Part shown: positions 1 to 64,000 of the stretch, in pieces
Layout of the letters: the number at the start of each line of letters is the position of its first letter
Numbering within the stretch: position 1 is the stretch's first letter
DNA from: Carcharhinus amblyrhynchos
Taxonomy: Eukaryota
NCBI GenBank assembly: GCA_965287045.1
Contig: OZ336877.1
Span: 79,856,001-79,920,000 of the forward strand
Length of the DNA: 64,000 nt
Direction of reading: 5' to 3'
Program-made: the position numbers and the translations under genes
The notes under the pieces: model-generated
The model's input: the letters and a program-made list of their open reading frames with translations, nothing else
Databases searched by the model: none
Told to the model about the DNA's origin: nothing

Positions 1-790
1 TGGGCTGCACATCACAATCATTCAAATGAGGAAGCAGCTCCAAATTTATGTGTTGTTTGCCTTTACTGGAATCAAGTTGAATAGGTTGCAAATCACAATC
101 TTCCTGAATGAGAAAGTGGACAATAACATTTTTCACCCTCTTATTTCTTTAACACACTTCGAGGCATTAATTATGTTCATTAAAAATTACATTACCGCTT
201 TGTAGTACCCTGCAGTGCTGTGCTAATAATATTCAAAATCCTATTACTTGGTTTGAAAAATTAATCCAAATTAATTCAGAAAATTTGTGTACCTATACTA
301 TGGTCACCATAGTTTCTCAATGTAATTCGGAACTGATTCCTGTTGAAATGTTGTGAACAGATGGTTTGAAGAAGGAAACCTTGCTTTCATCTTCAAAACA
401 ATTGATAGTGTTCATTGAGAAAAGGAGCTACTGAGCACCAACTGCTCAGCAGCAATAATTTTCACAGAGTGCTTACACTGGGAAACCAAAATGAAATGCG
501 GTCTTCCCAAGCAGCGAAACCTTGACAATTTCATCCCTCATCTCCCTCAGGACTCTAGAATATATCTCGTTAGGTGCTTTGTGTGCTAACTTATCTCAAT
601 TTTCTTTCTTGGACATAATATCAGTCACCATGTTCACAACCCCTTAAGGATTCAATTCCGTTGATATCCTTCTCTTTAGTAAACACTCTTATTAAATTCC
701 ATTTTATGAACAAGATTGCAAATGTGAAAAATCACCTCCTCTCAGTGTCCTTTTTTTAAAAGACTTGACTCAGTTTATGCAGTTTATGCA

Positions 791-1055
791 GGTGGCACAG
801 TGTTTAGCACTGCTGCCTCACAGTACCAGCAACCCGGGTTTAATTCCCAGCTAGGGTCATTGTCTGTGCGGAGTCTGCACAATCTCCGTGTCTGCGTGCT
901 CCGGTTTCCTCCCACAGTCCAAAGATGTGCAGGTTAGGTGAAGTGGCCATGCTGGATGCTCCCTCAGTGTCCCTGAACATGTGGCAACGAGGGAATTTTC
1001 AAAGTACCTTCATCACAATGTGAATATAAGCCTACTTGTTATTAATAAATAAGCT
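791..1055 (+). mobile_element. HE1/V-SINE-type tRNA-derived SINE with alternative 3' tail
   Basis: Head GGTGGCACAGTG-TTAGCACTGCTGCCTCACAG with B-box-like GGGTTTAATTCC; V-domain TCCGGTTTCCTCCCACAGTCCAAAGATGTGCAGGTTAGG; tail ...AATATAAGCCTACTTGT..AATAAATAA differs from the HER1-type tail. Confidence 0.85.
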
Positions 1056-2581
1056 TTTTTTAATATTCCATTTCATTTTTTAAAAATTTTAAAATACTCT
1101 CTTAAATTTCTCTGTCCTCATACTAATTGTTTAATATTATTTCCTCAAATTCCCCTTTAACTTTTTCATCATCGTCATAGTAGTTGTTCAATTTTAGTTG
1201 ACTTTGAACATCTTTCTTTATGTGTAGCATCATAAACATGGAATATTCCTTGAACATATGGCAAGGCTATTTTATAACTTATCAAAATACAATCTTGGTT
1301 TTCTTCAAAGTACACTACAGTCGAGACACCTTTTCAGCCTGAGCATTTTGATGACTAGACATGTTAAGTTTCATTCCAGATGAAACATTTCTGCCTTGAA
1401 ACTAATTCCTTTCTTTCAATATTGGCAACTGGATGTCAGATGGATGAATCACTACAGTTCAGTACTGTCACTTGACTCACATCATTCTCAGCTGCAATGT
1501 TTTATATTTCTCACTCAGCCATAAATACCAAGATTAACTGCATTGCTTTGGCAGAATCCTCAGTGGCAGAGCGGCTGTGCACCCTTGTTCTACAAGCTCA
1601 GATGATGTGGCACAGTTTTTTTTAATGGGCATCAAGCAGCATAAATGAATTCTTCTAGTTTTATTAGAACAAAGCAAACAAAACAGCACTTGAATGTGAG
1701 GGCCATAAGCCATTCAAACCTAATCTTGATGGTTCTCTTCTATTATGCCAGATTTTTCACTGTGACCTGATAAATGTTGAAATCCTGCAGGCGCAGTATG
1801 GAGATTTACTTGTCTGATAAGTCATATAGATCAAGGATTCACCATTTATTCATCTTGTCAGATGAAACCACTGTTTGCATGAAATTGTTATAAATGTAGA
1901 TATTAATTTTCACTACATAATTCAATGTTTTATAGTCATGAGCACGCCGTCACTGTAACTACTAATTTGCATTATCCCAGATTTAAATTTAGTGTCTGCT
2001 TTTCACCTCCGTTAAAGACAATTGACTGTATCTTTAACCATGAATTCTAGCTTTGACTGCACAACAGGCTCCCAGACAATCAGTGAATATACAGCGTAAT
2101 AGTGATGTGCTGCACCTCGCATAATACAGTACAGAAAAAAAGGTGCAGGTGGAGAAAGGCAATGATCACATTGAATGAGGAGGAGTGACGGGAGCAAGAG
2201 GAGAAGTTGTATATGGCCAGGGTCCCTGCAGTTACTCACTTAGCTGCCAGGAACAATATCAATGAGGAATGCTGTGCAGGCCATGCAGGTAACAGCCAAC
2301 AACACTGTCTATCCATGGGGAATTGATATCGTACTGCTTTGAAGTGGTGCTGCACGAACAGATTTTATGGACACGAGGGGAGTTAACTTAAACTGCACTA
2401 ATTTCTCCTCGCACAACCCGTTTGTAAACAGAAAAGTATTTTCATTTGTTCTCCCATTAATACGCGGTGGCATTTTTCCCAACCATTCAGTTTTGGTTTG
2501 ATCCAATTTCTATTAATAACCTCACAGCAAACCTGCTTTAGGATGAACTCAAAGGATTAGTTTATTTCTACACACTCAAAT

Positions 2582-2804
2582 GTTAAAGTTAAAGTTTATT
2601 TATTAATCACTAGTAAGGCTTACATTAACACTGCAATTAAGTTACTGTGAAATTCCCCTAGTCGCCACAATCTGGGGACTGTTCTGGAGGAAACCCATGC
2701 AGACACGGGGAGAATGTGCAGACACCACACTCCAAGCCGGGAATCAAACCTGGGTCCCTGGCGCTGTGAGGCAGCAGTGCTAACCACTGTGCCACCATGT
2801 CACC
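2582..2804 (-). mobile_element. HE1/V-SINE-type SINE, alternative tail, internally deleted
   Basis: Reverse complement of the HE1 head at 2740-2804; tail reverse complement (AAAGTT)n TTTATTTATT..GTAAGGCTTACATTAACACTGCAAT. Confidence 0.85.
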
Positions 2805-2851
2805 TGTAGGAGGATGGTCACAACATTGACTCCTTTGAAATTCGGACAGTA

Positions 2852-2866
2852 AGAGAGAGAGAGAGA
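2852..2866. repeat. (AG)n microsatellite
   Basis: agagagagagagaga. Confidence 0.8.
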
Positions 2867-3291
2867 AAAGACAGATTTGCAGTGCAGTGACAGAGCAAAA
2901 AAATATTGTTTCACCTGGATCCAGAATCCAGGATCAATGTCCAATAAGGTATTCCTTCATAGAGTTTGACAGACTTAATATCTATGCTCTATAATTCACT
3001 TTTCCAGTGGAATTGACTTCAGACCATGAGATGGGCACACAGAGATGAGTCAAATTTGTAGGCTAGGATACAGAAATTCCAGCTGAAGCTGGGACTAGGG
3101 TTCAATTTGGGTAGAGACACTTTTCTGTGAGGTTGCTTGTAACATGGTAAACAACGGATGGAGTTTGCTGTATAGCAAAGCAATATAACTGATTCCACCA
3201 GGTAGAGGTTCATGTCACAACTCTCTCCTTTCTGCATTGCCATTGACAAGAGATGTGTATCCCTTGTCTTAGTCCCAAAGTTGGTTATATA

Positions 3292-4752
3292 TAGAACAGG
3301 GAACATAGAACATTACAGCGCAGTACAGGCCCTTCGGCCCTCAATGTTGTGCCAACACATGAAACCAATCTAAAGCTTTTGGGACTAAGACAAGGGATAC
3401 ACATCTCTACCTACATTATTCCAATATCATCCATATGTTTATCCAATGACCATTTAATTGCCCTTAATGTTGGTGAATCCACTACTGTTGCAGGCAGGGC
3501 ATTCCATGCTCTTACTCTCTGAGTAAAGAACCTACCTCTGACATCTGACCTATATCAATCACCCCTCAATTTAAAACTATGTCCCCTGGTGCTAGCCTTC
3601 TCCATCCGAGGGAAAAGGTTCACACTGTCCACCCTATCTAATCTTCTGATCATCTTATATACCTCTATTAAGTCACCTCTTAACCTTCTTCTCTCTAACA
3701 AAAACAGCCTCAAGTCCCTCAGCCTTTCCGCATAAGACCTTCTCACCATACCAGGCAACATCCTGGTAGATCTGCTCTTCACTGTTTCCAATGCCTCCAC
3801 ATCCTTCCTATAAAGCGGTGACCAGAACTGTACGCAATACTCCCAAGTGCGGCCGCACCAGAGTTTTGTACAGCTGCAACATGGCTTCTAAAGTCAATCC
3901 CTCTACCAATAAAAGCTAACACACCATACGCTTTCTTAACAACCCTACCAACCTGTTTGCCAACTTTCAGGGATCTATGCACATGGACACTGAGATCTCT
4001 CTGCTCATCCGCACTACTGAGTAACTTACCATTGGCCCAGCATTCTGTATTCCTGTTACTCCTTTCAAAGTGATTCGCTTTACACTTTTCCACATTAAAC
4101 TCCATTTGCCACCTCTCAGCCTAGCTTTGCAGCTTATCTAAGTCCCTCTGTAACTGCAACATCATTCCACACTGTCCACAACTCCACCGACTCTAGTGTC
4201 ATCCACAAATTTACTAACCCATCTTTCTACACCCTCAATTAGGTCATTTATAAAAATGTCAAACAGCAGTGGCCTCAAAACAGATCCTTGCAGTACACCA
4301 CTAATAACTGAACTTCAGGATGAACATTTCCCATCAATCACTATCCTGTCTTCTTGCAACTAGCCAATTTCTGATCCAAACCGCTAAATCACCCTCAATC
4401 CCATGCCTCCATATCCTCTGCAATAGCTTACCATGGGGACCTTATCAAACACTTTACTGAAATTCATGTACACCACATCAACTGCTGTACTCTCATCCAC
4501 CTCTTTGGTTACCTTCTCAAAGAACTCAATAAAGTTTGTGAGACACAACCTACCCTTCACAAACCTGTGTTGACTATCCCTAATCAAATTATTCCTTTCT
4601 AGATGATTATAATCCTATCTCTCATAATTCTTTCCAAAACTTTGCCCACAACAGAAGTAAGGCTCATTGGTCTATAATTACCAGTGTTGTCTCTACTCCC
4701 CTTCTTGAACAAGGGGACAACATTTGCTATCCTCCAGTCTTCTGGCACAATC
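3292..4752 (-). mobile_element. CR1-clade LINE (HER1-like), 5'-truncated, decayed ORF2
   Basis: Minus-strand ORFs give CR1 ORF2 motifs: VPEDWRIANVVPLFKKGSRDNTGNYRPMSLTSVVGKVLERI; SQHRFVKGRLCLTNFIEFFEKVT..VDVVYMNFSKVFDKVP; MEFNVEKCK; LERRRLRGDLIEVYKMI. (AGAACAT)n tail at the left end. Confidence 0.95.
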
Positions 4753-4908
4753 CCAACCTTAAGAATTGACAGGAAGATTGTAGACACTTTGACCTTTCAG
4801 ATCAGTAAACCCTGATTGGCAAAACTGGGCTGTGAAGTGTAGAAAGACTTTGATTAGCTCTCCTTCAAGTTGGTGTGTGCAGCCCACAGTCATTAGGGTC
4901 CCTTCAGG

Positions 4909-5134
4909 GATCATAAAATCCCTACAGTGCAGAAGGAGGCCATTTAGCCCAACGAGTCTGCTCCGACTCTCTGACTTATCCAGGCCCTATCCCCATAACC
5001 CCATCTGAACATCTCTGGATTGTGGGAGCAAACTGGAGTACATGGGGGGAACGCCACACAGACAGTGACTGAAGGCCGGAATTGAACCTGGGTCCCTGAG
5101 GCTGTGAGGCAGCAGTGCTAACCACTTTGTCACC
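4909..5134 (-). mobile_element. HE1 SINE
   Basis: Reverse-complement tail ATCCCTACAGTGCAGAAGGAGGCCATT and head GCTGTGAGGCAGCAGTGCTAACCAC. Confidence 0.9.
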
Positions 5135-5429
5135 AAAGTGAAAGTTTCTTCGATGCTGTCAGGTTGCTCTTTTTGTTTGAGGGTCAAAGACAGACATAGT
5201 TTCAGTTACTTGAATATTTGAAATGATCTTTGTCTATACTTTTGTACAATTTACAAATAGTCATGAGGATATATAGACAGTATGAGGTCTGAGACCCCTC
5301 ACACACATCTTCTGACAGCACACTTTACTGAACAGGGCAACAAAGTGGTTTTAGATTCAAAAGCCTCACAATTTTCTGCAGCCTGGAGGAAGGTGACAAA
5401 GTAAAGTTTGAGTTGCAGTAACTACTTTA

Positions 5430-5740
5430 AGGACTACATGCACCCAGCAATACTCTTTTCCATCTTCCTCCATAGAGAAAAAGATGCAAAAGTCTGAGGG
5501 CATGTATTCAAGAACAATTTCTTCCGTGCTACCATCAGACTTTTGAATAGACCTACTTATATTAAGCTGATCTTTCTCTACACCCTAGCTATGACTGTAA
5601 CAGTATATTCTGCACCTTCCCCTTTCCTTCTCTCTTACGTACTCGACAAATGATGTGCTTTGTCTGCGTAGCTCACAAGAAACAATACTTTTCATTGTAT
5701 ACCAATACATGTGACAACACTGAATCGAACCAAAACCACT
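5430..5740 (+). mobile_element. Rex1/Babar-type LINE 3' end
   Basis: AAGAACAATTTCTTCCGTGCTACCATCAGACTTTTGAAT (KNSFFPAAIRLLN-type C-terminus) and 3' UTR ..CAAGAAACAATACTTTTCA..ATACATGTGACAA; same family as 14060, 30945 and 34086. Confidence 0.8.
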
Positions 5741-5979
5741 ATATAATCTGCCTCACAAGACAAATCAGAGAATCCACACATCACTGAATCTTTAAATGTT
5801 ATGTTGGCAAACTAATTAAATAATCTGTTCTAAAATATAGAAGAACCATTAATTTTATTCAGACCCTGTATGTTTTTATTGAATATTGTAAAATATTCTG
5901 TGAGGAATTGTTTATTGTATATTTATACGTTAATTTGTTAAACAATCTGAATTATTGCATTATCCTGACCACAGGTCAT

Positions 5980-6265
5980 TTTTTTAATTCATTCGTGGGG
6001 CCCAGGCCTCGCTGGCTGGCCAGCATTTATTGCCCATCCCTAGTTTCCCTTGGAGGGAGTTGAAAGTCAACCACGTTGCTGTGGGTCTGGAGTCACATGT
6101 CAGCTAGACCGGGTAAAGATGGCAGATTTCCTTTCCCAAAGGACATTAATGAGCCAGATGGGTTTTTCCAACAATCGATAATGGTTTCATGGTCATCAAT
6201 GGATTATTAATTCCAGGTTTGTTTTTATTGAACTCAAATTCCACTATCTGCCGTAGCGGTATTTA
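5980..6265 (-). mobile_element. 3' end of a second CR1/L2-superfamily LINE lineage
   Basis: TTCATTCGTGGG..GCTGGCTGGCCAGCATTTATTGCCCATCCCTA is the reverse complement of the tail seen at 17760-17820 and 53490-53550. Confidence 0.7.
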
Positions 6266-6529
6266 AAGTCTATTTCTGAAATAGTTGACACTTGATTAAC
6301 AGTTGAAGAACAGCCTACTTGTCACTTACAGCATAGGGCTTGACAGAAGGTCTATGTTTAAGGTACTTAATAATTACAGTTTCATTTCCTTCTCCTCTAT
6401 CTTGGCATAGTTGTCATCTGGGAAAGTCTGCTCACCAGCACAGATCACTAATTAAAGGGTTTACTTTTGCTTCTTACAACACTACAACAGATCTTCTTTT
6501 GAAGGATATCATTTCAATTGTTTATCGAC

Positions 6530-7130
6530 ATAGCTACTCAAGTAGGGAGGTTATGCTTCAGTATACAAGCACTGGTAGGCCATATCTGGAGTACTGTCTA
6601 TTTTATTGGTCTCCTGGAAGGATGTAGATGTGTTGGAAGCAGTTCAGAGAGGGTTTATTAGTCTAATACCTGGATTAGGTGGCTTATTTTCTGAGGAAAG
6701 GTTGGGCAGTTGGATCAGCTGGAGTTTAAGAAAGTAAGAAGCAACTTGATTGAAACGTGTAAATAATGCGGGGTCTTGACAAGGTCAATGTCGAGAGGAT
6801 GTTTCCTCTTGTGGGAGAGTCTAGTACGAGGGGCCTCTGTTTAAAAATAAGGGATCGCTCATTTCGGATAGAGATGAGGAGAACATTTTTCTCTGAGGGT
6901 CGACAGTCTCTGGAACTCTCTTCCTCAAATGGCAGTGGAAGCAGAGTCTTTAAATATTTTTTAAGGCAAAGCAGGATCGATTCCTGATAAACAAGGGAGT
7001 GAAAGGTTATCAGAGGTAGATATGAATGTAGAATTGAGGTTACAATCAGGTCAGTCATTATCTTATTGGATAGCGAAGCAGACTCGACGGGCCGAGTCGG
7101 CTACTTTTGTTCCGAATTTGTATGCTTGTA
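6530..7130 (+). mobile_element. CR1 LINE 3' fragment
   Basis: SREVMLQY..GRPYLEYC and MRGLDKVNVERMFPLVGESSTRG; 3' UTR hairpin GACTCG..CGAGTC. Confidence 0.9.
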
Positions 7131-7922
7131 ACCCCATAATTAAGGTGCATCATTAGGAATAAAATATGTTAATTAATTCAGCAAACATGCTGAGGTCAGT
7201 ACACTTTCAAACAAAGCCCGACAGTTATCTACTCTTAGCTGGTAGAATTATATTTAAATCTTGAACACATACTTCTGCCTCAGTGGTTTCATGATAACTG
7301 ATGAATTTTCTAATATGCACAGTTCAAACAATGGTTTAAGATGATCATCTCAGATTTTCATAAAATGTTCTTTGATTGTGGTTTTAACTACTTCACGCCA
7401 CTAAGATGGCTAGGCCATAAAGAATGTTGGAGCTTATGCAGAGAGGAGCAATTGTGATCTCTTTAGTAAAGCATGCGATTCTAAAATAATAATAGGCTCC
7501 TTGGTATGTGACCTAAACCTACTTTTGATTAGAGATCTTAGTCTTCAGAAGAACATCCGTGTGGTAACTGTCAGTCCATTGCTGTCCATACTCAACCACA
7601 AATGGAAGACTGCTCTTTTTTGTATTACAAGGATAAATTTTCCACTAGAGCTCTTTGAAACTGATTTGTGACACTGTAGCAAAAAGGCAAATTGCATCAT
7701 CTCCATTTCTTTTCCTAATAAAATGCACATCCAGATTCAGTCTGCCTCAATACCATGATGTGAGTGAACACACTTGTACATCAGAGATTAGATGGAAACT
7801 ACATTCCCAGTAAAAATTCTGTCTCTTGTCCTTTAAGTCATGGGACAATTTTGGGTACTGACTCACTTGGTGATGTTTTATTTATAGGGGACCAGATAAT
7901 GTATGATGAGAAAACTTTGTAC

Positions 7923-8670
7923 TGTGATGTTAACGTACCTTTAGGAGAATTTTTTAAAATCCTGCTGTCGCAGCCTTAGTTGATGTCATTGTTGACAAGC
8001 TGTCTACGAGGAGTCCTTTTATTGCTCCTTAAGAGGCTTAAATGGGGGCCTCAGCTACCTTCTGGGATTAATTTTATGACCTGCATTGTCGGAAGGAAGA
8101 ATGTTTGCAGGTCAGATGATAGGAGCTCTTTCATATTTGGTTCTGAGCTGCAGGTTAGCTTTAGAAGGGACAGCAAGCTGTCCCTGCTTTATTTGAAAAT
8201 TCAGTTGGTTATCTGAAAGCAATGAAGGGGATAATCTGCTGTTGGTCATTTGCCTAGAGTTTCCTGATGTTCTGGAAAACTGTTCTGATTTCAGAGCGTT
8301 TGAGTCTATTAAGAGAACTGTAGAATTCATCCAAAGGACTCAATTCCTTTGCTGTGTTCAACCTGTTTAAAGGGTGGTTTATGGGTTTGATTTTGATTGG
8401 AATATCTTAAATATATTTGTTGAGGGTTATACATTATTGTGGTTGTTTTGCGTTTGTTTGTTATTGATTAAAGGTCTTGCTAATTTTCTTACTATATATG
8501 TTAACTAAATTCTTAATTAAACTTTGTTTGATAAAAGCTCCCCAGTGGTTATTTGAATCATACCTGAGTTGAAACATATCATGCTTATCATAGCCAAATT
8601 TAAGGTGCAAACAGGAGGATCCAGTTGGGCTCCGTAAAACATTTTGGAGTTTCTGAACTGAACCATGACA
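7923..8670 (+). mobile_element. Candidate solo LTR (Gypsy-like), 748 bp
   Basis: Termini TGTGATG...CATGACA (inverted, 1 mismatch); flanks GTAC/ATAC (4-bp TSD, 1 mismatch); ATTAAA motifs in the 3' half; no coding capacity. Confidence 0.7.
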
Positions 8671-8833
8671 ATACCTTGAAGTATGACTGTAGTACCAGAG
8701 GAAGTCAGAAAAACTTTTCCCCACATAATGAAGACATGATGTCGATTTTTAACCGGTTCCTTCAGCACCCTGGCAATGAGTTAAAATTATGCCCCGTGGT
8801 AGGTTTTCCGCAAAAACACATAGTGAAACACAT

Positions 8834-9383
8834 GACCAGAATTATACACACTACCACTAATGGGATTTTAGGCTCGGAGTGGGAGGAGAGAATTGAAGGG
8901 ACAGGATTCCCTCCAGTTTGCCATCCGCGTCAACCACAGAGTGATTTTACACTGGGCTGGAAGACTGCCTTTGTCACAGTTGAAGCCCTTAAGTGGCCAA
9001 TTCTTTGACACTTAAGGGCCGTTACCCACCCATCCTCAAATTGTAGGCTGGCGGGAGGATTGAACTTGCAGAAGGCCAAAAATTAATAGAATTACATCTC
9101 AGATGGGAAAGGTTGGATGCCTCCCCCAGTAGCCCCCTCTGAAGTTGGGCACCAATACACACCCCACCAACCCCCCCCCACCCCCTCCCATCCCCAGCCC
9201 TGAAAGTTCCATGTTCTTTGGATGCCCCTCTTCCCCAGGCTACTTCCCAGAGACCACGATCACTCTCTTTGTGTGAGCCACAGTGTGAAATGGCTGCAGG
9301 GCACTCAGAATCTGTGGGAATGTGTTCCCAACTGACTTTTCAGATGGTGGCAAGCGAGATGCCACCATTTGAAAATTTCAGGC
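8834..9383. mobile_element. Harbinger-type MITE (GC-rich)
   Basis: Imperfect TIRs GACCAGAATTATAC / TGAAAATTTCAGGC flanked by CAT/CAT; C-rich core. Confidence 0.6.
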
Positions 9384-9489
9384 CATTAACATTGTTTTTA
9401 ATGTGTAGATTATTATCTATGCTTGTTATCTACCGAGCACTGCCCAACCCTCCCCACCCCCTCGTTTCATTGTCTCCTTCTTTCCTCTC

Positions 9490-10161
9490 CTGCACACGAT
9501 CATCAGCACCCTTCGCTTTCACGGTTGGAGCCGGCACCCCCCCCCAGCCCCACTAACACCCACCCCGCAGCAGCAATCATTGACATCCCCTGCACATCTG
9601 TCCACCCCCAGCCCATAGCCACACCTGCTTGAAACCCCCCACTTCCCCACGACCCACCCCTGCAATAAGGCTCCCATTGGATACTGCTTCTTGGCACACG
9701 TTGAAACTGTCAGTTTGGCACTTCTGGGGGTGGCTCTGCAATGGTGGTACTGCCAGGTTGGAATAGTGCCAATATATGCCAAGGAGCAGTGCCAGGGGCA
9801 TCTCCAGCGCATTGCCTGACCATGTCTCTTGTCCGTCTGGGGCTATGTTTTCATTTATGCCCCCTCCCAGGGAGACCCCGCCAAGTCTGTGTGAACCTGC
9901 TGTAAACCGTGTCGGCTTGATGTCATATTGGCGCAGTTTGAAGATATGGTGAACAGTCAAGTTACGTGCCCCCTGTGGTGGGGAGGGGGCATGCTAATTA
10001 TATTAAAATACTTGGAAATGGGCGTGAACTTGGTGACATCACCGGTGAGGGGGCAGGGAAGATCCAAAGTTGTGTCCTTGCCGGCGAAAACTGCAATTTC
10101 CGGATCTTGAGTCCCTGCTGGCAACCTCATAGCCAACAAGCATGAACTCAAGATAATGGCC
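9490..10161. mobile_element. Harbinger-type non-autonomous element fragment
   Basis: GC-rich, with GGCAC/GTGCC(A) motifs shared with the 15891 and 50306 elements; TIR-like end AAGATAATGGCC. Confidence 0.5.
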
Positions 10162-11739
10162 TCTTTCTACACTCTAGGAATCCTATGATAATACTGCCTA
10201 TATTCTCTGGAGGAAGAAAACGCTTGATGGCTGTAGCATGATTTCTTCATTCTATCTACTCTTACAAATTTATGTACTTTAAACTTTGTATACAGATTAA
10301 CTGAACATGTGTACATATTTTGAGGTCAGTGCAAGGACCTAAGTGTAAAACCAGTCATTTTGGAATAAATTATTAGCTTCACACTCTTGGCATGGAGCCT
10401 TGCCCTCCAGGAATGTATGTCAAAAGATTGCTTGCATGCCATAGGGAGAAAACCACGTGCGATGTGCATGCAGAAAAGCTCCTAGTGGAAGAGGCTCTGA
10501 GCCAGCAAGGCACTAATGGAAAATCAATCCATTTAACTTCATTGTCAAAGCATGTGATAATTCATTCCCGCTTTGATCGGTTTTCACTGGAGTGAAATAT
10601 AATTTAATTTTCAACACCTATCAGTAGCATCCTAGAATAAAATAAATGCATCCTTACGGGGTGTAACACCACCAATGTTGACTGTCAAGTTCTGAAAACC
10701 GTGCCTTATTATCACATTCATGTTGACATTAAGCACGTTCAGACACACATCAATTTAAATGTGTCACTATCAAGCAGCAGTCAATAATTGACGTGACTTC
10801 TGTGTATGTTAAAGCCAAAAGGTGCAAGACCACCTCTGGCAGGTGATTCCTTACCGCCTGGGATTTGCAGATGTAATGATATTTCTGCCTGTTGCAAAAA
10901 CAGATCTTAAAAACCTTAATTGATCATTGAATTAAACATCTATTTATTTTATGAAATTACTTGTGAATCATTTTACACTCTTTCAATATCGACAATTTGA
11001 ATTTCACTGACCAGGAAACACAAACTTGCACGTACAAATTCTTTCCTCACTGTGCTCAGAGCAAAGTATAGCCAGCGGCATACTTTGGATCATCTCGCAG
11101 ATCTAACAAACAAAGAAAACATTCATTATAATTGTATGGCCATAGCAATAATTAATAATAATTAATAAATTGTTGAATAGGTCTTCAAGATTGCTCACTT
11201 TCACCTCATAAGATCACTTTAACAAGTATTAAAATATCAATAATAAATCTGTGATTTGATGGTTGTAGAAAAGATAAGTGACGACTTGAAATCCATCCTC
11301 CCCTGCTATGGCACATTTGTTTTACCACACATTTCAAGAGCAGCAAAATGTTGACTTCACTAGCAGTTGTATTATTCAGTGCATTTCAACTCTCCAAAAG
11401 CCACCAATTTACTTTTCATACTTAAATATATTTGACAATTTAATTTCTTGTTGCTTAGTGCAGGTTCTGTTTCAATTTTTCACTTTTAATTTACGAATGA
11501 ATTTACAAATTAATAAGGATTTCACTTTGGCTGAGGGAACATTTTATCTAATGTCTTACTAGTTCTGAGCAACCGTTTATTTTTGGGGTTGTTACACGAG
11601 ACTGTTTTTGTCCAGGGTACTCAGGTTTAAGCTCACTTATCCCAATGACAGAATCATAGGTCAACAAAACATTTAGTGCTCCCGGGGTACAGTTTTGTAC
11701 AAGTGAAGCATATATTGGGAATTAAATCACAGCAATCAG

Positions 11740-11915
11740 CAAAGTTCCCTCTAAACTGCATGTGCGTGTGGCCATGCAGCAATTAGAAATGTGCCACAAT
11801 GTGAACATAGTTTCCTTTCAGATAGGTGCAAGTGTGACTGCACATTATTCTTGAAGGAACCATGGATTGCAGCAAGCTAGCTGTGCACAGCAAACAGAGG
11901 TTGGAGGGGACATTG
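11740..11915. mobile_element. hAT-like (Tip100-type) MITE
   Basis: TIRs CAAAGTTCCCTCTAA / TTGGAGGGGACATTG (12/15 match); no 8-bp TSD retained. Confidence 0.55.
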
Positions 11916-12171
11916 GTGAGTATACCACCCAATATTTTGTAATTTAATTATAATGGATGATAAATTATGTGGGAGCACTTTGACCTGTGTCTGAACTTCT
12001 GAAACACACTTCTCCATAAATCAATGTTGTTGAAAATGTTAAATGATAATGTCTTGCCTATAATTTGAAATTTATCTCTTCCCCATTTGTGGATTAATCT
12101 CTGTAAAGATATGTGCTGGATTTAATACATCCCATTGCAGTGGAAAACATGGTGACTAGACTGACTTTATC

Positions 12172-12725
12172 ATGGGAGATTTTCCCTTACAGCAGCAAAC
12201 CCCAATTAAGTTGGGTTGTGGAAGGAGCGGACCTGGGATTCCTAGCTGCCTCTGATTCTGTGCCAGTTAGGGTCATTAATGAGCCAATGGACACTCATTA
12301 TCCCAACGACCTTCACATTTTAGACATTGCTCAGGGATTAAATGAAGACTGCACAGCTTTCTTGTACCCTCAGAAGGTCACCTAACAAACTTTTGGTTCT
12401 GCCAGTGGCCCTTGCAGAGGACCCCTTGTAGTCTGGCACTCTGTGTCTGATCAAGGGTCCTGCTAATAGAAAGGGGGGGGGATTGAAAGCTAATCCCCTG
12501 CAATCACCTATGAATCCCTTTTGCCCACTCTTCCATGATGTCCTCCTCTCAACCCCATCCTGTCCTCACTCACCCTTGGTCTGGAATCCATTGATAATCC
12601 AAAGGCTCTGGTAGGCACATTGCCATCAGCTGGTGCTCCTGACAAGGAGGAACTGGCAGCCTCCAACTGGCCTCAGCTTGAGGCAGGGACATCAATCATC
12701 TCACTATTTCAGCTCAATATTGATG
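12172..12725. mobile_element. Old Harbinger-type MITE
   Basis: Starts GGGAGATTTTCC (TIR-like); GC-rich interior of the same style as the other MITEs. Confidence 0.4.
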
Positions 12726-13104
12726 TTTAAATATGTTTCAAGATCTGATTTGCTTCATTCACTGCCACTAAGCATTTTTGTAACAGCTTCAATTTATTTT
12801 CAATCTGATTCTCACTTTACTTTCATTTTCCATATATATATATTCTTTTTCCATTGAAGTAAGTCACTTATTGCACTTTTGTCCTCACGTGAAGCCCTTT
12901 GAATTTCTCTATATTGAACTTGAACTGTTATCATTGCCCAGTTCACAGGTAGACTCAAATTATTTTGCAGTTTATCTGGTTCAGCTTGGCAGCCTACTTT
13001 AGGGTTTATATTTGAAAATTTAGCCACTGTGTTTATGACTCCAAACTCCAGATCATTTATCCGCTAAAAACATGGGAGGTCCCAAAACAGGCCCCATGAC
13101 ATTC

Positions 13105-13570
13105 CATTGATCTTCGGGTCAGCGTTCTTCGAGGCGGCCTTCGCGGCACAATACAGAATCGCCAAGCAGAAACTGATAGCCAAGCTCCGCACACGAAGAC
13201 AGCCTCAACCGGGATCTTGGGTTCATGTCACACTATCTGTCACCCCCACTACTTGCCTGAGCTTGCAAAATCTCACTAACTGTCCTGGCTGGAGACAATA
13301 CACATCTCTTTAACTTGTGCTTAACCCTCTCTCCATTCATCTGTCTGTACCTTTAAGACTTGATTACCTGTAAAGATTCGTTTTCCAACCATTATCTTGT
13401 AAATTGAGTTTGTGTCTATATAAGCCCTGTTTGTGAACACAACTCTTCACTTGCCTGAAGAACGAGTGATACTCCGAAAGCTTGTGTTACCAAGTAAACC
13501 TGTTGGACCTTAACCTGGTGTTGTGAGACTTCTTACTGTGCTTACCCCTGTCCAAGGCCAGCATCCATTG
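13105..13570 (+). mobile_element. Penelope-like element 3' end (GIY-YIG C-terminus, pLTR and tail)
   Basis: Frameshifted DLRVSVL.GGL...RIAKQKLIAKLRT..SLNRDLGFMSHY; hammerhead-like core CTGAAGA (13455-13461)...GAAA (13476-13479); tail CTTACTGTGCTTACCCCTGTCCAA. Confidence 0.85.
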
Positions 13571-13624
13571 GTGACATTCTTGAGGAAGACAACCTTTTGC
13601 CGCCAACCTCTGGGTCCTATTTGC

Positions 13625-14058
13625 TAACAAACACGAAATATACCGGAGTAGGCCAATTGGCCCCTTGAGCCTGTTCTGCAATTCAATAAATTAATGGCTG
13701 ATCTGATTACGATCTCAACTCCACATTGCTGCCTCTCCCCAGTAATCTTTCATCCCATTGCTTATCAAGGATCTATTTACTCTGCCTTAAAAATATTCAA
13801 AGACTCTGCTACCACTGCCTTCTCAGGGACAGAGTTCCAAAGACTCATAAATTTTAGAGAAAACAATTCTTCCCACCTCTGTCTTAAATGAGATGAGATA
13901 ACCATTGCAAACTATTTCCACTGATGCCCACTTCCTTTATCTTCCGCAGCAACCTTTTCACAGAAACTGTGGTAAAGGTTGTCTTGAAATCAAAGTAAAC
14001 CATACCCACTGCTGAGCTGCTATCAATCTCCTTTGTCACACCCTTAAATAACTTCTTT
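13625..14058 (-). mobile_element. CR1 LINE fragments (3' UTR plus an internal RT piece)
   Basis: GGAGTAGGCCAATTGGCCCCTTGAGCC tail; ORF 13884-14096 gives VTKEIDSSSAVGMVYFDFKTTF. Confidence 0.8.
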
Positions 14059-14059
14059 T

Positions 14060-14430
14060 GATTTGATTTAATTTGATTTATTATCGTCACATGCACTGGT
14101 ATACAGTGAAAAGCATTGTTTCTTGCGTGCTATACAGCCAAAGCATACCATACATAGAGAAGGAAAGGAGAGAGTGCAGAATGTCGTGTTATAGTCATAG
14201 CTAGGGTGTAGAAAAAGAACAACTTAATATAAGGTGAGTCTATTCAAAAGTCTGATGGCAGCAGGGAAGAAGCTGTTCTTGAGTTGATTGATACGTGTCC
14301 TCAGACTTTTGTATCTTTTTCCCAATAGAAGAAGGTGGAAGAGAATATGTTGGAGGTTCATGGGTTCCCTGATTATGCTGGTTGCTTTTCCAAGGCATTG
14401 GGACATGTAGACAGAGTCAATGGATGGGGC
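14060..14430 (-). mobile_element. Rex1/Babar-type LINE 3' end with (AATCA)n tail
   Basis: (TTTGA)n at the left end; ORF KRYKSLRTRINQLKNSFFPAAIRLLN. Confidence 0.85.
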
Positions 14431-14540
14431 AAAAACAGAAAATGCTGGAAAATCTCAGCAGGTGTGACAGCATCTGTGGGGAGATAATAGAGCCAACATT
14501 TTGAATCTAGATGACCCTTTGTCAGTGCTCTGACACTGAT
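14431..14540 (-). mobile_element. Penelope-like terminal fragment (second family), decayed hammerhead
   Basis: AAAACAGAAAATGCTGGAAAATCTCAGCAGG.. same family as 28139; minus strand CTGACAAAGGGTCATCTAGATTCAAAATGTT. Confidence 0.75.
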
Positions 14541-14595
14541 AAAACTGTCTGGAATATTAAAAAAAATCTTATTTCACTCTGTCTATTGATATCAG

Positions 14596-14860
14596 TGTTA
14601 CAGACAGGAGAGAGAGAGAGAGAGAGAAACTGAACTTTTGAACTCTCTCTTTGTCCATAAGTGGATGTGTTTTTGAAGTATTTTTAAAGTAGGCTGTGGG
14701 GTGTTTCCCCAAACCCTCAGTTCGTGTGATCCAATTTAGTAATATCTGGCAGCAAACCAGTATAATGATTAATTCAAGAGGTTAGCTTATCCACATTCAA
14801 ACCCAGAGTGAGGAGGGAGGGGGCGTGTTTGCAACATCTCACACCCATATACACAGTAAG
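14596..14860. mobile_element. Possible LTR fragment containing (GA)n
   Basis: Begins TGTTACA; (GA)n at about 14608-14627; no second terminus or TSD found. Confidence 0.3.
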
Positions 14861-15890
14861 GTGGACTGGAAAAGAGGAAGATGTACAGCTATAGAGAGGA
14901 GAGAACCTGAATAAGATACTCTGTCAGAATGGGCCAAATAGCCTCCAGGGATTCTACGATTCTATTAAATCCAATGTCGGGAGAGGAATATGTTTGAAAA
15001 TATCTCCACGAGTATTCTAACAAATTTTGGTGCATTTTCCAAAAGGAAGTATAATGTAACACAGTGGGGTCCAACACAAAGATAATTATTTGTCTTCCAT
15101 ATTGTTTACTTCTGTAGAATGTTAACTATGCCAACAGACTTCCTACACAGCAGTAATCAATACTAGAATACAACAGCTATTAATGTTCCAGTGTGTAAAT
15201 TGGTAAGCATTGGGGCCATTTTTCATGCTTTAATAAGGTGCAGAGCATAGCCAGTTAGCAGTGGATGACCCATTTTGAGTCTGTCCAGGCACTGGGCTCT
15301 GCGCCAAACTTGTGGGCCTTATTTAAGTATCCTGGTTGGCTTCCCAAAATAACCATGAGATCCATTAAACATGTAAGCTAGAAGTGAACATTTGCTAAAT
15401 TTTTCAGAGAACTTTCTGTCAACACAGATTTATCCATTATTGGAATAAATGATCACCCATTGTAAGAAACTCATAAACTGTTGGAAGAGGCACGTTCAAA
15501 GTTGTCACATCCATTATTTCTGTTCTAACAGCCTGGAACAGAAAGGTGTTACCAAGATACTTAACACAAAAACCTATTTTCTTTTTTGCAGTTTGCACTG
15601 CACATTAATAGAGCTATTAAACGAGGTGGCACATAGAAGATAATAATAATCATTTATTATCTAATGCATCCTGAAAAAAGTGGCACAATTAAATTTACTT
15701 TGATTCTGTTGCTTTCACTGTGATCATGTACTGGTTGGCCCATGGCTGGGGGTTGAGATTGCAAAGGTAAGCAGGAACATCTTTTATGACTGTGATTTTT
15801 AAAAATCATGATCCATTAACACCAATAAAAGTGCTGAAAAGCCATTTCACAGAAAATACTTGATATCTTTTGGACCCAATTTGACATAAT

Positions 15891-16754
15891 GGGGGTGATT
15901 CTCCCAGCCTGCTGAGCTGCCCGAGCAGGGCATTAGGCTGAGAGACATAATTGAAGGCCGTGTAGCAGGCTTCCCACTGGGCACCATGGCCTCTGCGCAT
16001 CTCTGGCTGCCGGATTTCTGGCATCATCAGCTCTGCGCCAGAAATCGGCATGGAGCTGATTAAAATATTTAACTCATTATTTAAATCTCATTAGTGGGTC
16101 TGGGACTGAACTCTCTGGGCCCACTAGTCTCTCCCCCACCGCCACCAGTGTTTCGCTCCAGTGGGGTTTACAACAACTCCCCACTAATGAGAAGCTGGCA
16201 GATGGACACCGCTGGAATGAAGGAGGCCATGGAGGCCCCCTCGGAGGTCGGGGCTAAGAGGGCTGCCCCCTAGACATTTCCACCTTGGCAGTACCAGCCT
16301 GGCCCCCAGCACTGCCCAGGGGCAAAGTGGCAATATCCAGGGGGCACCTTGTCAATGCCCACCGGGCATCGGACAGTACCAAGGGGGCAGGGCCAGAGGG
16401 GGAGCAGGGCTTATTGGGAGTGGGTCCTCTTGGGGCGATTGATGAGGGTGGGATATCCCACTGCCTCTCCACACTCGGGATCAGGGACAGAGGGAGGGTG
16501 GACAGCGATCTGGGCCGGCCATCAGGATTGGGGGGTGGGGTGAGGGGCAGCGGGAGTCGGGGCTGCTATGCTGCTGGCCTCTCCAGTGAGAATAAGTCAC
16601 GCCCCCAGCTTTTCATCATGATTCACACTCAGGCACTCTGTGATGCAGACTGTGGGAAATTCATTTTGAAAGTCGTGCTGAAAAAACAGAGTGATTTATT
16701 TCCGTTTTTACGTAAATTCAGCACTTAGAATGTTCTTTTGGGAGAATTCTACCT
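15891..16754 (+). mobile_element. Harbinger/PIF non-autonomous element, family A copy 1
   Basis: TIRs GGGGGTGATTCTCCC / GGGAGAATTCTACCT; 3-bp TSD AAT/AAT; homologous to 21914-22616 and 50306-51382. Confidence 0.85.
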
Positions 16755-16828
16755 AATGTCCTTACAGTTAAGGTGCAAGATAGGAAAGTACAATAAGCAT
16801 ACCTTAATTTGTTTTCATTTTCTAAATT

Positions 16829-16987
16829 CATATAGAATCATACAGTGCAGCAGAGGCCCTTCGGCCCATTGAGTCTGCGCCAACACGCAAGGAACACCTG
16901 ACCTCCCACCTAATCCCAGCACTTGTCCCATAGCCTTGAATATGATGACATGTCAAGTGCTCATCCAGGTACCTTTTAAAGGATGTT
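16829..16987 (-). mobile_element. CR1/HER1-type 3' tail
   Basis: ATAGAATCATACAGTGCAGCAGAGGCCCTTCGGCCCATTGAGTCTGC...GTGCTCATCCAGGTAC. Confidence 0.7.
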
Positions 16988-17094
16988 GCTGCTCAGAAGT
17001 GATTCTTTTGGCTGGCATTGTTCAGCAGTATTGCCATATTTTTCAACTATGGTTCAAATATAGCAAGGTTCATGGAGCAAGGCATGGACAACAT

Positions 17095-17820
17095 TTAGGT
17101 CTGAGCTGATAAGTGATGAGTCTCACAGATACCAGACAACGACCATCTCCAACAAGAAAGAATCCAGCCACTATCTTTCTTCGACATTAAAAGACGTTCA
17201 CATCAGCAAATTTCCAACCATGAAGAAGAAATTTAACTGGAACAGCCACATAAATATTGTGGCTACAACAGCAGGTCAGAAGCTTGGAATTTTGACGCAA
17301 GAGACACACGTCCTGACTCCCCAAAGCCTTTGCGTCTTAAAAACACAAATCAGGAATATGATAGAATAGTCTCCACATAGCTGAATAGGTGCAGCTCCAG
17401 GACAAAGCAACCTGCTTGCCTGAGAACCCAACTTTCACCATTTTAAACATTCACTCCCTCGACCATGATGCAACTTGATTGCAGTGCCTATCACCTACAA
17501 GATATATTGCAACAGCTCAGCAAGGCTCCCAAATCCATGGTCTTTACTGCCTAGAAGGGCAAAAATAGCAGGCGCATCAGAAGACCACCAGCTGTAAGTT
17601 TGCCTCTCATCCACGCTTCTTTCCGACTTGGAAATTTATTGCTGTTCCTTCACACTGGGCTGAAATCCTGGAACTCTTTCCCTAAAAGAGTAGGAATATT
17701 TTCATCACACGGACTACAGCAATTCATGGAGCCCGCTTTCCACCACCATCTGAAGAGCAATTAGGGATGGGAAACAAATTCCAACCTTGCCAATGATGCC
17801 TACATCCCAGGAACAAATAA
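17095..17820 (+). mobile_element. Second CR1/L2-superfamily LINE lineage, 3' part
   Basis: AACTGGAACAGCCACATAAAT..GTGGCTACAACAGCAGGTCAGA..CCTGACTCCCCAAAGCC; homologous to 52959-53550. Confidence 0.8.
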
Positions 17821-18277
17821 ATCTGACCTCCGATCTTTTTATTTGCAGGAGACCCTGCCCAGCAATTCCCATTGTTGCCTACTGCAAGGTTTCCTGTCAG
17901 ACAGACAATTGGCCAACCTCTCAATCTGGCCAAATGTTGAGTGGGAAACAAAATTTAAAATAATTATAATGCAACCTGCCATTAAATTCAGCACGGCTGC
18001 TTTATTCCTGGTATTTTGAGTTTCCTGACTTTTGATTGACATTGCTGCTTCCTCTTCAGCTCCCTGTAAATATTGGTGTCCATGTGGCTTCTACATTTCA
18101 GCTGCTTAAATTGAAGACATCTTTCATAATGGATGTACAGTCCAGAGATTATGAGCATTGCTATGAATAAAGATCTGGATACTCTCAAGAAATACAGGGA
18201 AAGGTAGACAAACTTCCTTGTGCAGTTTGTTTTCTGTTGAAAAAGCGATTACAAACGATCTGCATATAGAATAAAAA

Positions 18278-18467
18278 TGATGTGGAGATGCTGGCGTTGA
18301 ACTGGGGTAAACACAGTAAGAAGTCTCACAACACCAGGTTAAAGTTCCAACAGGTTTATTTGGTAGCAAAGGCTTATCTGACGAAGGAGCAGCGCTCCAA
18401 AAGCTAGTGACTTTTTCTACCAAATAAACCTGTTGGACTTTAACCTGGTGTTGTGAGACGTCTTACG
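18278..18467. mobile_element. PLE-derived fold-back mini-element with hammerhead core and 14-bp TSD
   Basis: Inverted arms 18316-18370 / 18413-18466; CTGACGA-A-GGAGCagcGCTCC-AAAA core; TSD ATATAGAATAAAAA at 18264-18277 and 18468-18481. Confidence 0.85.
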
Positions 18468-19875
18468 ATATAGAATAAAAACACAGGAATCACTCTTTCA
18501 TCAAATGGACGTTGACATTTTCAATAGATAGTAAATAGACTAAAAGAACTTGTGTACATTATTTCCAGCCTGAGGAAGGTACTTTCAAATCTGCGTTCAA
18601 CATGGCCTATTTCCAGTCACATTTGAATAATTGGTTGATATAAGATACATCGTCCACTAAGTTACACCTCGATACATCAGAAATTGCCATTTTAAATCTG
18701 GCAGAACTCACTGCAATCCATTGAATGGTTCTGGTACAGCTAAGCCGCTGTTTGAAAATAGGCTCTGGTTACATAAGGTAAAGTTAAGCTTATCCATTTA
18801 GAAGAACACATCTTTTGTGTTACAAAGCAACCAATTATCTTAATTGGTCAGAAATTTCCAAAATAAATTATGTTCATAATCCAATTACACCATAATCACC
18901 TTGTTCATTGGTGTTGCAATGAGAGGGCGATATCTTTCAGCTGCACATAAATATTTTAATATTGTAAAACGATATTCAAAACTGCATCAACCATGATAAC
19001 AATGGAATTCCTGAGTTCAAGTTACTTGCCACTTAATGACTCCGATGATGTTACATAGCGCAAAAACACCATCACAATGGCTTAACATTTGTGTGCCAAC
19101 AAAAAGCAACATTTCAAATATCTCTGGAGTAGTGTCTTTACCATATCCTGTCCAAAAAGATCTCAACTGTACAAAATTCAGGTTTTTGAACATAAAGTCA
19201 AAATGTTCCATTTTAGGTCTCATTAGCTTTCAGTTCCTAAAATAATCTTGCCCCAGTTCAGTAAAAAGTGAATAATGAAGTTTCTGTATCATTTATTATC
19301 AGAGTAAACTGGAGCAAAGTTTGGAATTGGTCAGGTCCTGGTTAGAAGCTTCCAACCTTTGTGCTGATATATTATAATGTCCTACATTCGATGGATTATT
19401 TCATTTTCAAAAGAAGAAATGGGGGAAAGTTCTGAGAAATTTGCCACAGCCAAAAGAAAACAACATAACTGCCTGGTTTACATGACAAGCTTACCACTCA
19501 CTGCATGATAGGAAAGGTAATACATATATTAATATTGTTATAGTACTTATACATAAATAAGAACAGATCAAAAGTGATGAAACCTCTTCTATTTCTTTTG
19601 CGACAGAAATCTTTTGGAAAATGAGTGTGAATCTCAATGCAGTTTCCGTGATGTCAAGTTCACAGCTGTGGGGAATAAATTCAGTGCTGTTGTCATTAAA
19701 TCTCAAAAGGAGGCCAAATGATAACTATGTTGACAACTAGAAAGTGCTACATTTTGGCGAGGGAGTTAGAGAAATTAAAGTTAAGCTTAATTTTAATGAC
19801 AAAATAGAGTTGTTGTCAGATCCCTTAAATACTGAAATGTTTTAGTCATGGAGCCGTTGAAAATAACTAGTGCTG

Positions 19876-20626
19876 TGGGCAATAGTTAGTTGAACCCCCC
19901 AAGAGCGGGCAAGATGGAGCCAGAAGAATCAAGTAGGAGCACACACATCAAATTCCCGGTGTCAGGAACTGTCCCACATTAAGTTGTGGGAGGGAAAGGC
20001 CTGAGATGGGAATTGAGCCCGATGTGGGCATCCTGCCTGCAAGCAGGTTGCCAGTTAGGCCCGTAATATGTCATTTGACAGCAATTATCCAAGCCCACCA
20101 GAATTCAGCAGTAGTTTAGAGATTTAACATGGACCTTCCGTGTCTCCCAAAGACCTGTCAGCTTTGCCAAGGGCCTCAAAGGGGAATCCTAACATTGACA
20201 GGCACTCCCTTCCTGACTGAGGGACCTGGTCTCAGGAAAGCAGTGGGCTGCTGAAAGCCACATCCATCCTTACCTCAGACACCCCTGCTCCCCACCTCCA
20301 ACGATTCCTCTATCATGAACCCCATCTTTCCCCAGACACCTGTGGCCAGGGATCCAGCAGTGATCTTCAGGCTGAGCATTAGAGAACCCATTGCTTCCCA
20401 TGGTACTGCCAGCAATGGAGAGCTGTCAGTCTCTCTTTGGCCAGGGTAGCTCTCTGGGGCAGGATCTTCACCCCACTGGGGCCTTGCTTGCATGGAAGGT
20501 CCAATGCTGGCCAGCTAAGTTCCTGAAAGCATTGTACCTCCCCAACAGAAGCGATGCAGGACTCCCACTAGTTCTTGAGTTGGGTATGTGAGGGCACCTC
20601 CGCTGCTGGAATTAAATCCCAATGCC
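19876..20626. mobile_element. Old Harbinger-type MITE
   Basis: GC-rich block of the same style, ending in TIR-like ATTAAATCCCAATGCC. Confidence 0.4.
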
Positions 20627-21913
20627 TGCTACTAATATGATTATTAATTGAAAGTCAATCACTTACTAAAAATACAGATGTATTAATTATGTAGATCTCA
20701 GTGTTTGTTGTATAGTAATTGTGTTTAGTTGTAAATCGCTGGTTGGCATTAAGTGGGGTTACGTCTGAGTACATAGCAAAAGATATTTGCTGAAACTGCA
20801 GTGTTGCTGAGTTAGGAGGTGTATTCATGTAATGTTGCATTCTATAAATAAATGTAAGACTAAGTAAAGATTGGCTCAGTATCGTCCCTCACAAAATGAC
20901 TTTCTGGAAAATAACAATCCGTTCAAATGAAATACAGAATAATTTTTTTTAAAAGAATTTTCACGAAGTCTTCAAGCAGGCTGCCCACTGCTGTTGAGGG
21001 TTAGGGACACTTCTATCAGATTTCTGACAGATTCACATCAGCACCTGAAGCCCACACTGGGAGAGCTCACAGCCTAACCTGGGAATTCCCACAGACACAC
21101 AGGACGTACGGTATGAAAGATAGGGAGTTAGGGGAAGAGGGGGATTGGATTGGAGTTGGGGTTGACAGCTATTTGACCATCACTGCTCCAAGAGCAACCG
21201 GTTTCCTCACCGCCTTCAAATCCCTGTCTGCGATCTGTGCAGTTCCTGCCCGGATGGAAATTTGGTGGTCCAAATGTTTGCCTTAGCCATTGCAGATTTA
21301 GGACAGATAAATAAATCACTGCATTAAAATGGGTGAACATCTTTGCTGTCTGTCTGTACAAAGTGCGGGTTTTATTGTGAACACCAAGAAATATACAATG
21401 ACTAATTCTGCCGTCAGACGTTTCTCGAGATGAAATGCACAGAAAGTCAGGCATGGCAGGTCTGCATCTGTAAGGAGTTTTTAGAACGACTGATAAAAAG
21501 CGCTAATTAACATCTGCAATTTCCACAGAGCTGTGTTATGTCATGGTGCAACATCTTGTACAAATTTTCATGTCGTTTTGTAACATTCGCCTCTTATTTG
21601 TGGTATTTTGATTACATTTAAGAAGAGGGCTGTCATTTGACTGTGATGCTGCAATCATATAGAATACTTTTTCTGAATTATTAATCCTTTTCCCAAAATG
21701 CAAAAGTATAAGCAATAATAAGATTATTAATGTGTCATCGCTAATCTCTATTGCAGGTAATTCTTCACGATGGTGCAGTTTTCAGGGAATCAGGGTGTTT
21801 CAGAGACTTTTTATTCATGCTTCACAAATTCCCTTTCATGCTTTTGCATTTGAAAATACAATTCAATGAAGTGGTGTGAATTTTAAATAGATATAATCCA
21901 GTGAAAAGTTTCA

Positions 21914-22616
21914 GGGGGCGATTCTCCCAGCCCACTGTGCTGCTTTTGAGGCGCAGCAGGCCTGGAGACTCGAGCAGAGGCCATTTAGCAAGCTCCCTGC
22001 TCGGTACCATGACTTCTGGGCAATTCCGTCAGTCAGATTTCTGGTGCCAGAAATCGGCGCAGAGCTGCATAATTTACTTAAATCTCAATTTAAATGCAAT
22101 TTTAATATCATTAGCGGGTCCGGAACTGAAATCTCCTGGCCTGCTATCCTCTCCCCAGCCCCCCTCCCCACACACCAGAACTCCTTCACTCCAATGGGGT
22201 TTATAGTAGCTCCCTACTTGCGGGGAGCTGGTGGCCAAACCCCGCTGGGCATCTTTGGGGGGGGCCAGTGATTGGGCCATGGGAAAGACGCGTGACCAGT
22301 AATGCAGGGATCTTAGGGCTGGCCAGCGATCGAGCTGACCATCAATCGGAAGGTTTACAGTGTGGGCTACTGGGCATGCACCGAACTCGGCACTGACAGA
22401 TCAGTGCACGTACAGTGGCCTGCTCAGCATTATGCTGCCGGCCTTGCCAGCAGAAATAAGCTCCACCCACTGATTTTGAGTTTGATTCATGCCACTGCAC
22501 TCTGCAATGCACAGAGTGTGGGAGATTCATTTTGAAATTCCACTGAAAATAAGTGTGATTTACTTCAGTTTTTATTCAAATTTAACACTTAGAATTTTTT
22601 TGGGAGAATCGTCCCT
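21914..22616 (+). mobile_element. Harbinger/PIF non-autonomous element, family A copy 2
   Basis: TIRs GGGGGCGATTCTCCC / GGGAGAATCGTCCCT; TSD TCA/TCA. Confidence 0.88.
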
Positions 22617-22939
22617 TCAAACTTATGTTGATATCGGTTTGACTAATTCATATTATTTCACAAAATTATTATCATTTAACTTCAACAAATTAAACCAATA
22701 CTGAGTGACGTTGGCTGAGATAAAAACATAAAGGCTGAGATTTTAAGAAAAAACATTTTAAAGGGATGCAGAACATGGAAAAGCATTCACACATCACAGC
22801 TGATGGTTGCTAACTTGCAGATCAGGAAAGGCCAAAGTCTAAGGACTTAGAAAGCCAAGGCACATGATAAGTCAAAATGAAAAATGTCCTACTGGTAGCA
22901 TTAGGGCCCAAGAGAAAATTGGAGATCAATTGGAGAATT

Positions 22940-23080
22940 GATGATAGGTTGAGAAGATTCGCCATGGTAAATGCACCGGGTTATGGAAATAGGGCCTGAG
23001 AAAGATGCCCTTTCAGAGAGTTGGTGCAGACTCAATGGGCCGAATAGCCTCCTTCTGCACTATAGGGATTCTGTGGATTT
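22940..23080 (+). mobile_element. HE1 SINE 3' half
   Basis: GGTGCAGACTCAATGGGCCGAATAGCCTCCTTCTGCACTATAGGGATTCT. Confidence 0.8.
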
Positions 23081-24850
23081 GCGCTTTAGCTTCCAAATCA
23101 CCCACTCAACTGCCACAGTTATCAACTTCGGAATATTGGGCTAAGGCAAAAAGAAAACTTGCCAGGGAAATCTGAACAAAGGTTGATACGCAATTTCAGA
23201 ACTATATACTAGAGTTTGGAAAAAGGGTTTTTTATTCATTCTTCCTCACTCGCCATGCATAAAAAAGAATTACTTTGGTCTGAGATGTAGTATCTGGTAA
23301 CAATTCAAGTCTTAATAGTTTTTGCTGAAGTACATTTTCTGTAACTCATAGTTTGGCTGCCAGTAACTGAAGGTGTTAACATATCCTGGAGAGATTTGAC
23401 GATGAATTGAATTCTTCAAGTATACCCATGACAGTGATTCCATCAAACAACTTTGCTTCCCTCCTCTTGAGTATTCCATGTGACACATGGCAGACCATCT
23501 CCTTTTTCATTTAAACTCTATGCTTTAACATATAAGCCTTCAGCTATTGCCTCAGAACCAAACCAAAATTCAAAACTTAAGTACATTCTTTCTGATGATA
23601 GTACAATGAAAGATGAGGCCTTTTTATTCAGCATTTCTCTCATGTACAGAGATGGAACTGAATTGCGGGATCACATGCCATCCTTTTACATCTTCCGTCT
23701 GGGTTCTTGTGCAGATCAAACTTACAGGAAAGCAGTCTCATCTCTTTCAGTAAAGGTTCCATGTAAAATCAATGTCTCCTTGCAGTTCTTAATGGCAATA
23801 CGCCCACAGTTTAAAGGAATGCTAAATTGGCAAACTCACTCAGAGGTCAACTGGCATAGGAAATAGATGGTGCCACAATTAATGCTCATCTGAGCCCAAA
23901 AAAGAGACATTTTGGAGATGAGCACCAGAAGATTTACCAGTAATTAACTAGGATAATCTCATCTGGAAGATTTAAAGCTGGATTCTTGTGAAGGAAACAG
24001 CAGAAAGTTCCTGGCTGCATACACATGGTTCTTTTAAGGGGGTGCTCCCATCCACTTTATTTACATTTAAGGAGAAAGAGAGTCAGGCCTGCCCCCCTGG
24101 AGGTTGTTCCGAGATGGCAATGGAGGCAAGTGGATATCAAGGCGGACAAGTCTGAAGGGCTGCTTCTGATTTCTGGGACATCAGCCCTGTTTTAATCATG
24201 ACAGTCAGGCCTCAAACCCCTCCTCCCTCCCTCCATGTTCCTCCTTGCTTCCTCAAATGTTGCATGCCTGTTCCATATATCCCACATTCCAATGCCGCCT
24301 CCATGCTCCTTCATATCTCCCATACCCCTTCCATGCCACCCTACCCCCTTGCATGTATCTCCCATGCCCATTCTATCAGCATACACCATGTACAGAACAA
24401 AGGAAATGCTGGCAAGTTGGGTAAGACTTTGAAATGGTCATTAAACTGACACAATAAACTGTGGCTTTGAAAATCTGTGAAAAGCATTGTTCAGCTTATA
24501 ATGTCAAAAAGTGTCAATCAACCACAGCCATTCATAGCATCAAAGCCAAAAAATGGTTATGCACTTCGTGCCTCTTGACCATCCATAGATAAACACAAAG
24601 GTATTGAAAAAGATAAACACATTGGCATTGAAAAGCTAAAGAAAAAAATAAGTATTATAAGGTAATAAATCTCCCAATCAGAAGATGATCGCACTCCTCT
24701 CTGCAGTTGTGTCAGCATTGGTTGGTTCATCACTCTCAGAGCTTAGCCAACCAAAGTCAACCTCCCATGTCTCATAAACGTGAGCTTATCCAAAACTCTA
24801 CTACCCCTGTCCTAACTAAATTCAAGACCTGCTCATCAATTATCCCCCTG

Positions 24851-25140
24851 CCAGGGACCTCTGTTCAGTTTCGACCTTGGGTGACTGTGTGGAATTTGTA
24901 TGTTCTCCCTGGGCCTGTGGGGGTTTCCTCTGAGTGCTCTGACAGTCCATAGATGTGCAAGTTAGGTAGATTGGCCATGCTAAATTGCCCCTTAGTGTCC
25001 AAAACTGTGTGAATTAGGGGGATTAGCAGAGTAACTACGTGGGCATACGGGAAAGTGCCTGGGTGGGATGCTCTGTCAGAGAGTCAATGCAGACCTAGTG
25101 AGCCAAATGGCCTCCTTCTGCACAGAAGGGATTCTACGCT
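24851..25140 (+). mobile_element. HE1 SINE (5'-eroded)
   Basis: CCAGGGACC..CCTTGGGTGACTGTGTGG..GGCCATGCTAAATTGCCCCTTAGTGTCC..GGCCTCCTTCTGCAC. Confidence 0.85.
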
Positions 25141-25535
25141 TGTTGACCTGCACTCGCTTGCATTCCACCAATGCACTGTTTTAAAATTTGCCACTTCTTA
25201 AGGAACATAACAAATAGGACCAAGAGTGCACATACTGGCCACAAGCCTGTTCTGCAATTCGAAGATCATGGCTGACCTTAGCTTTCTTAACCTATTCTCA
25301 TGTCCCTTGATTCCCTTTGGAGTTCAGAAATCTATTTATCTCATTCTTGAAAATACTCAACAAAAGTGCTCTGGGATAGAGAATTATAATGATCAACAAA
25401 CCTCAGAATGAAGATGTTCCTCCTCATCTCAGTCCTAAATAGCTGGCCACTTATCCTGAGACTACAACCCCTGGTTCTAGGTCCTCCAGTTTAGGGAAAT
25501 AGTCTCTCAGCATTTATCCTGTCAAGCCCTCTTAA

Positions 25536-26704
25536 CAATGTAACATCTCAAAGTTTGCAGATGACACCAAGTTGGGTAGGAGGTTGAACTGTGATGAGGA
25601 TGCAGAAGTCCTTCAGAATGATCTGGACAGTTTGGATGAGTGGGCAAATCATTGGCAGATGTAGTATAATTTGGATAAATGTGAGATTATTCACTTTGGA
25701 AGCAAAAACAAGAAGGCAGATTACTACCTAAATGGCTGTAAATTGGGAGAGGGGAGTGTCCAGCGGGACCTGAGACCTGAGTGTCCTTGTACACCAGTCA
25801 CTGAAGGTAAGCATACAGATTCAGCAGGCAGTAAAGAAGGCAAATGGCATGTTGGTCTTCATTGCGAGAGGTTTCAAGTACAGGAACAGGGATGTATTGT
25901 TGCAACTATACAGGATGTGGAGTGCCGGCATTGGACTGGGGTAGGCACAGTAAATAGTCTCACAATGCCAAGTTAAAGTCCAACAGGTGTATTTGGTAGC
26001 AAAAGCTTTCAGAGCATTGCCCCTTCATCAGGTGAGTGAGCTTACTTGATGAAGAGGCAACACTTCGAAAGCTGGTGCTACCAAATAAACCTGTTGGACT
26101 TTAACCTGGTGTTGTGAGACTACTTACTGCAACTATACAGAGCCTTGGTGAGACCAAATCCAGAGTATTGTGTGCAGTTTTGGTCTCTTTTCTGAGGAAG
26201 GATGTTCTTGCTCTCGAGGGAGTGCAGCGAAGGTTTACCAGGCTGATTCCAGGGATGGCAGGACTGATGTATGAGGAGAGATTGACTAAATTAGGATTGC
26301 TTTCGCTGGAGTTCAGACAAATGACAGGGGGATCTCATCGAAACTTATAAAATTCTAACAGGTCTAGACAGGATAGATGCAGGAAGGATGTTCCCGATTG
26401 TGGGGCAGTTCAAAACCAGGGGTCGCGATCTGACGATTCAGGGTAGATAATTTGGGATGAAACAAGGAGGCATTTCTTCACCTAAAGAGCGCTGAACTTG
26501 TGGAATTCTATCATAGTTGATGCCAAAACATTGAATGCATTCAAGAGTTGGCTGGATATAGCACTTGGGGCAAATGGGATCAAAGGTTATGGGAAAAAGC
26601 AGGATTAGGCAATTGAGTTAGATGATCATAATAAATGGTGGAGCGGACTTGAAGGGCCAAATGGCCTCCTCCTGCTCCTATCTTCTATGTTTCTATATTC
26701 CTAT
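25536..26704 (+). mobile_element. CR1 LINE 3' fragment with RT catalytic motif
   Basis: ISKFADDTKLG at 25545-25577; DKCEIIHFGSKN; LEGVQRRFTRLIPGM; (TTCTATG)n tail. Confidence 0.95.
25914..26127. mobile_element. PLE-derived fold-back mini-element with two divergent hammerhead cores and 13-bp TSD
   Basis: TSD TGCAACTATACAG at 25901-25913 and 26128-26140 inside CR1 ORF2; minus core CTGATGA(26031-26025)..GAAA(26010-26007); plus core TTGATGA(26046-26052)..GAAA(26067-26070). Confidence 0.9.
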
Positions 26705-26778
26705 GAATTTTAGACATTTCAATGAAATCACCTCTCCTTCTTCTAAACTCCAGAGAGTACAGGCCCATTGTATGCAAT

Positions 26779-26894
26779 GGGGCAAATTTTCCCATTCTGC
26801 CCACAATGGGAATCAAAGCAGGCAAGGGGTGGACAATGGAAAGGTTTATTAAGCTTGGGTGGGATTTTCTGATTTTGGGGCGAAAATCCCACCC
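26779..26894. mobile_element. 116-bp Harbinger-type MITE
   Basis: TIRs GGGGCAAATTTTCCC / GCGAAAATCCCACCC; TSD AAT/AAT; interrupts a CR1. Confidence 0.75.
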
Positions 26895-28136
26895 AATGTG
26901 TTCTCATCCTAGAAATCAGCCTAGTAAAACTTTACTGCACCATCTTTAAGGTACATAATACCCTGTCAAGAGGTATGGTCTCAACAAAGCAAGACTTTCT
27001 TCAAACCTTGCATCCAATAACTCGCCAATAAAAGAGGTTTTGTCTCATTTGTTACCTATTGGCATGAATAGCAAATCCTACACTATGTGCAAAGTGTAGG
27101 GTGGTGTACCTCAACTGGGCTGCAACAGTGCATCCATCGCAAAACGAAGTGCCTTAGGTTACAAAACAGAGCAGAAGCATAGTTTGTCTATAACCAAGGT
27201 TGCCCAGACAATATATTTGATTAGTCTCTGCTATTCTCCCCAGTGTCTCTGCTAATGCAATAAATTGCCATTGCCCATGAGAGATCGCAATTTTAATTAA
27301 ATAATCATTTCTGATACAATTTTTAAACAATGTGATGAATATTTATTTTTGTTGGTTTGTCATTTTTCCTGCTCACTTTTCTCCATTACTACCTTTCATT
27401 TCTATTCATGTTTTCCATATAATTTTAGAGATTAATTCACAAATCATCCATTATGCTTCATTCAGCTTCACATCTCCCTCATGTCTGAAATGGTTCTATT
27501 AATTATTGAAAAATATTCAAAGAAATGAATTTGCTACACATGCAATTGTAACAAACAGAGGTATTTCTGATTATTTTACAGTCAGCATTTGAGTGTGTAA
27601 CCTGAGACATTGTTGGCAAAGGATTGTATTGTTCGCATGAGCCGCTAATCAATTTTTGTGTTTAGAAGATGTCAAAAAAGAGCACTTACTAATCATGGAA
27701 GCAGGGCCTGGATTAACAAGTGATATTTGGTATTGCAAGTAGTAGTTCCCCTCCTTCAAACAGCAAGGCAGCCTGCGGGAAAGTTAAAAGAGCACAATTT
27801 TACCAGCTCCTTCACTTTGTCAGCCAGCCACATGTAGTATTAACAAATCTACAAGAGTCACCCTTAGGTCCTGGGCTTGTCACATGGCAGAACCCAGTGT
27901 TGCAATGGTCATTTATAATCTGGTTAAGTATTTGTTACTGTGTAAAGAGAAATTTGAATAAAGGGGGCAATGTGCTTATACATATTAATAAACTGTTTCA
28001 GGCTCTACAACTGAGTCCAGGATTAAATTTGAACTAGTGGAAAAGGTTACGTGAGATATGAATGATAAGTGTAAAGGGACATTGCAGGCAAACCCAGACC
28101 AATGCAAAGATATTCAGGCCAACATTAATTCTATCT

Positions 28137-28300
28137 CCAAAACAGAAAATGCTGGAAAATCTCAGCAGGTCTGGTAGCATCTGCAAGGAGAGAAAAGAGC
28201 TGACGTTTCGAGTCCAGACAACCCTTCGTCAAAACTGACATTTTGAGTCCAGATGACCCTTTGTCAAAGCTGATGTTTTGAATCCAGGTGACACTTTGTC
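28137..28300 (-). mobile_element. Penelope-like terminal fragment with three tandem 35-nt hammerhead units and 10-bp TSD
   Basis: Units start at 28200, 28235 and 28270; best unit on the minus strand is TTGACGA-AGGGTTGTCTGGACTC-GAAACGTC-AGCT; TSD AATTCTATCT at 28127-28136 and 28301-28310. Confidence 0.85.
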
Positions 28301-28574
28301 AATTCTATCTTCTTGCTGAAAACCAGGCAGCTAAAATGGCTGTTGCGAGTACCCATTCAGATCCTGATATCTTTCTGTGGGTTGCAATGTTATACAGTTC
28401 TTTTTACCAGGCAGAGGGATATGGATTGTAAAGTAGTCAGATCCACCTGGAAACATGCAGATTGGGATCTGATGTCCGTAGGGGCCTCAACTACAATTTT
28501 AATTGGAAACTTGTGCAGAGGAGCTGCTCTGGCTTCAGCCAAGCCAACATATTTTTTCATTCTGAGGATATTTT

Positions 28575-28860
28575 TTCATTCTGATGATAAAACCAGCATT
28601 TACTGCCTGTATCTAATTGTCCTCAAGAAGGTGCTGGTGAGCTTTCTTCTTCTTGAGCCACTGCTTTTCATGTAGTGAAGTTATAAGGTACAGATTTTGG
28701 GTATTTGGGGATTTTGGCACAGTGACAACAAATGAAAGGTAATATATGTTCAAATTGGTATGCTTTGTGCCTTTAAGGCACAAGATGTTGTCCCCATGCA
28801 CTGTTGTTCTTTCCTTTTTGATGTTGGAGGACGTAATTTGGAAAGTACTCCACAGAAACC
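28575..28860 (-). mobile_element. Second CR1/L2-superfamily lineage, 3' end (old)
   Basis: CCAGCATTTACTGCC..CTAATTGTCCTCAAGAAGGTGCTGGTGAGC. Confidence 0.6.
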
Positions 28861-29059
28861 TTGGCTAGCTGGCTGTAAGAGGAGTCAAAAGTCAAAAAAG
28901 ATAGAGAAAAGGAAGTGGAACTTTTTTTCTTATTTATTTCCCTGTGGATTAAAAAGAGCAGGAATGTTCCTCTAGACCCTAATGGAAATGTTGGACATTC
29001 CCTGACCTAGACCAGCTTCCCATTCCCCAGATTGCAACTCACTCCCAAAACATATGAAA

Positions 29060-29170
29060 GTATAAGACCATACGACATAGAAGCAGAATTAAGCCACTCA
29101 GTCCATTGAATCTGCTCCGCCATTCAATCATGGCTGATATTTTTCTCATCCCCATTCTCCTGCCTTATCA
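29060..29170 (-). mobile_element. CR1 3' tail
   Basis: ATAAGACCATACGACATAGAAGCAGAATTAAGCCACTCAGTCCATTGAATCTGCTCCGCCATTCAATCATGGCTGAT. Confidence 0.8.
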
Positions 29171-29596
29171 AAAGCACTTAGTTGCGTGCTGCAGCCATTC
29201 CTTCAGATCTCCAGAAACAGCCACTTGCTGTTTAAAAACCCGTTTTCCATTTGATTTGATCAAATAATAAAGCTCAGGGGAATGAATTCCACAAGTTAAT
29301 GTCTCTTGTCACAATGTGGAGGGTCAAAGGCTGGTTGTCAAGTTTGACCCCCATCCACACAACTCCCACCAGGAACAAAAACTACCCCTGATAGTTCCTT
29401 CCTTCTCAAGAGCAATTTGGGATATGGGCAATAAATTTCAGCTTTGCCTGTGATACCATCTTCCCACGAATGAATTTTTCTTTTAAGTTGATATGCAAAG
29501 AGCTGGGGATGTACCAAAAGGGAAAAATAAATTATTCAATTCATATCCAGAACTTTGTGAACTGGATTCTTCTGAGTGACTCTCAATGGTGCGGTA

Positions 29597-29672
29597 CGGG
29601 GGCACGATGGTCAGCACTGCTGTCTCACAGTGCCACGGACCCAGGTCCAATTTTGACCTTGGGTGACTGTGT
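29597..29672 (+). mobile_element. HE1 SINE head fragment
   Basis: GGCACGATGGTCAGCACTGCTGTCTCACAGTGCCACGGACCCAGG. Confidence 0.75.
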
Positions 29673-30944
29673 AGGGAATTTTGAGAAACCCAATACAGAA
29701 TGCTGGTTAAGCAGTTTTACAAATTAGCAACAGCGAAGGAGTCAAGAGAGGTGGAGTTGAGTTTCATGAGAATACATGCACTGCATTAAAAAATATGCTA
29801 ATTTGTTTTTTAAAATGCTAGAATCGTGAACAAAGTAATTTTGCACAAAATGCAGTAAATTCAGATTCCTGGTCCAGCAAACTAGTATAACCTGCTGCAT
29901 TTGCTAGTTGCTCAATCTAGACTAGTTGCCATGTGTCTTCATTCAGTAAGCAGCAGGGTCTGTGCAAATGTCAAAATGCCCTGCATTTCGCTAGCGTGCT
30001 TTGCAGACCATGAAATTAAAACTGACAGAATTAAGGATCTCATGCCATTTGTTGTATTCTTTCTTCCCTTCAAGTACTTCCATGTAGATTCAATCTTTAT
30101 CCGTCTCAACTCAATTTGTCTTAAATTATGTTCAATGGAAGTACGAATGAAAATTCTTCCTCAGGGATGATATTTGATAAAAATGTAACTGCTGGATGTT
30201 GAACAGAAATTAAAATGAAAGTGCACCTGGATGATGCTGAACTATGTCACAATTTTAAGCAGTGGTCCAAAATATTAAAGCTAGCATAGTTCTAATATAA
30301 TCCATTGATAACTATCTGCAGCACAATATTTAGTAAGGACCTTGGACTAAACATTGAGAGGCATCTATGATTAATTTATTCATGCACTTTACAGTATTGA
30401 TTTCTCCATAACATTATTCTGAAATATTCCCTGACATCTTTAAGTGTATTTATATTATCTGAATTAAGAAGTGTGAAGCTTCAGGAGCTGTGGACTCAAG
30501 TTAAGAAGAAATCATGCTCATGGTCTTCTTTGCAATTTTCCTACAGGCAATTTTCAATCCATGTTGTGCTAGCAGTGTGCATAGGTAATTTTGCATGGAA
30601 ATTTTTATTCAAATAACAAATTCATTTATTTAAATTAAGACCCTCATTTAACCTTGCAATTGCAGGCAAATGACCACCCACACTATGAGCTTTGGCTTAC
30701 TTGCAAAGTAAGTGTATTGAGTTTATAATCAACTGGTATACAGCCACAGATATGTCATTATGTGTGTCAGTGCTCTTTATTCAGGAAGTATCCCCCATTC
30801 CCTCAGTCCACGAAGGGTGCATTTTTGGAAGGAGGGGGTGTGTTGTTAAAGTCAGGGCAGGGCTAAGGGCAATCCTCTGTTTCCACTGACCCCATTCAGG
30901 AGGCTAAGAAAATTTGGCATGTCCAATACAACTCTCACCAATTT

Positions 30945-31445
30945 TTACAGATGCACCATAGAAAGCATCCTTTCTGCATGTATCACAGTTTGGTATGGCT
31001 TCTGCTCTGACCAAAACCACAAGGAACTACAAAAAGGGTGATGAACAAAGCCCAGTACATCACACAAACCAGCCTCCCATCCATTGACTCTGTCTACACT
31101 TCCCACTGCCTCAGAAAAGCAGCCAGCATAATCAAGGGCCCCATGCACCCTTGACATTCTCTCTTCCACTTTCTTCCTTTGAGAAAAAGATACAAAAGTC
31201 TGCGATCATGGACAAACTGACTCAGTGACAGCTTCTTCCCTGCTGCCATCAGATTGTTGAATGAACCTACTTACATTAAGTTGATTTTCCTCTACACTCT
31301 GTGACTGTAACACTACATTCTGTACTATCTCCTTCTCCCCTAAGTACTCTATGAATGGTATATTTTGTCTGTATAGCAAGCAAGAAACAATACTTTTCAC
31401 TATATACCTATACATGTGATATTAATAAATCAAATCAAATCAAAT
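30945..31445 (+). mobile_element. Rex1/Babar-type LINE 3' end
   Basis: TTTTACAGATGCACCATAGAAAGCATCCTT (FYRCTIESIL); AGCTTCTTCCCTGCTGCCATCAGATTGTTGAAT; (AAATC)n tail. Confidence 0.9.
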
Positions 31446-31661
31446 TAGAAACACATTCACAGTATGTGGGGCTGGAACCTGCATTTCTACTCCATGTCTG
31501 CCACCTCCACATGTGTGAGAAATCTGCCATACAGTTTTGGCACAATGAAATAGTGAAGACCAAAAAACAGCAACTGCATACAAGGGTTCAAACTGCATTG
31601 CTCACATGGTATGTAAATACCTATCTTAGGTTCAACCATTCTTGTTCTGCACAACTATGGG

Positions 31662-32052
31662 TCAATTGGTAGGCCTCCAGATTAGAAGGTTGTTGGTTCA
31701 AGCCCCACACCAGGACTAAGCACAAAATCCCAGACTCACACTCCAGTGTAGTACTGAAGGAGTACAGCTGGAGGTGTTGTCTTTCAAGTGCAGTATTAAA
31801 CCAGAGCCCTGTCTGCTCTCTTAGATGGACATGAAACAGCCCCACTGCACTATTTCCAAGAAAAGTTGACAACTTAACCTCAGTATCATGGTCAATATTT
31901 ATAAAATAGTCTATCATATTGTTGTGTGTGGGACCTTGCTGTCTGCAAATTATCTGGTGTTTCCTGTGACAGTAACTATACTTTCAAAGTAATTTATTGA
32001 CTGTAATGCATTTGAGATGTCCCATGATCGTGAACGGTGCTGTATAAATCAA
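31662..32052 (+). mobile_element. DeuSINE (SacSINE1/AmnSINE1-like)
   Basis: AGAAGGTTGTTGGTTCAAGCCCCAC head; Deu-domain-like TTAAACCAGAGCCCTGTCTGCTCTCTTAGATGGAC..GCACTATTT..GGTCAATATTTAT; L2-type tail GTGAACGGTGCTGTATAAAT. Confidence 0.75.
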
Positions 32053-32058
32053 ATTAAT

Positions 32059-32198
32059 GGGGGAGAATTTCCACATCCCCTACAATGTGTTTCTCGGTAG
32101 TGGAAGACGTCCTTTGCCATTGGGAAACCCACAGTGAAGGTTCACCGCCAGCGAGATCAGAAGTTCCCACCAGCGGAAACAGCCAGAGAATCACCCCC
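32059..32198. mobile_element. 140-bp Harbinger-type MITE
   Basis: TIRs GGGGGAGAATTTCC / AGAGAATCACCCCC; flanks AAT/ATT. Confidence 0.65.
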
Positions 32199-32276
32199 AT
32201 TATTTTTTTCTTTCACTCCACAACAAATGTGAACAAAAGAATTTACTATTGTCTTCTTCTTGATGCCACGAACCAT

Positions 32277-32841
32277 GGCTAAAATTTTAAGAATGGCAAA
32301 CAATCAACGCTCACCGACCCAAGAGTTGGTGCCTAATGGGCAGCTACCAATTTGTGAATTCTCACTGCCACTTTGTGCCCACTGGAGTGTTGATTGGCCG
32401 TGGGTGGAACTTTATTTCACTGTTGGATTTGCAGACAGATCTTCAACTCAGTCAGGCACAACGCCAGAGTGGCCAGAAGCAATACTGCAGTCTGGAGTAC
32501 TGCTGGAGCTGAGTCCTGGAGTGGGTGTGGAGGGGATGCCTAGAGGGTTGAGAGGGCAGGGAAGCGATCTTGCCATTGGCGGGGAAGTCATGGGGGAAGA
32601 AGTTCAAGAACTTTAACGTCCCCAAGACAGTGCGCCTTAACGCTGAGGGTGCCTTCAGAGTATGGCCACTTAAGGGTCGGGATAGGTGAATGGGTGGGTT
32701 TCCCACGCAAAGCCCTGCCAGCCCAAGTGTGAAATTGGATCTGCGTTTGGGCTGGTGGGTCCCCAGGGGGAATCCCATTCAATCAATTTTGTGCTTGCCC
32801 TCACCTCAGAACTGCCTTGCAGGGTGCGTACAATTCTAGCC
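32277..32841. mobile_element. Harbinger-type MITE
   Basis: TIRs GGCTAAAATTTTAA / GTACAATTCTAGCC; TSD CAT/CAT. Confidence 0.7.
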
Positions 32842-34039
32842 CATTTTCCTCATTTACAATCAGATAACTGAGATTGTGATACTTCCCTGGGTACTTTGGG
32901 ACCTCTCAATGCTGTCTGCATTTTTTAGTCTCATAAGGCCACTATTCTTTGGTGCATTCCTGTACAAAATCTGCAGCTCTTCACTTGCAAAAACAAGTTG
33001 TTGATCACATCTTCCCGCTGTACCGCTGGGAAAAAAATAGATTGTTTTTTCCTATCCTCACTACAACTTTCATGATTACCTGGCCCTTCACTGGACTTTC
33101 TGATCCCCAATAATACCTTGGGATAGGAACGTCAATTGGAAAAGTGGGTCATCGTACCATTCAACATTAGAGGCACAGGCAAGCTCTGAACATTGGGAGA
33201 GTTTAACCCTGTTTTTCTTATTATTAGAAAATCCAATATCAGAAGGTTGGCACTGGTGTGAAGCAGTCCAGCTGACCAATGTGAAGCACAGTGGGATTGT
33301 CTCCTTTATGAAACTTTACGGTGTGCTGGTCTGAATAAGACACAGGCTGCTTTGTGTTGCCATTGTAGTGTAAATGCACCCTTTGTTCCAAACAGGACAA
33401 TCTTCCACTTGTATTGTGGCGAATCAATCATTTTCATTGAGCATCAATAAAATTGTCAAAAACGGTTGCAATGGTTATTGTAATGTACTCAGGTTTAGCT
33501 ATTTAAAATATTTGGGAAATAGTAAATAATCAAGCAATAAATTACATCCAAGGTCATTTTTAAAGTTGCAAATTATCTGCCATCTCTCATCAGCTTGGCC
33601 TTGACATTTCTGTTGCTGGTAAACTGCCATCTGTGGCCCTGTGCTCAGCTGTCAGGAGAGATTCAGGATTAAGGTGCATGCCTCTCCACACTGATGTCTT
33701 TTCGCAGCATCAACCCAGGTGTACACATTTATCACCTTTCCAGGCAATGTGCTCAGAGTTGGAAGTAAAGTGGGTGGGGATTAGCATTTATTCCATTCTG
33801 TGCTTTTGAACATTAATGTTATGCTGCTGTGTGTGTCTTTGTACTGCCTGTGAGCATTTCGTAAAATGTGCGCATTCATGTTGTGTGTTGTGGGAGTGTG
33901 GAGTTGCAAATATCTTGAATGGTTCCCCATGATGAATTGCTTTTCTCCTTGTTCTTGGAATGTTATACAGCGATAGATATGCAACTCTTATTTGGGAATT
34001 TAGTTAGTGGGTTTGCTGTACAAGGCAAGGATTGTATAC

Positions 34040-35205
34040 TGAAATAAAACATAAAGTGCTGGAAAAATGCAGCAGGTCTGGCAGCACCTAGGACTGTAAC
34101 ACTACATTCTGCACTCTGTCCTTCTCTATGTACGGAATGCTTTGTACGTATAGCGCACAAGAAACAAAACCTTTCACTGTATACTAATACATGTGACAAT
34201 AATAACTCAAATCAAATCAAAGGATCTGTGGAGAGAGGAATAGAATCAATGTTTTCAGTCCATATGACTCTTCTTGAGAACGTAGAGAGGGAGAAATGTG
34301 ATAGATTTGATGCCACTTAAGAAGAGCAGATGGAGCAAAATAAAAGGTCAGTGTTAGGTGAGAACTAGGAGAGATTTAGCAAAAATGTCATCAGCATGAT
34401 AGAAAGGGAGTGTTAATTGTAATATTAAAGACTAAAGAAGCTGCTGATAGCGACACAAAGGTAAGATAACAAAATATGTTAATAGTCAGTGCTCTGTGAA
34501 AGCAAAACTTAAGAAAATAGTGACAGATGGCCTTGTGACTGGGGGGCGATGGAAGGCACTGGAACAAGAAGATTGAATTAAAAAAAGAGTCAAGATGGAG
34601 GAGAAAGTTCATGATCTGAAATTGTTGAACTCAATGTTAAGTCCAGAAGCCTGTAACATGCCAAATCAGAAGATAAGGTGCTGCTTCTCCAGTTTGTGTT
34701 AGGCTTTATGATCATTGCAGCAGGATGGTGAGTTGAAATAGCAAGTTAACAGAAGGCTGAGGTCACATTTGCAGACTGAGCAAAGGTGTTCTGCAAGGTG
34801 GTCACCTAGTCTGCATTTAGCCTCCCCAATGAAGAGGAGATCACACTGGGAGCAGCGAATACAGCAGACCAAATTGAAGGAGGTAGAAGTGAAATGCTGC
34901 TTCCCCTGAAAGGAATATTTAGGGCCCTGGACAACAAGGAAGATGGAGGTAAAGGGGCGGATGTTGCACCTTCTGCGATGGATGGGAAGGTGACGTGGGA
35001 AGGGATGAGTTGGGAGTGATGGAAGAGTGGACCAGGATATCACGGAGGGAGTGGTCCCTGCAGAATGCTGACTGGGAGTGGGGAAGATGGTGTTTGGTGG
35101 TGACTTCATGCTGAACTCAAAACATTAGTTTTGTTTCTCTCTCCACAGATGCTGCTTGATCTGCTGAGTTTTTCCAACATTTTCTGTTTTCATTTCAGAT
35201 TTACG
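34040..35205 (-). mobile_element. Penelope-like element with GIY-YIG remnant and inverted pLTR ends
   Basis: ORF 34699-35109: RRCNIRPFTS..VQGPKYSFQGKQHFTSTSFNLVCCIRCSQCDLLFIGEAKCRLGDHLAEHL (GIY-YIG); ends 34045-34085 and 35115-35200 are inverted copies of the terminal sequence. Confidence 0.88.
34086..34221 (+). mobile_element. Rex1/Babar 3' tail nested in the PLE terminus
   Basis: GACTGTAACACTACATTCTGCAC..CATGTGACAATAAT(AAATC)n; the PLE terminus resumes at 34224 (ATCTGTGGAGAGA). Confidence 0.8.
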
Positions 35206-35862
35206 GTATCCCAATATTTTGCTTTCTAAAAGATGATGGACCGACAGTTCCACTGTTGTGCACCAAATTACTTACCTGCCATAATAAGACAACACAAACT
35301 GAGAACATAGCCTGCTCATTTTGGATACTGACCAATGTTTTTTAAACCTATTTAATTCCTTTATGTTACTGCTACATTTGTTTAATGAATGTTATTAAGT
35401 GGATTGACTTGTTTTTCCTAATTGTGATACAGATATCTCACATTTGGAAGTTTCTGTCTGTGTATCATACAGAACATTCCTTTGTTCGAAAGATAATTCT
35501 AGTCTGTCCTTTACAATGTTGACATCATTTGAAAAACCGGCCCTTTCTTCACAATTGTTACCGAATTCCATGAAAAGCATGAATAAATGAAACGGATAAA
35601 TTAAGCTGTTGGCACAATAATACAGGCACCAAGAATAGAAATTCACAAACTAGTCATTCTGTTGATTCCGAAAACAAGATGTAGGATTTTGATATGTAAT
35701 GCTTGACTCATGCAGTATTTGAACTATTGCTGTCGTACTGTCAAATGATAGGTGCTTAATATGAGAATTCTACATATCTGTAAAATAATTGAACAGAGTC
35801 TCACTGTTTCTCGATAGTGGTAGGGATACATTCAACTTCAGCAGTCCAAAAGTATATTGGAA

Positions 35863-36172
35863 GGCATGATGGCATAGTGGTTAGCACTACTGCCTCACAG
35901 TGCCAGGGACCAGGGTTCAATTTCGGCCTCAGGTGAGTATGTGAAGTTTGCACATTCTCCCTGTGTCTGCATGGGTTTCCTCTGGGTGCTCCAGCTTCCT
36001 CTCACAATCCAAAGATGTGCAGGTTAGGTTAATTGGCCATAAATTCTCCTTAGTGTCAGGGGGATTAGGAAGGTGTGCAGTTACAGGGATAGGGCCTGAG
36101 TGAGATTGTTGTCTGTGCAGGCCTGATGGGCCGAATGCCTTCCTTCTGCACTGTAGGTTCTATGATTTTATG
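35863..36172 (+). mobile_element. HE1 SINE, full length
   Basis: Head with A/B boxes, V-domain and HER1-type tail TTCTATGATT. Confidence 0.92.
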
Positions 36173-36779
36173 AACTCCATGGCCATTTAAAATGCTAAGT
36201 AGAACCCAATTCAGGGATTCCTGCCCCCATTCCTAACTCCCTAGAGTTTCATTGGTGCAGGATAAAGATGCCACATCCTGCACTCCCAACCTGGTCAGCT
36301 CTGTTGCAGGGGTAGGCATCTCCTAGTTCCGGCAAATTTCATGGGCCAGCTTTTCCATGACGTGTAATTGAGATGCGTCGTGAACCATAGTTTAGATTCA
36401 GGGACCATGGAAAAGTATGTTTAAATGAGTTTTACCCATGGTCTCATGTCCCTTTCATATCTTTCCATGCCAATCTAATGCCAACATGTACCATTCATAT
36501 GCTGTCAGTGCCAAAGCATTTCCCTTCCATGTTCAATCACACAGTATGCACAATGTGCCATCCAATAACAATGGCAAGTTTGGAACTGTTAAACTAATAT
36601 TAACACCCATTGACAAATTTTTTTTGTAAAACAATGCTGTTCTTACCTCTGCAAAAGTGTCAGACAGTACCAATAACAAAGGTTTCAAATAATAGCAGCT
36701 CTTAAACTTGTCTAAATAAACATTGAAACATTGACAAAAGAGATCATAGAAAAACAACTTACAACCACTTAAAGATGTC

Positions 36780-37410
36780 AATCAAAGTCAACAATTTGGT
36801 TGTCAAAATAGAACCTCCTGATGAACTATTGTCTTTATTGATCAAGGCTTACAGCCTAGCCACCAGTGGACATGACATGGTGGTGTTTTGGCATGGAAGA
36901 TGTAAAGGGCTATGGATAGGTTGAGAAAATGTAAGGGTTGGGGGCCAGAAGATCTAAAACCTCCTAACACAGATGAGCTGAAGTCCTAGAGAACTGCAGT
37001 GAGCCTTCTAACCACTCTGCCTCAGCATTTTCCCACTCTGTGGCCACCAGCACTCAGCATCCAGAGTCAGTGAACACAATACCATCTGACATCCATCTGT
37101 CCCAAAGGTAAAATTCTGTACACTGAGACTGAGGCCGGTCCAGCAAGTTGGAAAATTTCATGACTTGAGCTACCCAATCTGATGGCCAAAAATCCAGGCA
37201 TTTACGCTGGATTGCTGGTGTTTATGCTGGTGAGATCTTACGATCCCATGAATGGAGCACCCATGCTATGGGTTTCCCAGTGGTGATGGGTGCTTTCAGT
37301 GGGCAACTTCATTGGCAATGGCAGGACCATAAGATGCTGCCACCAGTGAGTGGCATACTGCTTCCTGCCGCTGTAAAATACACCATGGAGGTGCAGGAAA
37401 ATCTTGCCCA
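36780..37410. mobile_element. Harbinger-type MITE fragments (two adjacent)
   Basis: TIR-like AAAAATCCAGGC at about 37190 and GGAAAATCTTGCCC at about 37400; the second resembles the 32059 MITE reversed. Confidence 0.45.
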
Positions 37411-38140
37411 CTGAATCAGGGAAGGGCAGATATGTAGAACAGGAACAATTGCTAAAGTAACGATTTGGCCTTTCTGCTTCCGTCTCCCAAAATTCATCCT
37501 TCCAGAGCTTCAGTTTCAAACAGTAACTTACGAGTGAGATTCTCTCTAGTAAAACCATTTTCTCCATAAAAATATCAATCAGTCCAACATTTCAAAGCTG
37601 ACGCCATTAATTCAATTGTGCTACATTTTCTCAATTAAGACATTTTAGATAAGTTTCAAAGGAACAGCCAGTATAAGGACAAATTTTGTTGATGTATACA
37701 GCCTGGAAGTTGCTCTTGGTAAGCTATTCAGGGCTTAACTCAGTCACAAAAAATTTCAGCTCTCTCAAATCAGCGTTCCAGCAAGGTCTGTATCGTTGCA
37801 GCACGGCAAACGTGTCATCAGTTACGCTGCACTTTGCTGTTCTGACAGCTAATTGTCCTAATACATGATACAACTGCATCATTACCTGCACTTTCCATTT
37901 TCCTGTACAGCAATTTTATTAGTGATCAGAAACAAACAGTAAGCAAGTATTGTGGTACACTCTAACATTGATGGCCACTCATTGGGCAGGACAGTGCTGG
38001 CATTAATTTTTATGTCAACAGCACTTCTTAGACTGATGAATTATGAAAAGGGCCATTGAAAATTTGCAAATTGCACTGCTGTCATTGATCTTCAGAACTG
38101 CTGAAGTTACAAAATTCCTGTACTGTTAAAAAAAAGTGCA

Positions 38141-38600
38141 GCATGGTGGCACAGTGGTTAGCACTGCTGCCGCACAGTGCCATGGACCCAGGTTCAATTC
38201 TGGCCTTGGGTGACTATCTCTGTGGAATTTGCACATTCTCCCTGTTTCTCCGGGTGCTCCGGTTTCCTCCCACAATCCAAAGATGTGCAGGTTAGGTGGA
38301 GGATTGACGGCGCTAAATCGCCCCTTACTGTCCAAAGATGTAGGGAGTGGGATAGCAGGATCTTGGGTTTGGACATAGTTCGGCACAACATTGAGAGCCA
38401 AAAGGCCTGTACTGTGCTGTACTGTTCTATGTTCTATTTTCTATGTTCTATGTATAGGTTAGATGGATTAGCCATGATAAATATGTGGAGTTACAGAGGA
38501 AGGTGGAGGGGAGACCCTGGGTGGCATGTTCTTTCAGAGATTCGGTGCAGACTCAATGGACCAGATGGTCTCTATGTACACCATAAAGATTCTTTGATAA
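38141..38600 (+). mobile_element. HE1 SINE with nested CR1 3' tail (about 38341-38450)
   Basis: HE1 runs to TCCAAAGATG, then GGCACAACATTGAGAGCCAAAAGGCCTGTACTGTGCTGTAC(TGTTCTA)n, then HE1 resumes at TAGGTTAGATGGATTAGCC. Confidence 0.85.
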
Positions 38601-39444
38601 GAATTTATGGTCATCCTTGAATATAAATTTTGTTTTTACGATTACAAAAATTTGGTTCAGACTGTAGCTTTATCTCAAATAACAAAATTAACTCCGCAGT
38701 TTAGATTTCATTTCTTTAAATGGAGCTTATTATCTCCATTGGTTGCCTGATAGTCAACTGACCCATTTGGGCTTTAATCCATGTTCAGGGCTAACTGTCA
38801 GATCAGGATCCAGATGCAAAGAAGGTGGGTTGAATTGGTGTTTTATGCATCTTAACATTTGCCTCTTTGATCATAATAAAGTTGGAGAAAACAATGGAAA
38901 TTAATGGTGGTAAAGGTTTCACTCCTTTTCCATGCTTCATTTCGCAGCCTTGTCTCAATCAAATAATTTAAATGGTGGTGAGTAATCTGTCACAGTCACT
39001 GTGGTGTTAGCCGGGAGCTAAACAAAACTATTTCCGACAATGAAACCTCAAGCAATTTTTGTCAACCTGTAATTAGAAGGCTGTTCCTGTCGCTCCGTCA
39101 GAATGACCTGTACTTTAAATCCAAAAGATTGTGATTCTGAATCATTGCCTGTTGGTTAAGCAACCAGGCAAGGGACTGCTTTGCATGTATTTTGTGAGGG
39201 AGGTAATGTTAGGTTTCATCTGTTCATCCCTTTGACTGGCTATGAAGTGTCACCCTTGATAGCAGTAGGACATGTAACCCCCAGCCAGCCCTGCTGATGG
39301 AAGATGATAAATTCAAATCAAAATGTTTCAGCTACCTTTTGCATGGCAGACATCATGACAGAACACAGCTAAGACAACTGTAACTAGGAGACATATATAT
39401 AAATTTAACCTTTTTGATAGTTCAGGGGGCAGTGGGGAGGGGTT

Positions 39445-39790
39445 ACAGAATCACATAGAATCATTACAATGCAGCAAAAGGCAGTTATCCCCACCAATCA
39501 CCCTTACAATCATTGCATTCCAGGTCCTAATCATATGCTGCACAGGAATGATTTTCCTTGCATCAACTTTAGTTCTTTTGTCAATCACTTTAGATCGTGT
39601 CCCCTAGTTCTAAACTCTTGCAACAATTGCAACTATTTCTGGCTATCTATTTCTCATAATGTTGAACACCTCTATCAAATCTCTGAGTATTGTTACATTG
39701 CTGAAGGAGGCCATTCAGCCCATCAAGTCTGCACTGGCTTTCTGACAGAGTATCTTACCCACGCCCTCTACCTCCTCCTATCCCCGTAAA
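39445..39790 (-). mobile_element. Old CR1 3' fragment plus HE1 tail
   Basis: ACAGAATCACATAGAATCATTACAATGCAGC; GAAGGAGGCCATTCAGCCCATCAAGTCTGCAC. Confidence 0.6.
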
Positions 39791-40599
39791 CCTTTTCTTT
39801 CTCAAGGAATGGCACCACTGCTTCTGACAGATGCATGTGTCAATAAGAATAAAAGAGAAAAATCTGAAACAATGTGAAAAAGATTATGCATTTTCACAGC
39901 AAATCAACCAGCATGAAGTGAATTATGATAGAATTATGGAAAAATTCAAAATGCAATGTCAATTTGGCCAGTTTTAATAGCATTTTGTGCTTTTTTTTTG
40001 TTTAGCAGCATTTCCAAATTTTTGCCTATACGGAAGCAAGAATGTAAAAAAAACGTCATTGTATTTCACAAGAACATGGGTCTTCTTTCATTGTTCTTCA
40101 TGGAAAACCATTTAGTAATGGTTCTCATTGTTGCAATTTATGAGTAATTCATCCAATATCTTCCATTGGCTATGCTATGCTAGTTACTGGAAGCATACCA
40201 ATTATATAGCTATCAATCAAGTTTGCTGGCTGTGCTTCCAAATGATTTTTTCTTAGCATTGCATATCTTTATAACTAAACTATGGATTGATTTTCCTAAC
40301 TGCATTACAATGGACGTGTGTCTGAATTCTCTGGCAGTTATGTATCTGAGTTCCCTGGACATTGAATGCTAAGATTTGTTACTGGTTTGGGGAGGGGCAG
40401 TAGGGGGGATTGCGGTGGAGCAGGTGCAGGTGAGAAGGAAAAATTATTTGTTGGTCAAATACGATTAGAGCTACAACTCTTCATCAATCCTGTTAATCCT
40501 TCAGCATTTAATAAATCTTTGTCTCACTTACAAACTGGATTTATGTGGATCTTGTGTACAGAACACCAACCTAGCACTCCCTCAAATCAGATAATATAC

Positions 40600-40810
40600 G
40601 TTCTCCCCTTATCTGCATAGGTTTCCTCTGGGTGCTCCGGTTTCCTCTATACTCTGTGTGTTAGGTGGATTGACCATGCTAAATTGCCCCCTAATGTCAG
40701 GGGGATGAGCAGGGTAAATAGGTGGGGATAGGACCTGGGTGGGATTGTTGTCAGTGCAGGCTGAGTAGGCCAAATGGCTTCCTTCTGCATTGGGGTATGG
40801 GTTCCATGCT
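40600..40810 (+). mobile_element. HE1 SINE (5'-truncated)
   Basis: GGTTTCCTCTGGGTGCTCCGGTTTCCTC..GACCATGCTAAATTGCCCC. Confidence 0.85.
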
Positions 40811-41259
40811 TCTACTCCATTCTTATTTAAGTACTATGCTGCACAAGATGAAATTAAAATTTTACCGTTGCTATTTGTTATTGGGGGATGCTCCTGTACC
40901 GATGATGCTCCCATGCAACTAACAGGGGCGTGGATTTAAGACATGATGGGCCAAAGGTCCTAATTTTGTGCTGTATACCTCTATGGTTCTAATGCATGTT
41001 CATAACGCCAATCATCCCAATAACATATTTCTCATTTTGCAAAGATGTTCCTAACTCAGGCCATAGCTTCCCTTTAGATTTAAATTGTTCTTCATTTAGT
41101 TGGCTGAAGACAAAACTGAGAGACACCGCCCCTGCATCTGTTTTCTATCTTTACCTCCCGAGCTTTGCCTTCTTAAATATATATTCTGCATGTCAGAAAT
41201 TCTGCCAGATTTCCCATAGCACGTAGACAGGTAAATGGAGATCTTGCTCAAATATCTAT

Positions 41260-41410
41260 AGACATTTAAATTTAAATAAAGGTTATGGTGAGTGGGCGGG
41301 TACGTGGAGCTGAGTCCACAAAAAGATCAGCCATGATCTTATTGAATGGCGGAGCAGGTTCGAGGGGCCAGATGGCCTACTCCTACTCCTAGTTCTTATG
41401 TTCTTATGAC
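41260..41410 (+). mobile_element. CR1 3' tail
   Basis: AGATCAGCCATGATCTTATTGAATGGCGGAGCAGGTTCGAGGGGCCAGATGGCCTACTCCT..(TTCTTATG)n. Confidence 0.85.
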
Positions 41411-41719
41411 ATTGAACACAAAAGTCAGGTAATGTTGAACATGTACAAAAATATAGATTTATTTCACAGTTTAATAGAGGCTTCAAGATTTTGGCTGCAG
41501 TCCCAGATAGAAAGTTGCATTTGAAGGTTCCTGAAATAATTAACTCAGATCAAACTAGATTTATTTAGAACTGTCACTTAAACATTAAGTTCATTCATTT
41601 GACAATCTCTCTGTGGGTGGTAGGCCTGGACAGAGAACATAGAGCTCCCTGTGTGCAAGCATGACAGGGCTGCTCTATGCAAAGTTATCAAAAAGGATTT
41701 TTGAATTATGTTTTTCTAA

Positions 41720-42085
41720 TCTCAATTAATGGATTCAGATCCCATGAGGGAGGAGCCAAGCCCCAGGCCATGGAGCTTGGAGATGAGATTTGTAGGAATA
41801 ATGGTGTTAAAGGCTGAGCTGTAGTCTATAAATAGGAGTCTGACATATGTGTCTTTGTTATCGAGGTGTTCCAGGGTTGAGTGCAGGGCCAGGGAGATAG
41901 CGTCTGCTGTGGACCTGTTGCGGCGTTAGGCAAACTGTAGTGGATCCAGGTAATCTGGGAGACTGGAATTGATTAGTGCCGTGTCTAGCCTTACAAAGCA
42001 CTTCATAATGATGGATGTCAGAGCCACCAGATGACTGCTTCACTTTTCTTTGGTACCAGGATGATGATCATCTTCTTGAAGCAGA
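41720..42085 (-). mobile_element. Rex1/Babar LINE RT fragment
   Basis: Minus strand translates [70 protein letters not shown]. Confidence 0.9.
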
Positions 42086-42094
42086 TTGAGACGA

Positions 42095-43425
42095 GATAGG
42101 ATAGATTTGTGAACCAGATGGGTAGTGACTAGAGGCTGGTGTCCAGTGGCATATCACAAAGTTCAGTGGGTCCCTTTTTTGTCTGTTATATACATAAATG
42201 ATAAGTAAGTTTGCAGATGACACCAAGATTGGTAAGGTGATTAATAGTGAAGAAGAAGGTCATAGTTAACAGGAAGGTGTAAATGAGTTGGTCAGATGGG
42301 CAGAGTAGTGGCAGATGGTACTTAACCCTGATAAGTGCGAAGTGATGCACTTTGGAAGAAGTAACAAGACAAGGGAATATTTAATGAATGGCAGGGTGCT
42401 AGGACGCTTAGAGGAACAGATGGATCTTGGGGTACTTATTCACAGATCCCTGAAGGAGGCAGAGCAAGTGAATAGGGTAGTTAAGAAGGCATATTGGAAA
42501 CTTGTTTTCATCAGTCATGGTATAGAGTATAAGAGCAAGGAGGTCATGTTGGAGCTTTACAGAACATTGGTTAGACTACAGCTGTGTATTATGTGCGGTT
42601 CTGGTCACCTTACTATAGGAAGAATGTGATTGCACTAGATGGGGTACAGTGAAAATTCACCAGGATTTTGCCTGAGATGGAGCATTTGAACTACAAAGAG
42701 AGGCTTGGATTATTTTCTGCGGAACAGAGAAGGCTGAAAGAGGTCATGATTGAAGTGTGTAAGATTATGAGGGGTTAGAAGAGAGTGAATAAGAAGCAGG
42801 TGTTCTCTTTGGTACAGAAGTCAATCACGAGATGGTTTAGTTTTAGGGTGAGGGGCAGCAGCTTCAGAAGGAATTTGAGAAAAAAGGAAAGCTTTGTGAA
42901 GCATTGGTGAGACTATAATTTTTGGCCTCCTTACTTAAGGAGCAATGTATTTGCACGGGAGATCATTTAGAGAAAGCTCAATAAGTTACTTCCTGGGATG
43001 AAGAAGTGACCTTATAAAGGCAAGCTGAGCAGTCTGGGATTGCACTGATTGGAGTTTAGGGGAATTACTGAAAGAAGTACAATTCTGAGGGGGTCACATG
43101 TTAAGAGGATTTTTCCCTGCATGGGAGAAATCTAGAACCAGGGGGTTCCATTTAAAAATAAGGTGTCTCCCATTTAAGATGGACAGAGATGAGAAGGAAT
43201 TTCTTCTCTCAGGGGGTCTTTAATGTTTGGAATTTAATGGAAAGTTAGACAGATATTTGATTTACAGGGAAGTCAAGGGTTAAGGGGGGGCAGGCAGATC
43301 AGTGGAATTAAGGCCACAATCAGGTCAGCCATGATCAGAACAGCCATGCCCTTATTCAACGGCGGAGCAGGCTTAAAAGGTCAAATGATCTACTCCTGCT
43401 CCTATTTCTTATGTTCCTATGTTCC
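42095..43425 (+). mobile_element. Two adjoining CR1 fragments
   Basis: SKFADDTKIG at about 42205; MVLNPDKCEVMHFGRSN..YRTLVRLQL; a second copy restarts at about 42895 and ends in a (TTCCTATG)n tail. Confidence 0.9.
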
Positions 43426-43904
43426 AACTTGCTCTTGATCAGTAATTCCAATAGGTTAATGGAGCTGTGTGCGTTACATTATAGCAGACATTTGGATTTG
43501 GCTCAGGAAACCTGGCAGCTAAAGGGAGCTATCAATCCAGCAGCTAAGTGCTTTTCCAGAATTGCATATTTGACAGGAGGAGCAGTAAAACCTCCCCCAC
43601 GCCCAGCCAACCGTTCAATCTGTCCGGTTACTGAGCAGAAAATTAGAAAAAAAATCAAATGAGGTCCTGTATAATTTAGCAGGACTTCCTCGCTAGTCAT
43701 TTCTCTGAGGAGTCTGACAACAAACAGTCTCCTCCTAACCTCCTCCGTAAATATTAGAACTGATATCTTTTGACAGATGACGCTTGTTCTTTTTTTTACT
43801 TGAGTTCTCTGCCGAAAGGTGGGACCTCGGTGATTGTTTGCCAAACCACATCAAAGTGCCTTGATTTTCACCGTGAATAGTGTGAGGAGGAAGGCTCTAA
43901 AATC

Positions 43905-43993
43905 TACCTGAGCTAGAACTGGGATTGAATCCAATGTTGTTTGGCACCAATCTGATGCAGAAGCCAGCCACCTAGTTCACTGAGCTAACTGGC
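43905..43993 (-). mobile_element. tRNA-derived SINE head (non-HE1)
   Basis: Minus strand GCCAGTTAGCTCAGTGAACTAGG (A-box)..GGATTCAATCCC (B-box-like). Confidence 0.55.
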
Positions 43994-44239
43994 TTCCTTA
44001 AAAGGTGTGGTTAGAATGATGTATTTGTGGCCACAAAGCTTTGCAATGCTGTTAATCCTTTTTGAAGAGAGTTTTTACCTTGTTGTCTGTAAAAGAGGAG
44101 TATTGAAGGGCAAAGGGAGTGGCTTGAAGCGTGGGACTAGAATAAAAAATTGGGCATCTAACCAGTTTCTGTGAAGTAGTGTATTACAACTGTAAACTTC
44201 CCCAGTCCCATCCCTGCTGGCAGATATTTGGTGCAGCAG

Positions 44240-45045
44240 GCCATAAAACCATTAGAAGATTAGACGATTCGACTCATCTAGTTAGCGCGTTCATACAACC
44301 ATGGCTGATAATTTTCTCATACCCATTCTCCTGCCTTTTCCCCATAACCCCGATCCCCTTATTAAGCAAGAATCTATCTACCTCTGTCTTAAAGACACTC
44401 AATGACCCAGCCTCCACAGCCTTCAGCGGCAAAGAGTTCCATAGATTCGCCACTCTCTGGTTGAAAAAATTCCTCCTCATCCCTACCCGAAAGATCCACC
44501 CGCACCCCCCGCCCCATCCCTGTTTTAAAGGATCGTCCCTTCAGCCTGAGGTTGTGCCCTTTGGTTCTAGTTTTTCCTATGAGTGGAAACATCCTTTCCA
44601 CATTCAATCGATCCAGGCCTCGCAGTATCCTGTAAGTTTCAGTAAGATCCCTCCTCTTTCTTCTCAACTCCAACGAGTACAGACCCAGAGTCCAACAAGC
44701 TCTTCGTTCCAGGAATCATCTTGTGAACCTCCTCTGGACCTTTTCCAAGGCCAGCACATCTTTCCTTAGATATGAGGCCCAAAGTGCTCTCCAAATGGGG
44801 TCTGACCAGAGCCTTCTACAGCCTCAGAAGTACATCTGTGCTCATATATTCTAGCCCTCTTGACAAGAATGCTAACATTGCATTTGTCTTCCTAACTGCT
44901 GACTGAACCTGCACATTAATCTTAAGAGAATCTTGAACAATGACTCCCAAGTTCCTTTGTGTTTCTGATTTGCTAAGCATTTTCCCAGTTAGAAAATATG
45001 CCTCCATTCCCCCTTCCAAAGTGCATAACCTCACACTTTTCCTCA
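44240..45045 (-). mobile_element. CR1 LINE 3' fragment
   Basis: RDLTETYRILRGLDRLNVERMFPLIG; RRNFFNQRVANLWNSLP; QRNLGVIVQDSLK. Confidence 0.92.
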
Positions 45046-45521
45046 CACACACAGGCTCGTCAGGTGTTCCAGGAAATAATACCATCTCAAATCCTAGGAA
45101 AGGCTCATTATACTAATGGTAAATGAACAATATTTATTAGGATACAGCAGAGACTCCAGCCCAATTCTGGCAGCCTATGTTAGACAGATGCACAGACATT
45201 CTTCTAAGGGAATTCCATGACATTAAAAGGGTTTAAGTTGAAGTATAAGAAGTTTATTTTTCAATAACTATGAAAGGTTGGTGCCTTGGTCAGCATTTGA
45301 TCCTTTTTATATCCCTATTGTTTTGTACAGGGAGCAATTTAGTGGGAATGGCAGTGCGTGCTCAAAGTCCAGAGGACATGATTCGTGCTGATAAGTTTCT
45401 GAGTGACGATCTTCCCACCCCTTGCTGATCGAATGGCCTGAAACATGCCACGGGACCAGAGAACACTCATGTTGATACATCAGTATGTCAGTAGCGAGCA
45501 CTCCCTCTGGATATTGAACCT

Positions 45522-47834
45522 GTATAGAATTTTCAGCTGGTGCCAGCGTGACGCCATTTACAACAGCTCTACGTAAGCATGAAACTGGCGCCTTCACCTC
45601 CAAGGGGGGTTACGAAGTGAGCGCTCATTCAACCAGCACTCTCTGCAGAGTGCACTACTCCGGGGGGTACCAGAGAGACTTGAGGGACCCGCATAGGTTC
45701 AACTCAGGGTTGGGGGTCCCAGGATCAACAGTTTGGGAAGAAGGGTCAGGAAGGGGTCACTTGCAAGCCTTCTCCACCCTTCATGTTGGGGCACCCCTTG
45801 TTTTAAAGGAGTTGTGAGGGTTGGTATTCCAGTGTCCTTGTTCCTGTCATTCCATATCACAGCTGAGGGAATACCCTCCTTTAGTGGGGGCTGGCAAGAG
45901 GGTGAGGGGGGACATGGCACATTCCACAGGGATGAGGGGCCAGGGAAGCCTGGTGGTTCCTTCAAATTTGGTGGCACAAACAGACAGGCTGGAGGCTCTG
46001 TGGGTGAACAAAGTGAAATTGATTGACAGACATCCACAAAAAAATGGTGACCTCACTGCAATTGTGCTTATATTCACCCGTACCCACTAAATGCCTACAG
46101 TTTCTTAATCTTCCTCACCCTCCCACTGCATCGAGGCATCACCCCAGGATCCACAGCTGTCAGAACCAGGAGACGTGCTGCTCTCAGGAAGGGGGGTGTC
46201 AAATGGGCTGGAGATGCCCAGAGTCTCCTGGCAGGAGGGTCCCAGGCTGCACTCCTGCCGATCCCCTTCCCTTCTGTTTCCCAGGGGCTCCCGTGCTCCT
46301 CCATGGGATGGAGGGGTAGCCTGGCAGAAGCCCTGCCATCCTCTGGCACAGATACTCATGGATTCCCACCATGCAGTTGAAGTTCTGCACCATGGTGCAG
46401 ATATCTCCTGCCATGGAGTGCATGTCCTGCATCAAGGTCTCCACTGGAGATGGCACCCTCGCAGTGTTGGCCTTGGTGAGCTGCAGTGATGGACCATCTC
46501 CTCAGATAGCAGGCGACGGGACTCCTCCAATTGGCCTTGCAGTCTGAGGAGGGCTGCTGTCCTTCCTTCCTGAGACTCGCAACTCTGCCTTTACAGCTCC
46601 AACAGCTGTGGGGTGATCGGGCCCAAGGGCACATCGTCAGTCTGGGGGTCAGCAAAGTCCTGAGCGCTGGCATCCCTCCAAGTAACGGTTCCCTGGGATG
46701 TCACTGCCTCCACCTGCTGTGGATCATCAGTTTTGAGGTGCTCACCAGTGAGTGACCCAGAAGCCTGCACCTTCCAAGGTGGGGTTGGAGAAGTCCCCCT
46801 CCGCATTGCTGGAGTCCGGTGGGTCTGGGAGCGCGGGGATGGTCCCGCCTGTTCTGGTGGTCGGCCTGTAAGACAAGGCACATGGCAATAGTGCATTACA
46901 TGGGATGCGAAGAAACATGGAGACTTGTGGAATTATAACATTTCTGTTGAGAGTTCTCATGTCTTTGCTGCCCCCGCTTCACTAGCAGTGCAGATATGTT
47001 CTTCCTCCTCCGCAGCCCTCTCCTCGAAGTGTGTGAGCCAGGTTTGACTCCAGCTGACTGTGCCTGCTGTGCTCTAGTTTGACAAACAATGACATGGATA
47101 GGGAGAGCGTAGGTGGGAATGTGAACATTTAAAATGGTGATGAGGCGTGACAGATGTGGGACTTGTGTGGTAGCCGGAGTGTGAAGAGCATAGCAGCTAC
47201 TGAGGGGACATGGTGATTGTGGGAGGGAGGGGGGAACCTGGTGCCTGGTGTTGGCAAAGGTCAAGGTGGCTGAGTGAGAGAAAGGGTTGTGGGTGAGATG
47301 GGCATGCGAGGGAGCCCATTGGGAGACGGGAGAGGGGTGATTCACTTACCCTGCCCAGCGAAGAAGATCATTTATCTTCTTTCTACACTGCTGCCTCGCC
47401 TTCTTCTATAGTATACTTGTACTGACCAGGGCTGCCACTGCAATCCAGACTGGGAGGGTGAGGGTCGTCACCCTGACGGGCAGCCATTTCCTGGAGTGGA
47501 GGTATAGGGCTTGCCACCTTTGCGCCACTCCATCGAGCAGTCTGGTGAGGTCCCCCTCTATAAAGCATGGTGTGGACTTTTTGGCTGCCATCTCCTGCAG
47601 TCGATGTGGAACAAGTGCTGGGGAGCCGTTGATATGGAGCTCTCCAGTGCTTGCAGCAGTTTAATCATCACATAGCAAGTGAATCAGAGGGAACACGCTG
47701 CTGGAGCAGTACAAAACTTGTAGGAATAGAAATGAATACTAATGAGCCATAAGATTCATCCTGAAGACATGCTGGCACCGTCATTTCTTGCGCTGGAACC
47801 AACACACTGCCATTTTTCAGTAAGATTTTGTCCT
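45522..47834 (-). mobile_element. Internally deleted Harbinger transposon carrying a Myb/SANT gene
   Basis: GC-rich 2.3-kb block with weak TIR-like ends (GTATAGAATTTTC / GTAAGATTTTGTCC); contains the Myb/SANT exons listed below. Confidence 0.7.
46100..47591 (-). pseudogene. Harbinger ORF1 Myb/SANT-like DNA-binding protein, three exons, decayed
   Basis: Exon 1: MAAKKSTPCFIEGDLTRLLDGVAQRWQALY..WIAVAALVS..*KKARQQCRKKINDLLR, then donor GTAAGT at about 47349. Exon 2: LTHFEERA (about 47020-47045). Exon 3: after acceptor CTTGTCTTACAG (about 46866), with coiled-coil-like LLRLQGQLEESRRL. Stops and frameshifts present. Confidence 0.8.
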
Positions 47835-48509
47835 ATCTTTCAGAGCTTTTGCCACACTCTGAACAGAAGTCATTCTATTACATTCCCCTGACTAGGGTTT
47901 AATTGGGAGGAAATTTTGAGGTTATGCAGAAATTCTTGATGCACTCATGGCATGAATAAATTCCCTCTCAAGGCCATCTCCCCCCAGCAAGTTGTATACC
48001 CAACCAGAATTTTACTCCACTGAGCTGGAAAGGTGTTTATGTGCAAAATGCCATTCCCAATTTACCCTCGCTCTATCTTCCCTGGTGCTGGGGCACGGGA
48101 CCTTAAATTCGATGACTTCAGGTCAACACCTGACTATAACTGGAATCTGCTGGAATCCATTAAGCATCAAGTTGAGTCCAGAACAGAGCTGAGAAGCTTC
48201 ATATACATAGACAAATACATGATCAGAACGCAACTTCAAAAATGCAAATTAGGGTCAGAGCCAATATCAAGTCATGAACTTAATAAATCAAAATCTGCTA
48301 ATCTTTTAATGGAAACTTGGTCACTGCCGACTATTTTAGTAAATTTCAGTGCTAAGATACTTGGGTGAAACTGACCTAAATTCACACATGATCTTGACTG
48401 TATAGCACGCTGAACCTAGTCGATTCTATCATGTCAGTCCAGAAAGCAAAGCTGATGCATTTTTAAAAAAATGCTTCGAGATGATTTGAGAGGGGAGGCA
48501 CAATGGCCT

Positions 48510-48800
48510 GGGATGGCACAGTGGCACAGTGGTTAGCACTGCTGTCTCACAGCGCCAGGGAGCCGGGTTCAATTCCAGCCTCGGGTGATTGTATGGAGAT
48601 TGCACATTCTCCCCATGTCTGCGTGGGTTCCTCCACAGTCCAAAGATGTGTGGGTTAGGTTGATTGGCCATGCTAAATTGCCCCTTAATGTCAGGGGAAT
48701 TAGGACTGTAAATATGTGGGGTTATGGGGATGGGGCCTGGGTGAGATTGTTGTCACTGGGCCAAATGGCCTCCTTCTGCACAGTAGATTCTATGATTCTG
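48510..48800 (+). mobile_element. HE1 SINE, full length
   Basis: GGCACAGTGGTTAGCACTGCTGTCTCACAGCGCCAGGG..GGGTTCAATTCC..GATTCTATGATTCT. Confidence 0.92.
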
Positions 48801-49308
48801 TGGGTAGCTGTGCCAGCTGTGGCGTTAGGCCAACTAACAAAATTCCTAGTTCAGTCTCTGGTTTATGCTGACTTTGACACTCTTCCTCGGAGTGGGAAGA
48901 TGGAATTACGATTGGATTCACAGCCCCAGGTTAAGTAGAAGAATCAGGATTCCTATTTCTTACTATTAATCAACTGTTCATGCTGACAGTGCTTGTGAAG
49001 TGACAATAGACTTAGACTTGGATTAATGCCCCAAATAATTCAATTGCTTGTCACTATGTAACCTTGTACATGAAATGTAGATATTTGAGCAAAGTACTGG
49101 AAATCTGTATGTAGCAGACACTGACAAGGGACATTAGCTCAAGGAATGGATGACAAAATGGAAAGAGAATTGTTTTGTTTGATATCTCAAACAATTTTCA
49201 TTTACAAAATTGTCATGTCATAGTTTCAAATATATTTCTTTGGTTTAATTGCATTACAAGCCCAACACATTGGTCTGGAATTTAGAATTTGGCAGAATTA
49301 TTTGAGGA

Positions 49309-49546
49309 TGTTGGAATGATTTTAATCAGACCATTGAGGTTGGCCTATTGGAGTATGAGCTCCCTGATTAAGGATCCAATTGATGGGCCAATCAGGGAGT
49401 CTTTGCCTTGTACTAAACCAGGAGTGTCAGAGGAACTGACACTCCCAGAGATAGACTGCTAACTGGTAGCACTCTGTGTACTGCTGTTAGAGTTATAAAT
49501 AAAGGGATTTTGGTGAAGGGATGTCTGCCTCCGCAGACTTATTACA
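49309..49546 (+). mobile_element. Candidate short solo LTR (238 bp)
   Basis: TG...TTATTACA ends; CCAAT boxes; AATAAA about 45 bp before the end; two 10-bp internal inverted repeats; TSD not preserved. Confidence 0.55.
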
Positions 49547-50305
49547 GACGTAAAGCAGACTAAAGTAAAGTAAATGTAAAATCCTGTGGGCCACTATTTG
49601 CTCCTCACACAATTAATACTTCCTTCTCTGAGATTTTCCTAAGCAATTTGACGGGCCTGGTTTGTGTCCCCACTCCCGTCATACCTCTCGCTTTCAGTCC
49701 CTGTGGCGGGAAAAATTCAGCTCACTGTTTCTGGTTCATGATCTTTCATGAGATCATCCTAACGAACCTGACACATTAACGCTGTTTCTCATTCATCAGA
49801 AACTCCCCGACATCTGAGTATTTCCAGCATTCTCTATTTTTACTTTCTGACACTTAACTGCATTTGGATCAACAAAATAACTTTTGTATTCGATATGAAA
49901 TTTGCAATTGCTTGAGCCCTGGCATCATTTACCATTTTATTCATCTCTCCGAATCTCTGCCAACTGATATGCTCACTTCGTATCAGCTTTGGTGTTTTAC
50001 CAGATTGTAGCAAATCCTTTTCGTTGCAACTTTCTCCCATATTCATTCTCTGTCAAGTTCCCCAGACAACAGAAATTCCCAGGTGCCGTATCCAAATGAC
50101 CATTCTTCATTGGTAAGACTAAAATATTTTGTTATTTTTGACACACTTTGTCTTTCCAATGAAAAGACAAATCTGACCCATTGAAATTGCTGAGTTGACT
50201 GATACAGGTGAAAACTTATCTTTGGTATAATTTCAAGTCCATTGAGAAATGAAGAAATCTATCTTTTCAATCATGTTAACCATTAGTGTCTTAAGTTGAA
50301 ACAAT

Positions 50306-51382
50306 GGAAGCGACTCTCCCAGCCTGATGCACTGCTTTTGGAGCACAGCGGGCTGGGGGAGTCTAGCACTGCCATTTTGCAGGCTCTCTGCCGAGGCGCC
50401 ATGGGTTTCCACTTGTCTCCGGCAGCTGGATTTCTGGCACTGTCAGTCTGCAGCGGAAATCGGCGCAGGGCTGCATAAATTATTTTGGTATGAATTTTAA
50501 TATATTTGAATCTCATTCGCGGGCCAGGTTTGAAGTCTCTGGGCCAACTATCTTCCCCACCACCCCCACCAGAAGTATTTCATTGCAGCAGGGTTTAGTA
50601 CAACTCCCCACTTTCAGGGAGCTGGCAGCCTAACCCCGCTGGAATGAAGGAGGGGCAATTGAGGCCCCTCCCCCTGAGGGTCGGTTGCCAGCCGTGACCC
50701 CTGGAGCCTGGGCTCTCTGGCACTGCCCAATGGGCAAAGTGCCAATGCCCAGGGGGTATCTTGGTACTGCCCACCAGACATGGAGCAGTGCCAAGGGGGC
50801 AGGGTCTAATGGAGCTGCGGTCTGATGGGGCAGGGCCTCCGTGGCGGATCGGTGGGAGTGGGAGGGGGGTCCCGCTGCTACTCTGCATTTGGGCTGAGTG
50901 ACAGAGGGGGGGAGGACAGCGATTGGGGCTGGCCATGGAGGTGGGAGGCAGGGGGCAGTCAGAACTGCCCGTGGGGGAAGGAGGGGAACATCGAGGTGGG
51001 GTGGGGGGAGAGTTGAGGCTAGCCTGGACATGTTTGGGGGCTAGTGATTGGGCCATAGGGGGGTTGGAGAGGCAGTGTTGTGGGAGTCGGTCGTGGGGCT
51101 GGCCAGCGATCAGGGGGCCAGCAGACAGGGGCTAATGCACACGCGTTGATCGCAGCGCTGTCAAATCGGCGCATGCGCAGTGACCCACACAGCACTATGC
51201 TGCCGGCCTCTCCAGTGAGAACAGCCCCACCCACTAAATTTTAGAGTGAGTCACACTAATGCATTCTGCAGTGCACAGAGTGTGGGAAAGTCATTTGGAA
51301 ACTCCCGCTTAAAAGAAAGCGTGATTTACTCCAGTTTTTACGTGAATTCAACACTTAGAATCTTCCTGGGAGAATTGCAGCA
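50306..51382 (+). mobile_element. Harbinger/PIF non-autonomous element, family A copy 3 (longest)
   Basis: TIRs GGAAGCGACTCTCCC / GGGAGAATTGCAGCA; shares subterminal sequences (GGATTTCTGGC..GAAATCGGCGCAG; GTGATTTACTCCAGTTTTTAC..ACACTTAGAA) with copies 1 and 2. Confidence 0.85.
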
Positions 51383-52095
51383 CCCCCCCACTCCCCCCAC
51401 AACATCTGAATTCAACCATCAATGTTTCAAAATAAAAATTAGAGCATGAGACAGAAACTACTGTTAGTGATAACAACAGCATTATGAAAGCTGATAAATA
51501 TCTATGATAGTCCTCTGCCAAGTCTTTTACTGGGGATGAGTTATGGTAGTGCACAGAGGAATGGCATACATGCATCAACTGCTATTGTTATCCTCATGTA
51601 TTTTAGAGTTTTAAAAGCAAAGGATGCACAACAGGTTGGTCAACATCAACACGAGAAAATAACAGTACAATGGTTTGATTTGACCTTTTATTATTACCGA
51701 AGTTCAAGGATTTGGCATTATCTATCCTAATGTCACTTAAAAATAGAAATTCTTCACTTTACTTAATTAAATCAGTATATCGTGATTGTAGGTTCCCAAC
51801 CTTTGTACTTCACAGGATCTTGGCCTTTTTGTGCAATGATTATTGTAAATCTATGTACTCAAAGTTCACAAGTTCACATGGGATTACGTGAATGGAACAG
51901 AACCCAGCACAGCTGTACTGATGTCATTACAACTATTTTTACTTTCATAATTAAAATTTCTGTAATCTGTCTGGTAAACAAATTTTTGGCTTTGAAGGCT
52001 CCAAATTGAATGGACAGGTTGATTTTTCCCATCTTTGCATCTGCAGAATTCATATTCTCTGGGCAGAACGATGTAGAATAGGATGGAAACACATT

Positions 52096-52958
52096 GGGTC
52101 CAATTTTACCAAAAATTCGCTAAATTTGGGCGTCGGGCCTTTAACACGATCTGCACCTGAATCCGAGCAGATTGTGACTTTACCAATACCCGACTTGGGC
52201 GCGGATCTGGTGTGCGCCCGCATATGGTGGCCCGACGATTTAAATGCATTAGCATGCCTTTAAATCGATTTAATGAACTGCACGCCCAACTCTACATCCA
52301 AATCCCACTTTACCATCTTTGGGTCCGTTCTGGATCCACGCTGTAAGTGACCTGCAAAATAAAAATCTGAAGCTGACTTTTATTCTGCAGGGGAACCTCT
52401 GAAGCCCATCATCCTCGACCATCCTTCTCAGACCTCTGCTAACCACCCTAGCAGAACCCCCCCCGCTGGGATCAGACACTCCTGGGAGGCAGGCCCCATC
52501 TTGGCAGACGACCACACACCGCCCCCCCCCCCGCAAGGAGGCAGGCCCCCTCAGGAGACCCCCTCATGATCAGGCCCTCCCCGGGAGCAGGCACCCCCAG
52601 CAGACCCTCCCCCCACCTCTCCCCCGGATCAGACCCCCCTGGGAGGCAGGCCCCCTCAGCAGAGCACACCCCCAACCTACCTCGATCGCTGGTCTCCCTC
52701 CACCATCCTTCTTGACCATTTTCAGTCCTTTGAGAGCCTGCAGCACCTTCCTGGCCGCACACTCAGAGCCACGGCTAAAGTGACCGAGTTTCACACCATT
52801 CTGCTGGCATCCACCGGAGAAGGAGGGGGTTCAGATGGATCTCTGGTTGGACGAAGGAGGAGGGGCGCAGATGGATCTCTGGTTGGGGGGTAGGAGAGGG
52901 CGCAGATGGATCTCTGGTTGGGGGGGCAAGGGGATCCGCTGCCACTCTGCCGGCGATC
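52096..52958. mobile_element. Harbinger-type non-autonomous element (family B), right end missing, with internal tandem repeats and a captured gene fragment
   Basis: Left TIR-like GGGTCCAATTTTACC; CpG-rich subterminus; repeats GAGGCAGGCCCC (52486-52660) and CAGATGGATCTCTGGTTGG x3 (52832-52921). Confidence 0.7.
52705..52815 (-). pseudogene. RPS19: 40S ribosomal protein S19 coding fragment (pseudogenic)
   Basis: Translates [37 protein letters not shown]; 26/37 identical to human RPS19 [37 protein letters not shown] (sequence recalled from memory); no start codon or splice context. Confidence 0.9.
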
Positions 52959-53550
52959 CATTGACCCGAAACTGAACTGGACTAACCATAGAAATGCTGT
53001 GGCTACAAGAGCAGGTCAGTGGCTAGGAATGCTGCTGCAAGTAAGTCACCTCCTAACTCCCCAAAACCTATCCAACATCTATAAGGCACAAGTCAAACAT
53101 CTGATGGAATAGTCTCTACTTGCCTGGATGTGTGCAGCTCCAACAACAAAGATCAACACCACCCAGGACAAAACTACTTAACAGAAGCAGTATATATTAT
53201 ATCCAAGACGCACTGCAGCAACTCACCAAGGATCCTTCTTCAACACCTTCAAACCTGCAATCTTTGCTACTCAGAAAGACAAGGGCAGCAGATGCATGGG
53301 AATATCACTACCTGTAAGTTCCCTCCAAGCTGCATACCATCTTGACTTGGAACTATAATCACCAATCCTTCACAGTTGCTGGGTCAAAACCCTGGAACTT
53401 GCTTCCTAATAGCACTGTGAGAGTAAGTACGCACTATGGACTGCAGTAGTTTAAGAATTCAGCGCAGCACCACCTTCTCAAGATAAATTAGGAGTGGGTA
53501 ATAAATGCCAACCGAGCCAGCAACACCCCACACCCCACCAACAAATAAAA
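52959..53550 (+). mobile_element. Second CR1/L2-superfamily LINE lineage, 3' part
   Basis: IDPKLNWTNHRNAVATRAGQWLGMLLQVSHLLTPQNLSNIYKAQVKHLME; A-rich tail. Confidence 0.85.
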
Positions 53551-53807
53551 TTTAAAAAAAAACATGAATCTGTCCTACATGTTCCATACGCTGAGAGAAA
53601 GGGTGGGAGAAATTCCTTCTAATCTTAAATTGGCTAATTTTGTATTTATTGAAGCCAGAATTCTTTGGTTCAGGGAATGTTTCAGGCTCAGTCTATTATA
53701 TATTTAAGGGAAAATTCAATAAATATTTGAGCAGAGAAAAAAACTGCACCATGGGGAAAGGATCTATCAGTTGGATTAATTCTGTTTTAGCAAAGAGCTG
53801 ACACAAA

Positions 53808-53974
53808 GACTGGAATTTTACACCCCCCAACCCTCCCCTTGCACCCCCTCCCCCTGCCCCCGCCCCCACAACCACCACCATTGGAATCAGAGCAAACGAG
53901 GGGCAGATAATGGGAAGCTCCGTTGACTTCAGTCTTTATGGTTTTGGGATGAGCGAGACTGTAAAATCCCGCCC
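53808..53974. mobile_element. Short Harbinger-type MITE
   Basis: TIRs GACTGGAATTTTAC / GTAAAATCCCGCCC; C-rich interior. Confidence 0.65.
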
Positions 53975-54829
53975 ATACAATGCATTATAAACATGCATGA
54001 GTTCATAGTAATGTCCCTTTGATTCTCATAAAAAGTTTGTTTTTTTTCATATGTTACAAGTTGGAGCCTCATGTCACCTTGACTTTCTTTGATGAAAGGA
54101 AGTTTAGTTCTGTGAGCTGCTGTTCAGTTTTTTTAGAACTAAATCCTTGAATCATCCTCATTTTCTTCTCTGAATCCTCTCCTATGGATCAATCTTCTTT
54201 GGGTAGAAAGCCTTAAACAGCATATCATATTCCATAAATGAATCTGTTAACTATCTACACATGGTTATGACAACTTATAATCAAAGAAGGTGCATCCTTG
54301 CATATGGTCAGTTTTGTTGAATGCATCTTGACATGACTAGATACTTTGATGAAATAATTCCATTCCTTTTTCCTCTTTACTGACAGACACCTTCACATTT
54401 AGTACATACGCATGTTCTAAAGAACATAATTTTTTTCAAAAAATGGTTTCTTCCTTACCTCAGCATTGACTCCGTAGAGATGCAACTCCAGGATCACTGA
54501 TCACCTTCCAGTACCTCAGATAAGTGGCCAGAATTGATCAGTGAATTCTAACAATAGATGGTGATAGACTATTTAGTATAAGAACATCACAGCTGAGTCT
54601 ATTCCTGTCCTCGCCTAATGTACATACGTCTACCCTTCCAGCAATGCTTGCTAAAAGATAAAAGGCCTGCTTTTTTTCAGCACCTTTTACAGCTGTCAGA
54701 CAATGAAGTACAGTGCAGTACCACGGGAGTACTCGCTGTTGGAGGTGTAAGGACACAGAACATAGAGAAAAGAGCAGGAGTAGACAATATGTCCCCTAGG
54801 CTTGCTCTGCTGTTCACGCCATATCCTGC

Positions 54830-55005
54830 ACCTCTCTGTCTCACTTTTTGCCTTCAAGATTCTCCTTATCCTACCACTTTGACCAAGCTTTTGGTCATCT
54901 GCCTAATAGCTCACTGGGTTCATATTTTACTTTATCATGCTCCTCTGAGGTGTCTTGGGGCTACTTTTTACATGAAAGGTTCTATATGAATACAAGTTGT
55001 TATTG
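54830..55005 (+). mobile_element. Old L2-type 3' tail
   Basis: TTTGACCAAGCTTTTGGTCATCTG..AAAGGTTCTATATGAATACAAGTTGTTATTG. Confidence 0.6.
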
Positions 55006-55017
55006 TATAAACAGTCG

Positions 55018-55152
55018 CTAGGATAACAGGGATAACTCCCCTACTCTTCTTCCAAATAGTGCCATAGCATCTTTACTGTTGACATAAGCAGGCAGTCAGA
55101 GCTTCTGTTTAACATTTCATCTGAGGAACAGCACATATTGAACAGCAGAGCA
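55018..55152 (-). mobile_element. DeuSINE (SacSINE1-like) fragment
   Basis: AACTCCCCTACTCTTCTTCCAAATAGTGCCATAGCATCTTT..GTTTAACATTTCATCTGA, the reverse complement of the Deu domain. Confidence 0.65.
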
Positions 55153-55825
55153 TGTGATCAAGAAGGCGAATGGGATGCTGGCCTTTATAGCGAGGGGGAT
55201 TGAATATAAAAGCAGGGAGGTCTTGCTGCAACTGTACTGGACACTGGTGAGGCCGCAGCTGGAGTACTGTGTGCAGTTTTGGTCGCCACACTTGCGCAAG
55301 GATATTTTGACCTTGGAGGGAGTGCAGAGAAGATTCACTAGGCTGATACCGGAGATGAGGGGGTTGGACTATGAAGAGAGACTAAATAGACTGGGTCTGT
55401 ACTCGTTGGAGTTTAGAAGGATGAGGGGGGATCTTATAGAGGCGTATAAGATAATGAAGGGGAGGGATAGGGTAGAGGTAGAGAGATTCTTCCCGCTCAG
55501 AAAGGACAACAGGACTAGAGGGCACAGCCTCAAGATAAGGTGGGGGGCAGTTTAGAACGGAGTTGAGGAGGAACTTCTTCACTCAAGGGGTGGTGAATCT
55601 CTGGAATTCCCTGCCCGTTGAAGTGGTTGAGGCTACCTCGTTAAATATATTTAAGACACGGGTAGATAGGATTTTGGTAGGCAAGGGAATTAAGGGTTAT
55701 GGGGAGAAAGCGGGAAAGTGGAACTGAGCCATTTCAGATCAGCCATGATCTTATTGAATGGCAGGGCAGGCTCGAAGGGCTAGATGGCCTACTCCTGCTC
55801 CTATTTCCTATGTTCTTATGTTCTT
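55153..55825 (+). mobile_element. Young CR1 LINE 3' fragment
   Basis: Open 133-aa ORF2 C-terminus KKANGMLAFIARGIEYKSREVLLQLYWTLVRPQLEYCVQFWSPH..RRMRGDLIEAYKIMKG; CpGs retained; (TGTTCTTA)n tail. Confidence 0.95.
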
Positions 55826-55959
55826 AAGCCTGAGGGGACATATGATCCACTCCTGCTCTTTTCTCTATGTTCTGTGTCCATACACGTCCAACAGCGCAGC
55901 ACTCCCTCAGTACTGCACCATAGCTTGTGGAATGCATAATTAATAACAAATTTCTAATA

Positions 55960-56438
55960 ACAAATATAACTCTTCATGCCGAGTGGAGGCAGGAAATAGC
56001 GGAAGGTCAGAACAGCGTGAAAATAAGATGCCATCTGGCCATGGAAGGTGGCAAGGCTGAGGGCTTCCATAGGCAGAGGTTCAACATTGCAAGAGCAGCT
56101 TCTGGAGACTATCCTCATGGACAGTGCCTGGGCAGCCCGAGTGGCTGCTGGTTCCCTAAGCCTTTTCTCACCAATGTTGTTCTCCACCCTCCTTTTGAGG
56201 CTTTTGGTTTTGCAGTGCACTGACACTCTAGCTATTGTGAAAGTTGCCAGGATACCAGTGGCTCTCCCTCCTTCAAGCCATCCAGCATCTCTAATTAAAC
56301 AATGTACATGGAAGTACCTGCTAATTGATTGCCAACCACAAAGCCAACCCAGATATCATACTGCTCTGACAGCCAGTATTTGAACTCATAAGTGGGTCCC
56401 AGTGGCTAAAAACATTCAATGTCCAGAAAATTCAGCCC
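55960..56438. mobile_element. Old Harbinger-type MITE
   Basis: GC-rich block ending in TIR-like AGAAAATTCAGCCC. Confidence 0.4.
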
Positions 56439-56546
56439 AACATTTCAAGTTGAAGATCTTCTGGGTATTTCCATCATTATATTTCTATATTAAAATTGAA
56501 CTCCAACTTCTTAGTTACTTAACTGTTTCAGAACACTTTTCATTGT

Positions 56547-56859
56547 ATCATAGAATCCCTACAGTGCAGAAGGATGCCATTCAGCCCATTGAACTGCACT
56601 GACAACTTCCCATCCAGGCCCCATCCCCATATCCCCATGAATCCACCGTACTAATCCCCCTGATACTGAACAGCATTTAGCATGGCCAATCCACCTAACC
56701 TGCTCACCTTCGGACTGTGGAAAGAAACCGGAGCACCCGAAGGAAACCCACACAGGCACAGGGGAGAATGTGCAAACTCCACACAGTGACCCAAGGCCAG
56801 AATTGAACCCGGGTCCTTGAAGGTGTGGCAGCAGTGCTAACCACTGTGCCATCGTGCCC
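56547..56859 (-). mobile_element. HE1 SINE, full length
   Basis: ATCATAGAATCCCTACAGTGCAGAAGG..GCAGTGCTAACCACTGTGCCATCGTGCCC. Confidence 0.92.
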
Positions 56860-58730
56860 TATCAATTCCTCTTGTATGTATATTTTAAGAGCACCTAAGT
56901 TTGCCTGTTCTGAATACCACATTTCAGGATCTCTATCATCTTGACCATTAGTTCAGCATTTTGTGATTTTTAAAGCTGTGGTATGTGTTAAATAACCATG
57001 AATTTGTGCCAGTCATCACACTATAATTTGGTTGGCAAAAGAACACTTTTTTGAAGAAATTTATTTGAGAAATCTTTTACATATGTTTGCAGATAAGGAA
57101 AGTGATAAACTAAATTTACATTAAAATCATAACATTATTAATTATTAAAAACAGAAGTGGCAAAGCAGAGATTTCAAATGAAATATTAGGTGAAAACACT
57201 GATAATACTTCAAATAAAGAAAACACCAATCCATTATTGTTAATGTAAATTAATATGGAATCATCGTTATGTTATTGACAATATGTTGCCTGGCCAAAAA
57301 TCCATTTACATGTGACTGGTAAGTCCATCAAACACATTACTGTCATTAGGTCAGTGATTTAGTATTGTAATTACAATTCAACCAACCGTTAAAGCAATGA
57401 CAAGTTAACCAAAATGTCCACAACAAACTTGAATATCCTTGAAGAGGTGCTCTGGCCAAGAACAAAGAATTTGTCAAGGAATTCACTGACCATTTAATAA
57501 AGCTGTGATGTCCCAGTTACAACACATTCATTGTGGTTCAATCTCTACTGCTCCAGAGACAAGCTAATTCATGCCGAATACAATCTGCTTCTGGGAGTTA
57601 CTGATCAGTACATTCATCCAGCAGCAGCTCTCTGGTTTTGACACGCTTTACACATCAAGGATTCTGTGACTTGACCAAGACAGTCTGCAGAGCCAGTCTT
57701 TAGTTTACAAAAGCTCAGTGGAAGTTACAACTTCTTCTTAAATAGAAGGTGAGAGATAGACGAACAAGACTTACAGAATAAAAGTTGGAGATGTTTTTGC
57801 TCGAAGCACTTTTTTAATATTAAGGGCTAGATTAGTTACATGAAGAGTAAAATGAAAACTGAGAAAGTACAAAAGGAGGCAATGAAAGAATGGAGTCAAA
57901 GGTTGAGTGAAAGTAATATGCTTAAAATTTTTATTTAAATTGTCTTTTATTTTTTGAATTTAGGTGTACAGATGTTTAATTAAAGCAATAAATCTACTTC
58001 TCTCTGAACAAATTTATTTATACCATGTTAATGTTTAGGCGTTAGTTAAGTGAGTTGAAAAATTTAAGGAACAGTTAGGGCAGAGAGTGCTGATGGTTTA
58101 CAGGTAAATAATGCTGTAAAAAACATCTATGAAGAAATTATATGATTAATTCAAAAAAAAACTGACCACTTTAATCAATCTGTTAATACATTATGTGACT
58201 TATTTTCCAGAAATTCACACTTAATAAATGAAAAGAAGCATTATTACGGTAGCTGTCATGGGAGTTTGTACACACTATGAAGAATTTCAATCAAGTTTAT
58301 TAAGCTCCCACCAATTTCGCAATCAGTCTCAACTAATTTTTGTAATTAAAAGACTGTGGGAGATTTGACACTTGAAATATCACATTGTAACACTTCATTC
58401 TTCACCAGTGCCAAGTGTGGGTAACATTTGCATCTAATCGGTTCAAATATCATTGACCAAAAAGCAAATCACTGTTAACTTAGTCATGCTGATAATAATA
58501 AAACTAACATTTGCAACATAATAAAAACATTAAAATTAAATAATTTACAAAAAATTCAAACTCATCTAAAATTAATCCCAGAAATTTGATCATTTGGTTT
58601 TGTTTCAGTCTCTCCCTTTTTTTCTGGGAGGGGTTTTAGCTATGATAATTATATATTTTAAAAAAAGGCAAATGAGAAAACAAAGGAAGAGGCTAAGAGA
58701 AGAATGAGGAAAGCAGGGAGGGAGTATGGG

Positions 58731-59090
58731 TGGCATGGTGGCACAGTGGTTAGCACTGCTGCCTCACAGCGCCATGGACCCGGGTTTGATTAGATGGGGG
58801 AAATGCAATGCATTGAATGTATATGGGCATTCAAAAAGCTTTTGGCAAGCTATTGTATAAGAAACAATTCAAGAAAGTTAAGAGTGAAATCGGGGAGGCT
58901 AGCAAATTGGATGAAAATCTGTTTGGAAGTGAGGAAACAGAGTCAGAGTTAAAGGCAGATCCTCAGAGTGGTTAAATGTGGATAGGATTCCATTCTGGGG
59001 CTTTATCTACTAGCAATGTTTAGCAATGTTCTGAATACAAGGCTACAGGATGTGGTGACGAGGTCCAATTTTGCATACAGTGCTATCCAG
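58731..59090 (+). mobile_element. HE1 head (58731-58791) joined to an old CR1 RT fragment
   Basis: GGCATGGTGGCACAGTGGTTAGCACTGCTGCCTCACAG, then degenerate VYM..QKAF / RKQRV coding sequence. Confidence 0.65.
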
Positions 59091-59161
59091 GAACAATACT
59101 TTAAGAGCCCTTAATCTAATAAGTAACTACTAATTATAGAGCGTACTATTGTATATCAGAC

Positions 59162-59490
59162 GGCACGGTAGCACAGTGGTCAGCACAGCTCCAGGGTCCT
59201 GGGTTCAATTCCCTGCTCGGGTCACTGTCTGTGTGGAGTTTGCACATTCTCCTCATGTCTGCGTGGGTTTCCTCTGGGTACTCTGGTTTCCTCCCACAGT
59301 CTAAAGATGTGCGGGTCAGGTTGTTTGGCCATGCTAAGAAATTGCCCCTTAGTATCCAGGGATGCATAGGTTAGAGGGATTAGTGGGTATAATATGCAGG
59401 GATATGGGGGTAGGGCCTGAGTGGGATTGTGTTCGGTGCAGACTCGATGGGCCGAAGGGCCTCTTTCTGCACTGTAGGGTTCTATGATTC
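59162..59490 (+). mobile_element. HE1 SINE, full length
   Basis: GGCACGGTAGCACAGTGG..GGGTTCAATTCCC..V-domain..GTAGGGTTCTATGATTC. Confidence 0.9.
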
Positions 59491-61294
59491 AGAATATGTA
59501 CTTTGGTAGAATAATCTGGCAGTGACAAAACAAAATTAAATCTCCAGCCTTAAATGTGAGGTTTTTAATCCACTTAAGATTCATGTTGACAGTTTATTAT
59601 GCTCGAGTGAATTACGAAAAGAATTGGATGAGTACAATTCAGTTATCTAATCAAAGCATCTGAATTACAATATAAACTAAAGAAGAAAACACAGCCGATT
59701 AATAACCAATTTCTATGATCAAGAATGACATATAATGGCAAGCTGCTGCTAATTCCACACCATCTGTGCTACAGTTCACAATAAATTTTTATCCCACTGG
59801 GTCAATTCTTTTATTAATATTAACCTTATGATTCCTTTGTCAATGCCTCAATTCCATGTTTGACCAATAGGGGGCTTTACATGAAATTCTTCAACTGATA
59901 TAATCGCACCTGGAGACACTAAATGGTTCTGCATCAAATTTCAATATACTTTCTAACAGTTCATTCACCATCTTGCTTTTAATTTCAGGTAATCTGTTTC
60001 TTCTTCATATTATTTTTAGGTTTTTTTTTAGAACAAATTACATTTTTTCCCTTTTGGTCTTCTGCAGACTTGCTCTTACCACCTGTTGCTGACTCTATTT
60101 CAAAACATCCACATGTTACTCTGTCTGCTATTTTAGATCTTGCTGGTTCATAAATAATTCCCAGCTTGCCAATCATTTCCTGGTTACCTTGGCTGTTCCC
60201 TTGGTCTTTACCATTCTCGGAAGCTATCACTTATACACTTCACAGCATGTTAGGTTTTCCAGTTCTCAGACCACAATGATGTTCTCTGCTGCCTGTCGTG
60301 GCTTCCCCACTACCGCTCCAAGGATTCTTTGTCACTTCTGTTAACTGCCTGAACACTGTATGTAGCCCCCTAGAGAATCCTGCTGTTGTCTCCAGACTCT
60401 AGAAATGATCCTGTATGAACTAAATGCGAATATTGCGTTTAAATATAGTGCCCTTGCTCCAAATTGCTGTATCTGTAATAGGAATACAAAAAAAGCCACA
60501 GTGGCTAAACTTAACTTGAAATGCTGATATAAACTGGATGTTATTGAATTGACAGCCTATTACACAGTTCATCTGATTTTACCAGCGAGAGACCTATATA
60601 GGCTCCCTGTCTCCTCAATTTAAGCTCTTCATTGTAATATTTAATGACCTTCCTGTAACCCTCTGCAGCTTTATATTCTGCCTCATATTCTAGCCATTCG
60701 TTGAACCCCAGCTCTCCCAACTCACTTTAGCCTAATCAGTAATAGCAAAACATTCTGCTGTCTAAAAGTCACTTTCTAGAACTTCCTCCCTGAATCCCTG
60801 TCTCTCTCCAATCTATTTCATCAGTCAAAAACCATTGCAAAGCCATTTTATCACAAAACCTTCAATTACTCCTTGTAATCTCCATCGGCATTACTCATTT
60901 TCATTTCCCTGTCCATTTCCATGTATGAAGTGCATATTATTTTCTACTTCATGAAGAGCTAGCTAAGGTTAACAACCAATATACAAATATATGCTGTGTT
61001 TCTGCCAGTATTTGCTTGTTCTGCCTAATAAATTTGTTTGGCAGTCAAAGCCTATTTCTCAGCCTGTTACACTATTATTCTGCCTTCCAAAGACAAAAAA
61101 GATCACGGAAGGGATTTTACATGAATGCTGGTGGAGCCACAGAAAGCATTACTGCTCAGAAATGATAGGGGAGGTAAACCTGCAATTGCATTGAAAAGAT
61201 GTAGCTGGATATGACCGAGGCGGTCAGTGTGATAATTCCTCAATCAGTACAGGAAATACTTAAAAACCCAACTAAAAAACCAAAGGTCACAGAC

Positions 61295-61555
61295 TCAGCT
61301 AAATGGCAGAAGGATTAGAGGGGGCATGAGGAAAAACCTTTTTTTACGCTGAGGGTGGTGGGTATCTGGAATTTGCTGCCTGAATTGGCGGTGGAAGCAG
61401 AGACCATAAACTTGTTTAAAAAGGACCTGGATCGATACCTTAAATGCTGGGACACGCAGGGCTGTGGGCCTTGTGCAGGAAGGTAGGACTGGAAAGGGCC
61501 GTCTTTGGGTTGGGATGCACAAGATGGGTGTGCGTATCATTTCTATGGTTCTAAA
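61295..61555 (+). mobile_element. CR1 3' fragment
   Basis: ATGAGGAAAAACCTTTTTTTACGCTGAGGGTGGTGGGTATCTGGAAT..TTTCTATGGTTCTA. Confidence 0.8.
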
Positions 61556-61825
61556 ACAGGTCAGTAAAGGTGAGCATACTTTAACATTCACCTACTGCTT
61601 GCTGTACCAGTCCCACCCACATTCACTCTGCCCTCTCAAGCCGAATCCTTCACAGTACACCTCACCCCCACTTACCTTACATACGAATCCATCCTTCTCT
61701 TTCTATATACTTTGTCAAAACCCTCTACCCATCCACTTCATTTTCTCATCATCATCTCGTTTCCTGCCTGTATCTAGCGCGCACACTCACACAGTGCATT
61801 ACAGTAAATCATGGGTCTGTTCTTA

Positions 61826-61975
61826 GAGAATCCCTACAGTGCAGAAAGAGGCCATTCAGCCCACTGAGCCCAAACTCCACACCATGCCATCCTTATTCCA
61901 CATAGGCAATCAGCCAAGGCTGGGATCGAACCTGGGTCCCTGGCATTGTGAGGCAGCAGTGCTAAGCACTTCCAC
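61826..61975 (-). mobile_element. HE1 SINE, internally deleted
   Basis: Tail AGAATCCCTACAGTGCAGAAAGAGGCC joined to head TGTGAGGCAGCAGTGCTAA. Confidence 0.8.
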
Positions 61976-62579
61976 AGTGCTGTCCTTTCTGCCCAATTCA
62001 CGAGTTCACACGACAGAATACCAAGCAGAGGTAGCGCTTCCCTAAATTCCCCATTGATAACTTCAAATGAGAAAGTGCTGGATATCAGCAGCACTTTGGT
62101 GTCCTTACCTTCGGAGGGTGGAGACGTGCCATCAATTTGATGACAGAATTAAATATCATTGCACTAACATAGAATGCTCAATCATAGCAACTTGATTTCA
62201 AAAGCAAATAAAATATGAACAACTTCATAATGATATCTACTCAAGTCCCTTGCCAGTGCTAATTTATAGCATTCTTTCTGCCAGGGTCTACCCATAGGCA
62301 GCAAGCATCAATGGACTTCATGGATGATAAATGCTCAGAGGAGCAGATTCCATTTCAGGATGCACCATCATAGCACTCATGCTAATTGTGAACACATCGA
62401 AATAATCAGATTTTGGTAAAACCATGTAGACAGGTGGTTGGGTTTTCACTCGGTTAGTTACAACAGAGTAGCCAAGGTGACGGTAGCATGCTCAGCTGTG
62501 GACAGTGCAATTTGGAAGATGCAGAGTCTGAGACACGTAATACATCGATAAAGATGATAATCATGGAGATATTGCAGTG

Positions 62580-62848
62580 GGTGGCATAGTGGCACAGTGG
62601 TTATCACTGCGATTCCTGGCTTGGGTCATTGCCTGTGTGGAGTCTGCACGTTCTCCTCATGTCTTTCCTCCGGGTGCTCCAGTTTCCTGCCACAGTCCAA
62701 AAGATATGCTGGTTAGGTGCACTGGCCATGCTAAATTCACCCTAGTGCACCCAAACAGACGGCGGAGGGTGGGGACTAGGGGATTTTCATAGTAACTTCA
62801 TTGCAGTGTTAACTGTGACTTAATTAAACTAACCTAACCTAAACTAAA
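62580..62848 (+). mobile_element. HE1/V-SINE-type SINE with alternative tail
   Basis: HE1 head and V-domain, then GGGGATTTTCATAGTAACTTCATTGCAGTGTTAA and an (A/C)TAA(A/C)-type repeat tail. Confidence 0.85.
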
Positions 62849-63033
62849 GCATGTGTGATGATCTGAGGGGCTTTACAAGCATGCTGGCTACCACTGCAGA
62901 GAATGGTACAGTTCATCTTAATCATGGAGGGATAATGTCATTGGGTATGAGGTTTTCTATTGGTGAATTGCTTGATGTCATTTTTGATGACTTTGCCCAT
63001 AACTTTATTGATATTAGGAGGTTAATGAGGCAA

Positions 63034-63430
63034 TACGTTCAGAGAGTGGAACACTTAATGCCCCTTGAGTTGTGGCACCCGCGGAGCTCTGTGCACAGAG
63101 ATAAAGACTCTCTGCACCACTGGTATGCGTATTGACCTGGCAAAGTCACATGCCTGCTGCCCCTGCTTTTCCCTACTTTCAGAGAAGACCTGTCAGGCAC
63201 GGCAATGAATGGCGATCTCCTGGAAGGATCCAGTAACATACCAGCTGAGGGTTATCATGATGTTAGCAGCCACTGGCAGTGCTATCTTTGCCCTTTGTGT
63301 GGCTGCTACTCTGGATCAGGGAGGTAGCACTGTTTTATGACCACCTACTTGGTGAAGTGCAGTGACCACAGACACTGCTCCTAGCTGAGGTGGGGCTGGG
63401 GAAGTCCTCGGTGAAGATCGGGGTTGAGTG
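63034..63430 (-). pseudogene. Decayed Harbinger (HARBI1-like DDE) transposase, N-terminal half
   Basis: Minus strand across stops and frameshifts: HLS*EQCLWSLHFTK*VVIKQCYL..ALPVAANIMITLSWYVTGSFQ..PVVQRVFISVHRAPRVP..FHSLNV, matching Harbinger motifs LSEEQC.RRLRF.KE, ALNFYATGSFQ, VQGAIDCTHVALRAP and GFHSLNV. Confidence 0.8.
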
Positions 63431-63811
63431 TTGAAAGCCCCTCTTCCTCCTTCCTCTGTGAACACCTTCTCCTTTCTGCTGCCTCTACTCCATCACCTAT
63501 CATGCTGCAGCCCATGAGGAACTGCAATCATTTACAACATGAGCAGGATTTTGACCCAGATTGCTTTGAAATTCACACCACTGCTTCCACTAACTCTGCA
63601 GCAGCGATAGGAAATTAAAAGCTTTTTGTTGTATGGTGATCCTCTTAGATAGTGCTGATGTGGGTGTGAGTGCCAGTGGGGGTGGCGTGGTGGTCTGGTA
63701 ATGGGATAGTGGCTGGCCCTCATGCCGTGAATGTTTAACACAAGACATTAACAGAAGGCTCCTGGAAGGTCCAAAATTGAAGGTTGCGTGCCAAATCTGC
63801 TTTAAATTTGA

Positions 63812-63880
63812 GAATATTAAAAATAGGAGCAGGAGTAGCTCATACAGCCCCAGAGTCAGCTCTGATATTCAGTGCAATCA
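63812..63880 (-). mobile_element. CR1 3' tail
   Basis: GAATATTAAAAATAGGAGCAGGAGTAGCTCATACAGCCCCAGAGTCAGCTCTG. Confidence 0.6.
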
Positions 63881-64000
63881 CTGTGTCAAGAATCATCTGC
63901 CCCCAGGTGCAGCAGAGCCTGCAGATCACAGACTGGACTAACCAGCCATCTCAGAACCCATCAAACCAAAGTGGTTGAGCAAGTTATCCTCAATCCTGAG

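What the first reader, a model, noticed from the sequence alone, without database searches (positions are those of the whole stretch)
25901..26140. TSD-flanked ~210-bp fold-back element with back-to-back hammerhead ribozyme cores
Seen: 25914-26127 interrupts CR1 ORF2 with a perfect 13-bp TSD. It is a near-palindrome whose centre holds two divergent hammerhead-like cores about 14 nt apart: minus CTGATGA-AGGGGCaatGCTCT-GAAA (boxes intact) and plus TTGATGA-AGAGGCaacACTTC-GAAA. The left arm carries an extra ~35-bp tail; the right arm stops at CTTAC. Established: Penelope-like elements carry minimal type I hammerheads in their pLTRs and often insert with an inverted pLTR and a short 3' tail. Inference: the architecture and end points match 18278-18467, suggesting either a ribozyme-bearing hairpin non-autonomous family mobilised by the PLE seen at 13105-13570, or a highly stereotyped truncation product. 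A transcript from either strand would contain a hammerhead core and form long dsRNA.
Basis: partly seen in the sequence, partly recalled or inferred. Interest (0 to 1): 0.72.

Follow-up and report, generated by a model that had tools for sequence, protein, structure and literature searches.

The report
Hairpin stump of a Penelope retrotransposon
This short DNA hairpin is the decayed stump left by one jump of a Penelope-type retrotransposon, in a mirror-image layout already described for that class, and the places where its two halves stop hint at how these elements copy themselves.

Summary
25914-26127 has a perfect 13-bp TSD, 89-nt arms (84% complementary, 4-nt loop), a 36-nt tail on one arm, and two hammerhead cores 14 nt apart on opposite strands. 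It is the known Penelope-like (PLE) 'inverted pLTR + tail' insertion at minimal size.

A hairpin family that replicates as a unit is not supported. The neighbour at 18278-18467 has a different centre and one core. In four public runs this centre carries 0.08-0.32% of the depth of the hammerhead arm, and 0 of 15 listed bridging contigs is gap-free. Both cores are eroded (U3 and G17; a lost stem-I pair) and locked in the hairpin (about 30 kcal/mol), so cleavage is unlikely.

One lead is new here. The related copy at 13.1-13.6 kb has a TATA box 32 nt before an Inr-like site, and 3 of 4 fold-back arms end within 3 nt of that site. This fits two run-off cDNAs primed from both target nicks (inferred, untested). 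The scan reported the same pattern before in two other shark genomes. New member of a known kind; interest 0.3.

The parts
25901..25913 (.). Left target-site duplication (13 bp)
25914..25949 (-). 36-nt PLE 'tail', present on this arm only
   Evidence: 30-40 bp tail described in PMC8557442 and PMC3846280
25950..26039 (-). Tail-bearing pLTR arm; its inner end lies 2 nt upstream of the Inr register
26000..26034 (-). Minimal type I hammerhead: boxes intact, extra A before stem II, palindromic stem III, H17 = U; pair 1.1-2.1 lost, two G-U pairs in stem II
26037..26040 (.). 4-nt centre between the arms
26041..26127 (+). Inverted, tail-less pLTR arm; starts 1 nt downstream of the Inr register and ends at the tail boundary
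26043..26077 (+). Eroded minimal hammerhead (U3, G17, C-A mismatch in stem II)
   Evidence: other letters at 26046, 26055, 26056, 26065, 26074
26128..26140 (.). Right target-site duplication
25500..25900 (+). Host repeat upstream: decayed LINE reading frame (CR1-like; name recalled; extent not mapped)
   Evidence: high-copy flank and contigs that skip the insert
26141..26700 (+). Host repeat downstream (same frame resumes; extent not mapped)
18278..18467 (.). Second fold-back of the same pLTR family: same outer ends, 14-bp TSD, different centre, one core (G12 changed to A)
13110..13567 (+). Single-arm 5'-truncated PLE copy: end of a GIY-YIG-like frame, 3' UTR, hammerhead, tail; probable 6-bp duplication 13104-13109 / 13568-13573
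13417..13452 (+). TATA box (13417) and Inr-like site (A at 13449), 32 nt apart: predicted pLTR transcription start, 6 nt before the hammerhead core
   Evidence: TATA plus Inr-like TCACT also noted in Adineta pLTRs, PMC3846280

Best explanation
It is a single, old insertion made by an endonuclease-bearing Penelope-like retrotransposon: the class's 'inverted pLTR + tail' structure reduced to the last 90-125 nt on each side. SHOWN: the TSD; both arms are copies of the same pLTR end, one ending at the tail end and one at the tail boundary; both arms came from one template lineage; centres differ between copies. FROM THE LITERATURE: a PLE protein cuts and extends both target strands, starts reverse transcription at two internal RNA sites that bound the tail, and uses uncleaved RNA (PMC11167929). 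INFERRED (about 0.45 for this exact route): a staggered 11-13-nt cut gives two 3'-OH ends. One primes at the tail-end site and the other at the tail-boundary site of the 5'-most pLTR copy in the RNA. Both cDNAs run through the uncleaved hammerhead and off the RNA's 5' end at the pLTR start site, and they are joined head to head with a few nt of variation. The mirror half is therefore made at each insertion, and the hairpin is not the unit that moves. Today the cores are relics: eroded and sequestered in dsRNA.
For: PLE link: the same pLTR end at 13.4-13.57 kb follows a frame that matches public protein P0004 (tblastn E 6e-12 over 13109-13273), which has a weak GIY-YIG match (E 0.012). The hammerhead has the PLE min-HHR hallmarks of PMC4209133: an extra nucleotide after position 9, G10.1-C11.1 in 2 of 4 copies (G-U in 1, mismatch in 1), and palindromic stem III; 90.6% of cells are paired versus 31-53% with slid partners. 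Two end sites across the family: many loose ends at 26126-26128 with AT-rich letters and low agreement (488, 468 and 660 contigs in X1), and at 26129, where the consensus is the tail (1928). One template: both arms share letters that most laid depth lacks at three mirrored positions (26122/25955: other letter 89%/68% of X1 depth; 26060/26017: 65%/86%; 26056/26021: 62%/51%). Centres vary: centre depth is 0.08-0.32% of the left hammerhead arm in 4 of 4 runs; 15 of 32 listed pieces bridge the centre, 0 of 15 without gaps, net length -9 to +3; 12 of 15 listed joints lie inside the element, each in at most 4 contigs per run. Run-off: TATA at -32 from an Inr-like A at 13449 (TATAWAW in a given 7-nt interval has p about 0.003); in that register A-left ends at -2, A-right and B-right start at +1; 3 of 8 listed centres with known letters have the tail arm ending at 26037-26039 with 1-3 nt between. 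The arms run 34-37 nt past the scissile bond, so the template was uncleaved.
Against: The GIY-YIG match is below Pfam's cut-off (16.4 versus 22.6 bits) and P0004 is a chimeric gene prediction; two word-index searches found no homologue. The contig test is coarse: only 15 of 679 joints and 32 of 210,033 pieces are shown; pieces were chosen by length and so favour centres like this one; this copy's eroded right core can clip alignments and so undercounts centre depth; no listed piece spans the whole stretch. A net -5 centre recurs in 4 of 15 bridging pieces (runs X1 and X13), which could be a small subfamily. The reference had no sequence upstream of the hammerhead, so the family-wide drop-off at the Inr was not measured. 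The start site is predicted from one copy only. B's tail arm (1 of 4 arms) ends near the cleavage site, not the Inr. Covariation in four copies does not beat the shuffle control (41-68 of 500). A strict hammerhead descriptor alone gives 1 hit versus 0.37 expected.
Confidence: 0.8

Rival explanations
1. Same identity, different route: one cDNA is primed at the tail end, then folds back at its 3' end and copies itself (self-priming), and endonuclease resolution trims the second arm at the tail boundary.
For: The loop is only 4 nt with a short palindrome at the centre. Both arms share minority letters. Self-priming was proposed from palindromes at inverted junctions in PMC3846280, and EN-mediated resolution for the tail in PMC8557442.
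Against: It needs a separate reason why the second arm stops exactly at a site that PMC11167929 identifies as an RT start site. In B the inverted arm contains the whole hammerhead, which the tail-bearing arm lacks, so it cannot be a copy of that arm as it stands.
Confidence: 0.3
2. A ribozyme-bearing hairpin non-autonomous family: the whole fold-back is transcribed and retrotransposed as a unit by PLE protein.
For: The outer ends are stereotyped in both fold-backs of the window. Tens of contigs bridge a similar centre, and a net -5 centre occurs in 4 of 15 listed pieces from two runs. One joint (26039 to 26081) is listed in 4 of 4 runs.
Against: A and B have different centres. Centre depth is at most 0.32% of the hammerhead arm; 0 of 15 bridging pieces is gap-free; no listed internal joint exceeds 4 contigs per run. 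The hairpin lacks the TATA box seen in the longer copy, and its pLTR signals would be buried in dsRNA. A joint shared by four runs at 1-2 contigs each is what one inherited locus would give.
Confidence: 0.07
3. Hammerhead cleavage or stalling at the hammerhead fold, not the transcription start, sets where the arms end.
For: B's tail arm ends within about 6 nt of the predicted scissile bond. Five of 15 listed joints leave the left arm at 25999-26006 or rejoin at 26076-26081 next to that bond.
Against: Three of 4 arms in the window run 34-37 nt past the bond. HHR cleavage was not needed for PAc insertion in vitro, and no reads ended at the cut site (PMC11167929). Some of those joints may reflect a subfamily indel at the same place.
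Confidence: 0.15
4. Two unrelated insertions landed head to head, or the hairpin is a MITE or DNA-transposon derivative.
For: The family is very abundant (32,495-65,317 contigs laid per run), and the element is an inverted repeat with a TSD.
Against: One TSD frames both arms; the arms share minority letters; the layout recurs at 18.3 kb. The inverted repeat is not terminal (36-nt tail outside it), and the TSDs differ in length and sequence (13 and 14 bp).
Confidence: 0.02

Closest known systems
Inverted-pLTR + tail insertions of canonical EN+ Penelope-like elements (Arkhipova et al. 2013, PMC3846280; Craig et al. 2021, PMC8557442; passages read)
   Same: Head-to-head inverted pLTR next to a direct pLTR; a 30-40-bp tail on one end only; the inverted copy shorter by about the tail; short variable TSD (8-10 bp in Adineta); palindromic junction; TATA plus Inr-like TCACT in the pLTR.
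   Different: Here nothing lies between the two pLTR ends: no ORF, and only the last 90-125 nt of each. The arms end at the predicted start site, which the passages read do not report.
PLE minimal hammerheads, including dual motifs on opposite strands (Cervera and De la Pena 2014, PMC4209133; parts 1-2 of 4 read)
   Same: Type I min-HHR with an extra nucleotide before stem II and palindromic stem III; the paper reports dual min-HHRs about 100-700 bp apart on opposite strands in Schistosoma mansoni and ties the mostly single motifs to truncated PLEs.
   Different: The cores here are only 14 nt apart, and both are eroded.
PAc (Poseidon, Anolis carolinensis) in vitro mechanism (Frangieh et al. 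2024, PMC11167929; parts 1-2 of 4 read)
   Same: Two RT start sites bound the tail; both strands are cut and extended; the outer start is 111-118 nt from the start of stem II, versus 110 nt for the tail end here; uncleaved template.
   Different: A text search of that paper found no passage on inverted insertions or TSDs; linking its two start sites to the two arms is my inference.
Animal non-LTR retrozymes (PMC7229834, passages read; bioRxiv 10.64898/2026.07.22.740005, part 1 of 5 and passages read)
   Same: Short, non-coding, type I hammerhead, related to PLE pLTRs.
   Different: Retrozymes are head-to-tail tandem units with hammerheads in the same orientation that release circular RNAs; this element is head-to-head with one core per strand.

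Membership tests
EN+ Penelope-like element insertion | pLTR end linked to an ORF with a C-terminal GIY-YIG endonuclease | tested here: inconclusive
   The related copy at 13109-13273 matches P0004 (E 6e-12), whose GIY-YIG match is below cut-off (E 0.012); no full ORF is in reach
EN+ Penelope-like element insertion | Telomerase-like RT in the autonomous element | not testable with these tools
   No genome is held; no loci in three collections
EN+ Penelope-like element insertion | Inverted 5'-truncated pLTR adjacent to a direct pLTR | tested here: met
EN+ Penelope-like element insertion | 30-40-bp tail at one end only | tested here: met
   36 nt; two classes of ends in 4 runs
EN+ Penelope-like element insertion | Short TSD of variable length | tested here: met
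   13 bp and 14 bp
PLE minimal hammerhead | Core boxes, extra nucleotide before stem II, palindromic stem III, short stem I | tested here: met
   Layout present in 4 of 4 copies; 90.6% paired versus 31-53% slid. Each copy has lost one or more core or stem letters. Rfam has no hammerhead match
PLE minimal hammerhead | Self-cleavage as a dimer | not testable with these tools
   Predicted unlikely for this copy: fold penalty 28.6-31.4 kcal/mol; G17 cuts the rate of minimal hammerheads at least 300-fold (PMC3884650)
Non-LTR retrozyme | Head-to-tail tandem units, each with a hammerhead in the same orientation | tested here: not met
   Head-to-head, one core per strand
Non-autonomous family replicating as a unit | Shared internal junction across dispersed copies | tested here: not met
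   a small subfamily is not excluded
MITE / DNA transposon | Terminal inverted repeats and a fixed TSD length | tested here: not met
   The tail lies outside the repeat; TSDs are 13 and 14 bp

The most novel reading that the evidence does not exclude
A minority of these fold-backs form a true hairpin mobile element. One early fold-back (for example the centre 5 nt shorter than this one, seen in 4 of 15 bridging pieces from two runs) was itself transcribed and re-mobilised by PLE protein as a double-stranded RNA with a silenced hammerhead on each strand, a viroid-like layout that I found described for no animal retroelement in the papers read.
Probability: 0.07. Interest if true: 0.7.

Novelty: new member of a known kind. 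Interest (0 to 1): 0.3.

Why it matters
As an object it is ordinary. Its value is as a record of mechanism. How PLEs make their tandem and inverted structures is described as unresolved (PMC8557442). If the two arms are run-off cDNAs primed from both target nicks at the two RT start sites found in vitro, then tail, inversion and fixed short length have one explanation. The very large number of such stumps in this genome family would make that testable by counting in a single good assembly.

Tried and rejected
No whole genome is held, so a copy-by-copy census was impossible. An exact 22-nt pLTR pattern found 0 loci in viral, metagenome and prokaryote collections. Rfam: 0 matches at gathering score in the window; 9 sub-threshold matches around the element, none a hammerhead, and the best are miRNA-precursor models that score any hairpin, rejected. 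Word-index protein searches with two frames of 13098-13250 found nothing. Of 3 phmmer hits, P0003 and P0005 matched only 22 residues and were set aside. Pfam on four short window pieces gave nothing at cut-off. No RNA holder was listed among 23 runs. All runs were contigs, so expression, RNA ends and cleavage were not examined. No listed contig spans the whole stretch, so presence or absence of this insertion in relatives could not be read. The relaxed hammerhead descriptor gave 6 hits versus 3.6 in shuffles and is not evidence. Lunse et al. (PMC5785218) is not held; nothing is taken from it. Look-ups of earlier notes by sequence, place and a second word set were empty. Supplements of the cited papers were not read; they may already show PLE start-site or junction maps.

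Full report
OBSERVATION. The insert 25914-26127 is framed by a perfect 13-bp duplication found only twice in the window; 2 nt of the right copy are ambiguous with the element's own continuation. It consists of arms 25948-26036 and 26041-26129 (89 nt, 84% complementary, 4-nt loop) and a 36-nt extension on the left. Both strands fold into one long hairpin far beyond chance (z -16.0 and -20.7). Removing the insert and one TSD restores a continuous frame. Contigs of other copies of the flanking repeat skip it (3 of 15 listed joints). The names CR1 and 'cartilaginous fish' are recalled or taken from earlier scan notes; no call here confirms them.

WHAT THE ARMS ARE. Five arms of one family lie in the window: two here (A), two at 18278-18467 (B) and one at 13.4-13.57 kb (C). 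C runs upstream into a frame that matches public protein P0004 from exactly 13109 (tblastn E 6e-12). P0004 has a weak GIY-YIG match below cut-off. Four arms carry a minimal type I hammerhead layout with the hallmarks listed for PLE min-HHRs in PMC4209133. Pairing is 90.6% against 31-53% for slid partners, though four sequences cannot beat the shuffle control. An inverted truncated pLTR beside a direct pLTR, with a 30-40-bp tail on one end and a short TSD, is the described structure of EN+ PLE insertions (PMC8557442; PMC3846280). Dual min-HHRs on opposite strands were already noted (PMC4209133).

FAMILY OR PRODUCT. A and B share outer ends but not centres: B's tail arm stops before the core, so B has one core. 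No genome is held, so I laid contigs of four public runs on 25820-26220 at 80% likeness (65,317, 52,878, 61,087 and 32,495 contigs laid; X7 read to about 79%; X1 may be the window's source). Depth through the centre is 0.08-0.32% of depth on the left hammerhead arm in 4 of 4 runs. Of 32 listed pieces (of 210,033), 15 bridge the centre with 31 or more letters on each side; none is gap-free, and net length runs from -9 to +3, with -5 in 4 of 15. Of 15 listed joints (of 679), 12 lie inside the element, each in at most 4 contigs per run. Of 12 listed rows with in-between letters (of 628), 9 are internal and give 8 different centres. Limits: depth is not copy number; the lists are truncated and favour centres like this one; the eroded right core can clip alignments, so centre depth is an underestimate of unknown size. 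A dominant shared centre is not seen; a small subfamily is not excluded.

ONE TEMPLATE, OLD INSERTION. At three mirrored positions both arms carry a letter that most of the laid depth lacks (26122/25955, 26060/26017, 26056/26021), so the arms started alike. They now differ at 14 of 89 sites, 11 of them transitions, about 9% per arm. A perfect 13-bp TSD is still expected about 11% of the time at that divergence.

RIBOZYME STATUS. The plus core has U3, G17 and a mismatch closing stem II; the commonest other letters in the runs restore C3, a five-pair stem II and C or U at 17. G17 lowers minimal hammerhead rates at least 300-fold (PMC3884650, passages). The minus core keeps its boxes but has lost the pair next to the scissile bond. 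In the full transcript stem II has a pairing probability below 1e-9, and forcing the core open costs 28.6 (+) or 31.4 (-) kcal/mol; in B it costs 0.9. The cores are on opposite strands, so one RNA cannot dimerise them. Activity was not tested; it is predicted absent.

MECHANISM. PMC11167929 shows that a PLE protein cuts and extends both target strands, starts at two internal RNA sites that bound the tail, and does not need hammerhead cleavage. Here one arm ends at the tail end, 110 nt from the start of stem II (111-118 in that paper), and the other at the tail boundary. Loose ends in the runs pile up at this boundary, some going on into the tail and others into AT-rich letters with low agreement. 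C keeps the upstream pLTR and shows a TATA box 32 nt before an Inr-like A at 13449 (p about 0.003 for a TATA in a given 7-nt interval); the same Inr-like motif is noted in rotifer pLTRs. In that register A-left ends at -2, and A-right and B-right start at +1. B-left is the exception and ends near the scissile bond. Three of 8 listed centres with known letters also have the tail arm ending at 26037-26039. I infer that both 3'-OH ends of a staggered cut primed at the 5'-most pLTR copy of an uncleaved RNA, ran off its 5' end, and were joined head to head. I put the identity at 0.8, this route at about 0.45, fold-back self-priming at 0.3 and cleavage- or stall-defined ends at 0.15. B argues against plain fold-back, because its inverted arm holds sequence that its partner lacks.

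WHAT IS KNOWN. The structure is a member of a described class. It fails the retrozyme test (tandem, same-orientation hammerheads) and the MITE test. I found no paper on such stumps in sharks or on run-off at the pLTR start as their cause (searches; open-licence library only, supplements not read). Papers seen: PMC8557442, PMC3846280, PMC2377424, PMC3884650, PMC7229834 and PMC6765202 as passages; PMC11167929 and PMC4209133 as parts 1-2 of 4; the 2026 bioRxiv preprint as part 1 of 5 plus passages. Two earlier notes of this scan reached the same reading on other shark DNA. One gave me the lead to PMC3846280 and the phrase that the mirror half is built anew at each insertion. They are not independent support.

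VERDICT. A real but mostly ordinary feature: a new member of a known kind. Interest 0.3, carried by the testable start-site lead.

Noticed in passing
window 28140-28310 (-): A different hammerhead-core-like motif (relaxed descriptor hit at 28232) with about three degenerate head-to-tail copies of roughly 30 nt around the core; probably the end of another PLE-type family.
   Followed up: no
window 3249-3408: Perfect 31-bp inverted arms enclosing 98 unrelated nt; could be a small inversion or MITE-like insert.
   Followed up: no
window 26029-26037 (+): The antisense of hammerhead stem I and core reads as a textbook 5' splice donor (consensus recalled); it could promote exonisation of these stumps.
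   Followed up: no
P0004 versus window 13109-13273: A public predicted protein fuses a FAM210 domain to a PLE-like GIY-YIG piece: either exonisation or a gene-model artefact.
   Followed up: partly
window 26076-26127: This stretch draws about 10-25 times more contig depth than the hammerhead region, suggesting that several subfamilies with different hammerheads share one conserved block next to the inner RT start site.
   Followed up: partly
window 18396-18410 versus 26070-26080: B's right arm is 7 nt longer just after the cleavage site, and loose ends in the runs show the same longer form: at least two pLTR subfamilies.
   Followed up: partly
window 782-62750: At least eight copies of a SINE-like repeat family, and several LINE 3' ends.
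   Followed up: no

Follow-up and report, generated by a model that had tools for sequence, protein, structure and literature searches.

Several described systems invite comparison with the transposon family reported here. The closest precedent is found in bats, where Helitrons amplified retroposed mRNAs, in what was presented as the first such report for any DNA transposon, and where retrogenes are nested in HelibatN424 (RPLP0) and HelibatN22 (TACC3) (PMC4224331). These are rolling-circle elements; retrogenes both with and without TSDs are described, four cases carry the L1 hallmarks of poly(A) and TSD, and the copies number 118 in all (PMC4224331). Animal Pack-TIRs are non-autonomous TIR elements, PIF-Harbingers included, that hold host sequence and show microhomology at breakpoints; the survey that describes them lists only 4 multicopy Pack-TIRs in 100 genomes, the example having 3 copies, and it filtered out intron-less captures of multi-exon genes by design (PMC8277862). 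The elephant shark, its sole cartilaginous fish, had no Pack-TIRs (PMC8277862). In plants, Pack-PIF and other Pack-TYPE elements of the PIF/Harbinger superfamily form multi-copy clusters with cargo-defined subfamilies, mostly have TTA/TAA TSDs, and are modelled as acquiring DNA between neighbouring insertions; the word "intron" is absent from the text consulted (PMC8903248). Tailless retropseudogenes of therian mammals are 3'-truncated and lack poly(A), are driven by L1, were selected for TSDs, and are not amplified by DNA transposons (PMC5322556).

The shark family described here resembles the bat Helitrons in that spliced mRNA is amplified inside a DNA transposon, captures are serial, and a ribosomal-protein mRNA is among them (PMC4224331). 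Unlike the Helitrons, it is a cut-and-paste TIR element with no cargo TSD and with common fold-back hairpins, and three ribosomal-protein mRNAs are stacked in one 2- to 3-kb element. It shares with Pack-TIRs the host sequence held in a non-autonomous TIR element and the microhomology, and its copies, with distinct flanks and TSDs, show the amplification by transposition that is typical of Pack-TIR and Pack-TYPE elements. In the survey, however, Pack-TIR denotes DNA-level capture, from which the five spliced exon junctions of the shark family set it apart (PMC8277862). With plant Pack-PIFs the shark family has the superfamily, the multi-copy clusters and the cargo-defined subfamilies in common; TTA/TAA makes up 6 of its 30 perfect TSDs, in contrast to the plant elements. 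The RPS19 and RPL39 cargos are, like tailless retropseudogenes, 3'-truncated and without poly(A); compared with classical LINE-1 processed pseudogenes, the cargo matches in intron loss but not in a poly(A) tail or a TSD of its own.

An earlier note on this DNA had held gene capture to be rarely reported for vertebrate DNA transposons. This needs qualification, since Pack-Harbingers are already listed for vertebrates, with 37 PIF-Harbinger occurrences in Supplementary Data 1 of the animal survey (PMC8277862); the shark family stands out by its copy number, by the spliced origin of its cargo and by serial capture. RPS19, RPL39 and MRPL55 are absent from those supplements of the survey that were searched (PMC8277862), and the main text of two 2026 retrocopy surveys does not mention these genes or Harbingers under the terms searched. 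The openly accessible papers searched contain no account of the shark family, nor of a vertebrate TIR element that multiplied spliced cargo.

Results

The window is a 64,000-nucleotide stretch of the 2.92-Gb genome of Carcharhinus amblyrhynchos (location G000:C8). The Harbinger-style TIR reported in the earlier note begins at 52096 and is preceded by "att" (52093 to 52095, plus strand), a likely 3-bp TSD whose partner was lost with the right half of the element; ATT/AAT accounts for 5 of the 30 perfect TSDs of the family. The left TIR itself (52096 to 52112, plus strand) forms a sharp left boundary common to the copies and is the same in L184, L186, L188 and L191. The left subterminal region (52096 to 52405, plus strand) includes a short fold-back hairpin at about 52351 to 52392 and is 64 to 76% identical to autonomous left ends. 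An eroded second RPS19 piece (about c.330 to 359) was placed at about 52406 to 52430 (minus strand) by alignment to L071; its exon-5 part, to c.392, is deleted here and kept in subfamily A. GC-rich repeat modules of families D1 and D3 (52455 to 52699, plus strand) separate this piece from the main one (52700 to 52816, minus strand), which by alignment to the host comprises c.237 to 348, a 6-nt deletion, and the exon 4/5 junction between 52703 and 52702. A 35-bp tandem array follows (52816 to 52926, plus strand), with 3 copies here and many more in, for example, L015 and L028. The fragment does lie, as had been read, between two internal arrays, the GC-rich modules at 52469 to 52684 and the 35-bp repeats at 52819 to 52925.

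The stretch from 52927 to 52959 (plus strand) opens the segment that, in full-length copies, runs on to the RPL39 arm; it matches L033 and L041 up to 52959-52962 only, which marks the truncation point. At 52959 the copy ends against an unrelated, very high-copy repeat (52960 to 53560, plus strand; summed contig depth up to 1e5; 19 loci retrieved), which had no relevant Pfam match and which we take to be a LINE 3' end. A right end was sought without success throughout the window and in the 10 kb beyond each of its sides. The window copy is a left-half remnant of one family element.

The antisense stop-free stretch at 52705 to 52815 (minus strand) reproduced the claimed 37-residue translation exactly. 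Its identity as RPS19/eS19 was confirmed by PF01090 (E value, 6.8e-5) and by residues 80 to 116 of vertebrate eS19 chains (E value, 6e-11); the PF01090 score falls below the whole-protein cut-off because the sequence is a fragment. The piece is 86.6% identical to host RPS19 coding sequence over 112 nt (c.237 to 348). Past residue 116, and beyond the 6-nt deletion, the piece retains the final 2 nt of exon 4 joined to the initial 3 nt of exon 5; the end that the earlier note placed near the exon 4/5 boundary runs into the start of exon 5. No poly(A) or TSD of the fragment's own was seen on inspection of the window sequence, in agreement with the earlier reading. CpG decay was likewise evident: the piece differs from the host at 15 positions, 5 of them family-wide, and transitions at host or family-consensus CpGs make up 6 of the remaining 10, R82C, R84Q, E108K and E114K among them.

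A 141-nt query yielded 233 candidates in the genome, and all 40 of those scored matched, the other copies being 81 to 93% identical; a one-off retrocopy, with the fragment missing from other copies, was not what these counts returned. Family copies share one sharp left boundary and have differing flanks, and complete copies carry 15- to 17-bp TIRs at both ends, with the right end 1.4 to 4 kb from the left. Nearly all distinct full RPS19 pieces (53/55) have an element left end no more than 1.2 kb away. Exact matches to a 19-nt cargo/element junction numbered 35 in the genome (control, 0), and a right-end sequence pattern occurred 101 times (control, 0). The 19-nt junction is preserved exactly by 20 of the 54 known copies and by 4 of 19 copies found by other queries, from which we estimate roughly 95 to 165 loci, including a subfamily with an internally deleted RPS19 piece. 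The RPS19 fragment is therefore the cargo of a multi-copy non-autonomous Harbinger family.

Two-ended elements were called by a strict rule, with one row a mis-paired duplicate and some ends possibly mis-called; in the 48 elements so called, the 3-bp TSD was perfect in 30, had one mismatch in 8, and had more in 10. Shuffling gave a mean of 2.7 and a maximum of 8 perfect TSDs in 2,000 shuffles. Perfect TSDs were present in 19 of the 28 RPS19-bearing two-ended elements. The 30 perfect TSDs were ATA/TAT (9), TAA/TTA (6), AAT/ATT (5), AAA/TTT (4), TCA/TGA (3) and others (3), an A/T-rich target preference broader than TTA/TAA (TWA). Thus, with copies counted across the assembly, the fragment suspected to be multi-copy is so, at different loci with their own 3-bp TSDs, and the TIRs, the TSDs and ends common to transposase-bearing elements bear out the assignment to a non-autonomous Harbinger-type element.

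A PF13359 profile search of the genome gave 5,893 candidates, of which 150 were scored; TIR-like matches were present in 11 of 30 retrieved loci. L184 (5.5 kb), L186, L188 and L191 are complete elements with the same TIR as the family and their own 3-bp TSDs, and L184 encodes a transposase domain (PF13359, DDE_Tnp_4; E value, 3e-33). Over longer matches, family ends are about 64 to 76% identical to the ends of autonomous elements. Harbingers are defined by TIRs, a transposase gene and a Myb/SANT gene (PMC9392472). PF13837 (Myb/SANT) matched weakly in L192 only (E value, 0.032), with no match in the frameshifted L184, L187, L189 and L218/L235. A tree was made from both element ends (53 rows; 4 duplicate or mis-called rows dropped, 3 autonomous elements added) and rooted on L191. 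The pack elements formed one clade (support, 99), with the partly coding L235 as sister (support, 100). This 3.1-kb element (also retrieved as L218; G000:C6:20.34 Mb) is a deletion derivative that keeps autonomous internal sequence. The spread of the pack family was likely driven by the transposase of related autonomous Harbingers. L235/L218 also holds an insert of about 900 bp of its own, and an E1_UFD match in L218 (E value, 0.0014) was set aside for want of support from PDB. Several transposase candidates (e.g., L154, L155, L161 and L173) have open frames of 400 to 700 codons and may be domesticated genes or young elements.

The host RPS19 gene lies on C54; its coding exons measure 71, 101, 184 and 55 nt, a last exon follows, and intron 4 spans 4,571 bp. 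Among 52 matches to the main RPS19 piece, 41 continue with the end of exon 4 and the start of exon 5, and none continues with the intron. Subfamily A holds the second piece in fuller form (c.330 to 392), and in 22 of 23 distinct exon-5 pieces the end of exon 4 lies directly upstream, with the 4,571-bp intron missing. Alignment to host gene and mRNA, with the junction present and the intron absent, settles at the sequence level the choice between DNA and RNA origin that had been left open, and shows that the cargo passed through mRNA. Of the capture originally proposed, the multi-copy capture stands; since the cargo is spliced, gap repair that simply copied the RPS19 gene can be excluded. The microhomology-flanked 6-nt deletion is common to both RPS19 pieces, which suggests one capture, later split by a short duplication. 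The RPS19 cargo reads from the right end inward in every case (28/28).

Four genomic RPS19 retrocopies (L051, L053, L060 and L242) were considered as donors and rejected, as none has the 6-nt deletion of the cargo. They and the RPL39 retrocopies L104, L110, L147 and L148 are ordinary processed pseudogenes, most ending in poly(A). No convincing TSD was found at the three RPS19 retrocopies checked, and L053 is split by a 400-bp repeat insertion. In L055/L064, an internal copy of right-end sequence of about 135 bp lies between the two RPS19 pieces.

The first reading covered only the smallest part of the element, to which full copies add spliced RPL39 and MRPL55 and three further cargos. Full-length copies of the window's subfamily carry RPL39 (PF00832; E value, 6e-16) and MRPL55 (PF09776; E value, 3e-18), so that host-gene sequence from three parents, RPS19 (C54), RPL39 (C11) and MRPL55 (C9), lies between the TIRs, with five exon-exon junctions spliced in the three genes. 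No element-end match was found in the RPL39 and MRPL55 host stretches, on C11 and C9, respectively. The RPL39 cargo begins with 22 nt of exon 1 and reaches partway into the 3' untranslated region (UTR); one of its two exon junctions is spliced in 66/67 arms and the other in 67/73. PF00832 matched 100 of 150 scored candidates, a number that includes both hairpin arms and a few ordinary retrocopies. RPL39 is present in both orientations, as a fold-back, in 14 of 24 complete elements, and a 690-nt stretch of L033 folds into the RPL39 hairpin with 303 pairs. An uninterrupted frame between ATG and stop survives in 20 of 71 arms, and the consensus has three residue changes. Unusually similar arms within one element were found in 2 of 18 elements, L021 and L105, where the two arms have private changes in common; this suggests recent homogenisation or re-folding.

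The MRPL55 cargo starts directly behind the ATG, extends to the likely poly(A) site, and joins three host exons separated by 3.7 and 4.4 kb. Of 70 loose-motif matches, 49 had the exon 2/3 join and the other 21 were unrelated sequence; the exon 1/2 join was present in 50 copies, in a search that required the exon-2 motif and so leaves misses uncounted. PF09776 matched 73 of 85 candidates. An element end lay beside the MRPL55 match at all 25 loci checked, among which no stand-alone MRPL55 retrocopy was found, and beside 63 of 65 distinct pieces overall. Orientation was uniform (23/23 from the right end inward), none of 47 copies retains the ATG, which was lost at the junction, and the cargo has an 18-nt deletion flanked by microhomology. 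It ends just behind a poly(A)-type signal, merging with the A tract of the element; copies without MRPL55 show the empty site, and comparison with them places the cargo between a 4-nt match and the A tract and reveals neither a target duplication nor a clear loss. No cargo had a TSD, and an A tract was found only at MRPL55, where it runs into that of the element. For RPS19 and RPL39, copies with an empty site were not recognised.

Read inward from the right TIR, the element consists of MRPL55, a 35-bp array, RPL39, the main RPS19 piece, the GC-rich modules, the second RPS19 piece, and the left end. Other subfamilies carry the non-coding cargos X, Y and Z, which had no Pfam match, no Rfam match in 5 loci, and consensus frames full of stops. 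Cargo X gave 32 candidates, all scored and part of them inspected, among which no donor was recognised; L138, considered as a spliced host-gene source, is a broken element copy with nested insertions. Cargo Y, at about 6 loci, is 88% identical to one unspliced locus (L142:4483-5099; G000:C13:1.49 Mb), which lacks element ends and is a candidate donor. Cargo Z (about 510 to 550 bp) is usually folded back into an inverted repeat; among 40 scored of 126 candidates no donor was found, and PDB sequences gave no meaningful match. Members of the cargo Z subfamily include L203, L208, L209, L270, L273, L276 and L277. At G000:C9:83.9-85.6 Mb (L227-L232, L234), a tandem segmental cluster comprises about 20 half-elements that carry cargo Z, are nearly identical, have one flank in common and lie tens of kilobases apart. 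An otherwise cargo-free copy has an insert of about 230 bp (L212:1870-2110) with no Pfam match.

In the tree, copies with RPL39 and RPS19 branch below the MRPL55 clade (support, 99) and the Z clade (support, 94), and non-CpG divergence from consensus is 6.3% for RPS19, 3.8% for RPL39 and 4.0% for MRPL55. Tree and divergence agree on a probable capture order of RPS19, then RPL39, then MRPL55, with weak deep nodes: the order depends on short branches with supports of 69 to 99 and a root placement of 44. That root placement concerns the cargo-free members, several of which keep a short match to the RPL39 5' UTR, a hint that they may be deletion products and not ancestors.

All 30 bins of the L033 element were covered by contigs from runs of four other organisms (A, B, D and E), and contigs of runs X5, X6 and X12 bridged the right-end/MRPL55 junction. 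The window flank/TIR junction was bridged by contigs of runs X1, X5 and X8, and this insertion therefore predates the split from organisms A and D; run X12 had no contig across the junction, which is no evidence of absence. Cargo pN/pS was 0.97, 0.78 (RPL39) and 1.13, and the RPL39 value is not read as selection because its sample was partly picked by Pfam score. These values agree with the neutral ageing proposed earlier: the cargo decays neutrally. With pN/pS of 0.78 to 1.13 and MRPL55 without its ATG, neither the purifying selection nor the intact start of a functional retrogene was found, and the sequences give no sign of a host function.

Discussion

That this is a Harbinger family whose cargo had a spliced origin we regard as close to certain. 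As to how the cargo arrived, we consider it probable that RPS19, RPL39 and MRPL55 mRNAs were reverse transcribed directly into successive master copies, which then transposed. RPS19 (c.237 to 392) would have been captured first, then undergone the 6-nt deletion and a short internal duplication that split the piece in two; RPL39, from 22 nt of exon 1 into the 3' UTR, would have come second and later been folded back; and MRPL55 would have been inserted third, between the 4-nt match and the A-rich tract. A LINE-type reverse transcriptase, primed on short microhomology at a nick or break in the element, could have left no TSD, and the loaded master copies would then have spread by cut-and-paste transposition. 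This direct RNA route is favoured because all three identified gene cargos are spliced, abundant housekeeping mRNAs, because RPS19 and MRPL55 each occur in one orientation, because MRPL55 joins the element A tract without target duplication, and because no stand-alone MRPL55 retrocopy was found at 25 loci checked and none of four RPS19 retrocopies had the 6-nt deletion. Against it, both the RPS19 and the RPL39 cargo are truncated at either end, with neither TSD nor poly(A), unlike standard retro-insertions. Those same properties would suit breaks in or at the element, from excision or hairpin cleavage, that were repaired on mRNA or cDNA by microhomology-mediated end joining and also produced the fold-backs. 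Deletions bordered by microhomology, of 6 nt in RPS19 and of 18 nt in MRPL55, and the repeated folding-back of RPL39 and cargo Z fit such repair equally well, and sequence alone cannot separate it from a TSD-less LINE insertion; yet this genome also makes ordinary RPS19 and RPL39 retrocopies that have poly(A) and no clear TSD, so that known machinery suffices, and we judge break repair quite improbable.

Existing processed pseudogenes might instead have supplied the spliced cargo at the DNA level, a master copy taking it up through gap repair or a template switch and then being amplified by transposition. Gap filling is the main Pack-TIR route (PMC8277862), microhomology without TSD at the cargo ends is in keeping with it, and cargo Y matches a contiguous locus without element ends. 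For RPL39, a stand-alone poly(A) processed pseudogene, L151 (G000:C8:20.535 Mb), has a derived non-CpG change at c.109 that is also found in 68 of 73 cargo arms and is absent from 4 other retrocopies. DNA-level copying is thus possible for RPL39, with L151 as a possible donor or convertant. However, this is a single shared site, for which chance or conversion was roughly estimated at 5 to 10%, and L151 lacks the c.13 and c.61 changes of the cargo. No donor was found for RPS19 (4 retrocopies) or MRPL55 (25 loci checked), and retrocopies make up a tiny share of the genome, which would make three undirected DNA captures improbable; copying from pseudogenes is, in our estimate, unlikely as the general route. 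A single retrocopy fragment inserted into a repeat, or spread by segmental duplication, has in its favour the flank common to L020/L037 and L049 and the tandem cluster of cargo Z on C9. For the family it is refuted by the match of every scored candidate, by different flanks and TSDs on many contigs, and by the 35 exact junctions against a control of 0, and we give it almost no weight. Direct reverse transcription into master copies thus remains the preferred reading. A more general but doubtful proposal is that this Harbinger lineage acts as a recurrent mRNA trap, in which breaks from excision or hairpins would be patched with RNA-derived sequence through microhomology, abundant germline mRNAs being added serially and multiplied about a hundredfold.

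Because a few captures were copied to roughly a hundred places, many apparent pseudogenes in this genome stem from few events; one MRPL55 capture accounts for about 70 family-search matches. The family joins two routes of gene duplication, retrocopying and transposon capture, that surveys treat apart. Judging from their described methods, retrocopy pipelines that require an exon junction could count such copies as separate retrotranspositions or mask them. The unusual top parental genes of cartilaginous-fish retrocopies in a recent report (10.64898/2026.06.26.734816) may hypothetically share this cause. The family also offers dozens of dated junctions for the question of RNA-templated repair at DNA-transposon sites in the vertebrate germline.

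In the element right end, about 165 to 185 bp from the TIR and just upstream of the sense cargo, a GCGCATGCGC-type palindrome lies in CpG-rich sequence. It may be an NRF1-like site, and the region is a possible promoter. If transcribed from the right end, the folded-back RPL39 arms would form long double-stranded RNA against an essential ribosomal gene.

The window also holds three copies (15891 to 16748, 21914 to 22609 and 50305 to 51376) of a second, unrelated TIR family, presumably Harbinger-like, with ends like GGGGGCGATTCTCCC; these are 68 to 77% alike and carry no RPS19 cargo. A 90-bp inverted pair (54713 to 54803 and 55826 to 55918; 88 to 92% complementary) encloses a 1-kb stretch that includes a LINE-like piece.
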